Assembly (NCBI GenBank): GCA_965222605.1 | Contig: OZ244960.1 | Location: 3,616,001-3,680,000, forward strand | Source: Candidatus Latescibacterota bacterium | GTDB taxonomy: Bacteria > Latescibacterota > UBA2968 | Length of the DNA: 64,000 nucleotides | Reading direction: 5' to 3' | Shown here: piece after piece, positions 1 to 64,000 of the stretch | How positions within the stretch are numbered: the first letter of the stretch is position 1 | Layout: every line of letters begins with the position of its first letter | Made by a program: the position numbers and the translations under genes | Notes under the pieces: model-generated | Database searches by the model: none | What the model saw: the letters and a program-made list of their open reading frames with translations, nothing else | Told to the model about the DNA's origin: nothing

Positions 1-72
1 CGGCGAGATGGATCAAGATTAGTAGTCTGCATCAAGGCGTTTATAGCCTCTCGCAATAGTGACAAAAAATAA

Positions 73-101
73 TTGACACTATTTTTATATTGCCATATAT
101 T
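73..101 (+). promoter_or_regulatory. sigma70-type promoter
   Basis: TTGACA (73-78), 17-bp spacer, TATATT (96-101). Confidence 0.7.
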
Positions 102-107
102 TAGGCA

Positions 108-170
108 TTACCCCTTCAGACATTCAGTGCTGAAGCCCCCGGACTCGTTAGTGGGTCCGGGATTTTTTTT
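108..170 (+). ncRNA. candidate small leader RNA (two hairpins, second is an intrinsic terminator) upstream of an NYN fragment
   Basis: CTTCAG..CTGAAG stem (114-135), then CCCGGACTC..GGGTCCGGG stem (138-161) and a T-run, between promoter and RBS. Confidence 0.45.
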
Positions 171-192
171 GTCGTTTTAGGAGGTGTGGGTC

Positions 193-267
193 ATGCAATC
201 CTGTAAACGCACTATATTTTTTATTGACGGATTAAACGTTTACCATGAGTTTTGGGGGAAGGTGTAG
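193..267 (+). pseudogene. truncated NYN (LabA/DUF88, PIN-like) RNase, 5' fragment
   Basis: RBS AGGAGG; translates MQSCKRTIFFIDGLNVYHEFWGKV*; IFFIDGxNxYH is the first NYN catalytic strand. Confidence 0.6.
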
Positions 268-303
268 GGGATCAGGCCTGGCGAATCATCACAAGGATTA
301 TAA

Positions 304-1263
304 ATGAAATACGATCAAGAGCGCGAGGTAGCTATTGAGGCTGTGCGCGAGGCTACCCGGCTTTGTGTGGATGTGCGAAAATCACTTGTTGGGGCGATGG
401 AGAAAGAGGATCGCAGTCCGGTGACGGTTGCGGATTTTGGCTCGCAGGCGCTTGTGTGCCGGCGGTTAAAATCGGTTTTTCCCAATGATCCGATTGTGGC
501 GGAAGAAGATGCGTCGGTGCTTCGGGGTGCCGAGCAATCTGCGATGCGGAAGACTGTGTGCAAATTTGTTCGGGCGTATGCACAGGCGGATGAAAATACG
601 GTTTGCGACTGGATTGATGCGGGCAATGGGGCTGTTGTAGAGCGTTTTTGGACACTTGATCCTATTGATGGCACAAAGGGCTTTTTGCGCGGGGATCAAT
701 ATGCGGTGGCATTGGCGCTGATCGATTGCGGTGAGGTGAAGGTTGCCGCGCTCGCGTGTCCCGCCTTGCCTGTGGATATGGGTGAGATGGACGGCGATTG
801 TGGGATGTTATTTGTGGCGGTGCGGGGAGAAGGTACACAGGCGGTGCCTCTTGGGGGTGGCGATGGTGCTGATATTCAAATTGATGAACCCGCGTGGCGG
901 TTTGCCGAGAGTGTGGAGGCGTCACACGGCGATCACGATGCACACAAAGCAGTGGCTCGAGCGGTTGGTATTGAGTCGCCGTCGCTCAGGATGGATAGTC
1001 AGGCAAAATACGGCGCGGTGGCTCGCGGCGATGCGGCGTTGTATTTGAGGTTGCCGTCGCCAAGCTATCCGGATTATCGCGAGAATATTTGGGATCACGC
1101 TGCGGGGTCTCTTGTCGTTGAGGAAGCCGGTGGAAAGGTGAGCGATATGTTTGGCAGGCCGCTCGATTTTGCGTCTGCTGCTCAGATGGAAGACAATCGC
1201 GGGGTGGTGGTGAGTGCCTGTGAGATTCACGCGCGGGTGATTGACGCGCTTCGGGGCATGTGA
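304..1263 (+). CDS. 3'(2'),5'-bisphosphate nucleotidase, HAL2/inositol monophosphatase family
   Basis: SPVTVADF, AEED, WTLDPIDGTKGF, DSQAKYG and IWDHAAG motifs. Confidence 0.92.
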   Translation: MKYDQEREVAIEAVREATRLCVDVRKSLVGAMEKEDRSPVTVADFGSQALVCRRLKSVFPNDPIVAEEDASVLRGAEQSAMRKTVCKFVRAYAQADENTVCDWIDAGNGAVVERFWTLDPIDGTKGFLRGDQYAVALALIDCGEVKVAALACPALPVDMGEMDGDCGMLFVAVRGEGTQAVPLGGGDGADIQIDEPAWRFAESVEASHGDHDAHKAVARAVGIESPSLRMDSQAKYGAVARGDAALYLRLPSPSYPDYRENIWDHAAGSLVVEEAGGKVSDMFGRPLDFASAAQMEDNRGVVVSACEIHARVIDALRGM

Positions 1264-2000
1264 TGGATCGACGGGATTACGATGCTGTTGTTAAGCGCGT
1301 GGAAGCGGTGTCTGGTGTTGATGTGCACGAATTGGGGGAGGTTGAAGGGTTGCCGGTTTTGCGTGTGTCTGCTGGTAAGCGAGACGCGCCTGTTGTTTAT
1401 ATCAATGGAGGGACGCACGGCGATGAACCGGCTGGCGTGGAAGCGGCACTCGCTTTTTTGGAGGGTGAATGGAAACGCTGGGCTGATAGGGTGCGTTTTG
1501 AAATTATTCCGTGTTTGTGCCCGTGGAGCTATGTTCACAATGCGCGGCTCAATGCACAGGAAGTCGATGTGAATTGGGCGTTTTTGCGCGATGATGTGCC
1601 CGAGATCGAAATTTTAAAGGGTTTTTTAGAAGGACAAGTTTTTGCGGGTGTGATTGATTTGCACGAGGATTGGGAGAGTCCGGGATTTTATCTGTACGAG
1701 ATGTTTGGGGATCGCGAATCTCTGGGGCGGGAGATGGTGACGCGGGTGGCACGGGTTTGTCCGATTAACAAACAGACCGAGATTGAAGGCGAGATTGCGG
1801 TCGATGGGGTGATTCATCCCAATATGGATGTGTCGAGACGGAAGTACGGGGAGGGCATACCGATTGCTTTGTATCAGAGAGGCTATACGGGGCATCTGGT
1901 GACGGCAGAAAGCCCGACAGCGCAACCGATGGGTGTGCGCGTTGCGGCGCATTTGGCAGCTATTGAGGTGATGGTGGAGGCTAATGTTTTCCACAGATGA
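1260..2000 (+). CDS. M14-family zinc carboxypeptidase / succinylglutamate desuccinylase-like protein
   Basis: GTHGDEPAG and IDLHED zinc motifs; overlaps upstream stop. Confidence 0.85.
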   Translation: MMDRRDYDAVVKRVEAVSGVDVHELGEVEGLPVLRVSAGKRDAPVVYINGGTHGDEPAGVEAALAFLEGEWKRWADRVRFEIIPCLCPWSYVHNARLNAQEVDVNWAFLRDDVPEIEILKGFLEGQVFAGVIDLHEDWESPGFYLYEMFGDRESLGREMVTRVARVCPINKQTEIEGEIAVDGVIHPNMDVSRRKYGEGIPIALYQRGYTGHLVTAESPTAQPMGVRVAAHLAAIEVMVEANVFHR

Positions 2001-2018
2001 CGCAGATAACGCAGATGA
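1991..2018. repeat. short (A/G)CAGAT-based dispersed repeat (related copies near 21766-21800 and 30731-30744)
   Basis: CCACAGATGACGCAGATAACGCAGATGA here; CCGCAGATGGACGCAGATAGACACAGATGAA at ~21769. Confidence 0.5.
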
Positions 2019-2124
2019 AGGCGAGTAAACCTTTAGCTCACGAGAGGCGCGAGTTATCCGAACATGATATGGATGAAGGTGTGACTTGATGGTTGAAGCG
2101 CAGGTTTGATCTCCCGCGCTTTTT

Positions 2125-2991
2125 TTAATATGGGCGAAAACCGCGTACCATAAATCCATTTTCTTTTTTTGCCTCTGCCGCGCGTTTTGCCGATTCTGCG
2201 CGGTTTTTTGTGGTGGTGCCGCGCACGATCACGTAATCGTCGGCTCTGCGGTAGCGGTGTATGAAGACGGGACGAGGTTTGTCTGAGTGGTTCTGTTTGG
2301 AGCCGTGAACGGTTTTGACGTGAAAGAAGATGGCGTCACCGGGTTGACCGGGTATTGGGAGGGCGCGCTCCCAGGGCCATTCGTCGTCTGCAAGTCCCAG
2401 GTGCGAGAAGGTGTCGATGTGGTCGAGTTGCCCGAGTTTGTGAGAGCCGGGTACGACGTGGAGGGCGCCGTTTTTGAGGTCAGTGGGGACGACGTAGGTG
2501 AGGATGCCAACAGGTCCTTCGTACCGGTGTTCAAAATACGCCGAGTCCTGGTGCAGGTGTTTGGGATGGCCCCCGACGGGTTCTTTGTAGAGGCATTGCC
2601 CATTGCCGTAGAGTTCGATGTTGGGGCCGAGTATGGCTTCGACTATGTCGAGGGTGGGCGGGTGAAATGCCGAGCGAAAGAAGGTCGCGCTGGTGTGGTA
2701 GTTGATGCCCAGGACCATAATTTGTCGGTCGCGCTCGTAATTTTCAGGCGCGGGTATAAAGAGGGTGTTATTGGGCGTGCGCCATCCTTCGGGGATTGCC
2801 GTAGCTTGATTGAGCAGGGCGAGGGATTGTCTGGCAGTGGCTTTGATGTCGCGGTGAAGCGCGTCGATGTATTCGCGAAGCAATCCCCGCACGACAATCG
2901 CGCCATGCGTTTTGAATGCCTCGGCAGCACGTTGAAGGTAGATGTCTTTGGACTGAAAGTCCAGGTCGTTTAAGGAAATGGTTTGGGGCAT
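2125..2991 (-). CDS. phytanoyl-CoA dioxygenase (PhyH) family Fe(II)/2OG dioxygenase
   Basis: HQD, NGALHVVPGSH, GDAIFFH..HGS..N.S..R; start taken at MPQTISL. Confidence 0.88.
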   Translation of the reverse strand: MPQTISLNDLDFQSKDIYLQRAAEAFKTHGAIVVRGLLREYIDALHRDIKATARQSLALLNQATAIPEGWRTPNNTLFIPAPENYERDRQIMVLGINYHTSATFFRSAFHPPTLDIVEAILGPNIELYGNGQCLYKEPVGGHPKHLHQDSAYFEHRYEGPVGILTYVVPTDLKNGALHVVPGSHKLGQLDHIDTFSHLGLADDEWPWERALPIPGQPGDAIFFHVKTVHGSKQNHSDKPRPVFIHRYRRADDYVIVRGTTTKNRAESAKRAAEAKKENGFMVRGFRPY

Positions 2992-3093
2992 GATTTTTTT
3001 TAAAGTTATGGGAGAAGATACTTGATCTTCATGATACGTGAAGCGAATCAAACTGTCACGCATATTCTGTGCTTATTCTCACCGACACGGCCT

Positions 3094-4857
3094 TCACTTG
3101 TCGAAGAAGGGATGCACGGACACGGGTGATTTGGGGATCTCGCCGCTCGGTGGCTTGATCGTGATGTCCTCGAACAGGACCATGCGGGGGGTGACGATAC
3201 TCACCAGGACAGATTCACCCCGCCCGCTAAAGGGAGAGGAGTTGTCCTGCGAGCGAAAGGGAACGGTGTTGACCGCGTGCGTCCTGGACACCTTCACGAT
3301 GTCCTTGAAGGTATGGAGGCCGATGCCCGTAAATTCGGCGTTGCGCACCAGTTCTTGGCGGCCGTCGAGATAGACTTTATAGACGAAGATTGCGTTTTTT
3401 AGCTTGGCCTCGTCGTTAGAGGAATCGGAGGAATAGTAGATAACCTGAGGTTCAGAAACATTATACGACGGGTTGGCGATGTGGGTGACGATGTAGCCGT
3501 ATTGTTTTTTCTGCCTTTTGATCAGTTTAAAAAATTCCTCGCGGATCTGCTTTTCACTCAGGCCCTTCTCCGCCTCGACCAGGATATTGCTGGGGGCGAC
3601 GCTCGGACCTCGGCGACTGCCCGTGCTCTGGTCGATGCCGCGCACGGGCGTACGCGTCGTCAACAGGGTCTCCAGTACACCTTCCCGCACCAGGCGGACC
3701 GGACGCGCCGGCACGCCTTCGTCGTCAACCCTGTAGCCGCCGAACAAAGGTTGCTTTTTATAGGCGTCCATGAGCGGCTCAGCGCGCACGCTGAGAAATT
3801 CGGGCAGGACGCGCACGCCAATCTTGTCTAAGAAAGGATTTTCCTTTTTCTGAGGATAGAAGCGCTCGTATTGCGGATTGTCGGTCAGCGCCCGGCGCGT
3901 CGATAGCATGTAGGGAACAAACCCCTGGTTGAACAGTTCCGTGGCCGCCTGGCCCGAAAAGATCACGGGGCCAGTATAGCGCTCGACCAGCGGTGCCTGA
4001 CGTAGCTGCTTCAGACGCTCGCCGAGGGCATTGATCTGCGCAGTCAGCTCGTTGTCACTGGGAAGGTCTTCCGGTGAACGGGCGTACACGGCGACGAAGT
4101 CCTCCAGGGGCATCCCGTCAGGGGCCTGGGTGGCGGCGATCGCGATGAAAGCCAGCGACGAGCTTGTGCGGGAGAAGGAAGAGCCTTCGCTATTGAGGTA
4201 GTGGACCGAGGTGTTGGATCCGTTGAAACGGACCCGCGAAGTGTAGATGTCGGGCATTTCGTGGAACAGGCTCGAAAGCTGGCGCACGCGTCGGTCCAGC
4301 GCGTCGAGATCTAAGGTCGCGGGCGGGGTTTCGTGCACTTCGGTGGCGGACTCTTCCCTGCTGAAATCGGGAATTTCTTCGGTGCGGGTTTTGTTCTGTA
4401 AGGTGGCGCGCTTCCTGGCCAGATCTTCGAGTGCCTTCTTGTAGGCACCGTCGGTGGCCAGCCAGATTTGGCGCCGCAACTCGTCGTAGTTGTCCTCAAG
4501 GGGCAATTGCATGCTGCCCCCGTACATGCGCACCACTCCCGTGCCGCCAAAGGAGAACGAGCGGAAGTTGGTGTTGTCGAGGGCGTAGTCTCCGACCCGC
4601 ACTTCGACACTGAGTTCGCGCGAGTGCCTCTCACTGCTGTTGAGCAAACTGCCGAAGGTTGCCGAGTTGCTTTTGGACTTCATTTCGCGCACGCGGTAGG
4701 AAATGAAGTAGGGCCGCTCCAGGTCTTCGAGCTGAAGTTGCTGCATCGAGCGCGCCAATTCATCGCGCAGGGCGCGCTGCAAAATGTCGTCTTGGGCATG
4801 GACCGCGGAAAACGCCAGGAAGATAGTTAGAACGTGGATAAAGGTTCTTTTGCGCAT
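3094..4857 (-). CDS. TldD/PmbA-family protein, non-catalytic TldE-like subunit with signal peptide
   Basis: Paralogous to the adjacent gene (VRVGDYALDNT, YTGPVIFSG, DDEGVPA); no HExxH; signal peptide ending AVHA. Confidence 0.8.
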   Translation of the reverse strand: MRKRTFIHVLTIFLAFSAVHAQDDILQRALRDELARSMQQLQLEDLERPYFISYRVREMKSKSNSATFGSLLNSSERHSRELSVEVRVGDYALDNTNFRSFSFGGTGVVRMYGGSMQLPLEDNYDELRRQIWLATDGAYKKALEDLARKRATLQNKTRTEEIPDFSREESATEVHETPPATLDLDALDRRVRQLSSLFHEMPDIYTSRVRFNGSNTSVHYLNSEGSSFSRTSSSLAFIAIAATQAPDGMPLEDFVAVYARSPEDLPSDNELTAQINALGERLKQLRQAPLVERYTGPVIFSGQAATELFNQGFVPYMLSTRRALTDNPQYERFYPQKKENPFLDKIGVRVLPEFLSVRAEPLMDAYKKQPLFGGYRVDDEGVPARPVRLVREGVLETLLTTRTPVRGIDQSTGSRRGPSVAPSNILVEAEKGLSEKQIREEFFKLIKRQKKQYGYIVTHIANPSYNVSEPQVIYYSSDSSNDEAKLKNAIFVYKVYLDGRQELVRNAEFTGIGLHTFKDIVKVSRTHAVNTVPFRSQDNSSPFSGRGESVLVSIVTPRMVLFEDITIKPPSGEIPKSPVSVHPFFDK

Positions 4858-4885
4858 GGGATGGCTCCTGCCGGATGGAAAAGGC

Positions 4886-6595
4886 TCAAGGGAGGTCCGA
4901 TTCTTCAGTGGACTCGGAGAAAGGTGCTTCGAGGATGGGCCGGCGCTCCTGGGACTTCTCTTTTTTTTGCACCTCGATCTGCGAGATGAAAATGCTGGGG
5001 GAGACCGCGGCCACGGGTACGCCTCCCGATTCAGCACCGCATATGCCGTTGAACACGCCGATCTGATCGTCGGCAGCGGCGATCTGGCTGAAGGCAGTGA
5101 GCGGCGTGCCGATCAAGTCAACTCCGCGCACTAACTCCTCACGTCCGTCAGTGTAAATGCGGTACACCATGATGGGAAGTACGTTGAAGGCGTTGGGGAA
5201 GGTGCGGCCCGTGATGGTGAAGCCCCCCTGGATGTCCTCGAAGTAGAGACCGAACTTCTTGTTCTCCAGGCGGCACTGTTTGATGAGCATTTCCTTGAGT
5301 TGGTCCCGGGTCAGCGGCTTCGAAGTCTCGACGATGAGGTTGGACTGGCGCGCCACGGGGGTGTAGCCCGGCTGCTTGCGTCCGTGGCCGTTGGAATGAG
5401 GGAAATTCTCAATCGGCGAGCGCGACATGAGAAAGCGGCGGAAAATCCCGTTTTCGACGACGGCTACCCGCTGCGCCTTGACGCCCTGATTGTCGTATGT
5501 GTAGGCACCTACGAGATCCTTGCCAGCGCTGCTCGTCTGGGTGGGATCGAAGTAAACTGAGAAGGTCTCGGGCAGAACTTTTTCCCCTATTTTCTTTTTG
5601 AAGGTCTGGCCTTCGTCTTCTCGCTTCTGGCGGTGGCCCTCGATGCGGTGCCCGAAAATTTCGTGGAAGAGGACGCCGCTGGCGCGGCCCGAGAGAATCG
5701 CCGGACCGGTGTAGGGAGCCACTATCGGGGCGTCGCGCAGGGCGTGCAAGTCGGCGATCATGCGCTCTACCAGGGCGAGGATCTCGTCGTCGCCAGGTAG
5801 GCCCTCCGGGGCAAAGGCGGAAAAGGATTCGTAGCGCGGCAATTCCATGCCGTCGTCGGCCTTGGTGAAGGCGTAGATGAACAGTCTGTAGAGTACCTGC
5901 GAGGTCTGGATTTCGCTGCCCTCGCTGTTGACGTATTGGCGGGTCGATATACTGGCCGAGAGGCTGGCGTTGGCCTCGTAGATATCGCCGTATTGGGCAA
6001 AGGGAGCCGTGTATTTCTTGAGCTTGGCCTCCCATTCGTCGCGGGAGATTTGGAAGGAGGCGGCGTCTTCTACGTAGTGCTCGACTGGCTCTTTGGAGAA
6101 ATCGTCCGACTGGTCTTCCTCTTCCACCGTGACCTGGACATTGGTCTTGACCGTGGTCAGTTGTTCGATGGCGCGCTTGTACTTTTTATCGGTGTGGTAC
6201 CAGAGCACGCTGCGAATGGCGTCCGGATCATCCTCAATGGGAATTTCGATTCTCGAATAGCGATCCGACCAATTGCGGGGGCCGCCGCGGACCTGGTGCG
6301 TATTGTCGAAGGCGTAGTCCCCCACGCGCAGATCAATGTCGAGCCGGCGTCGGTGCGATTCGCGGCTGTAGGCCAGCACGCCGAAAGAGGCTTCGACACT
6401 GATCCCCTGTGTCTCGGTGATTTCATAACTGAGGTAGTAGAGCGGGACCGGCTGCTCCTTGAGCAGACTGAAGGAGCGGGTCAATTCCTCTTGCATGGCT
6501 TGCAGTAGCGGGGAAGCGATTTCGGCCCGAACGCTGGTCGCGGTGAACGCGGTGCAGACGAGGCAAAGGCAGAGAAGGCTGAAAAATGATCTCAT
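4886..6595 (-). CDS. tldD: TldD-family metalloprotease with signal peptide
   Basis: HEIFGHRIEG zinc motif, YDNQGV, C-terminal GICGAESG; signal peptide; start at MRSFFSL. Confidence 0.85.
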   Translation of the reverse strand: MRSFFSLLCLCLVCTAFTATSVRAEIASPLLQAMQEELTRSFSLLKEQPVPLYYLSYEITETQGISVEASFGVLAYSRESHRRRLDIDLRVGDYAFDNTHQVRGGPRNWSDRYSRIEIPIEDDPDAIRSVLWYHTDKKYKRAIEQLTTVKTNVQVTVEEEDQSDDFSKEPVEHYVEDAASFQISRDEWEAKLKKYTAPFAQYGDIYEANASLSASISTRQYVNSEGSEIQTSQVLYRLFIYAFTKADDGMELPRYESFSAFAPEGLPGDDEILALVERMIADLHALRDAPIVAPYTGPAILSGRASGVLFHEIFGHRIEGHRQKREDEGQTFKKKIGEKVLPETFSVYFDPTQTSSAGKDLVGAYTYDNQGVKAQRVAVVENGIFRRFLMSRSPIENFPHSNGHGRKQPGYTPVARQSNLIVETSKPLTRDQLKEMLIKQCRLENKKFGLYFEDIQGGFTITGRTFPNAFNVLPIMVYRIYTDGREELVRGVDLIGTPLTAFSQIAAADDQIGVFNGICGAESGGVPVAAVSPSIFISQIEVQKKEKSQERRPILEAPFSESTEESDLP

Positions 6596-6699
6596 TGGCG
6601 TTCCTTTCTTTGGTTTAGGCAGAGATTTTCCAAAGATTCTTCCTGGGATTAAACGTCCTTGTGGGATGCGGGTTCCGAAAGTAAGGATTTCCTCCAATA

Positions 6700-6736
6700 A
6701 AAAAGAGTCCGCAAGCAACCTCGCGGACTCTTTTTG
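6700..6736. terminator. bidirectional intrinsic terminator
   Basis: AAAAGAGTCCGC..GCGGACTCTTTTT downstream of korB. Confidence 0.75.
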
Positions 6737-6756
6737 CGCGGTGATGTTGATGAGCG

Positions 6757-8298
6757 TTAGTTGGGTGATATGTCGTCTGAGAAGAGGCCGCCGGTGAACT
6801 TGAGCATGACTTTGAAGGATGCCAGGCCCACGGGACGCCCATCGGGATCTACGATGGGAATGTGGCGGAAGCCGTGCAGAGACATCAGGTGCAGGAGGTG
6901 ACCGATGGGATCAGACGTTTTCAGTGCGGTGGGATCTTTGGTCATCAGGCTATCGACTGTTGTATTTTGCAGATCCACGTCGGTTCCGGCAACTTTTTCA
7001 AAGAGATCGCCCTGTGCGAATATGCCGCGCAACAAGCCCTGTTTGTCAACGACCAGCAAACAACCCATATTTTTGCTGCGCATGGTTTCGACAGCATCGG
7101 CTACCGAGGTGTCGGCGGATACACATTCAGGTGCTGGCAGGTCGAGCGATGCGATCGGATCGTAGAGCAGTTGCTGAAGCGATGTGCGCGGTGCCATGGG
7201 GTCTTCTTCGTCGATATCGGGAATGATATTCGATGTGGGCATTTCTTCGTGGACTTCTTGCACGGTCTCGGCGTCGGGGCCTTCGGGAACAATCCAGGTA
7301 TCTGTTGCATGATACAGTGCATTGAGATCACCTGCGCCGCGCTCTTCAACCGCCTGGCGGCCCTGTGCGATGATTTGTTCTTCGTAAATTGGACGTTCTA
7401 CACAACGAAATACGCCGAATGGCACCGGATAATCCGGATGTGTGAGACGGCTGAGCAAATACGCATGGGCTGGATTGTCCAGGGTTTCGTCGTGTGCGAG
7501 CAAGTCGCTTTCCGACACGCCATTGCCCAGGGTTACGACTTCGGGCGCAAGTCCGTTGATACGGATGCCTTTGTCGCGGTCTTTGCCAAAAATGATGGGT
7601 TGGTCGTGTTCCAGAATCACGGTCTGATCGTCTTTGACATCTGCCTGGGTGGCAAAAAACCAGGCTCCGTCGTTGTAAATATTGCAATTCTGATAAATTT
7701 CGACAAAGGACGTGCCGCGATGTTCGGTGGCGCGTTTGAGGATCTCGGCCATGTGTTTGGTGTTGCGGTCAACGGTGCGGGCGACAAAGGTGGCTTCGGC
7801 TGCCAGGGCAACGGATATGGCATTGAAGTCCTGTTCCACAGAGCCCATGGGCGACGAATAGGTGCGCGTACCCGGCGGCGATGTGGGCGAATATTGCCCT
7901 TTGGTGAGGCCGTAGATCGCATTGTTGAAGAGGAGGATGTTGAGATTGACGTTGCGACGCAACACATGCAACAGGTGATTGCCGCCTATGGATAGGCTGT
8001 CGCCATCGCCGGTGATTACCCACACATGCAGGTCGGGATTGGCTACTTTGAGTCCAGTCGCCACGGTTGCCGCGCGACCGTGAATGGTGTGCAGACCGTA
8101 CGTGTTCATATAATAGGGGAATCGGCTGGAACAACCAATGCCCGATATAAAGACCATATCTTCCCGCGCAATGCCCATCTCGGGCAACACGCGCTGCATC
8201 TGTGCGAGGATGGCGTAATCACCACAACCGGGGCACCAGCGCACTTCCTGGTCGGATACGAAGTCTTTTCGCGTCAGTGTTTCAATAGCGTCTGCCAT
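6757..8298 (-). CDS. korB: 2-oxoacid:ferredoxin oxidoreductase beta subunit fused to a C-terminal CBS pair
   Basis: WCPGCG, SGIGCS, GDGD and YGLTKGQ.SPT TPP motifs; acidic linker then CBS-like HGFRHIPIVD. Confidence 0.9.
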   Translation of the reverse strand: MADAIETLTRKDFVSDQEVRWCPGCGDYAILAQMQRVLPEMGIAREDMVFISGIGCSSRFPYYMNTYGLHTIHGRAATVATGLKVANPDLHVWVITGDGDSLSIGGNHLLHVLRRNVNLNILLFNNAIYGLTKGQYSPTSPPGTRTYSSPMGSVEQDFNAISVALAAEATFVARTVDRNTKHMAEILKRATEHRGTSFVEIYQNCNIYNDGAWFFATQADVKDDQTVILEHDQPIIFGKDRDKGIRINGLAPEVVTLGNGVSESDLLAHDETLDNPAHAYLLSRLTHPDYPVPFGVFRCVERPIYEEQIIAQGRQAVEERGAGDLNALYHATDTWIVPEGPDAETVQEVHEEMPTSNIIPDIDEEDPMAPRTSLQQLLYDPIASLDLPAPECVSADTSVADAVETMRSKNMGCLLVVDKQGLLRGIFAQGDLFEKVAGTDVDLQNTTVDSLMTKDPTALKTSDPIGHLLHLMSLHGFRHIPIVDPDGRPVGLASFKVMLKFTGGLFSDDISPN

Positions 8299-8310
8299 GT
8301 TTGGATTCCT

Positions 8311-10194
8311 TTAGGACGAGGGAGTGCCCAGTATTTCGGCAATTTTGCCGGTGAGTTCTGAAATTTTGAAAGGCAATCCCTGAACTTTATTGTAGGGAAC
8401 GATGACCTGTGAGGGATATTGGGCTTTGAGCAGCAAAGACAACTGTCCCATGTTGAGTTCGGGGACGAGTATGGTTTTGTAACTCGATAGTATTGCACCC
8501 AGATTTTTGGGGAATGGGTTGAGGTAGCGCAGATGCGCTGCGGCAACCGAATAGCCCTGCTGTCGCATTCTACGCACTGCCGAACGGATCGCGCCATAAG
8601 TACATCCCCAGCCCAGGACGAGCAAATCGCCCGATTTGGGGCCCATGACGTGCTGGAGCGGAATGCGGTCGGCGATGCGCGTCAGGCGTTCGGCGCGTAT
8701 GTTGGCCATGTGCTGGTTGTCATCCGGGTCGTAGGACACATTGCCTGTGCCGTCTTCTTTGCCCAGTCCACCAAGCCTGTGTTCAAGGCCCGGCGTGCCC
8801 GGCAATACCCAGGGACGAGCCAGTGTTTTTGGATCGCGCAGATAGGGCAAGAAGCCCTCGGGATCGGTTCTGTGCTCGGTCTGAATGGTCGGAATATCAT
8901 CCGGATCGGGAATTTTCCACGGTTCCGCGCTGGTGTTGAGGTATCCATCGGAGAGGAAAATGACCGGGCTCATGGTTTCAACGGCGATGCGAAACGCTTC
9001 GATGATCATGTCAAAGCAGTCTGAGGGCGTGGCCGGTGAGACAATGGGGATGGGACTGTCGCCATTGCGACCAAACATGCATTGGAGCAGATCTGATTGT
9101 TCTGTTTTGGTGGGCATGCCCGTGCTGGGGCCGCCGCGCTGAAAGTTGCAGATAACGAGGGGTAATTCCATCATCAGGGCGAGGTTCATGGCTTCGCTTT
9201 TCAGTGCGATGCCGGGGCCGCTGGTGCCCGTGGCGGCAAACGCGCCCCCAAAAGCAGCGCCAATGCCCGAGCCAAGTGCGGAAATTTCATCTTCTGCCTG
9301 AAAGGTGCGCACGTCAAAATTTTTCAATGCGGCCAATTCTTCGAGTACCGCACTGGCAGGCGTGATGGGGTAGCTGCCGTAAAAGAGGGTCTTGCCCGCT
9401 TTGTGCGCCGCGGTGACCATGCCTATTGCCGTAGCTTGTGTACCCGTGATAGCGCGATAAGTGCCCGGTGCTACAGCGGCTTTTTTAACCTGGTACTGAA
9501 TTTGAAATTCTTCGACTGTTTCACCAAAGTTGTAGCCGGCTTTCAGAGTGCTGACGTTGCCATTGATGATTTCGTCTTTGCCCTGAAATTTCTTTTCGAG
9601 CATGCGAATGGTCGGTTCGATCGGGCGGTCAAAAATCCAATATGACAGGCCCAGTGCGAAGAAGTTTTTCATCATGTCAATCTGGCGATTGCTCAGGCCC
9701 TCAACGTGTGCGACGGCTGCTTTGTGCAGGGTGGTGAGGGGGACTTTGACCACGCGGTAATTGGAGAGTTCATTGCCTTCGAGGGGGTCGCCGTCGTATC
9801 CGGCTTTGCGCAGGTTGTTGCGCTTGAAGGTATCTGTATTGGCAATGATGATGCCGCCGTCTGGAAGATCGTTGACATTGGCTTTGAGTGCTGCCGGGTT
9901 CATCGCCACGAGGACTTGCGGCTCATCGCCGGGCGTGTATATGTCTTCGCTGGATATGTGGATTTGAAACCCGCTAACGCCGGGTAATGTGCCGGCAGGC
10001 GCGCGGATTTCTGCGGGAAAGTCCGGTAGGGTGCTGATGTCGTTGCCGACTATTGCCGAGGTGTTGGCAAATTCTTTGCCGATGAGCTGACTGCCATCGC
10101 CGGAATCACCAGCAAAGCGAATGGCAATTGATTCGATTTCGGACAGTTCAAAAAGTGCCGATTCGGCCGTTTCCTTGATGTCAATTTCGGCCAT
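8311..10194 (-). CDS. korA: 2-oxoacid:ferredoxin oxidoreductase alpha subunit (gamma-alpha fusion)
   Basis: FAGDSGDG, YPITP, QAEDE, TSGPG and QRGGPSTGMPT motifs. Confidence 0.93.
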   Translation of the reverse strand: MAEIDIKETAESALFELSEIESIAIRFAGDSGDGSQLIGKEFANTSAIVGNDISTLPDFPAEIRAPAGTLPGVSGFQIHISSEDIYTPGDEPQVLVAMNPAALKANVNDLPDGGIIIANTDTFKRNNLRKAGYDGDPLEGNELSNYRVVKVPLTTLHKAAVAHVEGLSNRQIDMMKNFFALGLSYWIFDRPIEPTIRMLEKKFQGKDEIINGNVSTLKAGYNFGETVEEFQIQYQVKKAAVAPGTYRAITGTQATAIGMVTAAHKAGKTLFYGSYPITPASAVLEELAALKNFDVRTFQAEDEISALGSGIGAAFGGAFAATGTSGPGIALKSEAMNLALMMELPLVICNFQRGGPSTGMPTKTEQSDLLQCMFGRNGDSPIPIVSPATPSDCFDMIIEAFRIAVETMSPVIFLSDGYLNTSAEPWKIPDPDDIPTIQTEHRTDPEGFLPYLRDPKTLARPWVLPGTPGLEHRLGGLGKEDGTGNVSYDPDDNQHMANIRAERLTRIADRIPLQHVMGPKSGDLLVLGWGCTYGAIRSAVRRMRQQGYSVAAAHLRYLNPFPKNLGAILSSYKTILVPELNMGQLSLLLKAQYPSQVIVPYNKVQGLPFKISELTGKIAEILGTPSS

Positions 10195-10219
10195 AATATT
10201 ATTTTCCTCCTGAAGTATT

Positions 10220-10687
10220 TTAGGCTCCACCCCGAGCGCTGGCAAAGTGGTCGGGCGTTGGCGGTAAGTTGTAGATTTCTTCTGGGAAGTGGTCGCTCAT
10301 GTATTTGATGATGGCATAGTGTGTCAGTGTGCCCAATACGCGCCCTTCTGCATCTACAACGGGCATGTATCGGTGGGGTTTGTCGCTCATAAATCGGATG
10401 GCTTCGATCAGTGTGATATCCGATTGCAGGGTGAGCGGATCGGGGGTCATGATCGTTTCTATAGGCTCGTTGAGTACTTCGGATTGATCGATTACGCGGC
10501 GGGCAATATCGTGCGCTGTAAAGATGCCGATTAGTTTGCCCTGGTCCATTACCAGCGCGCATTTGCGCTGGCTGGTCTGCATTTTGGCGATGACTTGATC
10601 AACGGGATTGTCTTTTTGTACTTCGACGTAAAAAGAGAGATCAACGTGTTTTACTGTGTCGTTGTGGAGGCTGTAATTCAGATTCAT
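10220..10687 (-). CDS. CBS domain-pair protein
   Basis: Two CBS repeats (KLIGIFT..D, MTPDP, RYMPVVDAEGRVLG). Confidence 0.88.
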   Translation of the reverse strand: MNLNYSLHNDTVKHVDLSFYVEVQKDNPVDQVIAKMQTSQRKCALVMDQGKLIGIFTAHDIARRVIDQSEVLNEPIETIMTPDPLTLQSDITLIEAIRFMSDKPHRYMPVVDAEGRVLGTLTHYAIIKYMSDHFPEEIYNLPPTPDHFASARGGA

Positions 10688-10920
10688 TGGGAAGGCTCTT
10701 GGGGGGTGGTTTTAGAGGGGTTTAGCGCTGTAATTTTAGAGCAATTTAATATAAGGTATTTACATGTGTGTGGCAAGTATTGTTCTAATAATATAGCATA
10801 GGACGCAAATCCAATACATCTGCTCAAAAAGGTCGGTTCGGAAAATGTTTGATCTGCGGTTTTTTCCCTCTATATTGCTTGACAATATTTTTTAGAATTC
10901 GTTTTTGTCGTGGGGAAGAT

Positions 10921-12090
10921 ATGCTGCGATCCGGGGCTGGACATTCAAATGATGCCGATGGCATGTTCGCTGTTGAGGCCGCTTTGTCAGAAGCTATGAA
11001 GGGGCTGGGCGAGGTTGCGGTTGATGCTGCATTTCTTTTTTTGACCTATCACCACATGGGCGATGCGGCAGCTATGGTTGATGTTGTTATTGACCGTGTA
11101 GAGACAGAGGCTGTATTTGGATGTAGTGGCATGGGGGTTTTGACGGATGCCCGAGAAAATGATCGCGAGCCTGGGGTGGCAGTGCTGGTTTTGGGCGGAG
11201 ATCATATCGAGGTGACACCTCTTGTAGCCGAGGGTGCCGATGCGGGGGTTATTATTGGCGAGCGCGTGGCAGCCCAGGGAACAGAGGATGCGTTGCTGGT
11301 GCTTATGTGTGGGATTTATTCCAATCCGGCGACTTGTCTGGAACAGATTGCCGAGATGGCTGGCGATGTGCTTGTTGTGGGGGGCGTCGCATCGGGCAAT
11401 CCGTGGGGTTCAGCGTCGCCGCAGACATTGCAATGGTGTGGCAGGTGGATTGGCGAACACGGCGTGGTAGGGGCGTTGTTGTCCGGGATAAAGGTGGCTA
11501 CGGGGGTGGCGCAAGGTTGCCAACCGTTTGGGCAGGCTTATGCGATTACCAAAGCGGAGGGCAATGTGATTCAGCAGATCGCATTTGGCCCTGCTGTCGA
11601 TGCGCTCAAGGAGGCTATTAATACGCTCTCTGCAGAAGAGAAAGCCGATTTGCGCTACAATATTTTTGTGGGGCTGGCGATGGATGAATACGCAATTGAA
11701 CGGGCGCGCGGCGATTTTTTGATTCGCAGTCTGACGCATATTGACGAGCAGTCGGGCGCGATTGCGATTAATGAACGCGTGTCTGTGGGGCAGACTATTC
11801 AATTTAATCGGCGTACGCCCCAGGCGGGACATGAAGACATGGTGAAGGTGATGCAGGAGTTGCGGCAGTCTGTCGGGCGCCCGTCCAATACATGTGGTTT
11901 GTATTTTAACTGTATGGGACGCGGATTTGGGCTTTACGGACAGCCCGATCACGATGTTCTGGTGATTCGAAAGCACCTGGGCGCTTTTCCGATGGCTGGC
12001 TTTTTTGGCAATTCAGAGCTGGCACCTGTGGGCGGGCGCAATTTTGTACATAGCTATACGGGCGCGCTGGCTCTGATTTGGGAGGAGTAG
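10921..12090 (+). CDS. FIST N/C domain sensory protein
   Basis: FGCSGMGV, VAQGCQPFG, YFNCMGRG, GFFGNSEL and HSYT motifs. Confidence 0.88.
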   Translation: MLRSGAGHSNDADGMFAVEAALSEAMKGLGEVAVDAAFLFLTYHHMGDAAAMVDVVIDRVETEAVFGCSGMGVLTDARENDREPGVAVLVLGGDHIEVTPLVAEGADAGVIIGERVAAQGTEDALLVLMCGIYSNPATCLEQIAEMAGDVLVVGGVASGNPWGSASPQTLQWCGRWIGEHGVVGALLSGIKVATGVAQGCQPFGQAYAITKAEGNVIQQIAFGPAVDALKEAINTLSAEEKADLRYNIFVGLAMDEYAIERARGDFLIRSLTHIDEQSGAIAINERVSVGQTIQFNRRTPQAGHEDMVKVMQELRQSVGRPSNTCGLYFNCMGRGFGLYGQPDHDVLVIRKHLGAFPMAGFFGNSELAPVGGRNFVHSYTGALALIWEE

Positions 12091-12099
12091 GAGGTCCCG

Positions 12100-13446
12100 T
12101 TATCCCATTCGTCCCGCTTTGGAACGTCCCCCCCGCCACAGATCGTACTGGGGGTCTGCATATCGGTCAAAGAAGTTCTGGATCCGGTTGCGACATTCGT
12201 TGATGACTTTTGCGTGGGAACGGTCCGCCAGGTTGTTGCGTTCTTCCGGGTCTGTTAGCATGTCGTACAATTCATCCGGGCCATCTGGATGGCGCCAGGT
12301 GTATTTCCAGCGGTCATTTCGCACCATGCGCGTGTTTTCAAATTCGTGGAAGATTTCGTTATTCCATGCCATTTTCTCTCCGAGAAGTACTGGGGCATAA
12401 CTCACGCCCGGGAGATTGGGGTTGTCGGCAATCCGATCCCGCAATTCCAGATGGTCCAGTACGGATGGGAGAAAATCGTAATTGCATGTTCGTCCTTCAA
12501 ATATCCTGCCCGCCGATATCCGTCCGGGCTGGTGAAATATCAGCGGGATGTGAATGGTTTCTTCATAAGTATGTAGTGGCCGGGAGTGGTCTCCCATGCC
12601 CCACATTCCGTGATGCCCGCCGCACCAGCCCTGATCTGCTGTGTAAATTACCAGTGTGTCTTCTTCCAGGCCGTACTCTTTTAAGGCGTTTGTTATTTCG
12701 CCTACCCCATCATCCACCCCACTCACTGCAGCGGCATATCCGCGAATGCTCACGGGGTTGTTGATCATGTCCCGGTTGCTGCGTAGCCACGAATGTGCTG
12801 GCTCTCTCGGGAAACTCGACAATTCCTTATCCGCATAATATTCGGTATGCCGGTTGACATGTGTTTCCAGCATGCTCTTTCCCAGGCCGTAGGGACCGTT
12901 GTACGCTACGTAGAGAAAGAACGGCTGATGGTGGTTTTGTCGCAGAAATTCCAGCGCGTGTTCTGTTATGACTTCGGTTGTGTACCGGGGTTCGGTGTAA
13001 ACCCCGTCCCGCCAGATTAACTCATCGTCGTAAAATGTCGTGGTGTGTCCCTTCGGGCGGGTAAACCAGTATGAAAATCCCTCCTGAGGCCGCAGGCTGT
13101 CTCCCAAATGCCATTTCCCGCTCAATCCGCATGTATGTCCCGCATCTGCCATTACGCGGGGGAGGTTTGCAAATTCCCGAATGGTGCAGTACGCGTCTGG
13201 TCCCATCTGTGCATCTGGCTTTTCTCCGCCGAGGTAACAGTGTACGCCGTGTTGGGAGGGGATCAGTCCGGTCATAAATGTGGCGCGGCTGGGCGAGCAA
13301 ACCGAGTTTACGCAATAGGCGTTTGAAAACCGAATTCCCTCATCTGCAAGTCTGTCGATGTTGGGGGTTCGAATATCCGGATTTCCATAACAGCCCAGGG
13401 TCCATGCCCCCTGGTTATCGGTCATGATGAATACGACATTCGGCAT
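12100..13446 (-). CDS. sulfatase (formylglycine, Cys-type)
   Basis: PNVVFIMTDN, CSPSRA, GKWHLG. Confidence 0.93.
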   Translation of the reverse strand: MPNVVFIMTDNQGAWTLGCYGNPDIRTPNIDRLADEGIRFSNAYCVNSVCSPSRATFMTGLIPSQHGVHCYLGGEKPDAQMGPDAYCTIREFANLPRVMADAGHTCGLSGKWHLGDSLRPQEGFSYWFTRPKGHTTTFYDDELIWRDGVYTEPRYTTEVITEHALEFLRQNHHQPFFLYVAYNGPYGLGKSMLETHVNRHTEYYADKELSSFPREPAHSWLRSNRDMINNPVSIRGYAAAVSGVDDGVGEITNALKEYGLEEDTLVIYTADQGWCGGHHGMWGMGDHSRPLHTYEETIHIPLIFHQPGRISAGRIFEGRTCNYDFLPSVLDHLELRDRIADNPNLPGVSYAPVLLGEKMAWNNEIFHEFENTRMVRNDRWKYTWRHPDGPDELYDMLTDPEERNNLADRSHAKVINECRNRIQNFFDRYADPQYDLWRGGRSKAGRMG

Positions 13447-13458
13447 TAATCGCTCCTC

Positions 13459-14862
13459 TTAAATGTTTTTCTCATATCGCTCGTCTCCCACTTCGTCCTG
13501 CAAGCGGTGGAGTTCGTCTTTTAATTCGGCGACGACTTCTGCGTATTCGGGATTGTGGTAAACGCTGTTCAATTCATACGGGTCTTTGTCCAGGTCAAAT
13601 AATTCCCACTCTGGTTCTCGGGCGTCGTCCGAGGCGCCTTCCTGCCCACATCCGTCGGCATAATAGTAGATGAGTTTGTGCTGATGCGTTCTGACTCCGT
13701 AGTGCGCGTAGATATTATGCCCGTTCAGGTGCATCCAATACCGGTAATACATTGAGGTGCGCCAATTGTCGGGGCACTCGGCATTTAACAGGGGTCGCAT
13801 GCTGTGTCCCTGGAAATGGTCGGGGATGTCTATTCCGGCGTAGTCCAAAAATGTCGATGCGAAATCCACGTTGAGGATCATGTCTTCGCAGACACTGCCG
13901 GCTTTGATTTCTTTGGGGTACCGAATGAGGAATGGCATACGGAGCGATTCTTCGTACATGAATCGCTTGTCGTACCAACCGTGGTCGCCCAGGTAAAAGC
14001 CCTGGTCCGATGTATAGACTACGATGGTGTTGTCCGTTAGTTTTTCTTCGTCCAGATAGTCGAGTACGCGACCGACATTGTCATCGACCGATGCGACGCA
14101 GCGCAAATAGTCTTTGATGTAGCGTTGGTATTTCCATCGCATGTCTTCTTCGGTGCTCAAGCCTTCGGGTACGGGCTGTTTCAGGTCGCGGGGGTTCAGG
14201 TCGCGGTTGACGCGCATTTCAGCCTGAGATGCCGCTGTGGCGCGGTTGCTGTAGTCGTCCCATAGTGTTTCTGGTTCCGGGATATCGATGTCTTCATACA
14301 TGTCCGCGTGTTTGTCATCTGGTTCCCAGGGGCGATGGGGCGCTTTGTGGTGATACATGAGCATGAATGGTTTGTTTTTGTCGCGGTCTTGCAACCAGTC
14401 CAGTGTTAGGTCGGTTATGATGTCTGTGGTATATCCCTTGTAATGTACTTCTTTGCCCATGTCGTACATCATGGGGTTGTGATATGCGCCCTGGCCGGGT
14501 AGTACGTTCCAGTAGTCAAATCCGGTGGGGTCGTTGTGTCCGCCGTGCCCGAGATGCCATTTGCCCACCATTGCGGTCTGATATCCCGCTGCTTGTAGCA
14601 GTTTGGAAAATGTGACCTGGCGACCGTCCAGGTTTGTGCGCAGTGTGGTTACACCGTTGATGTGATTGTACGTTCCGGTCAAGATTACCGCCCGACTCGG
14701 CGCGCAGATTGAGTTGGTGCAAAAGCAGTTGTTAAAGCGCATTCCGCCTTCGGCTATGCGGTCCAGATTGGGTGTTTTGTTAATCCGACTGTTATAACAA
14801 CTCATGGCATGCGATGCGTGATCATCGGTCATGATAAATAGAATATTGGGTCTTTCACTCAT
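13459..14862 (-). CDS. sulfatase (N-acetylglucosamine-6-sulfatase-like)
   Basis: PNILFIMTDDH, CAPSRA, GKWHLG, HKAPHR, SDQGF. Confidence 0.93.
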   Translation of the reverse strand: MSERPNILFIMTDDHASHAMSCYNSRINKTPNLDRIAEGGMRFNNCFCTNSICAPSRAVILTGTYNHINGVTTLRTNLDGRQVTFSKLLQAAGYQTAMVGKWHLGHGGHNDPTGFDYWNVLPGQGAYHNPMMYDMGKEVHYKGYTTDIITDLTLDWLQDRDKNKPFMLMYHHKAPHRPWEPDDKHADMYEDIDIPEPETLWDDYSNRATAASQAEMRVNRDLNPRDLKQPVPEGLSTEEDMRWKYQRYIKDYLRCVASVDDNVGRVLDYLDEEKLTDNTIVVYTSDQGFYLGDHGWYDKRFMYEESLRMPFLIRYPKEIKAGSVCEDMILNVDFASTFLDYAGIDIPDHFQGHSMRPLLNAECPDNWRTSMYYRYWMHLNGHNIYAHYGVRTHQHKLIYYYADGCGQEGASDDAREPEWELFDLDKDPYELNSVYHNPEYAEVVAELKDELHRLQDEVGDERYEKNI

Positions 14863-14911
14863 GCATACTCCTTTTGGTGTTTTGGGATATTAAAGGATAC
14901 GCTCTTTTCTT

Positions 14912-16447
14912 TTACTCATCAACTTTTGAATGTACCTCTACCGTAACCCCTCTGGCTTTTAGGGCAGGAATATGCGTATTAAGTGATGTGGCACTCAACG
15001 GGTTATTACCGACATCAACCCCGTCTCCATTGACCAATCCCGGGTTTGCAATCAAAGGCGAAAGATCCGAGATATTGTTGTTATAGAGACGCAGCCCTTT
15101 CAGGCCGGTTAATCCAGATAGTGGTGTAATGTCCAGGATGCTATTGCTGTCAAGCCGCAAGTCTGCCAGATTTTTTAGGCCAAATAGTGGTGTGAGGTCC
15201 GAGATGCGATTGTCGGAAAGATCCACCCCTATCAGGAGGTTTAACTTAGATAGAGGCGTGAGGTTAGAGATGCTGTTGTCGGAAAGACCCAGCCATGTCA
15301 GAATGTATGATCCAGATAGTGGTGTGATGTCCGAGATGCTGTTGTTGCCAAGATGCAACCGTGTCAAGTTGGTCAATTTAGATAGGGTCGTGAGGTCCGA
15401 AATGCGGTTGTTGGAAAGCCTCAGCCATGTCAAGATGTTTAACTCAGATAGTGGTGTAAGGTTCGAGACGGTATTGTTGTCAAGCCGCAAGTCTGACAGG
15501 TTGTTTAGGCCAGATAGTGGTGTGAGGTTCGAGATGCTGTTGTTGCTAAGATCCAGTTCTCCCAGGTCGTTTAACCCAGACAGTAGTGTAATGTCCGAGA
15601 TGCTGTTATTGTAAAGAGACAGTACTCTCAGATTGGTCAATCCAGATAATGGTGCGATGTTCGAGATGCGGTTGTTACTAAGATGCAGGTTTGTCAGGTT
15701 GTTTAGGCCAGATAGTGGTATGAGGTTCGAGATGCTGTTGTTGTCAAGATATAGCCGTATCAGATTTTTTAGGCCAGATAGTGGTGTAATGTCTGAGATA
15801 CTGTTGTTATCAAGCCGCAGGTCTGCCAGATTTTTTAGGCCAGATAGTGGCGTGAGGTTCGAGATTTTATTGTTGTAAAGACGCAGCCCTTTCAGACTGT
15901 TCAATCCAGATAGCGGTGTGAGGTTCGAGATGCTGTTGTTGTCAAGAGACAATACTCTTAAGTTGTTCAATCCAGATAGCGGTGTGAGGTTCGAGATGCT
16001 GTTGTTGTCAAGAGACAATACTCTTAAGTTGTTCAATCCAGATAGCGGTGTAATGTCTGAGATGGTGTTGTTGTCAAGCTGCAGCCGTGTCAGGTTGTTC
16101 AATCCAGATAGTGGTGTAATGTCCGAGATGTTGTTACTGCTGAGAGACAGTTTTTTTAGACGGGTTGCATACTCCAGCCCGGTCAAATCGCTGATATTCG
16201 CATTTGATACCTCAAGCGCATTTGATGCCTCAAGGCCAATTAAGGTTGACATTTCTGTCTGCGTGATTATCGCGTCTGGAGTATGGCTCTTTGCATTTAT
16301 CATTTCCAGAATCACCGCTCGCAGGTTGACATCCGGGATATGCACCTCACCATCTTCTGCCTTGGCAAAAACATGTGTAGAAGGCAGAACATGAACCATC
16401 AACGCGAGCGCGATGAGAATAAAAATTGTTGAGATGCGATTCTGCAT
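14912..16447 (-). CDS. secreted internalin-like leucine-rich repeat protein
   Basis: Signal peptide, IPDVNLRA cap, 17 22-aa LRRs (LSGLxNLxxLxLxNNxISxLTP); alternative start 16483. Confidence 0.92.
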   Translation of the reverse strand: MQNRISTIFILIALALMVHVLPSTHVFAKAEDGEVHIPDVNLRAVILEMINAKSHTPDAIITQTEMSTLIGLEASNALEVSNANISDLTGLEYATRLKKLSLSSNNISDITPLSGLNNLTRLQLDNNTISDITPLSGLNNLRVLSLDNNSISNLTPLSGLNNLRVLSLDNNSISNLTPLSGLNSLKGLRLYNNKISNLTPLSGLKNLADLRLDNNSISDITPLSGLKNLIRLYLDNNSISNLIPLSGLNNLTNLHLSNNRISNIAPLSGLTNLRVLSLYNNSISDITLLSGLNDLGELDLSNNSISNLTPLSGLNNLSDLRLDNNTVSNLTPLSELNILTWLRLSNNRISDLTTLSKLTNLTRLHLGNNSISDITPLSGSYILTWLGLSDNSISNLTPLSKLNLLIGVDLSDNRISDLTPLFGLKNLADLRLDSNSILDITPLSGLTGLKGLRLYNNNISDLSPLIANPGLVNGDGVDVGNNPLSATSLNTHIPALKARGVTVEVHSKVDE

Positions 16448-16642
16448 AATATTTCCCTCCCCCCATTTTTGCCACTTAAACATTGAAATCTCCTTTGAAC
16501 ATGTATAAATCTAAATTTCCTTTTTCAAACTTGATATTCCAGTTAGGCCATTTTATAGACGCACAATACGAGTTGTCGTTCCAATTTTTGGGATTTGAGA
16601 AATCACTATCTGTGCCAAAGCAGAAATGAAGGACTTTTTGTA

Positions 16643-19150
16643 TCAGTCCTCTCGAAGGGCTTCGATTGGACTGTCAGAGGCGACCTTTAGCGCGTGTACG
16701 AAGCCGCATACGAGCGGAAGCAGGATGCCCAATAAGATCGCCGTCAAAATCGTCCCAACACCAAATTGAAAGCGGTAGGCAAATATTGAGAGCCACTCGT
16801 CCATAAAGAAATAGGAGAGTGGAAGTGCGATGACGGCGGCTATAAACCCAGGCACTGCATAGTTCAGCACAATCCCACTAGCTATTTTGGATGGCGCAGC
16901 ACCCATGACCCTTCGGATGGCAATTTCTTTTCTTCTGCGCGCCACTGCCAGGGAGATCATGCCCAGGGCACCCATTGACGCGATGAGGACAGCACACAGG
17001 GCAGCGCCAGAGACGATTTTGCTCCAACTGATTTCTTTAGCGTAAAATTTTTGTCTTTCATCTTCTACATAAGAAAATGTCAGCAACCCGCCAATTTTCA
17101 GGTCTTTCCAGAGTTCCGTGAGATACGCGCTAAATGCTTCTGCACTGCCTTCTCGGACGCGGATTAATATTTCTCCAGTGATGTGTGACCACTTGGATGG
17201 CTCATTAGCGATAGTGATCATGGTCGGCGAGACGGTGTGGCGCAAGCTTTGGAAGCGAAAATCTTTGACTACACCGACGATGCGGCCACTTACACCACTT
17301 CCGAACACTCGTGACTTTGACCGCTCATCCGCTGGCTCGATCACCTGTCCGATAGGCCGTGACGACATCAGGTGCTTTTGAAAGGATTCATTCACGATCA
17401 CATCACCGTTACTGGGGTTGGGGTACAATGGTTTTCCATGTAAAAGCTTCAAACCAACAGTTTTGAGAAAGGGACCATCCACCTGAAAGTAGTTCACGTC
17501 ATCTATCACGCGACCGCTGCTGTCTTTCAGCTTGATTGAATTTGACGATCCGAGTTCTTGATGCGTCCGCATGCAGGATGTTACGAGGGGGTGGGCGGAT
17601 ATAGAGTGTTGCAGGCGATCAATCTCATTTTCGTTCAACCCTAAAGTTTTTAGCCTGACCAAATTCGTCGGTTCAAAGCCCGGATCCGTCGCAATCATGA
17701 AATAGGTCTGTTCAAAAATAATGATTGTGCAAAACACAAATATCAATGTCACACCCGACTGGATAGCCATCAATACCCTCAAAAAAGGTCCAGACCTGAC
17801 GGCTTTTGCTGTTTTGCTCAAAACGCTGACGGCAGAAACAGACGACATAAAGGCTGCCGGATAAAGGGCTGTGCCCAGGCCTATCAGACAAGCCAGTGTT
17901 AGGAGAATGATCGCGGTCTGAATGGGGTCCGTTGAGGACAAGAGGGGTGTTTGCAAAATGCCTTCGAGGGGACTTGAGGCCAACTCTGCGACTGCCATGC
18001 CTATGATGCAAGCCAAAATGCTGTATCCAAAGCATTCGACCAATAACTGGTACCTGAGATGCCAGCGGTTCGCGCCAAAGATTTGTCTTATGCTCAGTTC
18101 TTTGGTACGCGAGTTGAACCGCCCCACATAGAGCAATACATAATTCAAACAAGCCACAGATAGAATCAGGACACTGATACCGCCGAGAATATATCCATAC
18201 AAGGGATTGGTGATTCGACGCACGCCAAAACTGTTGGTGATTCGACGCACGCCAAAACTGAATGCCGGTCCAGTATAATGGTGCAAGTCTGTGATGGGTT
18301 GCAATTTAGCCTGAAAGGTCTCTATAATCCATAGCGAACCGAAGCCGGATTGTTTCTGCATGAACGCCGTGAGCTTTCTTTCCACTTCTTCCACATCCGC
18401 TTCGTCTGCCAACCTTATGTAATGATTGGAACTAAATTGCCAGTCCCATTCTCTTTCTTTTTTCTCGAGAAAGGTTGCAGACATACTGAATGGCAAAAGA
18501 ATCTCAAAATCCAGGCTCGAATTGAGGGGAGGGGTTTCCACAATACCCCCTATTTCAACAGGGGTTACTATCGTTTTCTCCTTTTTAAAAAATCTATGAG
18601 GGGAACGCCGCAGCCATAACACTTTGCCCACCAAACTGTCAATATCGCTGGAAAGTGTTTGAGCGAATCTGCGTGTGATCACAACTTGCTCTGGTCGCGA
18701 GAAGAACGTACCGCGAATAAGCGAAAAGGAAAATATTTCCTCAAAACTTCTATCTACAAACAGGAGATTTTGGATAGGGCTCAGAAACTCTTTGTGAATG
18801 CCTGCATCCCAAGTCTCTAAAACGACACCCATTATACGGGTCGTGGTCTTGATCTCAGGAACCTCAGCAGACATCTTTGATGATAGTGCAACTGGAAAAA
18901 GGCCGGTTTCAGTCCATGTCCCTGCCTTAGGAGACCCTCTTATTGTTTCATTGTATTTTATTTTTCCGACAACGTGATATATGCGATGATGGTCTTGATG
19001 GAACCTATCAAAGCTCCAATCGTAAAGAAGGTAAAGCACGCAAAGATAACAGCACGCAATCCCTATCCCCAAACCCAGCAGGTTAATGGCTGCATAAGTT
19101 CTATACTTGATTATATTGCGAAACCATGTTCGGAAATAATTGGTAATCAT
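16643..19150 (-). CDS. MacB/FtsX-family ABC transporter permease
   Basis: INLLGLGIG, RTKELSIRQIFGA and RRKEIAIRRVMGA duplicated FtsX motifs. Confidence 0.9.
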   Translation of the reverse strand: MITNYFRTWFRNIIKYRTYAAINLLGLGIGIACCYLCVLYLLYDWSFDRFHQDHHRIYHVVGKIKYNETIRGSPKAGTWTETGLFPVALSSKMSAEVPEIKTTTRIMGVVLETWDAGIHKEFLSPIQNLLFVDRSFEEIFSFSLIRGTFFSRPEQVVITRRFAQTLSSDIDSLVGKVLWLRRSPHRFFKKEKTIVTPVEIGGIVETPPLNSSLDFEILLPFSMSATFLEKKEREWDWQFSSNHYIRLADEADVEEVERKLTAFMQKQSGFGSLWIIETFQAKLQPITDLHHYTGPAFSFGVRRITNSFGVRRITNPLYGYILGGISVLILSVACLNYVLLYVGRFNSRTKELSIRQIFGANRWHLRYQLLVECFGYSILACIIGMAVAELASSPLEGILQTPLLSSTDPIQTAIILLTLACLIGLGTALYPAAFMSSVSAVSVLSKTAKAVRSGPFLRVLMAIQSGVTLIFVFCTIIIFEQTYFMIATDPGFEPTNLVRLKTLGLNENEIDRLQHSISAHPLVTSCMRTHQELGSSNSIKLKDSSGRVIDDVNYFQVDGPFLKTVGLKLLHGKPLYPNPSNGDVIVNESFQKHLMSSRPIGQVIEPADERSKSRVFGSGVSGRIVGVVKDFRFQSLRHTVSPTMITIANEPSKWSHITGEILIRVREGSAEAFSAYLTELWKDLKIGGLLTFSYVEDERQKFYAKEISWSKIVSGAALCAVLIASMGALGMISLAVARRRKEIAIRRVMGAAPSKIASGIVLNYAVPGFIAAVIALPLSYFFMDEWLSIFAYRFQFGVGTILTAILLGILLPLVCGFVHALKVASDSPIEALRED
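18207..18260. repeat. perfect in-frame 27-bp tandem duplication
   Basis: TTGGTGATTCGACGCACGCCAAAACTG x2, giving SFGVRRITN x2. Confidence 0.95.
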
Positions 19151-19205
19151 CGGTTATCCTCTGCAATGATTCATGGAGTAGAGTGAATTTATGGGAAATA
19201 GGTAC

Positions 19206-19221
19206 GCAATTTCTGTGCCAA
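19206..19221 (-). promoter_or_regulatory. sigma54 (-24/-12) promoter
   Basis: Minus strand TTGGCACAGAAATTGC = TGGCAC-N5-TTGC, ~55 bp upstream of the permease start. Confidence 0.75.
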
Positions 19222-19723
19222 AATATTCTTTTCTATGTTTTACAAGTAGTTATGAAAATTCGTGCCCTGAACGCATTGTAATAAGTGTCCGGTTTTGATA
19301 CAGTGGTGTCCGAAAATGAACACTAAATATAAAAAACAGGCACATTGTTTTGACTTCAATGTGCCTGTTGAATTTGTGTCTGATGTTACGCAGTAATCCA
19401 GATAAGGCATCACAAAACGCACCATCGCAAAACGCCATCAATCAAAGCCATTATGCACAGCGCGTGAGTCCGTTTCGCAGCGGACATCTTAATGGCATCC
19501 CAACTTTGAAGGCCACTTTGGGTGGTATTTCCATAGAAGCGATTTGCGCTGTGCCAGCCCCTCGGCGTTTGAGAGCGGCATTTTTTGCCTACTTTTTTTT
19601 GCTGATGAAAAAAAGTAGGTCGCCGAAGGCAGAACAAAGATAAAAAAGGTGGAATTATCACCAACACTATCGACATGCAACGCAATATTATTCCCAGTTT
19701 TTTCCCCAGCGTGCGTAAGCCCT

Positions 19724-20833
19724 CTAATTCAATTGCGCAATGAGATCAGACGGCACGGATGCGACGTGGATTTGGGGATGGCCCGAGCGGTCGGAGTTGA
19801 AGACCAACCATTTGAGGTCGGGCGAGAGATAGGGATGCCCGTGTGTGTTTTGCGCGGTGCCCATGGATGTGCGCGCTTCGCATACGACCGCGGTTTTGCC
19901 GGTTTGGATATTGCCGACGATGAGTTCGCTGGCACCCCGCCAGTCGTCGCAGAAGAAGTATTGGCCACACGGGGAGGTACCGACGTGATTGAAGCGATAG
20001 CCCGGCGTGCCGACGCGCTCTGCAGGTTTGTTTGCCGATACTTTGACGAGGTTGCCCTTGTCGGGTGCGTACTCACCTTCCGCGCGGACGGATAGGAGGA
20101 TTTCATTCGCGCCTGCGATCCAGGCTTCGTGCCCGGTGATGCTCGGCGTATGGGGTAAGCCGACCTGAAGGCGCGTGACTTTGCCGTCGGGAATATCGAC
20201 GAGGTATTCGGTGGCACCTTCGTCGCCGACGAGTTTGAGGCGGGTGCCATCGGATTTAAATTCGCAGCCCCGGTTGTGTTGAACCATAATTTGTTTGCCT
20301 TCTGTGGGTTCAAATTGCGTGTGTGGATTGCAGATGTCGGGGTCGGTGTTGATGATTTCTCGCGTTCCCTTTTCGAGATCGACGAGTTCAATGCCAAACA
20401 TTTTGGGGTGATAGCTGATGGTGACGCCATAAGCGTAATAGCGTTCATTGGGCGATAGGGTGCCCAAACCGCGCGTTTGAAGATCTTCGGGAAATTCGTA
20501 GATGACGCGCTGTTTGCCCGTGCGCAGGTTGATGCGCACGAGTTCCTGGCATTTGTTGGGGACAATGCGCCGGTAAAAGAAGATGCCGCCGTGGGTCATG
20601 CCAGGCCCGCCCAGGCCGCGACCGATTACTTCGGTGTTCCAGGTGCCAAATTCGCAGGCGATATATTCGGTGGTATTGGGCGCAGTATCTGAATTTTTCT
20701 GCTCATAGACGAAGACGCGCGAGTCAGCAGAGCAGTAGGGCAGTTCGCAGTAGATATTGGATTTTTCAAGCGCGTCTGTGGTCACCTGTGTGAGTGCCAC
20801 GCCATTGGACAATTCGCCGAGTTCGATAGACAT
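19724..20833 (-). CDS. oligogalacturonate lyase-like / TolB-like beta-propeller protein
   Basis: HTQFEP, GHEAW, THGHPYLSPDLKWLVFNSDRSG. Confidence 0.7.
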   Translation of the reverse strand: MSIELGELSNGVALTQVTTDALEKSNIYCELPYCSADSRVFVYEQKNSDTAPNTTEYIACEFGTWNTEVIGRGLGGPGMTHGGIFFYRRIVPNKCQELVRINLRTGKQRVIYEFPEDLQTRGLGTLSPNERYYAYGVTISYHPKMFGIELVDLEKGTREIINTDPDICNPHTQFEPTEGKQIMVQHNRGCEFKSDGTRLKLVGDEGATEYLVDIPDGKVTRLQVGLPHTPSITGHEAWIAGANEILLSVRAEGEYAPDKGNLVKVSANKPAERVGTPGYRFNHVGTSPCGQYFFCDDWRGASELIVGNIQTGKTAVVCEARTSMGTAQNTHGHPYLSPDLKWLVFNSDRSGHPQIHVASVPSDLIAQLN

Positions 20834-20846
20834 GTTTTTCTCCTTT

Positions 20847-21731
20847 TTACATTAAGAGCCACTGGTGTGATAGATGCCAGTCTTCGATGTGGTTGAGCAC
20901 GACGGCTGAGGATAAGTCGTCACACCCCACGGTTGCGCGAATCTCTGCGCGTTTGCCGTCGTTGTGGATGCGATTGCACAAGTAGTCATTCCATTCGTCA
21001 ACGGCTTGCGCGGGAATTTGACCGCCGCACTGTTCGAGTACCCAGCCTTCAAATTCGAGATAGGAAGGTGTGTTTTTGCGTATGTGGTTTAACGTGGCGT
21101 CGATGTCCAGATTTAATGCGCGCAGCACGCGGGGATCGAGGCCATTATCCGTCATGTCGGGATAGTCGGGGTGTAGCAGTCCTTTTGCGCGGAGGAGGAT
21201 TTTGTACCAGGTGCGGGGCAATTGGCGCACGCCGAGGGGTCCGAAATCAATTGTGGCGACGAGTGGCACGATGCTTCCGCTGAGTTTGGACATGTCGCGC
21301 TTGTAAAATAACTGCCAATCCTGAAGGCTGTTGAGCACGGTTGCAGAATCAATGCCCGCATCCCGCGGCAGGCCCGTGTCTGTGTACGTTTCTTCGAGTT
21401 TTTCCGGGCTTCTGTGCCGCCGTGCGCGGATAAATGCATTCCATCGGACGATGGCGTCTTGTTGTTCAAAGCCCCAGAAGGCATCGCCTTTTTGTTCCAG
21501 TATCCACGCTTCAAAATCGAGGTATGAGGGCATGTTTTCGCGCAGGTAGGCCAAGGTGGTTTCGCGGTCTAAGGCGAGTACTTCGAGAACCCTGCGGTCG
21601 AGGCCATCGCTGAAGTCGGGATATTCGTCGTCTAATATACCCGCGTTGCGGGTGAGGACTTTCCACCATGTGCGGGGCAATTGACACGCGCCGAGCGGGC
21701 CGTATGCGAGGCTGCTGATGAGGGGGACCAT
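20847..21731 (-). CDS. tandem DUF5069-like domain protein
   Basis: Two internal repeats GPLGxxQLPRTWxK...YPD..GLD...PSYLxFExW. Confidence 0.65.
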   Translation of the reverse strand: MVPLISSLAYGPLGACQLPRTWWKVLTRNAGILDDEYPDFSDGLDRRVLEVLALDRETTLAYLRENMPSYLDFEAWILEQKGDAFWGFEQQDAIVRWNAFIRARRHRSPEKLEETYTDTGLPRDAGIDSATVLNSLQDWQLFYKRDMSKLSGSIVPLVATIDFGPLGVRQLPRTWYKILLRAKGLLHPDYPDMTDNGLDPRVLRALNLDIDATLNHIRKNTPSYLEFEGWVLEQCGGQIPAQAVDEWNDYLCNRIHNDGKRAEIRATVGCDDLSSAVVLNHIEDWHLSHQWLLM

Positions 21732-21901
21732 AGTGTGCTCCTTGTTATTGGTTCGTAAAGGCGATTATCCGCAGATGGACGCAGATAGACACAGATGAAA
21801 ATCGGACAAAAGTGGTTTACCGGTGGTGGCGGGGCGGGGAATCCTGTATATCCTCTAATCACTGGATAGAACCATTCCAGTGCAAGCTCTGAAAATCCTG
21901 A

Positions 21902-22930
21902 TCAGAATTTGGCACTCTGGCGACATAATTCCATGACGCGCATGAGTTCGCGCGATTCTTCTATGCGAATATGGGGGGTGGCGTTGTTGACGATTACGTC
22001 GTAGATGTTGGCGTAGAAGTCGCGCTGTTTGTCCCGGGTGATGGAGATATCTTCTTCCCGCCAGGGCAATCGGTCATAGTTGTCGTAACTGCGTTCGGGG
22101 GCTGCGCCTTCGATGACGTTTAGCGGGGGTGCTTCTGCGGGATCGTAATATCTCACTTTGAATACGTTGTCTTCGCGAATGGCCGTGCCGTATTTCCCAC
22201 AAATATGCCAGAGGGGCATTGTATAGGCAGAGGCCTGATTGATCTGTACGTCTAAGAGTTGTCCAGAGTCTTTTTTTACCCAGGCTTTGACCACGTCGTC
22301 GGCGTCGCCTCGGGTGGCAATTGCCCAGAGTTTGCAATCGACTTCTGTGACTGCCGAGTCGTCCGAGAGATAGATGAGTTGGTCGAGGTAATGCGCGCCG
22401 TAGTTGTTGAGCATGCCGCCGCTGTTTTTTCGCAAGCTCTGCCAGTCGTTTCGGCGCACATAGCGATATACGCCCCGGTGTATGGTGTAGATGGGTCCCA
22501 GCTTGCCGCTTTGAATAATTTCTCGCGCGGTTTGCGTTTCGGGTGTGAGGCGGTGGGGTTGGTAAAGAAAAATGCGGCGGTTGTTCTTTTGGGCCTGGGC
22601 GATCATGCGATCTGCCGAGGCGATGGAGGTGGTCATGGGTTTTTCGAGGATGACGTGACAACCCTCGTCGAGGGCGCGAATGGTCATGTCTTCGTGCAAT
22701 GTGGTCGGTGTGGCAATGACGACCACATCGGGCAATGGGCCGGACCAGAGAGATTCAAAATCGGTATGGGTCTCACAGCCCGCTGCTGCGCGTGCTTCGG
22801 ATAACCGTTCGGGCAGGGGATCGACAACAGCGGTGAGTTCGAATTGGTCGGATGAGAGGGCTTGCTGAAAGTGAAATCGCCAGCCGATGCGCCCCAGTCC
22901 GACGATGGCGATTTTTAAGTTTTGATTCAT
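21902..22930 (-). CDS. Gfo/Idh/MocA oxidoreductase
   Basis: VGLGRIG, EKPM, GGMLNNYGAHYLD. Confidence 0.9.
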   Translation of the reverse strand: MNQNLKIAIVGLGRIGWRFHFQQALSSDQFELTAVVDPLPERLSEARAAAGCETHTDFESLWSGPLPDVVVIATPTTLHEDMTIRALDEGCHVILEKPMTTSIASADRMIAQAQKNNRRIFLYQPHRLTPETQTAREIIQSGKLGPIYTIHRGVYRYVRRNDWQSLRKNSGGMLNNYGAHYLDQLIYLSDDSAVTEVDCKLWAIATRGDADDVVKAWVKKDSGQLLDVQINQASAYTMPLWHICGKYGTAIREDNVFKVRYYDPAEAPPLNVIEGAAPERSYDNYDRLPWREEDISITRDKQRDFYANIYDVIVNNATPHIRIEESRELMRVMELCRQSAKF

Positions 22931-23039
22931 TGACGTATCTCCATTCTCTGTCTATATTCTCCAAATTATGACGCAGGCGATTGAAGGTAAAATAACCATG
23001 TAGATCGCCAAATGTCCACTACATTTCCCGGTGGTTTTG

Positions 23040-24749
23040 ATGGATAATAAAGATATTGCCGCGGCATTGGAAGAGATGACCACGCTGATGGAGCTGAATG
23101 GCGAAAATGCGTTTCGCATTCGGTCTTATGTCAATGCAGCGCGGCAGATTGATCTGTTGCAGGAGCCAGCTTCGGATTTGAGCGCACGCGGCGAGTTGGA
23201 ATCTGTGCGTGGCATTGGCGCGAAGATGGCGCAAAATATTGCAATACTTATTGAGACAGGACAGTTGCCGGGCATGGGCGATTTGCGTTCCGCGCTGCCC
23301 GAAGGGTTGTTGGAGATGATTGAAGTGCCCGGTTTGGGCGCGAAACGGGTGCGGTCTATTTACGAGCAATTGGGTATTGCCGATGTGGATGCGCTTGCAA
23401 AAGCATGCGAGGCGGGTGAGATTGAAAAATTGCGTGGGTTCGGGAAGAAGACCGCTGAGAGTATCTTGCGAGGGGTGTCTTATTTGCAGCAACACCGCGG
23501 GCGATTTTTGAGTCGCACGGCGCGAGATGAAGCAGAGGCTTTGCACGCTTATTTGTCGGATCAATTCGGGGTGGTTCGCCTGGCGGTGGCGGGTAGTGTG
23601 AGGCGATGTATGGAAACGAGTAAGGATGTGGATATTGTCGCGAGCGCGAAAGATGGGGGTGCGCTTGCAGAGGCTTTTGTGGCGTATCCCGGTGTGAAAG
23701 AGGTTACGGGGCGCGGCGAGACAAAGGTGAGTGTTGTGTTGGATTCGGGTATGCGCGCGGATTTGAGGATTGTGGCGGATGTGGCGTATCCCTACGCATT
23801 GCACCATTTTACAGGGAGCAAAGAACACAATACTGCTATGCGACAGCGGGCAAAAGACCGGGGTATGAAGCTCAATGAGTACGGTTTGTTCAAGGGGGAT
23901 GAAAACGCGGTTTGTGCCGATGAGAAAGCGTTATTTGGCGCGTTGGGTTTGCATTATATTCCGCCGGAGTTGCGCGAAGGACGGGATGAGTTCGAACGCG
24001 CAGAACAAGCGCCGTTGCCGGAGTTGGTCACACAGGCCGATTTGAAGGGTACGCTTCATGTACACACGACGTATAGCGATGGGCGGCATAGTGTGGAGGA
24101 CATGGCACGAGCGGCAAAGGCGTTGGGTTATACGTATATCGGTATTTGCGATCACAGCAAGGCCGCGGCTTATGCCAATGGGCTGAATGAAGATCGCGTG
24201 CGGTTGCAGTGGGATGAGATCGATCAGGTCAATGATTCGATAGAAGGTATCCGGGTGTTGAAGGGTATTGAGGTGGATATTTTGAGCGATGGGAGATTGG
24301 ATTTTGACGATGAATTTCTATCTGAGTTTGATCTGGTGGTTGCGTCTGTGCATTCGAAGTTTTCAATGACTGAAAAGGAGGCTACTGATCGGTTGATTCG
24401 CGCGGTTCAGAATCCCCATGTCGATATTTTGGGGCATCCATCAGGCCGTTTGTTATTGTCTCGTGAGGGTTATCCGCTCAATATGAAGGCTGTGATTGAC
24501 GCTGCGGCTGATGCGCGTACGGCGATTGAGATCAATGCCAATCCCGCGCGTTTAGAGTTGGATTGGCGGTTTTTATCTTATGCGAGTGAGAAGGGCGTGC
24601 AAATCCCGATTAATACAGATGCCCATAGTACCGAGGGATTAAAAGATATGTGCTTTGGGTTGGGGATTGCCAGAAAGGGTGGACTGACTGCTGATGGTGT
24701 GCTCAACGCTCTTTCGGCAGAAGATTTTTTGGCTGCGCTTCGGGGATAG
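23040..24749 (+). CDS. polX: DNA polymerase X / PHP 3'-5' exonuclease
   Basis: HhH motifs, AGSVRR, KDVD, HFTGSKEHN; PHP HVHTTYSDG and NTDAH. Confidence 0.95.
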   Translation: MDNKDIAAALEEMTTLMELNGENAFRIRSYVNAARQIDLLQEPASDLSARGELESVRGIGAKMAQNIAILIETGQLPGMGDLRSALPEGLLEMIEVPGLGAKRVRSIYEQLGIADVDALAKACEAGEIEKLRGFGKKTAESILRGVSYLQQHRGRFLSRTARDEAEALHAYLSDQFGVVRLAVAGSVRRCMETSKDVDIVASAKDGGALAEAFVAYPGVKEVTGRGETKVSVVLDSGMRADLRIVADVAYPYALHHFTGSKEHNTAMRQRAKDRGMKLNEYGLFKGDENAVCADEKALFGALGLHYIPPELREGRDEFERAEQAPLPELVTQADLKGTLHVHTTYSDGRHSVEDMARAAKALGYTYIGICDHSKAAAYANGLNEDRVRLQWDEIDQVNDSIEGIRVLKGIEVDILSDGRLDFDDEFLSEFDLVVASVHSKFSMTEKEATDRLIRAVQNPHVDILGHPSGRLLLSREGYPLNMKAVIDAAADARTAIEINANPARLELDWRFLSYASEKGVQIPINTDAHSTEGLKDMCFGLGIARKGGLTADGVLNALSAEDFLAALRG

Positions 24750-24881
24750 AACGTCTTATTTTTTGTTTTGCAAGACTTGACATTATTTTGACGCTGACAT
24801 ATAATTGCGGACAAATTTTATGGGGGTAGAAGCACTCCTCCCTGCGTATTGACAAATAAAATAAAAGAGGGCGAATAGGCA

Positions 24882-25322
24882 ATGGCAAAGCATGAACCTT
24901 TGAGCGATAAAAAGCTCGCGTTTTATAAAAAAATTCTGGCTGAGCGCAAGCGCGAGTTGCTCAAGCAAGTGCTCAGTCAAGATGAAGACCTCGACGAAAT
25001 TAGAGGTGATGTCGCAGCCGATCCACTCGATGCGGCGGGCAATGCGTCGTCGTTGGAGTTGATGACGTCGCTGGGGAATCACGAGCGGCGCGAATTGGCG
25101 GAGATTGACAATGCCTTGCAAAAAATTGAAAATGGATCTTATGGGTTTTGCGAAGAATCCGGAGAACCCATTCATCCCCTGCGGCTCGAGGCTATGCCCA
25201 CGGCGCGTTATACAGTACAGGTTCAGGAACGGCTCGAGCGTACACCCCAACAGTTTAGTCGGCCCCGCCGCCGCGTTTTGAAGCGCGAAGATTTGCCCAT
25301 ATCTACAGATGACGATGAGTGA
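24882..25322 (+). CDS. dksA: TraR/DksA family transcription factor (single-Cys type)
   Basis: DPLDAA coiled-coil tip; GSYGFCEESGEPI..RLEAMPTA. Confidence 0.8.
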   Translation: MAKHEPLSDKKLAFYKKILAERKRELLKQVLSQDEDLDEIRGDVAADPLDAAGNASSLELMTSLGNHERRELAEIDNALQKIENGSYGFCEESGEPIHPLRLEAMPTARYTVQVQERLERTPQQFSRPRRRVLKREDLPISTDDDE

Positions 25323-25391
25323 CTTTGAAATTTTTTGGTGATTTCATGGCCGTCAGGTACGCCCTGACGGCTTTCTATTTTAGGAGGATCC

Positions 25392-26690
25392 ATGTCCCAA
25401 TCATTGTTTAGCGATGCCAGTCAACGGCTCGATGAGGCCCTTGCTTATGCTTCTATTTCCGAGGAGGCGATTGAGCGGCTCAAATTGCCCAAGTCGAGTT
25501 TGAAAGTTTCTATCCCGGTGCGGATGGATAACGGCGAGTTGCGCATTTTCCCCGGCTATCGGGTGCGCTACGACGATACGCGAGGTCCCACCAAAGGGGG
25601 CATTCGCTACCACCAGGATGTGTCTATTGACGAGGTGCAGTCCCTGGCTTTTTGGATGACTTTCAAATGTGCGGTCGTCAATTTGCCCTTTGGTGGCGGC
25701 AAGGGCGGCATAACGGTTGATCCCAAGGAGTTGTCCCTTTTTGAACTGGAACGGCTCAGTCGGGGCTATATTGACGCCATGGCCGATTTTATCGGTCCGG
25801 ATATCGATATTCCCGCGCCAGATGTTTATACCAATGAGATGATTATGGGCTGGATGGTAGATCAGTACAGTATTATTAAGCGGCAGATTACGCCAGCGGT
25901 GATCACGGGCAAGCCTTTGACCATGGGAGGGAGTCTGGGGAGGGACAAGGCGACTGCCATGGGGGCCTTTTTTACTATGGAGGCGACTTTGCCCAGGCTC
26001 GGGTTGAGTGGCTCGCCCGCTACCACGACCGTGGCAGTGCAGGGTTTTGGCAATGCCGGTGCTATTATCGCCGAGTTGCTTTTTAATGCCGGTTACAAGG
26101 TCGTGGCGGTGAGCGATTCCAAGGGGGGGATATATCGACGAGAGGGTCTCGATATTCCCAGTGTGCGGCAGTTCAAGGATTCGACCCGCGCGCTCAAGGC
26201 GGTTTATTGTGAGGGTAGTGTGTGCAATGTGGTTGATTACGATACGATTACCAATGAGGAATTGCTCGCGCTCGATGTCGATATCCTGGCTCCAGCGGCG
26301 TTGGAGAACCAGATTACAGCGTCCAATGCCCGCGATATTAAGGCGAGGGCGGTGTACGAACTGGCCAATGGCCCGACTACCCCAGAGGCCGACGAGATTT
26401 TGCGTGGGCGGGATGTGATGGTGTTCCCCGATATTCTGGTCAATGCCGGCGGCGTGACCGTGAGTTATTTTGAATGGGTGCAGAATCGGCAGGGTCTATA
26501 CTGGACTCTAAGTGAGGTCAATCAGCGGCTGAAACAGAAGATGGTCGAGGAGACAGAGCGCGTTTGGGATATTGCTCAGACACAGGGTATTTCCCCGCGC
26601 ACCGCGGCTTATGTCCACGCTTTGAACAGAATCGGCGATGCGGTGCAAGCCAGGGGTACCAAGAGCTATTTCACGGGTGGGAGTGATTGA
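25392..26690 (+). CDS. gdhA: Glu/Leu/Phe/Val dehydrogenase (glutamate dehydrogenase)
   Basis: GPTKGGIRY, GGGKGG, PAPD, QGFGNAG, NAGGVTVSYFEWVQN. Confidence 0.93.
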   Translation: MSQSLFSDASQRLDEALAYASISEEAIERLKLPKSSLKVSIPVRMDNGELRIFPGYRVRYDDTRGPTKGGIRYHQDVSIDEVQSLAFWMTFKCAVVNLPFGGGKGGITVDPKELSLFELERLSRGYIDAMADFIGPDIDIPAPDVYTNEMIMGWMVDQYSIIKRQITPAVITGKPLTMGGSLGRDKATAMGAFFTMEATLPRLGLSGSPATTTVAVQGFGNAGAIIAELLFNAGYKVVAVSDSKGGIYRREGLDIPSVRQFKDSTRALKAVYCEGSVCNVVDYDTITNEELLALDVDILAPAALENQITASNARDIKARAVYELANGPTTPEADEILRGRDVMVFPDILVNAGGVTVSYFEWVQNRQGLYWTLSEVNQRLKQKMVEETERVWDIAQTQGISPRTAAYVHALNRIGDAVQARGTKSYFTGGSD

Positions 26691-26709
26691 TGTGAATGGA
26701 AATCATTCT

Positions 26710-29700
26710 ATGAATATTGGGAGAGTGTTACAGGGCGGACTGTTCACGAGCGATTTTCTCATAGATGCTGTCCAGGAGATGGACGAATGGCAGAGGTGGG
26801 ATGATGGGGCGGTACTTGAGACCGAACTTCAAAATATCTTCAATGCCTTCCCAATAGATCAGAAACCCAATGAAAGCCAGACTGAAGACGATATGATCTG
26901 GCCTATCCTCAACTGCCTCGGATGGAAAGCATACCTGCGGCAACAAAATTTGACGCCTCGTGGGCGTGATGATGTACCTGACGGCCTTTTGTTTGAGGAC
27001 GATGCACACAAGGCGCGTGCCAATGATTTCGCCGAGGAGTGGAGACGCTACGAGTGGGGCCTGGCAATTGTGGAATCCAAGCGGTGGAACCTGCCACTTG
27101 ACCGCCGATCTGCCCAGCGTACAACTGCGCCCTCAACACAGATGCTTCGTTATTTGCGTCGGGTGGATGAGTTGACCGAGGGCAAGTTGCGCTGGGGCAT
27201 ACTCACAAATGGCGCGCAGTGGCGGCTTTATTTTCAGGGGGCGCGGTCTGTTTCCGAGCAGTTTTTTGAGATAGATCTCGCGGCAGTGCTCGGTCCTGAA
27301 GGCAGTGCTTTTTCCGAGGATGAGCGACGCCACTGTTTGAAGTTGTTCGCGTTGTTTTTTGGGCGAGATGCGTTTCTGCCAGGTGCGGAGGATCCGCGTA
27401 CCTTTCACGAGCGCGTGCTCGATGAGGGGCGGTTCTATCAAGAGCGCGTGGCGAACAGTCTATCCGGGGTGGTCTTTTCTCGAGTCTTTCCCAATTTGGC
27501 CCGTGCTATTGCTGATGCTGCGCCAAATGCGCCCTTGTCAGAGGTGCGTGATGCCGCCCTGGTGTTGCTCTATCGCCTGCTTTTTATTTTATATGCCGAG
27601 GATCGCAACCTGCTACCGGTGCGCGATGATCGTTATGATGATTACGGTTTGCGCCGGGTACGCGATGATATTGGGAAGCGCAAAGCACAAGGTGATGTGT
27701 TCTCCGAGACCGCTGCACGCTATTATCCGGCTGTTGATGACCTTTGCCGCGCCATTGATGAGGGGGATTCCTCCATTGGTCTGCCACCGTATAACGGCGG
27801 CCTGTTCGACCGGAAAAGTACACCCCTTTTGGCTCAGATTAAGCTGGGCGATCAGGTGATGGCCGATGTTATTGATGCGCTTTCATTTGAGGGTGGGCGG
27901 TATATCAATTACCGCGACTTGAGCGTTGAGCAACTGGGGTCGATTTACGAGCGATTGCTCGAACACGAGGTCGTGCGCGAAGGGGACGAGATTGTGGTGC
28001 GTCCGAATGTGTTTGCGCGGAAGGGGTCGGGTAGTTATTACACGCCGGATGCTCTCGTGCGCCTGATTCTCAAGGAGACGGTTGAGCCGTTGGTGCAGGC
28101 ACGTATGGATGCTTTTGCCAAGCAGGTTGAAGAGATCGTGGGTAGTAGCGCGAGCGAGGGGTTTAAGCGAAAGGCACTCGCGCAAGTTGATCCGGCAGAG
28201 AAATTACTCGATCTGAAAATTTGCGATCCGGCAATGGGATCGGGGCACTTTTTGGTCAGTTTGGTGGATTATCTTTCCGACTACGTCATTGCAGCAATGG
28301 CCGAAGTAGATAGCGCGGGCTATGTTTCGCCACTGACTGAGCGCATTGATGCTATTCGCCAGACGATCTTGTCCAATGCCAAACAGCGCGAGTGGGCCAT
28401 AGACGAGGCACAACTCGATGACCGGCACATTGTGCGACGCATGGTGCTCAAGCGGTGCGTTTATGGGGTGGATAAAAATTCGATGGCAGTGGAACTGGCT
28501 AAGGTGTCGCTGTGGCTGCACACATTCACTGCGGGCGCGCCGCTGAGTTTTTTGGATCATCATCTGCGGTGTGGCGATAGTTTGTTTGGGTGCTGGGTTA
28601 GTCAGGGTATTAATAAGGCCATGGAAGAGGGTAGTCCCCTGTTTTTGAATGAGCCAATACAGCGGGCAACGGGGGCCGCACAAGCGATGCAGTTGATTGA
28701 GGAATTGACCGATGCAGAGATTGAGGAGGCCGGGCGTTCTGCGGAATTGTTTGCGGATATGCAGGCGGGCACGCAGCCATTGGATGCGTTTTTGTCGCTG
28801 ATTCACGCATTAGAGTGGTTGGATGTGCGGGGCAAGGAGGATAAGATCATCCTTCGCGCTTTTTTTGATAGCCTGTTCGGCAATCCCGTGGAGATTGCGG
28901 CAGGGACGGTTGAGGTGCGGATGGATGTGCCGGGGGCAGAGCGATTTGTGGAATTGCTGACTGAAGCGCGTGAACAGATTGCCCAAGAGGGCTTTATGAA
29001 CTGGCAGGTGGCGTTTCCCGGTGTTTGGCAAGATTGGCGATCTGCTACACCGCGTGGCGGCTTTGATGCGGTGATCGGCAATCCGCCGTGGGACAAGGTG
29101 AAGTTGCAACAAGTGGAGTGGTTTGCGGCGCGACGGCCTGAGATTGCTCTCGCCCAACGCGCGGCAGATCGCAAGCGTATGATTGGGGCATTGCAGAAGT
29201 CCGGCGATCCGCTATTCGCCGAGTTCGAACGAGCAGATGAACGCGCCAAGTCCGCGGGGCGCGTAGCGCGCAAATGGGGCGACTATCCCTTCTTAGCGCG
29301 TGGCGACATTAACCTGTATTCGCTGTTTGTGGAGCGGGCAATGGCACTGGTGAAGGAGGATGGCGTGGTAGGCTTGCTAACACCTTCGGGTATTGCCTCT
29401 GACAAGACAGCCGCGCCGTTCTTCCATTCGGTTTCGACAGAGGGACGATTGCGGGCGTTGTACGATTTTGAGAACCGCCGCACACGCTACACTGTGCCAC
29501 CATTTTTCCCAGATGTGGATAGCCGTTTCAAGTTCTGCGCGTTTGTGGCAAGTCCATCGCCAACTACTGATCCCGCCCGCTGCGCTTTCTTCCTTCAGGA
29601 TGTTGCGGAATTGGAAGACGAGAATAGCTGCTTCTCTCTGACGGCAGAGGATTTTGCCAGCGTCAATCCCAACACCGGCACTGCGCCCATTTTTCGCCTT

Positions 29701-30729
29701 CGCAGAGACGCGGAACTAACGACCACGATTTATCGCCATTTGCCTGTACTCGTGAATCGCTCGGCAGGTGAGGAAGTCAAGGCTTGGCCGGTGAGATACT
29801 CAACGATGTTTCACATGACCAATGACTCACACCTATTCCGCACGCGGGGGGAATTAGAAGATAATGAAGGTGCGTATCCTCTCGGAGGCAATCGCTTCAA
29901 CAGTTCGAGCGGAGAGTGGGTTCCGCTATACGAAGGTAAGATGGTACAGGCTTATGATCATCGCGCTGCTAACATAGTCGTCAACCCACAGAATCGTCAT
30001 CGCCCGGCACAGCCCGTACCGGCGACACTGGAGCAACATGAGAATGCGGATTGGCTGCCCGACCCTCAGTTTTGGGTGGCGCACTCTCAGATTCCGGCTG
30101 AAGATTTCGAATGGTGGATTGGTTGGAAAGACGTAACGGCTCCTACCAATGTTCGAACAGTCATTGCCTCAATCATACCGCAATCAGGCGTTGGTAATAC
30201 GTTCCCTGTGTTGCTCCCATTAGAGAATCCCGACGCATATGCAATGGCTGCATCACTCCTTCTGGCAAATCTGAACGCGATTCCCTTCGATTATGTCGCC
30301 CGTCAGAAGGTTCAAGGCCAGCATCTCAATTGGTACATTGTCGAACAACTCCCCGTCGTCCCGCCCGACCAATACGAGTCCACCCACTTCGGCCCTAAAA
30401 TCGCCGCCGAAATCGTCCGCGATGCTGTTCTCGAACTCACCTACACCGCCCATGACATGGCTCCCTTCGCCCGCGATCTCGGCTACGAAGGCCCGCCCTT
30501 CCAATGGGACGAGAATCGCCGTCTCCACCTCAGGGCCAAACTCGATGCCTTGTTCTTCCACCTCTACGGCATCACTGACCGAGACGACATCCGCTACATC
30601 TATTCCACTTTTCCCATCGTCGAGCGTCAGGAAACCGCCTCCCATGGCCGCTACCTCTCCCGCGATCTCTGCCTCGCATGGATGAACGCCCTCACCGCTG
30701 GGGATCCGGATGCGGAGATCGCACTATAA
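26710..30729 (+). CDS. Type IIG (Eco57I-like) fused restriction endonuclease / N6-adenine methyltransferase
   Basis: PDGLLF..VESK nuclease, GILTNG, GSYYTP, DPAMGSGHF (motif I), GNPPW (motif IV), PLYEGKM. Confidence 0.92.
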   Translation: MNIGRVLQGGLFTSDFLIDAVQEMDEWQRWDDGAVLETELQNIFNAFPIDQKPNESQTEDDMIWPILNCLGWKAYLRQQNLTPRGRDDVPDGLLFEDDAHKARANDFAEEWRRYEWGLAIVESKRWNLPLDRRSAQRTTAPSTQMLRYLRRVDELTEGKLRWGILTNGAQWRLYFQGARSVSEQFFEIDLAAVLGPEGSAFSEDERRHCLKLFALFFGRDAFLPGAEDPRTFHERVLDEGRFYQERVANSLSGVVFSRVFPNLARAIADAAPNAPLSEVRDAALVLLYRLLFILYAEDRNLLPVRDDRYDDYGLRRVRDDIGKRKAQGDVFSETAARYYPAVDDLCRAIDEGDSSIGLPPYNGGLFDRKSTPLLAQIKLGDQVMADVIDALSFEGGRYINYRDLSVEQLGSIYERLLEHEVVREGDEIVVRPNVFARKGSGSYYTPDALVRLILKETVEPLVQARMDAFAKQVEEIVGSSASEGFKRKALAQVDPAEKLLDLKICDPAMGSGHFLVSLVDYLSDYVIAAMAEVDSAGYVSPLTERIDAIRQTILSNAKQREWAIDEAQLDDRHIVRRMVLKRCVYGVDKNSMAVELAKVSLWLHTFTAGAPLSFLDHHLRCGDSLFGCWVSQGINKAMEEGSPLFLNEPIQRATGAAQAMQLIEELTDAEIEEAGRSAELFADMQAGTQPLDAFLSLIHALEWLDVRGKEDKIILRAFFDSLFGNPVEIAAGTVEVRMDVPGAERFVELLTEAREQIAQEGFMNWQVAFPGVWQDWRSATPRGGFDAVIGNPPWDKVKLQQVEWFAARRPEIALAQRAADRKRMIGALQKSGDPLFAEFERADERAKSAGRVARKWGDYPFLARGDINLYSLFVERAMALVKEDGVVGLLTPSGIASDKTAAPFFHSVSTEGRLRALYDFENRRTRYTVPPFFPDVDSRFKFCAFVASPSPTTDPARCAFFLQDVAELEDENSCFSLTAEDFASVNPNTGTAPIFRLRRDAELTTTIYRHLPVLVNRSAGEEVKAWPVRYSTMFHMTNDSHLFRTRGELEDNEGAYPLGGNRFNSSSGEWVPLYEGKMVQAYDHRAANIVVNPQNRHRPAQPVPATLEQHENADWLPDPQFWVAHSQIPAEDFEWWIGWKDVTAPTNVRTVIASIIPQSGVGNTFPVLLPLENPDAYAMAASLLLANLNAIPFDYVARQKVQGQHLNWYIVEQLPVVPPDQYESTHFGPKIAAEIVRDAVLELTYTAHDMAPFARDLGYEGPPFQWDENRRLHLRAKLDALFFHLYGITDRDDIRYIYSTFPIVERQETASHGRYLSRDLCLAWMNALTAGDPDAEIAL

Positions 30730-30791
30730 TTTATCCGCAGATGGTGAAATTGAGGGATCAGTGACGGGGAGTGTGAAAAGGAGATTGTATT

Positions 30792-32177
30792 ATGAGTGAT
30801 GAAAAGCCTGAAAATGGGAAAAAGAGATCGCTGAGTCGTTGGGGCCGAGCCGTTTTGAGGAGGGGGAAGATACAGGTTAGTCGGTTGCTCCGCGCCATTA
30901 TGGATAGACGGTTTTGGAGGGTTTGGTTCGGGCGAATCAAGTGGTTTATCCTTGTTACAGTCAAGTGGGTTGCCTTTATCATAGTATTCTGTATATGGCC
31001 GATAGGGTTGTTGGTTCTTTTGTATGAACTCATAGTCTGTTTATTTCCATCGTTGGCTGATTTATTATCTCCATCTTTGACTGACTTATTTCCCAGTTTG
31101 AAAGACTTGTTTAACCGCGAAGCTGACCCGGATGCAGACCTGTTCAGTCGTGTGCGCGTGAACATGGTGATCCTAACAGCGTGGGTTGGTGTGTTCTTTC
31201 TTGTCTGGCGCACGAGGATCGCGGACAAGCAAACGCAAATCAATCAAGAAAGCCACTACACCGAGCTTTTTACCAAAGCAGTGGAGCAGCTTGGCGCAGT
31301 TCGTGAGATACATGGCAAGGAGCCTGAACCTGCTATTGAGATACGGATCGGCGCAATCTATTCCTTGGAGCGGCTTGCGAAGGACAGCGAGCGCGATTAT
31401 GGCCCCATCATTGAAACACTCGCCGCCTATATCCGCGAGCACTGTCGCGATCCAGAATCTTTTGATGATAAGAAATTGAGCGAAGATGAGTTAAAGCAGG
31501 CGCGGCAGAAATGGATTGATTCGCTACGTAAAAATCCTCCAGTGAACCGCTCCGATGTAGCAGCGGTCCTGACGGTACTGAGCCGCCGGGAACAGAACCG
31601 ACACTGGACCAGCACGAGCGAAAATGAGACTCAACCCGACTTCACCGGGGCAAACTTTCAGAATACAATCCTATCGGCAGTTGATTTATCGGGCGCGAAA
31701 TTTTTAAGAGCCGATTTATCGGGCGCGAACCTTGAGAAAGCCAAACTGATTGGCGCGAACCTATCAGACGCGAACCTTCGGGAAGCCAAGCTTAAGGATG
31801 CGAACCTTGCGGTAGTAGATCTATTCTACGCGGACCTTAGGCAAGCTAAGCTATCAGGCGCGAACCTTCAGGAAGCTAAACTAGTTGGTGCGAATATTGA
31901 GAAAGCTAAACTGATTGACGCGAACCTTCAGGAAGCCGAGCTTGAGGGTGCGAACCTTGCGGGGGCCGAGCTTGAGAACGCACTTCTTGTCGGAGCACAG
32001 CTTAAAGACGTGAAAGGTTTAACGGACGAGATGCTCGAAAAAACAATAGGGGCCGAAAATACTCTTTTGCCCGATGGTCTGTCTCGGCCTGCAAGCTGGG
32101 GAAGTCGGGAGGATGCGATTAAAAAATGGGAGACTTTTCTGAAAGGAAAATGGCAGGCTATTTGGGAGGGAGAATAG
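30792..32177 (+). CDS. membrane-anchored pentapeptide repeat protein
   Basis: N-terminal TM segments, FTKAVEQLG..RIGAIYSLERLA, A(D/N)LxxA repeats. Confidence 0.9.
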   Translation: MSDEKPENGKKRSLSRWGRAVLRRGKIQVSRLLRAIMDRRFWRVWFGRIKWFILVTVKWVAFIIVFCIWPIGLLVLLYELIVCLFPSLADLLSPSLTDLFPSLKDLFNREADPDADLFSRVRVNMVILTAWVGVFFLVWRTRIADKQTQINQESHYTELFTKAVEQLGAVREIHGKEPEPAIEIRIGAIYSLERLAKDSERDYGPIIETLAAYIREHCRDPESFDDKKLSEDELKQARQKWIDSLRKNPPVNRSDVAAVLTVLSRREQNRHWTSTSENETQPDFTGANFQNTILSAVDLSGAKFLRADLSGANLEKAKLIGANLSDANLREAKLKDANLAVVDLFYADLRQAKLSGANLQEAKLVGANIEKAKLIDANLQEAELEGANLAGAELENALLVGAQLKDVKGLTDEMLEKTIGAENTLLPDGLSRPASWGSREDAIKKWETFLKGKWQAIWEGE

Positions 32178-32284
32178 CGCAGGTTCCGCCAGTCTATGGG
32201 CACCATCTATGATGATTGATGACCGCAAGTTAAAAAAAGGAGACATGGATTAAATCCGTGTCTCCTTGAGTTCTAAAAAATAGG

Positions 32285-32313
32285 TTGACGTCATTGTTTA
32301 TATAGAATAATTT
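32285..32313 (+). promoter_or_regulatory. sigma70-type promoter
   Basis: TTGACG, 17-bp spacer, TAATTT. Confidence 0.55.
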
Positions 32314-32319
32314 GTTCAG

Positions 32320-32412
32320 TAACAGGACCCATCGAACCGTCGCCCGTATAGGGAATTAACGTGTGTTCGATTGTTTTTATCCCAGGGACGCCAGGTGCGT
32401 CCCTGTTTTTTT
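32320..32412 (+). ncRNA. candidate small leader RNA (hairpin plus terminator) upstream of an NYN fragment
   Basis: ATCGAAC..GTTCGAT stem, then CAGGGACGC..GCGTCCCTG and T7. Confidence 0.45.
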
Positions 32413-32421
32413 GGAGATACT

Positions 32422-32556
32422 ATGTCAGAAGACAGTTTAGCCACCCCTCAACGCTACAGAGTAAGGATATTTGTGGACTTTTGGAACTTCATTCTTTTAA
32501 ACGCTGGGCTTATCAATCGCGGCCAACGCCGTAGAGAGAACGCAAAATCGGGTTGA
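32422..32556 (+). pseudogene. truncated NYN RNase, 5' fragment
   Basis: RBS GGAG; MSEDSLATPQRYRVRIFVDFWNF, then sequence without NYN character and a stop. Confidence 0.6.
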
Positions 32557-32654
32557 CACTACTGGGTGTATTGGGATATATTTTTTAGCACAGGACGACA
32601 CCTGACAAGTTGTGATTACAGATATTTCTATGTTAGGATAAAACAAAATAAACT

Positions 32655-32804
32655 ATGGCTACGAATCCGGTTGCAAACGCGAGACTGCCCGCCAAGATGA
32701 CGCCGCTTTGGGTCATTTCTCTCTTCTTGTCTCTCACCGAAGTTATTGCGGGAATCGCCGCCACTCAGACGACGGGCAATCTCCAGGCTGCATTCGTATG
32801 GTGA
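32655..32804 (+). pseudogene. short or truncated membrane protein fragment
   Basis: MATNPVANARLPAKMTPLWVISLFLSLTEVIAGIAATQTTGNLQAAFVW*; hydrophobic, stop 3 bp before the TIR gene. Confidence 0.4.
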
Positions 32805-32807
32805 CGC

Positions 32808-33128
32808 ATGATATTCATCTGTTACTCCTGGCGTGACGCCGAAGTTGTCCATTATGTGACAAAGCAATTGTCAGGTATGGGCCGCGATGTGTGGATTGAT
32901 TCCGAGCATCTCAATCTGGATGCACCTATGGATGATCAAATTCGCCAGGCTCTTCGCAAATCTTCGAGCGTACTTCTTTTTGATTCGCCAAATTCTCGGA
33001 GTTCAGAATGGGTCAAACGTGAGTTAGCCTGGGCTAAAGGCGCGGGAATAGATATTGTGAATTGGCCGATTGAGAATGCCGAGGAACGACTTAAATGGCC
33101 TAACCAGGCACTGCAAGCGCCGATTTAA
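32808..33128 (+). CDS. stand-alone TIR domain protein
   Basis: IFICYS..D, VWID, SPNSRSSEWVKRE with catalytic-position Glu. Confidence 0.85.
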   Translation: MIFICYSWRDAEVVHYVTKQLSGMGRDVWIDSEHLNLDAPMDDQIRQALRKSSSVLLFDSPNSRSSEWVKRELAWAKGAGIDIVNWPIENAEERLKWPNQALQAPI

Positions 33129-33261
33129 TAAGGCATTGGATATGGCGAAGGTTGCCATAAAAAAACTAAAAAAGGAGATACTGGCCGGTGTCTCCTTTCT
33201 ACATTTCATCTTCTCTTTCAGTGCATGTCCTTGGGCTTTTGGCACGCACATCTGGACGCGA

Positions 33262-33558
33262 TTAGTCTCCGTTGCTGCGCTTGCCAAACATGTAGCCCAA
33301 TATTAGTGTCACCAGGGGGACGATAATTTCCCAGTACTCTTTTGGAGTCACGCTAAGCGTATTGGGATCTTCATAGGGTAGCAATATCATTACGATCCCG
33401 GATAGCAATAGTACAATGAGCACAAGCCCTGAGACATTGGATGGGGCGTTTGCTTTGTTGCCAAAAAATTTGCCCAACCAACCCGATTCAAGTTCCATTT
33501 TCTTAGCGACGAGTACAATAGAGGGATCTTGGTCGTTGAATTGTCTTTGTTCGGACAT
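33262..33558 (-). CDS. small two-TM hypothetical protein
   Basis: GWLGKFFG..NAPSN, two hydrophobic helices; coupled to the upstream gene. Confidence 0.7.
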   Translation of the reverse strand: MSEQRQFNDQDPSIVLVAKKMELESGWLGKFFGNKANAPSNVSGLVLIVLLLSGIVMILLPYEDPNTLSVTPKEYWEIIVPLVTLILGYMFGKRSNGD

Positions 33559-33797
33559 TAGACATCCTCATCAGGGAAAAGGCCAAGAGGTCCGAGCGCG
33601 TGTTGGGTTATGTATCCGCAGTTCCGACACGCGATAATCGCGATGGGGACGTAACCTCCATTATTCTTCCGATTATCGCCTACAGGGATTTCTGATTCGC
33701 CAGCAAAGGTGAACTTGGAATTACCGCACATTGGGCAGGGTTCATCAACTCCTCGGTCTTTAAGCCCTTTTAAGATTTGCTTTTTTCTTGGAGTCAT
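33558..33797 (-). CDS. small zinc-ribbon protein
   Basis: CPMCG..CRNCGY; RBS AAGGATAGG. Confidence 0.7.
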   Translation of the reverse strand: MTPRKKQILKGLKDRGVDEPCPMCGNSKFTFAGESEIPVGDNRKNNGGYVPIAIIACRNCGYITQHALGPLGLFPDEDV

Positions 33798-33938
33798 CGC
33801 CTATCCTTTCCATTGAGCATTATGAATGTGATACAAATGACAACTAACCAAATTATGGCGGATTTCGCCCAAGATGTCAACAGGTGAAAAAAATAAGAGA
33901 TACCAAGCGGTATCTCCTTTTTTTTGTACGATGGTAGA

Positions 33939-34700
33939 TCAGGTGCGGATTTCTCGAAGGATATGGCGGCAGCCGTAGAGGTAGATGCCCGTGTCAACAG
34001 AGAGCGAGATGTAGCCCACGCCCGCGTCGATCCAGCGGTTGGCGGCTTCGGGGGAGTCGGCAAATGTGCCGACGGTGAGTCCGGCGTCGTTGATTAAGTT
34101 TGCGGCTTCGCGCATTCGGTCAACCACGCGCGGGTCGTTGACCTGGCCGGGGATGCCGAGAGATTGCGAGAGGTCATAAGGTCCCAGGAAGATAACGTCG
34201 AGGCCTGGAACTGAGATGATTTCTTCGAGGTTTTCAAGACCTTCTACGCCTTCGATGTGGATGAGTATCATCGATGAGGCATTGAGGCGTTCAAAGATGG
34301 CGCCACCATCTGCAAAATAACGGGCTGCTCGGGTATAGGGTGAGACACCCCGCATGCCCAGCGGTGAATATTTGGCTGCCCGCACGACGGCTTCGGCATC
34401 GGCTTTGTTGCAGATTTGCGGCACCTGTACGCCGCCAGCCCCTATGTCGAGGGCGCGCAGGATCTGTGCGGGGTCATTTTCTCGAACTCTGACAATAGGC
34501 GTGATATCGACTCCGTGAGCAACGCGGCAGAGGTCTTCGCAGGTGGGAATGTCGAGCGGCCCGTGTTCGGTATCGAGGATGACAAAGTCAAATCCGCTGT
34601 ATGCCGCGATCTCGATGAGTGCGCCAGAGCTGATATTGACGAAAGGTCCGATGGCAACGTCGCCGTTGGAGAGTTTGTCTTTGAGCAGGTTGTCGGCCAT
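33939..34700 (-). CDS. HpcH/HpaI aldolase family protein
   Basis: FDFVILDTEHG, KYSPLGMRG, FLGPYDLSQSLG. Confidence 0.92.
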   Translation of the reverse strand: MADNLLKDKLSNGDVAIGPFVNISSGALIEIAAYSGFDFVILDTEHGPLDIPTCEDLCRVAHGVDITPIVRVRENDPAQILRALDIGAGGVQVPQICNKADAEAVVRAAKYSPLGMRGVSPYTRAARYFADGGAIFERLNASSMILIHIEGVEGLENLEEIISVPGLDVIFLGPYDLSQSLGIPGQVNDPRVVDRMREAANLINDAGLTVGTFADSPEAANRWIDAGVGYISLSVDTGIYLYGCRHILREIRT

Positions 34701-34741
34701 ATTAGAACTCCTGTTAAAATAAAGAATTTGAACGGTAAAAC

Positions 34742-36031
34742 TTACACGCCTGTAAAAGACCTATCATTCGTGTTTTCGCACCATGCACGCAGGCGGCGGC
34801 GATGATCGTCGAGTTCATTTTTGAAGCATGTGTTGACGGCGAGGTTGACCATTTCGCCGGGGTCGTCCTGAAGATCGACCAGTTGTTCGCGGTGGCGGCC
34901 CATGGGAAAGGCGCTGTATTTGTAGCGGTCGGTGAGTACGGCGCGCGAAGCACCGCTACCGCCTGGACCAGAACCGAGGTCGATGATGGTTTCAACGACG
35001 AGATCGTCGCGCCATTCGCCGGATGTGTTGCCCTCTGCGAGAGACCGCAGGCTCAGACCGTCGAGGCCGTCGGGAATGCTCGCACCGCCTACGTCGCACA
35101 CTGTGGGCAGCAGGTCGAGGCCGAGGGATACGAGGTGCGTGTTGTTGACGCCGCCGGGTTGTGTGACGCCCTTGTGGCTGATGATGAATGGGATGTTGAT
35201 GACTTCTTCGTAGAGGCTGGTTTTTTGATTCCAATTGTGTGCGCCGTGTCCGTCGCCGTGATCTGAGGTGAAGATGATATATGTGTTTTCTTCGAGGCCC
35301 AGGTTGCGTAAGCCGTTGAGGAGGACGCCGATTTCGGCATCGACTTTTTCGCACAGGCGGTAATAGAGGAAGCGGAGGCGTCGCCAGTCGTCTTCGGTGT
35401 ATTCGATGGTGGGATAGACGCGGCGGTTGGCCTGTCGCAGCATTTGCAAGATGTCGGGTGAATAGGGTGGGATGGCGAAGTTTGCGGGCAGGTTCGGACA
35501 TTCTTCTACAGTTGCGGGTTCTGGCACAGGACCTTGTGGGAGAGGCTGACTGCGGGCGACCTGGCAGATGTCGTGGGGATTGAGGAATGACGCGATGAGG
35601 AAGAAGGGGTTGTCGCGGTCGCGTTTCATAAATTCGATGGCGCGAAGGGGCACTTCGTCATCGCGGTTGCCGCAGATGACTTCGAGGCCGCTTTCTTCAG
35701 GTGTGGTGCCTGGGACGTGCCATTTGCCCGAGAGGGCACAATCGTAGTCCGCGTTTTTGAGAAAGTTGCCGAGGGTTTGGCCTTTGTATTCGGCTTTTAT
35801 TGGGGTGCCGTTGCTCGTCGCGCCGTTTTGATGGGGGTAGAGGCCCGTCATATAGCTGGCGCGCTGAGGACCGCACAGGGGATGCGTGCAATAGGCGCGG
35901 GTGAAGCGCACGCCGGTTTGGGCGAGGCTGTCCATATTTGGGGTATGCACGTCGGGGTTGCCCGCACAGGACATGGCCCCGGCGTATTGCTGATCGGTGA
36001 TGATGAAGAGGATATTGGGACGATCTGGCAT
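34742..36031 (-). CDS. sulfatase (choline-sulfatase-like)
   Basis: PNILFIITDQ, CGPQRAS, GKWH, SDHGD. Confidence 0.9.
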   Translation of the reverse strand: MPDRPNILFIITDQQYAGAMSCAGNPDVHTPNMDSLAQTGVRFTRAYCTHPLCGPQRASYMTGLYPHQNGATSNGTPIKAEYKGQTLGNFLKNADYDCALSGKWHVPGTTPEESGLEVICGNRDDEVPLRAIEFMKRDRDNPFFLIASFLNPHDICQVARSQPLPQGPVPEPATVEECPNLPANFAIPPYSPDILQMLRQANRRVYPTIEYTEDDWRRLRFLYYRLCEKVDAEIGVLLNGLRNLGLEENTYIIFTSDHGDGHGAHNWNQKTSLYEEVINIPFIISHKGVTQPGGVNNTHLVSLGLDLLPTVCDVGGASIPDGLDGLSLRSLAEGNTSGEWRDDLVVETIIDLGSGPGGSGASRAVLTDRYKYSAFPMGRHREQLVDLQDDPGEMVNLAVNTCFKNELDDHRRRLRAWCENTNDRSFTGV

Positions 36032-36090
36032 GAGATATCCTTTTTTGAAAGCGAGCCGTAGCTCGATGGTTTAAGTTGATCGCGTGTTTT

Positions 36091-36576
36091 TTAGGCTTGC
36101 ATTATTTCGACATGTTCCGCCAAATTTCTCTCGATAGCTTCTGATTTTGCAAATGAAAGAAATCTGGCTTCGTCTCTGAGTTGGGCGATAGGTATTTTCC
36201 GCTGGCCTAATTTTTGTCCAAAGAGTTTGAACCAGAACCATTTTTTCAGAACCAATCCCATGACATTTTTGGGGACTTTACCTGTGGTCCGCCATTTGGT
36301 TAGTGTGCTTCGATGAATGCCCAGATAATCTGCGATTTCTGAAAATGAGGTTTGAGTAATGTCGCACAAGAACTCCAGTTCTTCTTTGGTCAAGCCTTCT
36401 TCATTGCCACAGATTTCGTTGGCAATTGCGTAGTGAATGCGGTTGATCTCCGATTCGAGGATGGCGATTGTTCCGTCTGGCAATTCAGACAGATGAAACT
36501 CCGGGATGACCCAGGTCCGCCCAGCCGCTTGATAAGGGTATTTTTTTTTAATGAACGTTTTCATCGTTGTCTCCAT
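36091..36576 (-). CDS. XRE-HTH protein, MqsA-like antitoxin candidate
   Basis: GLTKEELEFL..SFSEIADYLGIHRSTLTKW HTH; overlaps upstream gene; start 36576 or 36564. Confidence 0.65.
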   Translation of the reverse strand: METTMKTFIKKKYPYQAAGRTWVIPEFHLSELPDGTIAILESEINRIHYAIANEICGNEEGLTKEELEFLCDITQTSFSEIADYLGIHRSTLTKWRTTGKVPKNVMGLVLKKWFWFKLFGQKLGQRKIPIAQLRDEARFLSFAKSEAIERNLAEHVEIMQA

Positions 36577-36922
36577 AGAAATCTTCTGATTTTGCAAAGG
36601 CAAGGGCGGATTCAAAAGAACGAAATCCGGGAGATTTTTCAGTTCCATCATAGAAGCAAAAAAGGACTGCGTAGAGTAGTTCGTTATCCTTGAAATAGAC
36701 GCGAAAGCAACTGTAGTATCCTGTACCTCTGCCGTGTTCTGACGGAGTCCAGACAGCAATCTCAAGCGTTCGTTCTTTTTCTTCGCGTTTTCCCAAATAT
36801 GTTCCGCGATTTACAATGTGTCGCAATTTACTTCGTGCGCGAGAATATCGAGGTGTTTCAGGCTGGTGTTCAACCGCGAGTTGATGAGGTAAAAGGTTGC
36901 GAATTTGTTCTAACCAATTCAT
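36548..36922 (-). CDS. hypothetical protein, putative type II toxin
   Basis: 124 aa, toxin-first position before the HTH gene; no family recognised. Confidence 0.5.
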   Translation of the reverse strand: MNWLEQIRNLLPHQLAVEHQPETPRYSRARSKLRHIVNRGTYLGKREEKERTLEIAVWTPSEHGRGTGYYSCFRVYFKDNELLYAVLFCFYDGTEKSPGFRSFESALAFAKSEDFYGDNDENVH

Positions 36923-36927
36923 TGTGC

Positions 36928-36955
36928 ATATATCAACATGTTGAATATATCAACA
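36928..36955. promoter_or_regulatory. candidate autoregulatory operator
   Basis: Perfect palindrome TCAACATGTTGA (36933-36944) and direct repeat ATATATCAACA x2, just upstream of the ATG. Confidence 0.55.
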
Positions 36956-37012
36956 AAAAGCAATGTAAATTTTGATTCTATTCCAGTAATATTGATATGG
37001 GGAATTTTTTTG

Positions 37013-38173
37013 CTATGAGTCTGTGGTGCCAAAAATGCTAACAAAGATGAGAAAATCGACAAAGTTAATAACACCATCGTCGTTTATATCCATACGGGCA
37101 TCGTAATTAGCATCTGATGACGATAATCCAAAAACGCCGGTAAAGGCGAGAAAATCGGCAAAGTCAACGTCGAGGTCGCCATCGAAATCGCCGGAAATGA
37201 TAGTAACAGTGATCACGGCGTTGGACACATCCAATAAGCTCTGTGGCCCACTGAGACCGGCCATGGAAGCGGTTTTGACAATGAGCGTTGTCTCTGATTC
37301 AAGGGTATTGGTCACTTGCAACTCAATCTGGCCGAGATAACCATTAGTGGGCACAGCAGGGGTAGAGATGAGCAACGCGGATAGAACAGGACGGGCCGGT
37401 GTTTGGCGCAGGGATGCGCCTGTAAAACTCGTGCCCGATATGCTACCGATGTAGTCGGAAAATGTCTTGCCGGGCAGGTCGAGTTCTATTGCGTAACCAT
37501 AAGTTTGTTTGTCTGCGGCCATTGGAACAAAAAGTTGAAATTGTATTGTATCGCCAGCTGCTTGTTCGGGGATGATCAGCCTGTTGTTCTGTACAGCGGG
37601 CGTTTCAATTTGCGTGTCGAGGTGGAGTTGCATGCCGTCAAATTCGCCGGTTACTGGCTCATTAAACGATATGATATTTGTCGTTGTGATTTCGTCGATC
37701 AATGCGACGCTTTGAGCAAGTGTAACCATCTTAATGCCAAAGGTAAACTGCTTATCTGTTACATCTACTGCAGTGGTAAACTCAGCGCGTGCCAGAAAAC
37801 CAGACTCGGGCAGGGTGACAGGGGTAGCAGATGCGAAGTTTGTGCCAGTTGAGTCTGGTTCTGGAACAACAAAGGCAAACGCACTGTTCTCGGCTTTGAC
37901 ATAGGTCAAAATAGCGGGATCAAAGTCAAATGTGATTACCACACCGACGAGGGGTGTGGTCACACTTTTTGCGAAAACTTCAATGGCAATTTTTGTGCCC
38001 TGTCCAGAGACTGTGCCTGAAGTAACGCCATCATCTGTCTGATTGCCCGCTCCGCCATCGGGAATAAGATCAAGCAATAGCATAGCATTTGCATTGGGAC
38101 CAGCAGAGGCTTGACCTGCAAATGTTAGCAATGCAAGGGCGATAATAAATGGCAATCTTTTTTTGAAAAACAT
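37013..38173 (-). CDS. secreted protein with cohesin-like beta domains and C-terminal dockerin/EF-hand-like module
   Basis: Signal peptide; GDFDGDLDVDFADFLAF..DINDDGVINFVDF. Confidence 0.75.
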   Translation of the reverse strand: MFFKKRLPFIIALALLTFAGQASAGPNANAMLLLDLIPDGGAGNQTDDGVTSGTVSGQGTKIAIEVFAKSVTTPLVGVVITFDFDPAILTYVKAENSAFAFVVPEPDSTGTNFASATPVTLPESGFLARAEFTTAVDVTDKQFTFGIKMVTLAQSVALIDEITTTNIISFNEPVTGEFDGMQLHLDTQIETPAVQNNRLIIPEQAAGDTIQFQLFVPMAADKQTYGYAIELDLPGKTFSDYIGSISGTSFTGASLRQTPARPVLSALLISTPAVPTNGYLGQIELQVTNTLESETTLIVKTASMAGLSGPQSLLDVSNAVITVTIISGDFDGDLDVDFADFLAFTGVFGLSSSDANYDARMDINDDGVINFVDFLIFVSIFGTTDS

Positions 38174-38192
38174 TTGCAACACTCCTTCCTGA

Positions 38193-40724
38193 CTACAGCC
38201 GCGGATCCACGGGTTCTGTTTCGAGCGCGAGGACGCCGAAGACGCATTCGTGGATGCGGCGCAGGGGCTCGTTTTGAGCGAAGCGGCTGAGGGCTTCGAG
38301 ACCCAGGGCAAATTCGCGCAGGGCGAGAGATTGCTTGGTTTTGACATTGCGCCAGCGCAATTTTTCGAGATTTTCGGAGGTGGTGTATTCGGGGCCGTAG
38401 ATGATGCGCAGGTATTCGCGGCCTCTGCATTTGAGGGCGGGCTGAATCAGCCTGTCTTTTTTATTGCGCGCAATGAAATTCAGGGGTTTGACGACCATGC
38501 CCTCGCTGCCCTGTGCTGTTCTTTCTTTCCACCAGGCGGTGGTGTTGGCACAACTCTGTGTGTCGTTGAGATCGACGACGCGGTATGATGTGGCATGGAG
38601 GAGTTCGGGATCGGCCATACACAGTTTTGAGAGGGTTTCCATGTGATAGGTGTGGGGCCGATTGTGATGAACGCTTCCTTCGGTGGCGAGGATGTGAAAG
38701 GGCGCGAGTTTGAGGTCTGTGAGATTGTGAACGGGCCAGCAGTAGGCGCGGTACGCGTGGATGTAGCGGTCGATGCGTTGTGAACGGGCTTTGTATTTAG
38801 CGAGCCAGTCGGCGACGTCGATATTGTTGTTGGTGTTGAGGGCCCCGAGGGTGGCGTTGAGAGATGCGCGGGCAGAGGCACCGACAGCCGCGTATTGTTC
38901 CTGCAATAGTTGTTGTGCGCGCGCAGACCAGGGCATGAGTTCGCAGTCGAGGGCTATCCAGGTGGTGTTGAGGTCATGCCAGAGATCGGCTTTGGAGACG
39001 GCGTTTTGGAGGCGGGTAAGGAATGCGGTTTCGAGGCTCGCATCGTCAAAAAAGGAACGACCTGTTCGGGTATAACACGCGCCGGGTGCGGGTTCGGATA
39101 GGCCAAAACGCGCACGGGCAACTTCGTCATTTTTGCACAGGATGACAATGGCGCGGGATCCCATGTGTTTTTCTTCGGCTATGACCTGGGCGATGCCGTT
39201 TTCCCGGTAGTAGGCATAGGCTTCGTCGGGATGTTCGAGGATATTGGGACGCGGACTGGGTTTTGATGGAGACATGGTCGGCGGCAGGTAGATCAGCCAT
39301 TTGGGATCGATGGCGTAGCGGCTCATTATTTCGAGGGCGGCAATGGCGTGTTCTTCGCGGATGGTGATGCGTGGGATGAGAAAGGTATCTACGGCGCGTT
39401 TGCCAATGACGTCGTCAATGTCGAGCATGTCGTCATGCGTTTGTTGTACGGATCGGGTGGTCTTAGAGGCAAGAGGTAGCGAGGGTTTGCTATATGTTTT
39501 GAGCGCGGGTACGGAAACGCATTCTTTTTCGGGATAGCGCAGGGCAGTGAGCACGCCGCCATAGACACAGCCGGTGTCGATGTTGATGGTGTTGTTGAGC
39601 CATTCGGGACTGGATACGGGGGTGTGTCCATAGACGACGGTGGCTGTGCCGCGATAGCGCGCCGCCCAGTTGAGACGGATGGGCAGGCCATATTCATCGG
39701 TTTCGCCCGTGGTTTCGCCATATAGGGCGAAGGCACGCACGGTGCCCGAAGTGCGTCCGGCCAGTTCTTCTTTCATTCCGGCGTGTGCAACGATGAGGTT
39801 GCCATTATCGAGTATGTAGTGGCTGGTCAGGCTGTCGAGGAATTTTGCATAGCGTTTGCGGTCTTCAATGGGGTATAATTCGAGCTGTTCGAGAGTTTCG
39901 GAAAGGCCATAAGTGGGTTTGACTTTTTTGCCCTGTAGCGCGCGAACGAGGCGGGTGTCGTGATTGCCGGGGATGCAGAGGGCGACGCCGGAATTGACCA
40001 TTTGCATGACGAGGTCGAGTACCTGGGGTGTTTTGGGGCCGCGATCTACGAAGTCGCCGAGGAAGATGGCTTTGCGTCCTGGCGGCGGTGCAATTGAGTT
40101 GGGCTGAATGTCGTAGCCGAGTTTGTCGAGTAGCGCGAGGAGTTCGTCATAACAGCCGTGGACATCACCAATGATGTCAAAGGGACCGTGGTCTTCGCGG
40201 CGATTGGGCCAAACTTTTTCGCGTGTGATGCACACGCGCTGGACTTCGTCTTCTGAGCGCAGGGTGTAGATGCGGCGAAATCCTTCGCGTTTGAGGCGTT
40301 TGAATGAGCGGCGGAGTTGATGGCGTTGTTGCGCGATAACGCGATGTTCAAAGTTGCGGTTTGGTCGGTGTTTGTTGCGCTCGCGGCAGAGGTCTTCAGG
40401 CATGTCGAGGACTATGGCGATGGGAAAGACGTGATGTTGTTTGGCCAATGCTACGAGGGGTTTGCGGGCGCTTTCCTGTACGCTGGTGGCGTCGATAACG
40501 GTGAGTTTGTAGTTGGCGAGGCGTTTGGCGGCCACGTAGTGGAGGGTTTCAAATGCCTCTTTTGTGATGGTCTGGTCGGTTTCGTCGTCGCTGATGAGTC
40601 CGCGGAAGTAGTCGGAGGAGAGGACTTCGGTCGATTTGAAGTGGGTTTTGGCAAATGTGGATTTGCCAGAGCCAGACGCGCCTATGAGGACGACGAGGGA
40701 GATTTCGGGGAGTGTGATGTTCAT
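38193..40724 (-). CDS. pnkp: polynucleotide kinase-phosphatase-ligase (RNA repair)
   Basis: GASGSGKST P-loop; GDVHG, GDFVDRG, GNHD phosphoesterase; EEKHMGSR adenylyltransferase. Confidence 0.95.
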   Translation of the reverse strand: MNITLPEISLVVLIGASGSGKSTFAKTHFKSTEVLSSDYFRGLISDDETDQTITKEAFETLHYVAAKRLANYKLTVIDATSVQESARKPLVALAKQHHVFPIAIVLDMPEDLCRERNKHRPNRNFEHRVIAQQRHQLRRSFKRLKREGFRRIYTLRSEDEVQRVCITREKVWPNRREDHGPFDIIGDVHGCYDELLALLDKLGYDIQPNSIAPPPGRKAIFLGDFVDRGPKTPQVLDLVMQMVNSGVALCIPGNHDTRLVRALQGKKVKPTYGLSETLEQLELYPIEDRKRYAKFLDSLTSHYILDNGNLIVAHAGMKEELAGRTSGTVRAFALYGETTGETDEYGLPIRLNWAARYRGTATVVYGHTPVSSPEWLNNTINIDTGCVYGGVLTALRYPEKECVSVPALKTYSKPSLPLASKTTRSVQQTHDDMLDIDDVIGKRAVDTFLIPRITIREEHAIAALEIMSRYAIDPKWLIYLPPTMSPSKPSPRPNILEHPDEAYAYYRENGIAQVIAEEKHMGSRAIVILCKNDEVARARFGLSEPAPGACYTRTGRSFFDDASLETAFLTRLQNAVSKADLWHDLNTTWIALDCELMPWSARAQQLLQEQYAAVGASARASLNATLGALNTNNNIDVADWLAKYKARSQRIDRYIHAYRAYCWPVHNLTDLKLAPFHILATEGSVHHNRPHTYHMETLSKLCMADPELLHATSYRVVDLNDTQSCANTTAWWKERTAQGSEGMVVKPLNFIARNKKDRLIQPALKCRGREYLRIIYGPEYTTSENLEKLRWRNVKTKQSLALREFALGLEALSRFAQNEPLRRIHECVFGVLALETEPVDPRL

Positions 40725-40727
40725 GAT

Positions 40728-42089
40728 TTATTTTTTATTAAATACGGCCATTTGCGTTGGCGGGCCTACTTCTGGATCTACGGGGCCGATGGGTTTGATT
40801 GTTGTGTGGTAGTTGAATTTTTTTTCGACGCCTTGTGTCCAATTTTGAAATTGTTTGCGCGACCACTCAAAGCGGTGGTCGGGGTGGCGAAATTGCCCGG
40901 CGGGAAGAGATGCCCAGCGCACGTTGAAGTCGGCATTTGGGGTGGTGATGATGATGGTGTTGGGTTGGGCATATTCAAATACGACGCGTTCGAAAACGGG
41001 CAATCGCGATGGGTTGAGGTGTTCAACAACTTCTAAGAGTACTGCGGCGTCATAGCCGTCGAGGCGCGTGTCGCGATAGAATAGTGATCCGTGTATGAGT
41101 TCGATGCGGTTGCGCTGTATGGGCTGGTCGAGGCGTTTGTGAGCGCGGCTCAAGGCATAGTGTGAAACTTCCATGCCGAGGATTTTGGTAAATTGGGGGT
41201 GTTCTGACAAGACGTGTGTGAAGTGACCTTCGCCGCAGCCGAGATCGAGGACGCGTTGTGCATCGCTGTTTTCGAGTTCTTTGAGTACGGCATTGTGCCG
41301 TTGCTGGTTCAGTCTGAGGTTGTTTTCGACGACGAGTTCATTGTCTTTGATATTGCGCTCTAAGGGCTGTTCATCCATAAGGCGATAGGCTTCCTGGGTG
41401 AGGATGCGCTGGTGTCTGAGATATCGGTCTATGATGAGGTCGCGTTTGGGGTGGTCTGATAACCAGCCTTCGCCGCGGCGCATCAGGGTGTCGATTTCAG
41501 ATTGGCTGACGAAGTAGTGTTTGTCGTCGTCGAGTACGGGGATGAGGACGTAGAGATGAGTGAGCAGGTCTTTTAGTGGGATGTTTGCTTCGAGTGCGAC
41601 GGTGTAATACGGGCTGTACCCCCATTCTGAGAATTTTTCATCGAGGCGGTGCGGTTTGGCTGTGACTTTATATTCCAATGGCTGAAACAGGTCGTTGAGC
41701 AGTTGGTCGCCACCGCGACAAGGGAGAACGTGGATTTCTGCGCGCAAGGGGATGGGCCGGGTAACGAGATCGGGTCGGTCGGCGCACTGGCCTTTGAGCG
41801 CGCTGCCAAATACGCGGGCGATGGCTACGCTGGTGAACGAGGAGGCGACATAGGGCCGGTCGGTGACGTAATCGCGGAGTGCAAAGGTGTTTTGGCGACG
41901 GCGTTTGAGGCCAATGGTGTCGAGGTCGAGCAATAGGGCAGCCGTGCATTTTTCATCTGTGGCTTCGGGATAAAATACGTGTGCATGACCAAAAGAGAGG
42001 TCAAAGGTCTGCGCGCGTTTGGGGTGTTTGTGTAGCAGATAGCCCAGGTCGGTTGCGGGGTTGTGTGTGGTGGTGATTGTTAAGAGCAT
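40728..42089 (-). CDS. hen1: 3' terminal RNA ribose 2'-O-methyltransferase Hen1
   Basis: ATDLGYLLHKHP, LDLGCGEG, EVVEHL, TTPN, FRHPDHRFEW. Confidence 0.95.
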   Translation of the reverse strand: MLLTITTTHNPATDLGYLLHKHPKRAQTFDLSFGHAHVFYPEATDEKCTAALLLDLDTIGLKRRRQNTFALRDYVTDRPYVASSFTSVAIARVFGSALKGQCADRPDLVTRPIPLRAEIHVLPCRGGDQLLNDLFQPLEYKVTAKPHRLDEKFSEWGYSPYYTVALEANIPLKDLLTHLYVLIPVLDDDKHYFVSQSEIDTLMRRGEGWLSDHPKRDLIIDRYLRHQRILTQEAYRLMDEQPLERNIKDNELVVENNLRLNQQRHNAVLKELENSDAQRVLDLGCGEGHFTHVLSEHPQFTKILGMEVSHYALSRAHKRLDQPIQRNRIELIHGSLFYRDTRLDGYDAAVLLEVVEHLNPSRLPVFERVVFEYAQPNTIIITTPNADFNVRWASLPAGQFRHPDHRFEWSRKQFQNWTQGVEKKFNYHTTIKPIGPVDPEVGPPTQMAVFNKK

Positions 42090-42102
42090 AAGAAGTGAGA
42101 GC

Positions 42103-42157
42103 GTAGGGGCGGTGCCCCCGTATAGAAGCATTACGGGACAGGCTCCTGTGCCCGCCC
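42103..42157. repeat. GTAG-type REP palindrome (related copies 46511-46534, 48399-48418, 48486-48512)
   Basis: GTAGGGGCG.. followed by imperfect GC palindrome; four intergenic copies. Confidence 0.7.
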
Positions 42158-42404
42158 ATCAGAAGTAAGATAGAAGAATTGAGAGGACCAGTTTCAAGGC
42201 GATAGCCTTGCTTGTTTTGCTGATCGCTGATTTCAAGATACACAGAAAATTAATTAGATGATAGTGTTACTTGTTCCATTCCAAGATGCAAATATGTCGG
42301 TCTTTTTGTGTGGACTGCGATTTGTTGTAGGTGTATTTTTAAACGGTGTATTGATGCGGTGTGTTTGAGATTTGAAGGGGATTACTTTTGGAAGGGGCGA
42401 GCAA

Positions 42405-42602
42405 ATGGTGCGCGAGATGGTGATGGCAGGTATATCCGTTGGGGCGGTGATTGCCCTGGCGTGGTGGATTGACCATCCAAAAAAAGAGGTGGGAAGTCTG
42501 TTGGCTGTTGGTGTGTTTGTGGTGCTGGTTGTGGTTGCGTTTATGAAAAAGCAGAATCAGGTGACGCGCTATCAGAAGATGAAGCGCAAGAATGATGAGT
42601 GA
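42405..42602 (+). CDS. small two-TM hypothetical protein
   Basis: Two hydrophobic segments and a basic tail. Confidence 0.5.
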   Translation: MVREMVMAGISVGAVIALAWWIDHPKKEVGSLLAVGVFVVLVVVAFMKKQNQVTRYQKMKRKNDE

Positions 42603-42652
42603 ATATTGCCGGGAGAATATTAGTATCTGATGTTACGCAGGTCTCGCGTTTC

Positions 42653-42746
42653 TGTCATGCTGAGGAAGCCGATAGGCTGACGAAGCATCTCTTACCTCTG
42701 AAGTATATAGATTCTTCGACTCCGCTGCGCTCCGCTCAGAATGACA
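42653..42746. repeat. TGTCAT..ATGACA palindromic REP/MITE-like element
   Basis: TGTCATGCTGAG..GATTCTTCG..CTCAGAATGACA inverted ends; related GTCATCGCGG..CCGCGATCCA units at 44191-44222 and 48420-48450. Confidence 0.6.
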
Positions 42747-42784
42747 GGCGCATTATATTGTGCCTATGCGTAACATCAGTTAGT

Positions 42785-44179
42785 ATGAGAAAGGTTGTTA
42801 TGTTGAGAGGTATTCGCGGGATGGTTGTGCTGGTTCTTGCCGCGGGGTTGATGTGGTACTGTGGTGGCGAGCGCGTGATGATGGAGGTGGAAGAGCAGGT
42901 TGGACAGCCGCTGAGTAAGTTGGCTGTGCAAGGCAATGCGTCGGGGGCTGTGGTGGTGGCTTCTGTGCGACAGGATGATACGCCGGTGAGCGGTGCAATG
43001 GTAGAGTTTGCGCGTTCTGTTGCGGGGCAGGTGGTAGAGTATGCGTGGTCGGGGATGACGGATGATGATGGTCGGGCGCGGTTGGAGATTGTGGGCGATG
43101 CGACGGGTTATTATCAGGCGCGTGCATCGCGGGATGGGCGGGTGATCGGGTTATGGTCGAGTATTCCGATTAATGCCGGCGATGAGGTGGTGGTCAATTT
43201 GCCCATTGGCGGGAAGGCGCAGGTGATGGGGATGCCTCCATCGTTGGCTTGTGCGGATCGCGTTCTCAATTTCGGTTTTTTTGCGTTTTTTGCGCCGGTT
43301 AGTTCCAGTGCAGATCCCGATCCAGGTTCCGCCGGGTTTAATACGCATGTGGGTTATGAAGCGGATTTGTTGACGGCTCTCGAAGCGATGGATGGCGCGG
43401 GGCTGTCGTTTTCTCGGCGGGGTATTGATATATGGCCCAATATTTGGCTGCTGTCGGCTGGTGCGGAATACGATGTTGTCGGCGGTGGTATTACGATTCT
43501 CGATTCTCGAACCCGCGATGAGATGGGCAATCAGGTGGTGACTTTTACTTCGGGGCATATTGCGTTTCGCCAGTCACTTCTGGTGCGCGTCGAAGATGGG
43601 GCGCGCTGGGCAAGCCACGACGATTTGACAAGCGAGGTGCGTGTGGGTGCGCTGGCGAGTACGACGGGGGAAGCGCGTTTGCTGGTGCTGACGGGTCTGG
43701 TCAATGCCGATGGTGTTTTGGCTGCGGGTGTGCGTGTTGAAACGCAAACGGATACGGTGGTCGCCGATGGCAGCGCGGATTATTTTATTACTGCTGCCGG
43801 CGCGTCGCCCAATCTCGAGGGCAGGCGGTATCTTTATCCGCCTGTAGATACGATGCCGCAGGTGGTTTATCTGGGGGATGATACGAGCGAAGAGGAGTTG
43901 ATCGACGCGCTTGCTTCTAACAGGATAGACGCTCTTGCCCGAGGAGAGATCGGCAACCGCGATGTTGCCCACGCTTCTAATGGTGCTTTTGTGGTGACTG
44001 CTCTGGATGCTGCGGTTGAGTATGGCGGTTTTACTCTTGATGTGGATGACGCGGATCTAACTGCATGTATTGATGATAAAATCAATTATTTGACGGATGA
44101 CCGGCGTATCGGCTATGGAGAGTGGCGACAAGATTCCTCGATTTTCATGACCCGAGCCAGGATGTGGAAGGGGCAATGA
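42785..44179 (+). CDS. exported protein: Ig/carboxypeptidase-regulatory-like domain plus polar amino-acid-type substrate-binding domain
   Basis: Lipoprotein-like LMWYCGG; GMTDDDGRARL; GYEADLL, DVVGGGITI, IDALARG. Confidence 0.65.
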   Translation: MRKVVMLRGIRGMVVLVLAAGLMWYCGGERVMMEVEEQVGQPLSKLAVQGNASGAVVVASVRQDDTPVSGAMVEFARSVAGQVVEYAWSGMTDDDGRARLEIVGDATGYYQARASRDGRVIGLWSSIPINAGDEVVVNLPIGGKAQVMGMPPSLACADRVLNFGFFAFFAPVSSSADPDPGSAGFNTHVGYEADLLTALEAMDGAGLSFSRRGIDIWPNIWLLSAGAEYDVVGGGITILDSRTRDEMGNQVVTFTSGHIAFRQSLLVRVEDGARWASHDDLTSEVRVGALASTTGEARLLVLTGLVNADGVLAAGVRVETQTDTVVADGSADYFITAAGASPNLEGRRYLYPPVDTMPQVVYLGDDTSEEELIDALASNRIDALARGEIGNRDVAHASNGAFVVTALDAAVEYGGFTLDVDDADLTACIDDKINYLTDDRRIGYGEWRQDSSIFMTRARMWKGQ

Positions 44180-44350
44180 TATAATTTGGCTGTCATCGCG
44201 GCATGGTTTTAGCCGCGATCCAATGGAGGAAGGTCTCATCAGAAGTCTGGCGATCCGGATCGCCGAAAGACGTGTGAATCTGACAGACATCACTCAGGGT
44301 TTCCGACAACGCGGGGTCTGCCCTGACACAGCTACGGAGGAATAACGCAC

Positions 44351-44974
44351 ATGATCAAGGCACTAGCTACAATGCTGTTCTCGGTCCTGCTCTGCCTCGG
44401 CTCCGTTGTCGACGGCAGCGCTCAGCAGTCCACGACTCAAGGGTGGATATTCGGTTTTGATGTCGGAGGGGATGCTGTCTCCTTCGAGAACAAGCCGAGT
44501 GACAGAGGAGTACTGGTGGGACCTCGGATTGGCTATGGCCTCAACAGAATCGTCACACTGTACGCGTCCGGTTCGTATGCGGCCATCGAGATCCAGGATT
44601 TCGATGCGTTCGACAAAGTGACATTCGCCCACATTGACTACGGGGTGAGGCTGCACCTGGCCAATAGCCGCCGGTGGGTCCCCTATGGCGACCTTGCCCT
44701 TACATTCTGGCCCGTGAGCGACGTTTTCAAGAACGGGGAACAGACCACCACCGACTTCAGCGGTCTACCGTCCTTCAGCCTGGGAGGCGGACTCGCCATC
44801 TATCTGTCTGAGGCGTGGGCCCTCGACGTGAACTTCAAGTTGGGTAAGGGATATTTCAAAGACGTCGAGGTTGACAATATCTTGAATGGCGGGACGAGCG
44901 AACATTTGCATAAATTTCTCGACATCCACGCTGAATCGGCTCGGCTCACCGTCGGTGTTTCGTGGTGGCCATAG
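44351..44974 (+). CDS. outer membrane beta-barrel protein
   Basis: RBS GGAGG, signal peptide, alternating strands, C-terminal VGVSWWP. Confidence 0.75.
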   Translation: MIKALATMLFSVLLCLGSVVDGSAQQSTTQGWIFGFDVGGDAVSFENKPSDRGVLVGPRIGYGLNRIVTLYASGSYAAIEIQDFDAFDKVTFAHIDYGVRLHLANSRRWVPYGDLALTFWPVSDVFKNGEQTTTDFSGLPSFSLGGGLAIYLSEAWALDVNFKLGKGYFKDVEVDNILNGGTSEHLHKFLDIHAESARLTVGVSWWP

Positions 44975-45056
44975 TATGACTTACACCACGATGCACTATA
45001 TCGACGTTTAAATCCTCAAAGCCTTCGGGTCTTGAGGATTTTTTTTATTTTTCCGC

Positions 45057-45101
45057 TTGACAGGAAAATTGTTTTAGTGTATTATTTAAGTAGAACACTA
45101 A
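45057..45101 (+). promoter_or_regulatory. sigma70 promoter overlapped by a YtrA-like operator
   Basis: TTGACA-17-TATTAT; inverted repeat TTAGTGT-N14-ACACTAA across the -10. Confidence 0.7.
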
Positions 45102-45134
45102 GACACCGCTGTTTTAACTCGATTGGAGGGGCAA

Positions 45135-46514
45135 ATGACTACTCAACATTTTAAGTTCTACCGCTCTGGTCTCGGGATATTCTCAACAGCGCGCCGAACA
45201 CTGTTGTGGCTCTGTTTGTTCATCGGATGTGCGACTGCGGGTGCTGAGGAACCTCCCCGTGTGGTGCGGACTGTGCCGGAGAACGGCGCGCAGTCGGTGG
45301 ATGCCGCTACGACGGAATTGCGCGTCACTTTTGACCAGACCATGGATACCAAAAGGGACTATTCGTTTGTGATTTTAGGTAGCAAATCTATGCTTCCAGA
45401 GGTTGCCGGAAAGCCCCAGTGGATTTCTGATACGACTATTGTTCTTCCTGTGAAACTCAAGCCGGGCCGCGAATACGGCCTGGGCATTAACTCGGAGCAG
45501 CATCAGAATTTTCGAGGAACCAATGGGCTTCCCGCGGTTCCGTATCCCATTTCTTTCAGGACTGCGCCATCGGGCGATGTGAAACCCCTGGATCCAGAAC
45601 GGAATCGGAAATCGTTGAAGCAGTTGAGGTCGGCTATCGAAGAGAGGTATTCCTATCGCGATCTGCGGGGCATAGATTGGGATGCCAGATTTGCCGAGTT
45701 CGAGGCGCGTTTGATCAATGCGAAGACGTCTGGTCAGTTTGCCATGCTTGCTGGACAACTCCTAAAGGTCGCCCGCGACGCGCATATCTGGCTCGATGCG
45801 GATGGTGATCGATTAGCTGGCTTTCGGCGAAATGTGCGCCTCAATGCGGATCGAGAGTTGCTGAAACGAATAGTACCTCAGCTTCGATCCGTCAATCGCG
45901 TGGTAGCTACCGGGAGGTTTCCGGAGGGACCGGCGTATCTGGTGATTAGAAGTTGGTCACAAAAAACGGCCCGGAATATCGAGGCCGCTGCGAAATGGAT
46001 CGATGATCTGTCACCCGACGATACCTTGATTCTGGATATTCGATTCAACAGCGGAGGCGACGAGCGGTTGGCGAGAAAGATCGCCGGTCGATTTGTCGAG
46101 CGATCTGTGGTATATGCAGGCCATCTCAATCGCGACACCTCCAGTCCTTCTGGTTTTTCCAAAATCAAGACGCGAACGCTGAAGCCAATTCGGCCCGGGT
46201 TTCGAGGGCGCACGGTCGTTCTGATGGGACCGGTCAATATGAGCAGTTGCGAGGCGTTTTTGTTGATGATGAAACAGGCAGGTGCCGCATTGATGGGCGA
46301 GAAGTCCTACGGCAGTTCGGGCAATCCGAAACCCGTGCGCTTGGCGAATGGAGTGACTGTATTTCTTCCGTCGTGGGTGGCTTTGACGCCCGATGGAGAG
46401 CCGTTCGAGGGTAAGGGCATATCACCTGATGTTCACGTTAAATTTCCCGACAAGCCTGAGGATCATGATCCGTTGATCAACGCAGCCCTTGAATTTTTGA
46501 AAGGTAAGATGTAG
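45135..46514 (+). CDS. S41 family peptidase with N-terminal Ig-like domain
   Basis: PRVVRTVPENGA..VTFDQTM; LILDIRFNSGG, MSSCEAF, GEKSYG, EGKGISPD. Confidence 0.88.
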   Translation: MTTQHFKFYRSGLGIFSTARRTLLWLCLFIGCATAGAEEPPRVVRTVPENGAQSVDAATTELRVTFDQTMDTKRDYSFVILGSKSMLPEVAGKPQWISDTTIVLPVKLKPGREYGLGINSEQHQNFRGTNGLPAVPYPISFRTAPSGDVKPLDPERNRKSLKQLRSAIEERYSYRDLRGIDWDARFAEFEARLINAKTSGQFAMLAGQLLKVARDAHIWLDADGDRLAGFRRNVRLNADRELLKRIVPQLRSVNRVVATGRFPEGPAYLVIRSWSQKTARNIEAAAKWIDDLSPDDTLILDIRFNSGGDERLARKIAGRFVERSVVYAGHLNRDTSSPSGFSKIKTRTLKPIRPGFRGRTVVLMGPVNMSSCEAFLLMMKQAGAALMGEKSYGSSGNPKPVRLANGVTVFLPSWVALTPDGEPFEGKGISPDVHVKFPDKPEDHDPLINAALEFLKGKM

Positions 46515-46600
46515 GGGCGAGGCATGCCTCGCCCGTTTGTAAGATACAAGACGTAAGAAGGGATGACTTTAACGTCTCACCTGTTTCAAAGGAGTATGGC

Positions 46601-47275
46601 ATGAAACAATTTTTTGCCCTGTATCTGAAGGAACTCAAAGCGAATAGAGCACTTTTTCTATTTTTGCTTCTTTTGATTGTAGGGATGAGTGCTTATGGGC
46701 TGATTGGACTGGACAATGCCAAGGATTTTCCTTGGCCAATTCTGGCTGCTTCTACCCTTGTTTTTAGCCTGCCTTTTTTGCTGGCGCATGCCTTCAATAC
46801 TGAGTGGAAGTCTGAAACGCATTATCAGATGTTCGCACTACCGGTTTCACAATACACAGTGATTCTGGCAAAGATTGCAGCGGTTGTGAGTAAGGGCATT
46901 GTAGGTGGCATAATTGTAATAAGTTGTCTGTATTTATGGCTGATGAGTACTGCGGCCGATGATATAAGACTTTCATTTTTCGGAAGAGAGATGACGGGGG
47001 TACCAGCGTTTTTTGATTTTGCTTTTGGGGCTGGTATAACACTTGTGACGTATATGGTTTTCATTCTCGGCGTTGTGACCGGAATGGAGGGGGTGAAGTT
47101 TGCGGTTAAACGGTATCGGGGCTTGACTGCGGTTGCTTTTTTTATTCTTGCCGTGTTTGTGTATGGCCAGCTTTTACCACAAGACGATTGGTCTCCTTTT
47201 GTCTATACGATTCTGATGGGTATTATCTTTATGATTATTGGGCTTGTTGTGTATGAAAAACGCGCGGAAATATGA
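46601..47275 (+). CDS. ABC-2 type permease (paralog 1)
   Basis: LYLKELK, EW.SETHYQMFALP, ILAK, YEKRAEI. Confidence 0.8.
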   Translation: MKQFFALYLKELKANRALFLFLLLLIVGMSAYGLIGLDNAKDFPWPILAASTLVFSLPFLLAHAFNTEWKSETHYQMFALPVSQYTVILAKIAAVVSKGIVGGIIVISCLYLWLMSTAADDIRLSFFGREMTGVPAFFDFAFGAGITLVTYMVFILGVVTGMEGVKFAVKRYRGLTAVAFFILAVFVYGQLLPQDDWSPFVYTILMGIIFMIIGLVVYEKRAEI

Positions 47276-47316
47276 GGTCCGATCTATGACCGTACAAAAA
47301 GTCAGGAGGCATTTGT

Positions 47317-47688
47317 ATGCCACCTTATGAGTTTGATCCAAACGCGCCTATTTATTTACAAATTATCGGCGAGATCAAAAAGCGTTCGGTGCGCGGGGTT
47401 TATTCGCCGGGTTCAAAGTTGCCTTCGGTGCGGGATATGGCGAGGGAAATGGGCGTGAATCCCAATACGATGGCGCGGGCTTATGCAGAGCTCGAGCGGG
47501 AGGGTTTTGTTTTTACGCGGCGCGGGCAGGGTTCGTTTGTTACGGAGGATGGGAAGAAGATTGAGGCTGAGAAGCGGAAGTTGGCACAGGGTGCTGTTGC
47601 GCGGTTTGTTGCAGAGGTTGGAGAATTAGATCTTTCCAGCGAGCAAGTTGCCGATTTGTTGCGCGAGATAGAGGAGGATTTGACATGA
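47317..47688 (+). CDS. GntR family (YtrA subfamily) regulator
   Basis: PIYLQI, KLPSVRDMA, VNPNTMARAY, RGQGSFV; short C-terminus. Confidence 0.92.
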   Translation: MPPYEFDPNAPIYLQIIGEIKKRSVRGVYSPGSKLPSVRDMAREMGVNPNTMARAYAELEREGFVFTRRGQGSFVTEDGKKIEAEKRKLAQGAVARFVAEVGELDLSSEQVADLLREIEEDLT

Positions 47689-48377
47689 TGATCGATGTTC
47701 GCGATGTGTGGAAGCGATATCCGGGCGCGTGGGCACTGCGCGGTGTTTCTTTTCAGGTTGAGCGCGGGCGCGTGCAAGGTGTGTTGGGCGAGAATGGGAG
47801 TGGGAAGAGTACTTTGTTCCGCATTCTGGCTGGTTTGACCCATCCGTCTCGGGGAACCGCCGAGGTGATGGGGCAAGCGGTGAGTGTGAAGACCCGACAG
47901 CATGTGGCTTATCTGGCGGAGATTAATCCATTTTACGATTGGATGAAGGTGATGGAGCAGGTCGAGTTTCTGGCGTGTTTTTATCCCAGGTGGGATATGG
48001 ATAAGTCGCGCGAGTTGCTGAGTTTTATGGGGCTGGATGAAGATAAGAAGGTGGGCGCGCTTTCGCGGGGCCAACAGGGTCGGCTCAAGGTGGTGTGTGC
48101 GTTTTCCTGGCCGAGTGATCTGGTTTTGATGGATGAGCCTCTATCCGGTATTGATCCCCCGTCGCGCAAACGCATTGTGGAAGCGCTGTTTAGCGAGTTT
48201 CGCTTTGGGGAGCAGACGATTTTGATTTCGACGCATCTGGTTCATGAGGTAGGCGAGTTTATCGAGGATGTGATGTTTATGAAAGAGGGCGAGATCGCAC
48301 TTTCCGGCAATGCAGATGCGCTGAGAGAGGAACGCGGGGAGTCGCTTTCGGAGATGTTTGAGATGGTGGCGATGTGA
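47685..48377 (+). CDS. ABC transporter ATP-binding protein
   Basis: GENGSGKST, LSRGQ, LMDEP, ISTH. Confidence 0.93.
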   Translation: MMIDVRDVWKRYPGAWALRGVSFQVERGRVQGVLGENGSGKSTLFRILAGLTHPSRGTAEVMGQAVSVKTRQHVAYLAEINPFYDWMKVMEQVEFLACFYPRWDMDKSRELLSFMGLDEDKKVGALSRGQQGRLKVVCAFSWPSDLVLMDEPLSGIDPPSRKRIVEALFSEFRFGEQTILISTHLVHEVGEFIEDVMFMKEGEIALSGNADALREERGESLSEMFEMVAM

Positions 48378-48544
48378 GATGGCCGGTGCCGTAATGTTGT
48401 AGGGGACGGCCCCCGTCCAGTCATCGCGGCGTGTTTAAAGCCGCGATCCAAAAGGTTTTTAGCCGTCCACTGATCGCTTTTAAGTGTAGGGGCGGTGCCC
48501 CCGTGCCCGCCCACTTTCCAATATCCTTTACCTGGGATCGTGAT

Positions 48545-49354
48545 ATGAAATCATTTTTTGCGCTGTATGTGAAGGAACTGAAAGCGAATAAAACCCTTTT
48601 TTTGTTTTTGATGCTTTTGGTTGTAGGGATAAATGCTTATGGGCTTATGAAGGTGGCAAATGTTTCGCAAGAACAGATTGTTTCACAAGAACAGATTGGG
48701 ATGATCATCAAATTTCTGATAACCGTTACGTTGCCCATCAATCTGGCAAAAACTATCCTCTTTCTAAGTTTGCCCTTTTTGCTGGCACACACCTTCAATT
48801 CCGAGTGGCGATCAGAAACGCACTATCAGATGTTTACCCTTCCAATTTCTAGATACAAAGTGATTCTGGCAAAGATCGCTGCGGTTGCAAGTGTAGGCTT
48901 TGTGGGGGGTGAGATTGTTATTGGCAGTGTGTATTTATCGATGGCAAAGATCGCTGACTTGGTGTTAGAGGGAGGGGGAGGGTCTATATTTATAGTTATA
49001 GGAGAGCTTATGCCATTTTTTGATTTTGTTCTTATAGCGCATTTGCTATTTGTAACTTATATGATTTTTATTTTTGGCATTGTAACAGGGATGGAAGGGG
49101 TGAAGTATTCGGTTAAGCGGTATCGGAGATTGGCTGCGGTTGCTTCTTTTGTTGTATTTTTATTTTTTAGCTTCTTCACGCTTCAAGGTCTGGGTGTTTT
49201 TACAAGTTTCCTGATGCCGATGCTTCCTTTTGTGTATGGTGAAAATCTCATTTTTATCGAAACGAATGTAATGCCTTATTTTTCTATCATTCTCACAGGT
49301 ATTATCTTTATGATCATTGGGCTTGCGATGTATGAAAAACGCGCGGAAATCTAA
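48545..49354 (+). CDS. ABC-2 type permease (paralog 2)
   Basis: Same motifs as paralog 1; VSQEQI x2 from an 18-bp near-perfect duplication at 48661-48696. Confidence 0.8.
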   Translation: MKSFFALYVKELKANKTLFLFLMLLVVGINAYGLMKVANVSQEQIVSQEQIGMIIKFLITVTLPINLAKTILFLSLPFLLAHTFNSEWRSETHYQMFTLPISRYKVILAKIAAVASVGFVGGEIVIGSVYLSMAKIADLVLEGGGGSIFIVIGELMPFFDFVLIAHLLFVTYMIFIFGIVTGMEGVKYSVKRYRRLAAVASFVVFLFFSFFTLQGLGVFTSFLMPMLPFVYGENLIFIETNVMPYFSIILTGIIFMIIGLAMYEKRAEI

Positions 49355-49404
49355 AGCCCAAATTGTACGATGGCGGTCGAATACTCTTTACCTGGAATCG
49401 TAAT

Positions 49405-50172
49405 ATGAAACAATTTTTTGCATTATATGTGAAGGAACTCAAAGCGAATAAAATTCTTTTTTTATTTGTACTGCTTTTAATTGCGGGGATGAATGCTTAT
49501 GGGCTTATGCAGATAGCGTATGTTCGGCATTTTAAGGACGTGATTGAGTCCAGCGATAATCTTCCTGTTATTCTTTGGCCCAATCTCAGCTATTTCTGGC
49601 CAATGCTGGCTGTTTTTACTCTCGTTCTGAGTCTGCCCTTTTTGCTGGCGCAGGCCTTCAATTCCGAGTGGCGATCCGAAACGCATTATCAGATGTTTGC
49701 ACTAACGGTACCACAGTACAAAGTGATTCTGGCAAAAATTGTTGCGATCGCGAGTAAGGGCATTATAGGTGGCGGGATTGTTATTGGTAGTCTGTATTTA
49801 TGGATGGTGAGTAAGGCCGAGTTTGTAGATGGCGTAAGCGAGTTGATATCATTTCCCCGTTTTACTCTGGTGACGGGCTTGATTCTTGTGACGTATATGG
49901 TTTTCATTCTCGGTCTTGTGACCGGGATGGAAGGGATAAAGTTTTCAGTGAAGCGGTATCGAGGATTGGCTGCAATTGCTTTTTGTCTGGTATCCGTATT
50001 TTTATATGGCCGACTTTTCCAGCAAGGAGAGAGGGTGTTTGAATTTTTGGGACAAATTGCGATGCCTCCTTTTGGAAATGCGGATGTGTCACATTTTGTC
50101 TATACCATTCTCACAGGTATTATCTTTATGATCATTGGGCTTGCGATGTATGAAAAACGCGCGGAAATATAA
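49405..50172 (+). CDS. ABC-2 type permease (paralog 3)
   Basis: Same motifs; 3' end near-identical to paralog 2. Confidence 0.8.
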   Translation: MKQFFALYVKELKANKILFLFVLLLIAGMNAYGLMQIAYVRHFKDVIESSDNLPVILWPNLSYFWPMLAVFTLVLSLPFLLAQAFNSEWRSETHYQMFALTVPQYKVILAKIVAIASKGIIGGGIVIGSLYLWMVSKAEFVDGVSELISFPRFTLVTGLILVTYMVFILGLVTGMEGIKFSVKRYRGLAAIAFCLVSVFLYGRLFQQGERVFEFLGQIAMPPFGNADVSHFVYTILTGIIFMIIGLAMYEKRAEI

Positions 50173-50236
50173 AGTCCGAATCGTGCAACTTTCCGTCTCA
50201 CATCAAGTTTAAGTATGAAAGATTAGATTAGTTCGA

Positions 50237-50488
50237 TCAATTCACCTGCATCCGCTTGACTTGACTTAATCTCGCTCCAAAAGCGATTGCTGCCAGGATG
50301 TCCTCTTTTTCCAGATCTTCATAATCGTTCAGAATATCGTCAATGGACATGTCTCCACTTAAGAGTGTCAAAATCATCTCAACTGGATACCGCAATCCCC
50401 GTATGCATGGTTTGCCATGACAAATTTCAGGATCTATAGTAATGCGTTCCAGCAATTTTTCTGTAGAATGATCCGATTGCAGAGCCAT
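50237..50488 (-). CDS. DUF433 family protein (antitoxin-like)
   Basis: RITIDPEICHGKPCIRGLRYPV..Y.DL..EDILAAI. Confidence 0.9.
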   Translation of the reverse strand: MALQSDHSTEKLLERITIDPEICHGKPCIRGLRYPVEMILTLLSGDMSIDDILNDYEDLEKEDILAAIAFGARLSQVKRMQVN

Positions 50489-50528
50489 ATACGTACTCTT
50501 CCCCAAAATCCGTCATGATCGGTTTGTG

Positions 50529-51149
50529 CTACTCAGAGAGACGCCGGTTAAGGTCAACTGGAACCGCATAGCGCGGAGCGGCGATGGGTTCGCCTGGGGC
50601 AGGTCGTTCCAGAAAGGTTACGCTGTCGTAGAAATCATCCAATGCGATAAATCTGCCGTTCTCCTCCGCCCATTCCCGCATCTGGCGATTACAGCTATGC
50701 CGCCACGACAAAACTTCAATGTGCCAACCTCGGCGTCGCATGCGCTCCAGGTCAGCGTGAAAGCCGACGCCATCATCAAAGCCGGCTCCGTCTCCTGTGA
50801 GCATGACCACAATACCTGGATTGCCGTTGTAATCGAATCCATCGCGCAGCATCTCGGTTTGCAAAACCTGGTCCACGCCCTGTTCTCGTCCCTGTATTGC
50901 ACCGCGTTCCAATAGCTTGATGGTAACGCCTTCGTTCTCTAAACGATTCCAGACGTGCCGTAGTTCTGGTGGGATAGAGCCAACGGCGACAGCATGCTCA
51001 ATTTTTCGTCCAGCACGCGCCAGTTCCAGCAGATTCCGAAAATGAATACGCACGCGAGAACGCACAGCTTCGCCTTCTCTGTCAATGGCAACTTGTTGAC
51101 CACTGATGAAAATGTTGGAATCGTCCCAATAAATAAAAACTTTGTCCAT
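50529..51149 (-). CDS. NYN domain (PIN-like) ribonuclease
   Basis: VFIYWDDSNI, EQGVD, LTGDG, FIALD; upstream TTGACT-17-TATTTT. Confidence 0.85.
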   Translation of the reverse strand: MDKVFIYWDDSNIFISGQQVAIDREGEAVRSRVRIHFRNLLELARAGRKIEHAVAVGSIPPELRHVWNRLENEGVTIKLLERGAIQGREQGVDQVLQTEMLRDGFDYNGNPGIVVMLTGDGAGFDDGVGFHADLERMRRRGWHIEVLSWRHSCNRQMREWAEENGRFIALDDFYDSVTFLERPAPGEPIAAPRYAVPVDLNRRLSE

Positions 51150-51360
51150 TTTGTTTCTCCGGTTTTGCTCGTTCCGGTTATGATCATTTTTTTTAATCCA
51201 CATCTAAAAATAGCCTATTTGCCATGACCAGTCAATATGAAGGCTAATGCTGCGTGAGAACGGCGATCCGATTCCGGAGCCTCAAACGTTTTTCCAACTG
51301 GTTGAAGTATAAGGGCAAAGCAAATTGCGGTACTATGCAATGGTAAAACAGACTATGACA

Positions 51361-53751
51361 ATGCAATGGATATGGCTATTTGCCGTCCTTTTATTGACCG
51401 CGCCAGTGCAGGCAAAGGTGATTCAGGGTACTGTGACCGATGCGTCAACAGGAGAGCCGCTTCCCGCTGCGACGGTGCATGTTCTGGGGGCTTATGACGG
51501 TACGATTTCAAATACCGAGGGCAAGTATGTGCTGCCTTTGCGCTCTGTTCCCGCGGTGGTGGAGGTGCGCTATATTGGCTACCGGTCGCAGCAATACAAT
51601 GTGACGGAGGACGCAGCCGATGTGCATGATTTTGCCCTGGAGCCAGTGCCGATTGAGATGGAGGCGCTCGTGGTGACGGCTGAGGATATGGGTCCCAATA
51701 TTATGCGTAAGGTCATCGCGCAGAAGCAAACGTGGTGGGATAGTCTGGAGACGTTTCGCGTTGAGGCTTATTCGCGGTTTGTCTATTACAGGGGAAAGGG
51801 GGATAATGACTCATCGGAGATTGTCGCGATTGTCGAGAGCTTGTCCGACGGTTTTTGGGATGGAGAAAAGGGATGGCGGGAGGTCATTAAGGATAAACGC
51901 GAGACAGAGAATTGGGATTATGATTTTGCTTTGCCCGCGGCTGCGGGTGTGAATTTGTACGATGATGAGACAGTACTCGGCGGCCATCTTATGATCGGCG
52001 TTACGCATCCCGATGCTCTAAATCACTATGATTTTGTGCTCACAGGTCGTCGCAAAATGGATGAGCACGTTATTTACGATATTGATGTGAAACCCAAACA
52101 CAGCCTCAAGACGGCTTTTAATGGTCGCGTGGCTGTGCTCGATAGTGTGTACGCGTTCGTGGAGGTAGAACTGACGCCAAATCGGGCGTTTTTGTTTCCG
52201 CCGCCTATTCGCGAATTTACCATTACTATGCGTCAGCAGTTTAGCAATTTCGGTGGTGATTATTATTTGCCGGTGGGCTATCAGTCGGATGTGAATATTG
52301 AGATCGGGATGATTGGTTTGCAATTTCCGCCTATTAAAGGACAACGCGTTTCTCGTTTGACGGGGTATGAGGTGAATGTCGCGTTGCCCGATTCGCTTTA
52401 TGAACAGGATCGCATCGTGGTGGTGGATTCTGTGCGTGTCGAGCAGGATAGTTTATTGGCACGAACAGCACTCGCCGTGCCATTGGATGATATTGAGCAA
52501 GAGGCTTATGCGCGGATTGACAGCACGATGACGCTGGATAAAGCGTATGAACCAAAGGGGTTTTTGGCGCGTTTTGTGAAGGATGATGAGGAGGATGAAA
52601 AAAATAAGAAGGATGGTAAGAAGGGGCGCAAATTGCCGTTTCGGCCCAAACCCGAGATCTGGTTTAATCGCGTGGATGGTGGGCATTTAGGTTCAAAAAT
52701 TTCTTCGGGATCGAGTCGAAGCCGAGCGACTTTTGCAGGTGGGGGTGCGTATAATTTCGGTTTGAAACGATGGTCTTTTGACGGCAAGACTACGGTGCGC
52801 TGGGGGGCGGACAATAAGGGGTTTGTTTCGCTTGAGGGATTTCGCGGGACAGATACGCGCTATCGCTCGAGATTATATAGCCGATTCAAGGCCAGTTTTC
52901 AGCAGATTGAAGGTTTCGAAGATTATTTTGATTTCTTCTGGCGCGAGGGTGTAAGGGGAACGGCGGGCTATCGGTTTGGTCGTCCGAGAAAGGCGGGTGT
53001 GCGGTTGAGCGGTGGGGTCAATGTCGCGCAACACAAGTCGGTAGAGAAGACTACGGATTGGCATTTGAGTGGGGATATTGATGTGCAACGGCCCAATCCG
53101 GAGATTGATCCGGGTAATTTGCGTTCTGTGTTTTTGCGCGCAGATATCGAGGGTGAAAATTCGGAACTCGTGTTTATTTTCAGGCAACGAAGAATTATAT
53201 TGGAGGTTGAACACAGCCGGTCGGGATTCGGTAGTGATTTTGATTTTACACAATTTCGGGTGCTGTTGGATTGGCGTATCAAGACGCTGTTTAAGCGGCG
53301 TTTGTTGCCCAATGTGCTCGATGTGCGTGTTGTTGGTAGTGTGTTTGTGGGGACGTTGCCCAGGCAGCGCTTTGAGATTTTGGATGCCGGGCTGCTGGAC
53401 GGGCTTTCGACATTTGGGGCATTTCGCACGCTTGTGAATCGCCCTTATGAAGGGGAGAAAGTACTGGGGGTGTTCTGGGAACACAATTTTCGCACGGTTC
53501 CGTTTGAGTTGATCGGCTGGCGGTGGGCTGCGGAGCGCAATATTGGTTTGATTGTTCACGGCGGACACGGGCGCACGTGGTTTGGAGATCGCACATTGGC
53601 AGGGTTGGATTATGCGCCGCAATATATAGATGGATTTCACCACGAACTGGGTGTGTCGATTAACGGGCTGTTTGATTGGTTTCGGTTGGATTTCACAAAG
53701 CGGTTGGATGCATCGGGATTTTCTGTGAGTGTTGGGTTTGTGCAGTTTTGA
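51361..53751 (+). CDS. outer-membrane protein with CarboxypepD_reg-like N-terminal domain (DUF5686-like)
   Basis: Signal peptide, IQGTVTDASTGEPLPAATV, YIGY, terminal Phe. Confidence 0.78.
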   Translation: MQWIWLFAVLLLTAPVQAKVIQGTVTDASTGEPLPAATVHVLGAYDGTISNTEGKYVLPLRSVPAVVEVRYIGYRSQQYNVTEDAADVHDFALEPVPIEMEALVVTAEDMGPNIMRKVIAQKQTWWDSLETFRVEAYSRFVYYRGKGDNDSSEIVAIVESLSDGFWDGEKGWREVIKDKRETENWDYDFALPAAAGVNLYDDETVLGGHLMIGVTHPDALNHYDFVLTGRRKMDEHVIYDIDVKPKHSLKTAFNGRVAVLDSVYAFVEVELTPNRAFLFPPPIREFTITMRQQFSNFGGDYYLPVGYQSDVNIEIGMIGLQFPPIKGQRVSRLTGYEVNVALPDSLYEQDRIVVVDSVRVEQDSLLARTALAVPLDDIEQEAYARIDSTMTLDKAYEPKGFLARFVKDDEEDEKNKKDGKKGRKLPFRPKPEIWFNRVDGGHLGSKISSGSSRSRATFAGGGAYNFGLKRWSFDGKTTVRWGADNKGFVSLEGFRGTDTRYRSRLYSRFKASFQQIEGFEDYFDFFWREGVRGTAGYRFGRPRKAGVRLSGGVNVAQHKSVEKTTDWHLSGDIDVQRPNPEIDPGNLRSVFLRADIEGENSELVFIFRQRRIILEVEHSRSGFGSDFDFTQFRVLLDWRIKTLFKRRLLPNVLDVRVVGSVFVGTLPRQRFEILDAGLLDGLSTFGAFRTLVNRPYEGEKVLGVFWEHNFRTVPFELIGWRWAAERNIGLIVHGGHGRTWFGDRTLAGLDYAPQYIDGFHHELGVSINGLFDWFRLDFTKRLDASGFSVSVGFVQF

Positions 53752-53871
53752 GGGTGTGGTGAATAACGCACCATCTTTGCCCCTTGTCAGATACATTGAC
53801 AAGGGGCTTTTTGGTTCATAATATTGTCGCGGTTTTTTGCGGGATTACATTTTAGATGGAAAGGATTTTTT

Positions 53872-55218
53872 ATGAGCGATTCTCCTCATGTCATTCTCAT
53901 TTTTGGTGACCAGTGGCGCGCACAGGCGTTTGGTTATGCCGGCAATACGTGTGTGCAAACGCCGCATATCGACCGTCTCGCGTCTCAAAGTATTAATGCG
54001 ACACACGCGGTTTCGGGGTGTTCGGTTTGTTGCCCGGCGCGCGCGTCTTTGCTGACGGGTCAATATCCACTCACGCATGGCGTTTTTGTCAATGATGTCC
54101 ATTTAAGCGATAGGGCTGTTAGTCTGGCACAGGCTTTCAAAAATGAGGGATACGATACCGCTTATGTCGGCAAATGGCATGTCAATGCAAATGGGCGGTC
54201 CCGTTATATTCCACCCGAAAATCGGCAGGGGTTTGACTATTGGAAGGTGCTGGAGTGTACGCACAATTACAACAATTCTTTTTATTATGCGAATGACTCC
54301 GATGAGAAGCTCACATGGGAGGGGTATGACGCGATTGCGCAGACGCGCGATGTGCAAGATTATATTGAGAATCACGACTCGGATGATCCCTTTCTGCTCG
54401 TGCTTTCATGGGGTCCACCACACGCGCCTTACGAAACTGCGCCCGAAAAATACCGCGCGATGTATCGCCCCGAGGATGTGCCTTTGCGCGAGAATGTGCC
54501 ACCAGAATCCGAAGAAAATGCCCGAAAATGGATTGCGGGCTATTATGCTCATTGCACTGCGCTGGACGATTGTATGGGCGATTTGCTCCAGACGCTGGAT
54601 GATAAGGGCATAGCCGACGATACGCTCTTGCTCTTTTTTTCGGATCACGGCGATATGCTCGGCTCACAGGGGAGTGCGAAAAAGCAACAGCCCTGGGAAG
54701 AGTCTATCCGCATTCCGTTTTTGTTGCGATGGCCGGCGCAATTTGGAACGGAGGGCCGCGAGATTTCTGATCCTATCGATATACCCGATATTATGCCCAC
54801 GCTTTTGGGGCTTTGTGGGTTTGATATTCCCGATACGGTTGAGGGCTTGGATTATTCGGCCTATCTCAACGGTGATGAAAGTTCCTCTGATGGTGCTGCA
54901 CTTTTACAATGCCCGCAGCCTTTTGGGCAGTGGACGCGCGCTCAGGGGGGACGCGAATATCGCGGTTTGCGGACGGGGCAATACACTTATGTTCGCTCCC
55001 TCGATGGGCCGTGGTTGCTCTATGATAACGTAGCCGATCCCTTTCAGTTGAACAATCTTGTTGCCGATCCTGAGTACGCGGATTTGCGCCGCGAGTTGGA
55101 CGCCTGGCTCCAACGCCGCCTCGATGCGCGAGGCGATGAGTTTCTTTCGGGCGCAGACTATATTCGGCAATGGGGATATACCGTGAATGAAAGCGGTACT
55201 GTGCCTTATACAAATTAA
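53872..55218 (+). CDS. sulfatase
   Basis: GDQWR, CCPARAS, GKWH, PPHAPY, SDHGD. Confidence 0.93.
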   Translation: MSDSPHVILIFGDQWRAQAFGYAGNTCVQTPHIDRLASQSINATHAVSGCSVCCPARASLLTGQYPLTHGVFVNDVHLSDRAVSLAQAFKNEGYDTAYVGKWHVNANGRSRYIPPENRQGFDYWKVLECTHNYNNSFYYANDSDEKLTWEGYDAIAQTRDVQDYIENHDSDDPFLLVLSWGPPHAPYETAPEKYRAMYRPEDVPLRENVPPESEENARKWIAGYYAHCTALDDCMGDLLQTLDDKGIADDTLLLFFSDHGDMLGSQGSAKKQQPWEESIRIPFLLRWPAQFGTEGREISDPIDIPDIMPTLLGLCGFDIPDTVEGLDYSAYLNGDESSSDGAALLQCPQPFGQWTRAQGGREYRGLRTGQYTYVRSLDGPWLLYDNVADPFQLNNLVADPEYADLRRELDAWLQRRLDARGDEFLSGADYIRQWGYTVNESGTVPYTN

Positions 55219-55233
55219 ACCCTGGAGTGAAAA

Positions 55234-55617
55234 ATGAATCGCGGTAAAAATGTTTTGGGCGAAGATCTCGAGGATTGTTGTACCGATCCTATGACGGGGT
55301 TTTTTAGAGATGGATGTTGTCGCACGGGATCGGGCGATCTGGGATTGCACATCCTTTGTGCGGAGATGACCGAAGAGTTTTTGGCTTTTTCCCAGTCTGC
55401 GGGCAATGATCTGAGTACGCCTATGCCTGAATTTCGGTTTCCCGGTCTCAAACCCGGTGACCGCTGGTGTTTGTGTGTCCAGCGCTGGGTTGAAGCACTT
55501 GACGCGGGTTTTGCACCTCCCGTTTATCTTTCGGGTACGCATATTTCCACGCTCGAGTTTGTCAATTTGGATACGCTCAAGGGATATGCGCTGGATAATG
55601 GAGATCCTTTGACATGA
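55234..55617 (+). CDS. DUF2237 family protein
   Basis: NVLGE.L..C..DPMTGFFRDG.C, GNDLSTP, PGLKPGDRWCLC. Confidence 0.9.
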   Translation: MNRGKNVLGEDLEDCCTDPMTGFFRDGCCRTGSGDLGLHILCAEMTEEFLAFSQSAGNDLSTPMPEFRFPGLKPGDRWCLCVQRWVEALDAGFAPPVYLSGTHISTLEFVNLDTLKGYALDNGDPLT

Positions 55618-56555
55618 TTGAAAAAGCCACTCTTCAAGTCCCACGTCGTCGCTGGGGCAAAACCGAACTTTCCATTTCCGTTATTCCCTTTGGTACGCAG
55701 GGGTTTGGCAACAATTTTGGTCCTGTAACCGATGATGAGGCCGCAGATCTCATTCGGTATGCTATCGATATCGGCGTCAATCACTTCGATTGTGCGCGGT
55801 GTTATGGCGATTCTCTCCGAAAACTCGGTCTTGCGATTAAACAGGGTGTTGTCGTGCGCGATGAAATTATTATCAGTGGGCGCATTTGCTGCCACAGTGC
55901 TGCGAAGTGGGGGGGATATGGATCTGGAGAACCCGATTATACAACCGAGCGCGCGCTTGCCGATATAGAAGACCAGCTCGAGATTTTGGGGATCGATCAC
56001 TTCGATGTGCTCTTTGTTCACGATCCGGAAAATATTGAGGCCACGCTCGCTTCGGGCGGTACGCTCGAAGGATTGGAAAAAGCGCGAGAACGGGGTTGGG
56101 TCAATTTTATTGGATACGGGATGCGTCCCCACGATTTTCATCTAACGCATATCGAATCGGGGCGCACGGATTGTTTTCTGTGTTTTGGGGATCACAATCT
56201 TTTGCGTCAAACTATTAGCGAAGATATTTTGCCCGCTGCGGCAGAACGCGATCTGGGCGTGATGAATGGCTGGTCAATTATGCGCGGTTATCTCACGGGT
56301 GTGCCCGTGGAAAATTTTGTGCCTCGCCACCGCTGGCAAAAAGATCACGATCGTGCCGAGAACATGCGCCTGTGGTGTGAAGATCACGGGCACAACTTGC
56401 TCGAACTCACGTTGCAATTCTGTATCCGCGAGAGCCGTATCCACGGCAATCCGATCGGCAGCCTGAACAAGGAGCAACTCGAGACCAATGTGCGCGCGGC
56501 GTGTGCAACGGTTTCCGATGAGGTGTTCGAAGAATTTTTCTCTGCGGAACTTTAG
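55614..56555 (+). CDS. aldo/keto reductase
   Basis: GVNHFDCARCYG, DVLFVHDP. Confidence 0.85.
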   Translation: MIEKATLQVPRRRWGKTELSISVIPFGTQGFGNNFGPVTDDEAADLIRYAIDIGVNHFDCARCYGDSLRKLGLAIKQGVVVRDEIIISGRICCHSAAKWGGYGSGEPDYTTERALADIEDQLEILGIDHFDVLFVHDPENIEATLASGGTLEGLEKARERGWVNFIGYGMRPHDFHLTHIESGRTDCFLCFGDHNLLRQTISEDILPAAAERDLGVMNGWSIMRGYLTGVPVENFVPRHRWQKDHDRAENMRLWCEDHGHNLLELTLQFCIRESRIHGNPIGSLNKEQLETNVRAACATVSDEVFEEFFSAEL

Positions 56556-56558
56556 GAG

Positions 56559-57629
56559 ATGCTTATGCAAATGCACACTTATCAACCCACATATCTTCAC
56601 GCGCTTGCGAGATGTTTGTTTGAAGCGTCTGGTGCGACACCTGATATTGCCTGTATTGTCGCCAAAATTCTGGTGAATGCCAATCTCGCCGGTCACGATT
56701 CTCACGGCGTTCTCCGCATTCCCGTGTATCTCCAGCGCATCTCTGAGGGTTCTATGAATCCCGCGGCTGAACCCACAACGGTGCGGGAATCGATTACCAC
56801 ATTGGTTTTGGACGGCAACCGAGGGCTGGGCCATCTCACGGCTTATCGCGCGCTCCACCAGGCGATGGAAAAAGCGCGAACTTCTGAAATTTGTTCGGTT
56901 TCATTCACGCGGGTTGAACATATTGGACGGCTGGGCGAATATGCCGAGATTGCCGCGCGTGCGGGTTTTATCGGTATTTGCATGGTCGGTGGGGGATCGC
57001 CCAATACAATGAAAGTCCTGCCTTTTGGGGGTAAAAAAGGCAGTTTGGGTACCAATCCCATTGCGGTGGGCGTTCCCACGGGCGACGAGGCACCCTTTGT
57101 GCTTGATTTTGCTACCTCGATGGTCGCCGAGGGCAAGCTTCAGGTCGCACGAAGCAAGAATTTGCCGATTCCCGACCATTTTATTGTGGATAAGAATAAT
57201 AATCCGTCAACCAATGCTCTCGATTTTTACGATGGCGGGTATTTGCGTACTTTTGGAGAGCACAAGGGCTATGCGCTTTCGCTGCTGGTTTGTTTGATGG
57301 GTCAGCTGGGGAATCGCGGAGATCGCCCGCGTTTTGGGGGCGCGTTTATGCAGGTTATAGATATTAGCGCGTTTACAGATTTGAATGGTTATCAACAGGA
57401 TATTCGCGCATTTTTAGACGCGATGAAGACGACTGAACCCGCCGATGGGATAGACGAGGTTCTGGTTCCCGGGGATTTTGAATACAGCAACCGCAGGCAT
57501 CGCCTCAAACACGGCATTGAAATACCCGACACGATTAACGAGCAACTTGCCGAATGGGCAGACCGCTTCGAGGTGTCTGTAGATGATAGTATTGTGGAAG
57601 ATAAAGATAGGGTGCATTATCAGAGGTGA
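56559..57629 (+). CDS. Ldh_2 (malate/L-lactate/sulfolactate dehydrogenase) family oxidoreductase
   Basis: GHDSHG, HIGRLG, GTNPIA, LDFATS, HKGYAL. Confidence 0.9.
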   Translation: MLMQMHTYQPTYLHALARCLFEASGATPDIACIVAKILVNANLAGHDSHGVLRIPVYLQRISEGSMNPAAEPTTVRESITTLVLDGNRGLGHLTAYRALHQAMEKARTSEICSVSFTRVEHIGRLGEYAEIAARAGFIGICMVGGGSPNTMKVLPFGGKKGSLGTNPIAVGVPTGDEAPFVLDFATSMVAEGKLQVARSKNLPIPDHFIVDKNNNPSTNALDFYDGGYLRTFGEHKGYALSLLVCLMGQLGNRGDRPRFGGAFMQVIDISAFTDLNGYQQDIRAFLDAMKTTEPADGIDEVLVPGDFEYSNRRHRLKHGIEIPDTINEQLAEWADRFEVSVDDSIVEDKDRVHYQR

Positions 57630-57650
57630 ATTCACAAAGAGGAAAAAATA

Positions 57651-57686
57651 AAAGGGGTGAAACCATTTGGTGGTTTCACCCCTTTG
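57651..57686. terminator. bidirectional terminator between convergent genes
   Basis: AAAGGGGTGAAACCA..TGGTTTCACCCCTTT. Confidence 0.75.
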
Positions 57687-57705
57687 CGTTTTTGCGCTGT
57701 GGCAG

Positions 57706-58884
57706 TTAGTCCGCCGCGTCGCTGTGATCCATGGAGCAGAATGCCTGATAGTCCATGAGTTCGGTGATGGTCGGGTTGTCGCCACATACAGGGCAATTTT
57801 TGTCGCGGCGAATTTTGAATATGTTGAATGTCATTTGCAGGGCGTCGTACATCAGCAAGCGACCGATGAGTGGATCCCCCTGACCGAGTATGAGTTTGAC
57901 TACTTCTGTGGCCTGCACGAGGCCAATTGTGCCGGGCAAAACACCCAGCACGCCTGCTTCGTCTCACGACGGTGCCAGGTCTGCCGGCGGTGGCGCAGGG
58001 TAGAGGCAGCGGTAGCAAGGCCCCTCGCCGTCGCACGTGTACACCGTGACCTGACCTTCAAAGCGGAAGATGCTGCCATCCACGATGGGTTTTTTTAAGA
58101 AGACACACGCGTCGTTGACCAGATAGCGCGTTGGAAAGTTGTCGCAGCCGTTGACGATAATATCGTATTCGGGGAGGATGTCCATGATGTTGTCGGATGT
58201 GAGATAGTCGGTGTGTGGCACCACATCACAGCCGGGGTTGATTTCTTTGAGGGTCTCGTAGGCTGAGATGGCTTTGAGACGACCCAGGTCAGATGTGCCG
58301 TGCAGTATCTGGCGTTGCAAGTTGGTGACATCGACGATATCGGCATCGACAATTCCCAGTCTCCCAATGCCAGTCGCCGCCAGATAAAGTCCGGTTGGGC
58401 TGCCCAATCCGCCCGCGCCGATGAGTAATACTTTGGCGTCGAGGAGTTTGCCTTGTCCTCGTTCTCCCACTTCGGGGATGAGGAGGTGACGGGAGTAACG
58501 CTGTACTTCGGCTTTGTTGAGCGCGCGGTCACGATCAATGGCGAGGCTGGCATTTTTCCACGCCTCGATGTCGCCCTGGATGTACGCGACATCGGAATAG
58601 CCCATGTCTTGAAGGGCCTGTGCGGCCAATGCACCCTGGCCCTGAGCACCATAGACAATGATTGCGCGGTCGCGGTCGTTGTCCATGCTTTCTATGCGGA
58701 GTTCGAGAAAGCCACGCGGCACATTTTCTGCGCCGGGGATATATCCTTCGATATAATTTTCGCGCTCGCGCACGTCTATGAGCAGCGTGCCATTTGCATG
58801 GATTTTCTCCTGTGCGTGTCCTGGAGAAAGCCCCGTGGTGTTGGCTTCTGCCCGTGTGACGAGCGTTTTATAAGTTGCACTCAT
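57706..58884 (-). CDS. moeB: rhodanese-MoeB/ThiF (MoeZ-like) adenylyltransferase with in-frame UGA, probable selenocysteine
   Basis: RYSRH, GAGGLG, TNLQRQ, CYRC; LAPS-TGA-DEAGVLG at the conserved PSC Cys; frame continues to CPVC. Confidence 0.85.
57929..57951 (-). promoter_or_regulatory. candidate bacterial SECIS hairpin
   Basis: GUGCUGGGU-GUUUU-GCCCGGCAC stem-loop starting 12 nt after the UGA; loop begins with G. Confidence 0.65.
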
Positions 58885-58970
58885 GGCGAGCCTTTCGGGT
58901 TGGTGTTTGGATTATTTTCGACGGGATTTAATGTAAGGTATTTTTCCGCATCCTGCAAGTCCGCGAAAAA

Positions 58971-59780
58971 TTAGACAATTGTAATTTCGGGCAAGTCGCT
59001 TTCCCGTTTTTCCAGTGCGTCGGTAATGCGCTGGGCGATTTCGGCGAAAGCGCGGTTTTCACCTGTTGCGATGGGCGCGCCCGTGTCGCCGCCTTCGCGA
59101 ATGTTGGGCTGAATGGGGATTTGTCCGAGTAGGGGCAGGCCAAATGCATCGGCGATGTGTTGCCCCCCGCCTTCGCCAAAGAGGGGTGTGCGATCTCCGC
59201 AACACGGGCACAGGAAATAGCTCATGTTTTCGACAACGCCCAGGATGGGGACTTCGACTTTGCGGAACATTTCAATGCCGCGATGGACGTCTTCCAAAGC
59301 GACATTTTGCGGGGTGGTGACAATGACCGCACCGCTGAGTGGCACGGTTTGGGCAAGGGTGAGTTGTGCATCGCCCGTGCCGGGGGGTAGATCGACGACG
59401 AGGTAGTCGAGCGCGCCCCATATTACGTCAACAATGAATTGCTGGATCATTCTGCTCACGATGGGACCGCGCCATATAATAGGGGCATTTTCTCCGGCGA
59501 TAAGGCCGAGAGACATGAATTTGACATTGTGATTTTCAAGGGGCAGTATTTTTTGCCCTATTGCCTTGGGTTGCGCCATGCTGCCCATCATGATTGGCAC
59601 GTTGGGGCCGTAAATATCCGCGTCGAGCAAGCCAACCGCTGCGCCCTGTTTGGCGAGCGAGACCGCGAGGTTCACGCTAACCGTTGTTTTGCCCACGCCG
59701 CCTTTGCCGCTGGATACTGCGACGATGTGTTTGACTTCGGGTAAGATCTCAGGGCGTTGGGGACGGTCTGGTGTTGGCAT
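58971..59780 (-). CDS. mrp: Mrp/NBP35 (ApbC) Fe-S cluster carrier ATPase
   Basis: SGKGGVGKTT, DADIYGP, DLPPGTGD, ENMS..CPCC. Confidence 0.93.
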   Translation of the reverse strand: MPTPDRPQRPEILPEVKHIVAVSSGKGGVGKTTVSVNLAVSLAKQGAAVGLLDADIYGPNVPIMMGSMAQPKAIGQKILPLENHNVKFMSLGLIAGENAPIIWRGPIVSRMIQQFIVDVIWGALDYLVVDLPPGTGDAQLTLAQTVPLSGAVIVTTPQNVALEDVHRGIEMFRKVEVPILGVVENMSYFLCPCCGDRTPLFGEGGGQHIADAFGLPLLGQIPIQPNIREGGDTGAPIATGENRAFAEIAQRITDALEKRESDLPEITIV

Positions 59781-59799
59781 GGTGGCTCCGGTGATAAAT

Positions 59800-60960
59800 T
59801 TAATAGTTCGGCGAGATTTCGCGAAGGCGATTGACTTCTTGAATTACGCGTTTTGCAACATAGTCAATTTCTTCTTCGGTATTGAATCGGCCAATGCCAA
59901 AGCGAATGCTGCACTGCGCCATGTCATTGCTGACGCCAATGGCTTTGAGTACATAGGATGGTTCCAGGGATGCGGATGTACACGCCGAACCGGATGAGAG
60001 GGCTACGTCTCGTAAGCTCATGAGCAGGCTTTCGCCATCTACGCCGGCAAAGCTGATGTTGAGATTGCCCGGCAGACGTTGTTCGGGGTGGCCGTTGAGT
60101 TGTATCTGGGACAGCGCGTTGAAGAGATGGTTTTGCAGGCGGTGGCGCAATTTTTGGCTGTGTTTTGCTTCAGTTTCGATGTGTTTTTGTGCAAGCGCAC
60201 AGGCTTCCCCCATGCCCACAATGCCCGGTACATTGAGTGTGCCAGAGCGCATGCCTTTTTCATGGCCCCCGCCGTCTATTTGGCCGACGAGGCGAACGCG
60301 CGGGCGACTGCGCACATAGAGCGCGCCTGCGCCTTTGGGACCGTAGAGTTTGTGGGCGGAGATGGAGAGCAGGTCGATGTGCATGGCTTCGACATCGAGC
60401 GGGTATTTGCCAATGGCCTGTGCTGCATCTGTGTGGAAATAGATGTTTTTTGCGCGACAGATCGCCCCGATTTCTTCAATCGCCTGGCAGGTGCCGATTT
60501 CGTTGTTGGCCGACATAATGGAGACGAGTACGGTGTTATCTGTGATGGCGTTTTCAATGTCTGATGGATCGACAATACCGTGTGAATCTACGGGCAAGAT
60601 TGTGACCGAGACCCCCTCGCGTTCCAGTGCGCGGCAAGAGTCGAGTACGGCGTGGTGTTCGGTAGCTTGCGTGATGATGTGCGCGTTGGTGGCTGCGGCT
60701 GCTACGCCTTTGGTGGCGAGGTTGTCGGATTCTGTGGCGCCACTGGTAAAGACGATGTCTTTGGGCTGTGCGTTGATGAGGCTGGCTATTTGTTCCCGCG
60801 CGAGATCAACAGCATCTTCGGCATGCCACCCAAAGGTGTGTGTGCGGCTGGCGGCATTGCCAAAACGATCTTTGAGATAGGGCAACATCGCGTTGAGTAC
60901 CCGTTCATCTATGGGTGTCGTGGCGTTGTTGTCGAGATATATGGGCAGTTGAGTAGGCAT
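59800..60960 (-). CDS. iscS: cysteine desulfurase
   Basis: [34 protein letters not shown]. Confidence 0.93.
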
Positions 60961-61076
60961 ATAAAAAGTGAGAAGTGAGAAATGAGGGGCTTACCCGATC
61001 TCGCTGTCCAGGGTCAGGTACCAATCTACAAGCCAATATACCCGATTTCGCATTGGCGTCAATACAAGGGGTAGTA

Positions 61077-62003
61077 TCATTCAAATAAAGCTCTGACAAA
61101 GTTTTCGGGGTCGAAGTCGTCCAGGTCCTCAACGCTTTCTCCCAGGCCAACATAGCGCACGGGCAGGTCGAGTTCGTCGGCAATGGCGATGACGACACCT
61201 CCTTTGGCTGTGCCGTCGAGTTTTGCCAGGACAAGGCCCGTGAGTTCGACCGCGCTGTGAAAATGTTTTGCCTGAATGACGGCATTTTGTCCGGTGGTTG
61301 CATCGAGTACGAGCAGGGTTTCGTGGGGGGCACCGGGCAGTGCTCTGGCGACGACGCGGCGGATTTTTTTGACTTCTTCCATGAGGTTGACTTTGGTGTG
61401 CAGGCGGCCTGCTGTGTCGATGAGTACGACGTCGATGTCGCGTGCTCTGGCTGCCTGAATGGCGTCGAATGCCACGGATGCTGCGTCTGCACCCGGTTGG
61501 TGGTGCACTATGTCAGATCCTGTGCGGTCGGCCCAGATGCCGAGTTGGTCAATGGCTGCTGCCCGAAATGTGTCTCCTGCAGCAAAGAGTACTTTTTTGC
61601 CTTCGCGGCTGAGTTTGTGAGCCATTTTGCCAATGGTGGTGGTTTTGCCCACGCCGTTGACGCCTACGACGAGGATGACGTGGGGTTTGGCTGTGATTGA
61701 GACAGGTGGTGCGGTATCTGAAGGCAGGAGGATTTTGCGGATTTCTTCTTCGAGAAATTCTTGAATTGCGGTTTCTGGGTTTTCAACGGGTTCGCCGGTT
61801 TCGAAGCGTTCGCGCAATTGGTCAATTATGCGGAGGGTGGGATCTACGCCAACGTCGGCTTCAATGAGAATTTCTTCAATTTCTTCAAGGGTTTCTTCGT
61901 CGATTTCAGGGCACCGCCGAATGACTTCGCGGATTTTTTGTACCATGCCCTCGCGGGTTTTGGTCAATCCTTTTTTTAGTTTGTCGATTAATTTACCGAG
62001 CAT
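61077..62003 (-). CDS. ftsY: signal recognition particle receptor FtsY
   Basis: [31 protein letters not shown]. Confidence 0.96.
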
Positions 62004-62075
62004 GAAAATTCCTTAAAGTTTGCAAAGTCGACGTGCTCCCTTGACTGAAGTCAAGGGATTCCGGGTCACCCTTTA

Positions 62076-63317
62076 TCAGGCGGCCTCCCGAGAACTTACA
62101 GCTTCGTGGACCGTATGGTGATCAAACACCAAGACCACTGGGCGCGCCGAACGCCCACTACTGGGAACCCCAGATACTTTTTGGTGGATATTGAACGCAC
62201 CCACAAGGTCTGCTTGGCCTTCAAAGCCGCAGCAGCAGGAATACCAACCACGATGTTTGCGATTGGATTTCTTTTTTATACCACAGTGCGGGCAAGTCTG
62301 CGAGGTATATTTCTCACAGACGACGTTGACCTTTATGCCAAGCAGCGCGGCCTTGTATTCAATCATCGCGCTGAGCCTATCATATGGCCAGGCGTGCAGG
62401 CGTTGATTCATCCTTTTGCCATAGGCGATGTGCTGTCGGATGCCGGTCAAGTCACCCAGGATGATAGTGCCCACACCCTTATCGACACACACATCCACAA
62501 ACCGTCTGCTGGCGATATGGAGGGCATGCGTGATTTGTCGGGCTTCTTTTCGGGCGATCTGGCGATAGCGTCTCGACATCATAGGATGGTCCTGGCTGGG
62601 CGGTTTGACCTTTGCTCTGACCTTCTGCCAGTATCGGCGTGTGGCCTTGAGCAGGCGTCCACAGATCAGATACCGAGAGCCATCACAGAAATCTGCGGCA
62701 ATGAGCCAGTCTTCGCCTATGTCCACACCAACGGTGGCCTCTCCGGGGGGCTTATCAGGAACATCCACTTCGACCACCAGACGGGCTTGGAAATCCCGTG
62801 TGTGCGTATCGTAGATGATCTGGACGTTCTTCAACTGGGAAAGGTCAACATTTGGGCGGGTGTGGAGACGAAAGACGAGGCGGCGCACACCGTCCTGTCG
62901 GGTGGTGCCAAGCGAGATGCGAAGATATGTCATTCCGCGCTTGTGGATTACCTTGATGGATCCATTGTTGGGATGGGAATAGCGCAGCGGAGACAGACGC
63001 GTCTTCTTCCTGAACCCTGGAGGCCGTGCCTTCTTGTCGCGCTTGTGCTTTTGAAAGAACGACTGAAAAGCCCATCCCACCTCTTGGCGCGTGGTATCTA
63101 CCACATCGGAATACAATTCCTTGTGGCGTGGCAACTGGCGGGCAATACGGTTGAGATGGCTGGCCGAATAACAGACTTTCCCCTGCTGCTCGTATTCTTC
63201 ACGCAGATGAAAGATCAAGCCATTATAGACTTTGGTCGCAGACAACATTGCGTCACGAAGAATGTCAAAGCGTTCAGGTGCGCCGCGAAGACGGGCTTTT
63301 ATTGTCAGGTATGGCAT
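62076..63317 (-). CDS. tnpB: RNA-guided endonuclease TnpB
   Basis: PPGFRK, GVDIG (RuvC-I), YTSQTCPHCG..CCCG zinc finger, ADLVGAFNI (RuvC-III). Confidence 0.93.
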   Translation of the reverse strand: MPYLTIKARLRGAPERFDILRDAMLSATKVYNGLIFHLREEYEQQGKVCYSASHLNRIARQLPRHKELYSDVVDTTRQEVGWAFQSFFQKHKRDKKARPPGFRKKTRLSPLRYSHPNNGSIKVIHKRGMTYLRISLGTTRQDGVRRLVFRLHTRPNVDLSQLKNVQIIYDTHTRDFQARLVVEVDVPDKPPGEATVGVDIGEDWLIAADFCDGSRYLICGRLLKATRRYWQKVRAKVKPPSQDHPMMSRRYRQIARKEARQITHALHIASRRFVDVCVDKGVGTIILGDLTGIRQHIAYGKRMNQRLHAWPYDRLSAMIEYKAALLGIKVNVVCEKYTSQTCPHCGIKKKSNRKHRGWYSCCCGFEGQADLVGAFNIHQKVSGVPSSGRSARPVVLVFDHHTVHEAVSSREAA

Positions 63318-63416
63318 TTAAAACTAACCGTCCTGAATATAGTGTCCAATCGGCACAATGGTATGCAGAATAACAGACATAACATATTGTTTTTTTTATT
63401 GTTCTATCCATATTTT

Positions 63417-63445
63417 ATTATACTTACAAATGGTATGGATGTCAA
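63417..63445 (-). promoter_or_regulatory. perfect-consensus sigma70 promoter upstream of tnpB
   Basis: Minus strand TTGACA-17bp-TATAAT. Confidence 0.8.
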
Positions 63446-63620
63446 CATTTACTTGCAACACAATATTCAATCACGTCGCATGATTGGCATTGTGCTTCGC
63501 GTGCCTCCCCGTGCTCAAGCACGGGTCTCCTGCGACATTTTTTAGGGAGCAAAAATAGGGCAGACGTCACCTAAACGCCCGTTAGACGGCGTTTCTGGCG
63601 CGTTGTGTGCGTATTTCTGT

Positions 63621-64000
63621 TCATTTACAACCCCCATCCCTTTCGTTTGGTTTGTCGTCAACGTCAACCTTCCAATACTGCCCGCTGATAAAGGTCTTTG
63701 TTATCTTTTTGCTCCCGTTCATTCTATATCCGAGAGTGAACATCACCTGCGCTTGTTCTGTATCGCCCACCGTTTTGCCTGTGTCTCCGTTGAACATAAA
63801 CGAGATAGGATCAAATTTTTGTCCGTTAATGCGTTCGGCAGATTGAGCCTTGAGCCAGTGATAAAAGTGGGTTGGTTGTTTCAACGCCTCTTGTCGTGCC
63901 TTTTGCACTGCCGTTGGGTCATTGATATGCTCATTGACCCATGCGGTTGCGTCACGCATTCTTTTTGCGCGGTCCAAAATTAATGTTGAGCAACCCTCAC
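63621..64000 (-). CDS. hypothetical protein, 5' end beyond the window
   Basis: Frame stays open to the window edge; no family recognised. Confidence 0.5.
   Translation of the reverse strand, partial: EGCSTLILDRAKRMRDATAWVNEHINDPTAVQKARQEALKQPTHFYHWLKAQSAERINGQKFDPISFMFNGDTGKTVGDTEQAQVMFTLGYRMNGSKKITKTFISGQYWKVDVDDKPNERDGGCK

What the first reader, a model, noticed from the sequence alone, without database searches (positions are those of the whole stretch)
32285..32556. Second, sequence-divergent promoter - RNA - terminator - truncated NYN cassette
Seen: TTGACG-17-TAATTT, a ~90-nt segment (ATCGAAC/GTTCGAT stem, then a CAGGGACGC/GCGTCCCTG-T7 terminator), GGAG, and an ORF with RVRIFVDFWNF that loses NYN character right after this motif. 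Both copies break just after the first catalytic Asp strand while the leader stays intact. Inference: repeated acquisition and disarming of toxic NYN modules, possibly keeping the RNA as an orphan antitoxin. This copy sits in a defence-rich patch with R-M and TIR.
Basis: partly seen in the sequence, partly recalled or inferred. Interest (0 to 1): 0.78.

Follow-up and report, generated by a model that had tools for sequence, protein, structure and literature searches.

The report
Orphan RNA of a broken NYN module
A small structured RNA gene that normally sits in front of an RNA-cutting enzyme gene has survived here after the enzyme gene was deleted; the same RNA-enzyme pair is widespread in bacteria, plasmids and phages, matches no Rfam family, and probably works as a toxin held in check by its RNA.

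Summary
Window 32276-32415 holds a promoter and a ~95-nt two-hairpin RNA that ends in a terminator. A ribosome-binding site and a 44-codon ORF follow. Only the first 25 codons of that ORF match a real 209-aa zinc-ribbon NYN RNase, which is intact behind the same leader in two sister genomes.

The leader is not an ordinary terminator. A covariance model built from it finds the same RNA directly upstream of this NYN subfamily in 47 of 64 loci from many phyla, on 2 of 3 small plasmids checked, and on viral contigs. Covariation is strong and no Rfam family matches.

In the window's family, 12 RNA copies were found in 11 of 61 genomes. Two have an intact NYN gene, one is frameshifted and nine are deleted or truncated, at several different junctions.

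After a truncation shared by two genomes, the RNA core stayed 97.5% identical while the dead ORF stub fell to 87%.

My best reading, with the mechanism inferred, is a type III-like toxin-antitoxin or abortive-infection module that lost its toxin and kept its RNA. RNA-toxin binding, toxicity and trans action are untested.

The parts
32276..32284 (+). A-rich left edge of the module. Homology to non-syntenic copies in other genomes starts here.
   Evidence: Matches in G007, G017, G006, G011 and G002 all begin at query base 77, which is window 32276. Alignment.
32285..32313 (+). Promoter: TTGACG (-35), 17-nt spacer, TAATTT (-10).
   Evidence: Sequence. The hexamers are kept in all copies of the genus while the spacer varies. 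TTGACN-16..18-NANNNT lies before the RNA in 28 of 51 loci, against 1 of 51 control stretches. The consensus scan does not call it.
32318..32415 (+). RNA gene matching model R1, about 95 nt. ACCC at 32327-32330. P1 stem 32331-32337 with 32365-32371, with an inner hairpin CCC 32343-32345 pairing with GGG 32351-32353. CCC at 32381-32383. Terminator hairpin 32383-32391 with 32397-32405. U7 at 32406-32412.
   Evidence: R1 match of 71 bits, E = 4.9e-16, the only one in the genome. Fold. Covariation.
32413..32416 (+). GGAG ribosome-binding site, 5 nt before the ATG.
   Evidence: kept in the intact loci.
32422..32556 (+). 44-codon ORF. Codons 1-25 (32422-32496) are the N-terminus of a zinc-ribbon NYN RNase. 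The rest is unrelated read-through.
   Evidence: 92% identity to residues 1-25 of the intact 209-aa orthologue. Pfam finds no family in the stub. The orthologue matches PF01936 at E = 3.1e-14. Only D19 of the conserved D19, D136, D161 and D163 is left.
32497..32512 (.). Deletion junction between the NYN stub and the TM/TIR cassette.
   Evidence: Leader and ORF matches end at 32497. A different segment, 32512-33130, matches G013, G005, G003 and G012. G005 shows degenerate NYN codons running to about 32510.
32655..32804 (+). 49-aa remnant of a 194-aa membrane protein gene that precedes the TIR gene in G003.
   Evidence: L007:930-1514 is the intact form.
32808..33128 (+). 106-aa TIR-domain gene. 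A neighbour, not part of the NYN module.
   Evidence: TIR_2 at E = 1.7e-15. PADLOC ThsB-like and SAVED-TIR hits.
65..267 (+). Promoter TTGACA 73-78 and TATATT 96-101. RNA-B with hairpins 114-119/130-135 and 138-144/155-161, then U8 at 163-170. AGGAGG 179-184. 24-codon stub 193-267.
   Evidence: Bases 65-161 are 94% identical to genome 6057935-6058032. An intact 206-aa NYN lies behind the same leader in G002.

Best explanation
SHOWN
- Window 32276-32415 is a self-contained small-RNA gene: own promoter, about 95 nt, two hairpins each preceded by ACCC, and an intrinsic terminator.
- This RNA belongs to a conserved, covarying family found immediately upstream of one subfamily of zinc-ribbon NYN (PIN-like) RNase genes. 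The family occurs in many phyla, on small plasmids and in viral contigs.
- Here the NYN gene was deleted after codon 25-29. The RNA gene remained and stayed conserved.

INFERRED MECHANISM
- The pair works like a type III toxin-antitoxin or abortive-infection module.
- One promoter makes much terminated RNA and a little read-through mRNA for the NYN RNase.
- The RNA binds, and perhaps is cut by, the RNase and keeps it inactive.
- When transcription stops, through phage attack or plasmid loss, the RNA decays and the RNase is freed.
- Because losing the RNA first would be lethal, decay proceeds toxin first and leaves orphan RNA genes.
- The orphan may then persist because it neutralises related NYN modules that arrive on plasmids or phages.
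For: Intact form and identity of the protein
- The intact 209-aa ORF lies behind a 90% identical leader in G007 and G017.
- It matches NYN PF01936 at E = 3.1e-14 and PADLOC HEC-09 at E = 3.3e-14.

The RNA family
- R1 matches on the + strand just upstream of the NYN gene, at E <= 0.01, in 45 of the 62 loci searched. With the two sister-genome loci that makes 47 of 64.
- On 52 aligned matches, 91% of cells pair and 18 of 20 pairs carry compensatory changes. No shuffle of 500 reaches this, and slid controls pair 31-53%.
- On the independent MAFFT alignment of 24 sequences, 86% of cells pair and 14 of 21 pairs are compensatory.
- A promoter motif precedes the RNA in 28 of 51 loci, against 1 of 51 controls.
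- In one search, 42 of 59 loci had the C-N-GGG...CCC-N-G hairpin upstream. In most of these its end lies 14-33 nt from the start codon, with a full range of 1-102 nt. This is the type III TA layout.

Mobility
- The RNA-NYN pair is on plasmids of 6.3 and 11.8 kb.
- It is in viral contigs next to endolysin and virion genes.

Toxin-first decay
- 12 RNA copies were found in 11 of 61 related genomes. Two have an intact NYN, one is frameshifted and nine are deleted or truncated.
- The broken copies show eight different states at at least four loci.
- The genome-collection scan found no copy of this NYN subfamily without the RNA in this clade.
- The second RNA family shows the same pattern, 5 intact of 15.

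Constraint on orphans
- Among 6 orphans the RNA core is 95.6% identical, against 78% for the promoter and 5' region.
- G000 and G019 share the truncation. Their core is 77/79 identical, the dead stub 66/76 (Fisher p = 0.016) and the stub plus post-junction DNA 194/233 (p = 0.0008).

No cognate NYN is left in this genome.

Precedent
- AbiF/RCd22 is a toxic nuclease neutralised in cis and in trans by an upstream ncRNA that carries two motif copies (abstract read).
Against: - No experiment bears on toxicity, RNA-protein binding or trans action.
- The only tested relative by name, HEC-09, gave no phage defence. That paper mentions no RNA (passages read).
- The RNA is not a tandem-repeat array like ToxI. 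TRF finds nothing; there are only two ACCC-plus-hairpin sub-units.
- The toxin fold differs from that of all known type III toxins.
- Orphan retention is ascertained through the RNA itself, so loci that lost both parts are invisible.
- The leader has been lost at the same locus in G005, and is absent beside the TIR cassette in G003, G012 and G013. G014's terminator arm is partly deleted.
- The selection test rests on one pair with a shared truncation and on 79 sites.
- Expression is not shown. Metatranscriptome contigs cover the leader (X17: 32330-32500). They are contigs, DNA carry-over is possible, and one contig from another run extends 261 nt upstream of the promoter.
- 17 of 64 NYN loci have no R1 match.
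Confidence: 0.5

Rival explanations
1. The RNA is a purely cis-acting leader: a protein-binding autoregulatory element or riboswitch-like attenuator that sets read-through into the NYN gene. Orphan copies are relics that have not yet decayed and have no function of their own.
For: - The RNA is always on the same strand, immediately upstream, with the terminator mostly 14-33 nt before the start codon.
- The invariant GGG/CCC inside the terminator stem would fit a recognition site embedded in an expression platform.
- Some orphans are decaying or lost: the G014 terminator arm, and G005 without a leader.
- The 44-aa stub is not conserved; G019 has a stop at codon 21.
Against: - The orphan RNA core is much better conserved than the adjacent promoter spacer, stub and post-junction DNA.
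- Orphans keep intact -35 and -10 hexamers and all helices.
- I found no alternative antiterminator pairing. The only candidate is 3-4 bp, ACCC with GGG, and it involves invariant bases.
- A metabolite switch on a mobile RNase gene carried by plasmids and phages has no obvious rationale.
Confidence: 0.3
2. The RNA is an independent regulatory sRNA with cellular targets of its own. NYN genes merely tend to be inserted or carried downstream of it.
For: - It has its own promoter and terminator.
- It persists without NYN in 9 of 12 copies in the family.
- The U-tailed terminator hairpin is typical of trans-acting sRNAs (general knowledge, recalled).
Against: - Outside this family the RNA was seen almost only with the NYN gene. 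Examples are 47 of 64 NYN loci, and 2 of 141 genomes in another bacterial family, both with an intact NYN.
- It travels with NYN on plasmids and phages.
- Different NYN subfamilies carry their own matching RNA types.
- The distribution is sporadic and mobile, unlike a core regulator.
Confidence: 0.08
3. It is an ordinary terminator of the upstream gene plus a chance promoter-like match and a chance short ORF, or the truncation is an assembly error.
For: The promoter scan does not call the site, and terminator-like sites are only about twice the expected number.
Against: - The upstream pentapeptide gene ends at 32177 and has its own 12-bp hairpin at 32232-32266.
- The R1 match has E = 4.9e-16, with cross-phylum covariation.
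- An intact orthologue lies behind the same leader.
- The same junction is in G019 and in contigs of an independent run.
Confidence: 0.02

Closest known systems
Type III toxin-antitoxin systems (ToxIN, CptIN, TenpIN). Properties recalled from the literature, not read here.
   Same: One promoter, then an RNA gene, then an intrinsic terminator, then directly the gene of an endoribonuclease. Found on plasmids and phages. Sporadic, mobile distribution. The expected decay order leaves the RNA behind.
   Different: - The toxin is a zinc-ribbon NYN/PIN-like domain, not the ToxN/AbiQ fold.
- The RNA is a single ~95-nt two-hairpin molecule, not an array of 34-40-nt tandem repeats.
- Binding, processing and toxicity are untested.
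AbiF (Abi_2) with ncRNA RCd22 in Clostridioides difficile, bioRxiv 10.1101/2025.04.15.648962 (abstract and outline read).
   Same: A structured ncRNA with two copies of a conserved motif lies upstream of a toxic nuclease gene. It is reported to act in cis and in trans by direct RNA-protein contact, and it is prophage-borne.
   Different: - The protein family differs: Abi_2/HEPN-like there, NYN here.
- The RNA differs: no match to the Rfam abiF motif or to any other family.
HEC-09, a NYN/MARF1-like candidate defence gene of PADLOC, bioRxiv 10.1101/2024.01.29.577857 (passages read).
   Same: A single-gene NYN protein with a zinc ribbon, found in defence islands. The intact orthologue hits the HEC-09 profile at E = 3.3e-14.
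   Different: - The match covers only profile positions 87-174 of 203.
- The paper reports no defence activity and no associated RNA.
- The N-terminal RIFVDFWNF signature and the leader RNA are not described there.
Orphan antitoxins and anti-addiction modules of type II TA systems (recalled).
   Same: An antitoxin gene is kept after toxin loss, and may protect against related incoming toxins.
   Different: Here the retained gene would be an RNA. Protection is only inferred.

Membership tests
NYN domain (PF01936), applied to the window ORF | Significant match to the Pfam NYN profile | tested here: not met
   The 44-aa ORF matches 0 families at E <= 10. No PF01936 hit falls in the window. The intact orthologue meets it at E = 3.1e-14.
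NYN domain (PF01936), applied to the window ORF | Full set of conserved acidic residues and the zinc ribbon: D19, C110, C113, C120, C123, E132, D136, D161, D163 in 51 family members | tested here: not met
   Only residues 1-25, and so only D19, are present. It is a remnant of the N-terminus, not a functional domain.
Type III toxin-antitoxin | Toxin of the ToxN/AbiQ/CptN/TenpN endoribonuclease fold | tested here: not met
   Pfam gives NYN only. PADLOC gives HEC-09 and NYN, with no ToxN-type model.
Type III toxin-antitoxin | Antitoxin RNA encoded as tandem direct repeats upstream of the toxin | tested here: not met
   TRF finds no array in 32200-32700. The RNA has two ACCC-plus-hairpin sub-units, clearest in L064 and L066. 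A third NYN gene at 1905 kb does have repeated 64-nt units.
Type III toxin-antitoxin | Intrinsic terminator between the RNA and the toxin gene, with a single upstream promoter | tested here: met
   Hairpin plus U-tail within 60 nt of the ATG in 37 of 59 loci. The conserved hairpin is present in 42 of 59. Promoter before the RNA in 28 of 51 against 1 of 51 controls.
Type III toxin-antitoxin | The RNA binds and inhibits the toxin, and the toxin processes the RNA | not testable with these tools
   No RNA-protein modelling or experiment is available.
Rfam families, including the abiF motif and known sRNAs or riboswitches | Match at the family's gathering score | tested here: not met
   0 matches in the 64-kb window. 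Only chance-level hits at E-value thresholds. In 8 related loci the only hit is a tRNA.
Riboswitch or transcription attenuator | A conserved alternative (antiterminator) pairing mutually exclusive with the terminator, and occurrence only in front of regulated genes | tested here: inconclusive
   No alternative helix appears in RNAalifold or in single-sequence folds. Conserved orphans exist without a downstream gene. An exhaustive search for alternative pairings was not made.
PADLOC HEC-09 | Full-length match to the HEC-09 profile | tested here: inconclusive
   E = 3.3e-14, but only residues 116-200 against profile positions 87-174 of 203.

The most novel reading that the evidence does not exclude
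A new, widespread class of RNA-antitoxin (type III-like) toxin-antitoxin or abortive-infection systems. In it, subfamily-specific two-hairpin RNAs (ACCC-hairpin-CCCC-hairpin-U tail) neutralise zinc-ribbon NYN RNases. Orphan RNA genes left after toxin loss, in chromosomes and also in phage contigs, would be kept by selection as immunity or counter-defence against related NYN modules. This would parallel phage pseudo-ToxI.
Probability: 0.4. Interest if true: 0.85.

Novelty: new variant of a known kind. Interest (0 to 1): 0.75.

Why it matters
If the RNA is the antitoxin, this adds a fourth toxin fold (NYN/PIN-like) and a non-repeat RNA architecture to RNA-neutralised toxin systems.

It would give a function to a conserved structured RNA family that matches nothing in Rfam 15.

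It offers a concrete reason why the NYN candidate HEC-09 showed no activity when tested: the balance between RNA and protein may matter.

It would provide natural examples of orphan RNA antitoxins under selection, including on phage contigs.

Whatever the mechanism, the RNA family, its structure and its tight link to one NYN subfamily are directly usable for annotation.

Tried and rejected
- The word-indexed protein search with the 44-aa ORF against longer proteins found no candidate.
- blastn and tblastn of the leader and the stub in the own genome found only themselves. My first tblastn, used the wrong frame.
- Rfam gave nothing usable.
- A sequence search of the PDB with the intact NYN gave 0 hits at E <= 1.
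- Expression: one look at three metatranscriptome runs and one other run. RNA-library contigs cover 32330-32500 (X17) and 32311-32411 of a G002-type orphan (X18). They are contigs, cannot show ends or strand, may be DNA carry-over, and the X18 contig runs 261 nt upstream of the promoter. I count this as no evidence either way.
- Model R1 does not detect the copy-1 RNA, so a common origin of the two RNA types rests only on a resemblance seen by eye.
- I considered an integron attC-like or cassette-exchange explanation for the sharp left edge of the module and for repeats flanking NYN genes. No integrase, array or recombination site was found, and I did not pursue it.
- I considered that the stub peptide is functional. 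I rejected this because G019 has a stop at codon 21 and the other orphans lack the ORF.
- No fold or complex prediction was run. No tool here handles RNA-protein pairs.

Full report
1. OBSERVATION

- -35 TTGACG at 32285-32290, a 17-nt spacer, and TAATTT at 32308-32313.
- A stem ATCGAAC/GTTCGAT at 32331-32337 and 32365-32371.
- A terminator hairpin CAGGGACGC/GCGTCCCTG at 32383-32405, followed by seven T.
- GGAG at 32413-32416 and ATG at 32422.
- A 44-codon ORF ending at 32556 that contains RVRIFVDFWNF.

The consensus scan lists the terminator but not the promoter. Its site counts are near expectation, so it proves little by itself. The predicted RNA 32320-32412 folds at -31.2 kcal/mol, z = -3.08.

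The upstream pentapeptide-repeat gene ends at 32177 and has its own hairpin at 32232-32266. The structures in the finding are therefore not that gene's terminator.

Pfam sees no family in the 44-aa ORF. The genome's four PF01936 matches all lie outside the window.

2. WHAT THE ORF IS

A DNA search of 41 related genomes found the promoter-leader segment, from window 32276 on, at 87-91% identity in several genomes.

In G007 and G017 an intact 209-aa ORF follows it. That ORF matches NYN PF01936 at E = 3.1e-14 and PADLOC HEC-09 at E = 3.3e-14.

The window ORF matches residues 1-25 only, at 92% identity.

An alignment of 51 family members shows these conserved positions: D19, a C-x2-C...C-x2-C zinc ribbon (C110, C113, C120, C123), E132, K133, D136, D161 and D163. 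Only D19 survives here.

From 32512 on, the DNA is a different segment. It is a membrane-protein plus TIR cassette that is found intact (194 aa + 106 aa) and without the leader in G003.

The junction is also present in G019 and is bridged by contigs of an independent run. It is real.

No other gene of this NYN subfamily is in the genome.

3. WHAT THE LEADER IS

A scan of one genome per species found 64 loci encoding this NYN subfamily. They come from Latescibacterota, Rhodothermales, Alphaproteobacteria, Dehalococcoidia, Anaerolineae, Myxococcota, Planctomycetota, Acidobacteriota, Actinomycetota and other phyla. Nearly all proteins begin with RIFVDFWNF.

Upstream hairpins:
- 37 of 59 loci have a hairpin with a U-rich tail within 60 nt of the start codon.
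- 42 of 59 have a hairpin of the form C-N-GGG...CCC-N-G with compensatory variants.

Alignment and model:
- A MAFFT alignment of 24 leaders (A1) gave a two-domain structure.
- The first domain is stem P1, enclosing a small inner hairpin. The second is the terminator hairpin. Each is preceded by ACCC or CCCC.
- On A1, 86% of cells pair and 14 of 21 pairs have double changes. No shuffle of 500 reaches this, and slid controls pair 31-51%.
- Covariance model R1 matches on the + strand just upstream of the NYN gene, at E <= 0.01, in 45 of the 62 loci searched. Adding the two sister-genome loci gives 47 of 64.
- The 17 loci without a match are mainly Solirubrobacterales, Nannocystaceae and Desulfovibrionaceae.
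- On 52 model-aligned matches, one of which is a spurious minus-strand row, 91% of cells pair and 18 of 20 pairs are compensatory. This alignment is fitted to the model, which favours the structure.

Other properties:
- A TTGACN-16..18-NANNNT promoter lies just before the RNA in 28 of 51 loci, against 1 of 51 control stretches.
- No Rfam 15 family matches the RNA here or in eight other loci.
- In the window's genome, R1 hits only this site.
- The protein family is modest in size: 279 clusters at E <= 1e-10 among 1.84 billion representatives.

4. MOBILITY

The RNA-NYN pair lies on a 6.3-kb Novacetimonas plasmid and an 11.8-kb Pararoseomonas plasmid. An Aeromonas plasmid NYN gene had only a minus-strand hit.

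All 3 IMG/VR contigs found with the protein carry the pair, one of them beside endolysin and virion genes.

In a sample of 141 genomes from the family that holds locus L029, the RNA occurs in 2. Both have an intact NYN gene.

5. REPEATED LOSS OF THE NYN GENE WITH THE RNA KEPT

R1 found 12 copies in 11 of 61 genomes of the window's class. All are in its family. Downstream of them:
- Intact NYN: G007 and G017 copy a.
- Frameshifted: G021. A sequencing error cannot be excluded.
- Cut after codon 25-29: G000 and G019. They share the junction, and G019 has an extra stop.
- Cut about 19 nt into the ORF: G017 copy b and G006, at different loci.
- Cut right after the U-tail: G002 and G011.
- Internal deletion fusing the start to the last ~30 codons: G010.
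- No ORF: G018.
- Deletion reaching into the terminator arm: G014.

Flank comparison groups these copies into at least four loci plus G021. That means at least five independent inactivations.

The retention is not absolute. At the window's locus, G005 keeps a scrap of the NYN ORF but no leader. G003, G012 and G013 have no R1 match.

The census is also biased, because it starts from the RNA.

In three viral contigs from different samples the RNA is followed by an identical 44-aa stub cut after RIFVDF. Three other viral contigs have the intact gene.

6. IS THE ORPHAN RNA CONSTRAINED?

Among six orphan copies the RNA core is 95.6% identical on average. The promoter and 5' region is 78% identical. 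The hexamers and all helices are kept.

G000 and G019 inherited the same truncation. Their identities are:
- RNA core: 77/79.
- Dead stub: 66/76 (Fisher p = 0.016 against the core).
- Stub plus post-junction DNA: 194/233 (p = 0.0008 against the core).

This is one pair and few sites. It points to purifying selection on the RNA after the toxin gene was lost.

7. THE OTHER COPY

Window 65-267 holds a different RNA, which I call RNA-B. It reads ACCCC, hairpin CUUCAG/CUGAAG, CCCC, hairpin CCCGGAC/GUCCGGG, U8. A 24-codon stub follows it.

Its promoter and RNA are 94% identical to a second copy at 6,057,935. That copy precedes another NYN gene, which is split by an IS5-like element.

Of 15 copies inspected in relatives, 5 are followed by an intact NYN gene of 206 or 220 aa, with PF01936 at E = 3e-14 and 3e-9. 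The other 10 are truncated, interrupted or deleted.

A third NYN gene at 1,905 kb is flanked by three copies of a 64-nt two-hairpin unit.

So each NYN subfamily in this genome has its own structured RNA. RNA-B resembles R1 in layout, but R1 does not detect it.

8. MECHANISM

Shown:
- An independent, conserved, structured RNA gene with its own promoter and terminator.
- Tight linkage to one NYN RNase subfamily.
- Carriage on mobile elements.
- Repeated loss of the protein gene with the RNA retained.

Inferred: a type III-like toxin-antitoxin or abortive-infection module.
- Abundant terminated RNA neutralises the small amount of NYN RNase made by read-through.
- The RNA is the labile partner.
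- Decay must go toxin first, which explains the orphans.
- Orphans may protect against related incoming modules.

The layout matches ToxIN (recalled). It also matches the recently described AbiF/RCd22 pair, where an upstream ncRNA with two motif copies acts in cis and in trans (abstract read).

Against this reading:
- No functional data exist.
- HEC-09 was inactive in the one published test.
- The RNA is not a repeat array.
- The selection evidence is thin.
- RNA-seq contigs are uninformative.

The main rival is a purely cis-acting autoregulatory leader whose orphans are relics.

9. LITERATURE

Full-text searches:
- 'NYN domain' + 'type III toxin-antitoxin': 0 papers.
- 'NYN' + 'RNA antitoxin': 1 paper, a type II review, listing only.
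- 'NYN' + 'candidate structured RNAs': 1 paper, a CRISPR study, listing only.
- 'NYN domain' + 'toxin-antitoxin' + 'small RNA' + 'terminator': 0 papers.
- 'NYN' / 'RNA motif' / 'intrinsic terminator' / 'riboswitch': none of the 15 listed papers contains NYN.
- 'HEC-09': 7 papers. Of these I read only passages of the defining preprint.

Supplements of bioRxiv preprints could not be seen. The library lacks most subscription journals, so an earlier description cannot be excluded.

10. VERDICT

This site is an orphan member of an RNA family that matches no Rfam model, that I found described in no paper searched, and that is coupled to NYN RNases. I rate it a new variant of a known kind (RNA-controlled toxin modules). 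Interest is 0.75. Confidence in the antitoxin mechanism is about 0.5.

Noticed in passing
It holds a different promoter-RNA unit, with two hairpins each preceded by CCCC and a U8 tail, followed by a 24-codon NYN stub. An intact 206-aa NYN lies behind the same leader in G002. Of 15 copies in relatives, 5 are intact.
   Followed up: yes
genome C1:6057935-6059840 (L109): A second copy of the copy-1 RNA, 94% identical over 98 nt, with two extra hairpins. It precedes an NYN gene that is split by an IS5-like element encoding a 352-aa DDE transposase.
   Followed up: partly
genome C1:1905390-1906320 (L120:791-1719): A third, intact 203-aa NYN gene is flanked by three copies of a 64-nt two-hairpin unit. 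Two copies lie upstream, 103 nt apart, and one lies directly downstream. This arrangement is closer to a repeat-type RNA antitoxin array.
   Followed up: partly
window 32553-33128: A TTGACA-18-TATATT promoter-like site, then a 49-aa remnant of a 194-aa membrane protein gene (intact in G003), then a 106-aa TIR gene. The TIR cassette is therefore also partly degraded here.
   Followed up: partly
L129, L134, L135 (IMG/VR contigs): Three viral contigs from different samples carry the R1 RNA followed by an identical 44-aa stub cut right after RIFVDF, next to a P63C-domain gene. This is an orphan RNA on a phage-like element and could be a counter-defence decoy.
   Followed up: partly
window 247-251 and 32497-32512; L129: Three unrelated truncations end within a few codons after the first beta-strand and its Asp motif. 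At window 247-251, G000 and G019 share the cut but have different DNA to its right. I have no explanation. Other relatives are cut elsewhere.
   Followed up: partly
L010:3405-3480 (G017): Directly downstream of the intact NYN gene lies a partial extra copy of the promoter and roughly the first 35 nt of the RNA, joined to unrelated small ORFs.
   Followed up: no
L113 (G080) compared with L087 (G021): The RNA and NYN of one genome from the family that holds L029 resemble those of the Latescibacterota genome G021 more than those of its own relatives. This hints at transfer between phyla.
   Followed up: no
window 26638-30729: A 1363-aa type IIG restriction-modification or DrmMI-like gene (PADLOC E = 1e-68 to 1e-90). 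With the TIR gene it forms a defence islet of about 7 kb between glutamate dehydrogenase and an HpcH aldolase gene.
   Followed up: partly
window 33168-33198: A hairpin of about 31 nt (GGAGATAC...GTCTCC type) matches at 86-91% in many places of related genomes (query 965-1000). It is the same hairpin that follows the orphan leaders in G002, G006 and G011.
   Followed up: no
L029:2066-2137: A tRNA gene lies about 230 nt upstream of the RNA-NYN module in Rhodophyticola porphyridii. It may be an island integration site.
   Followed up: no
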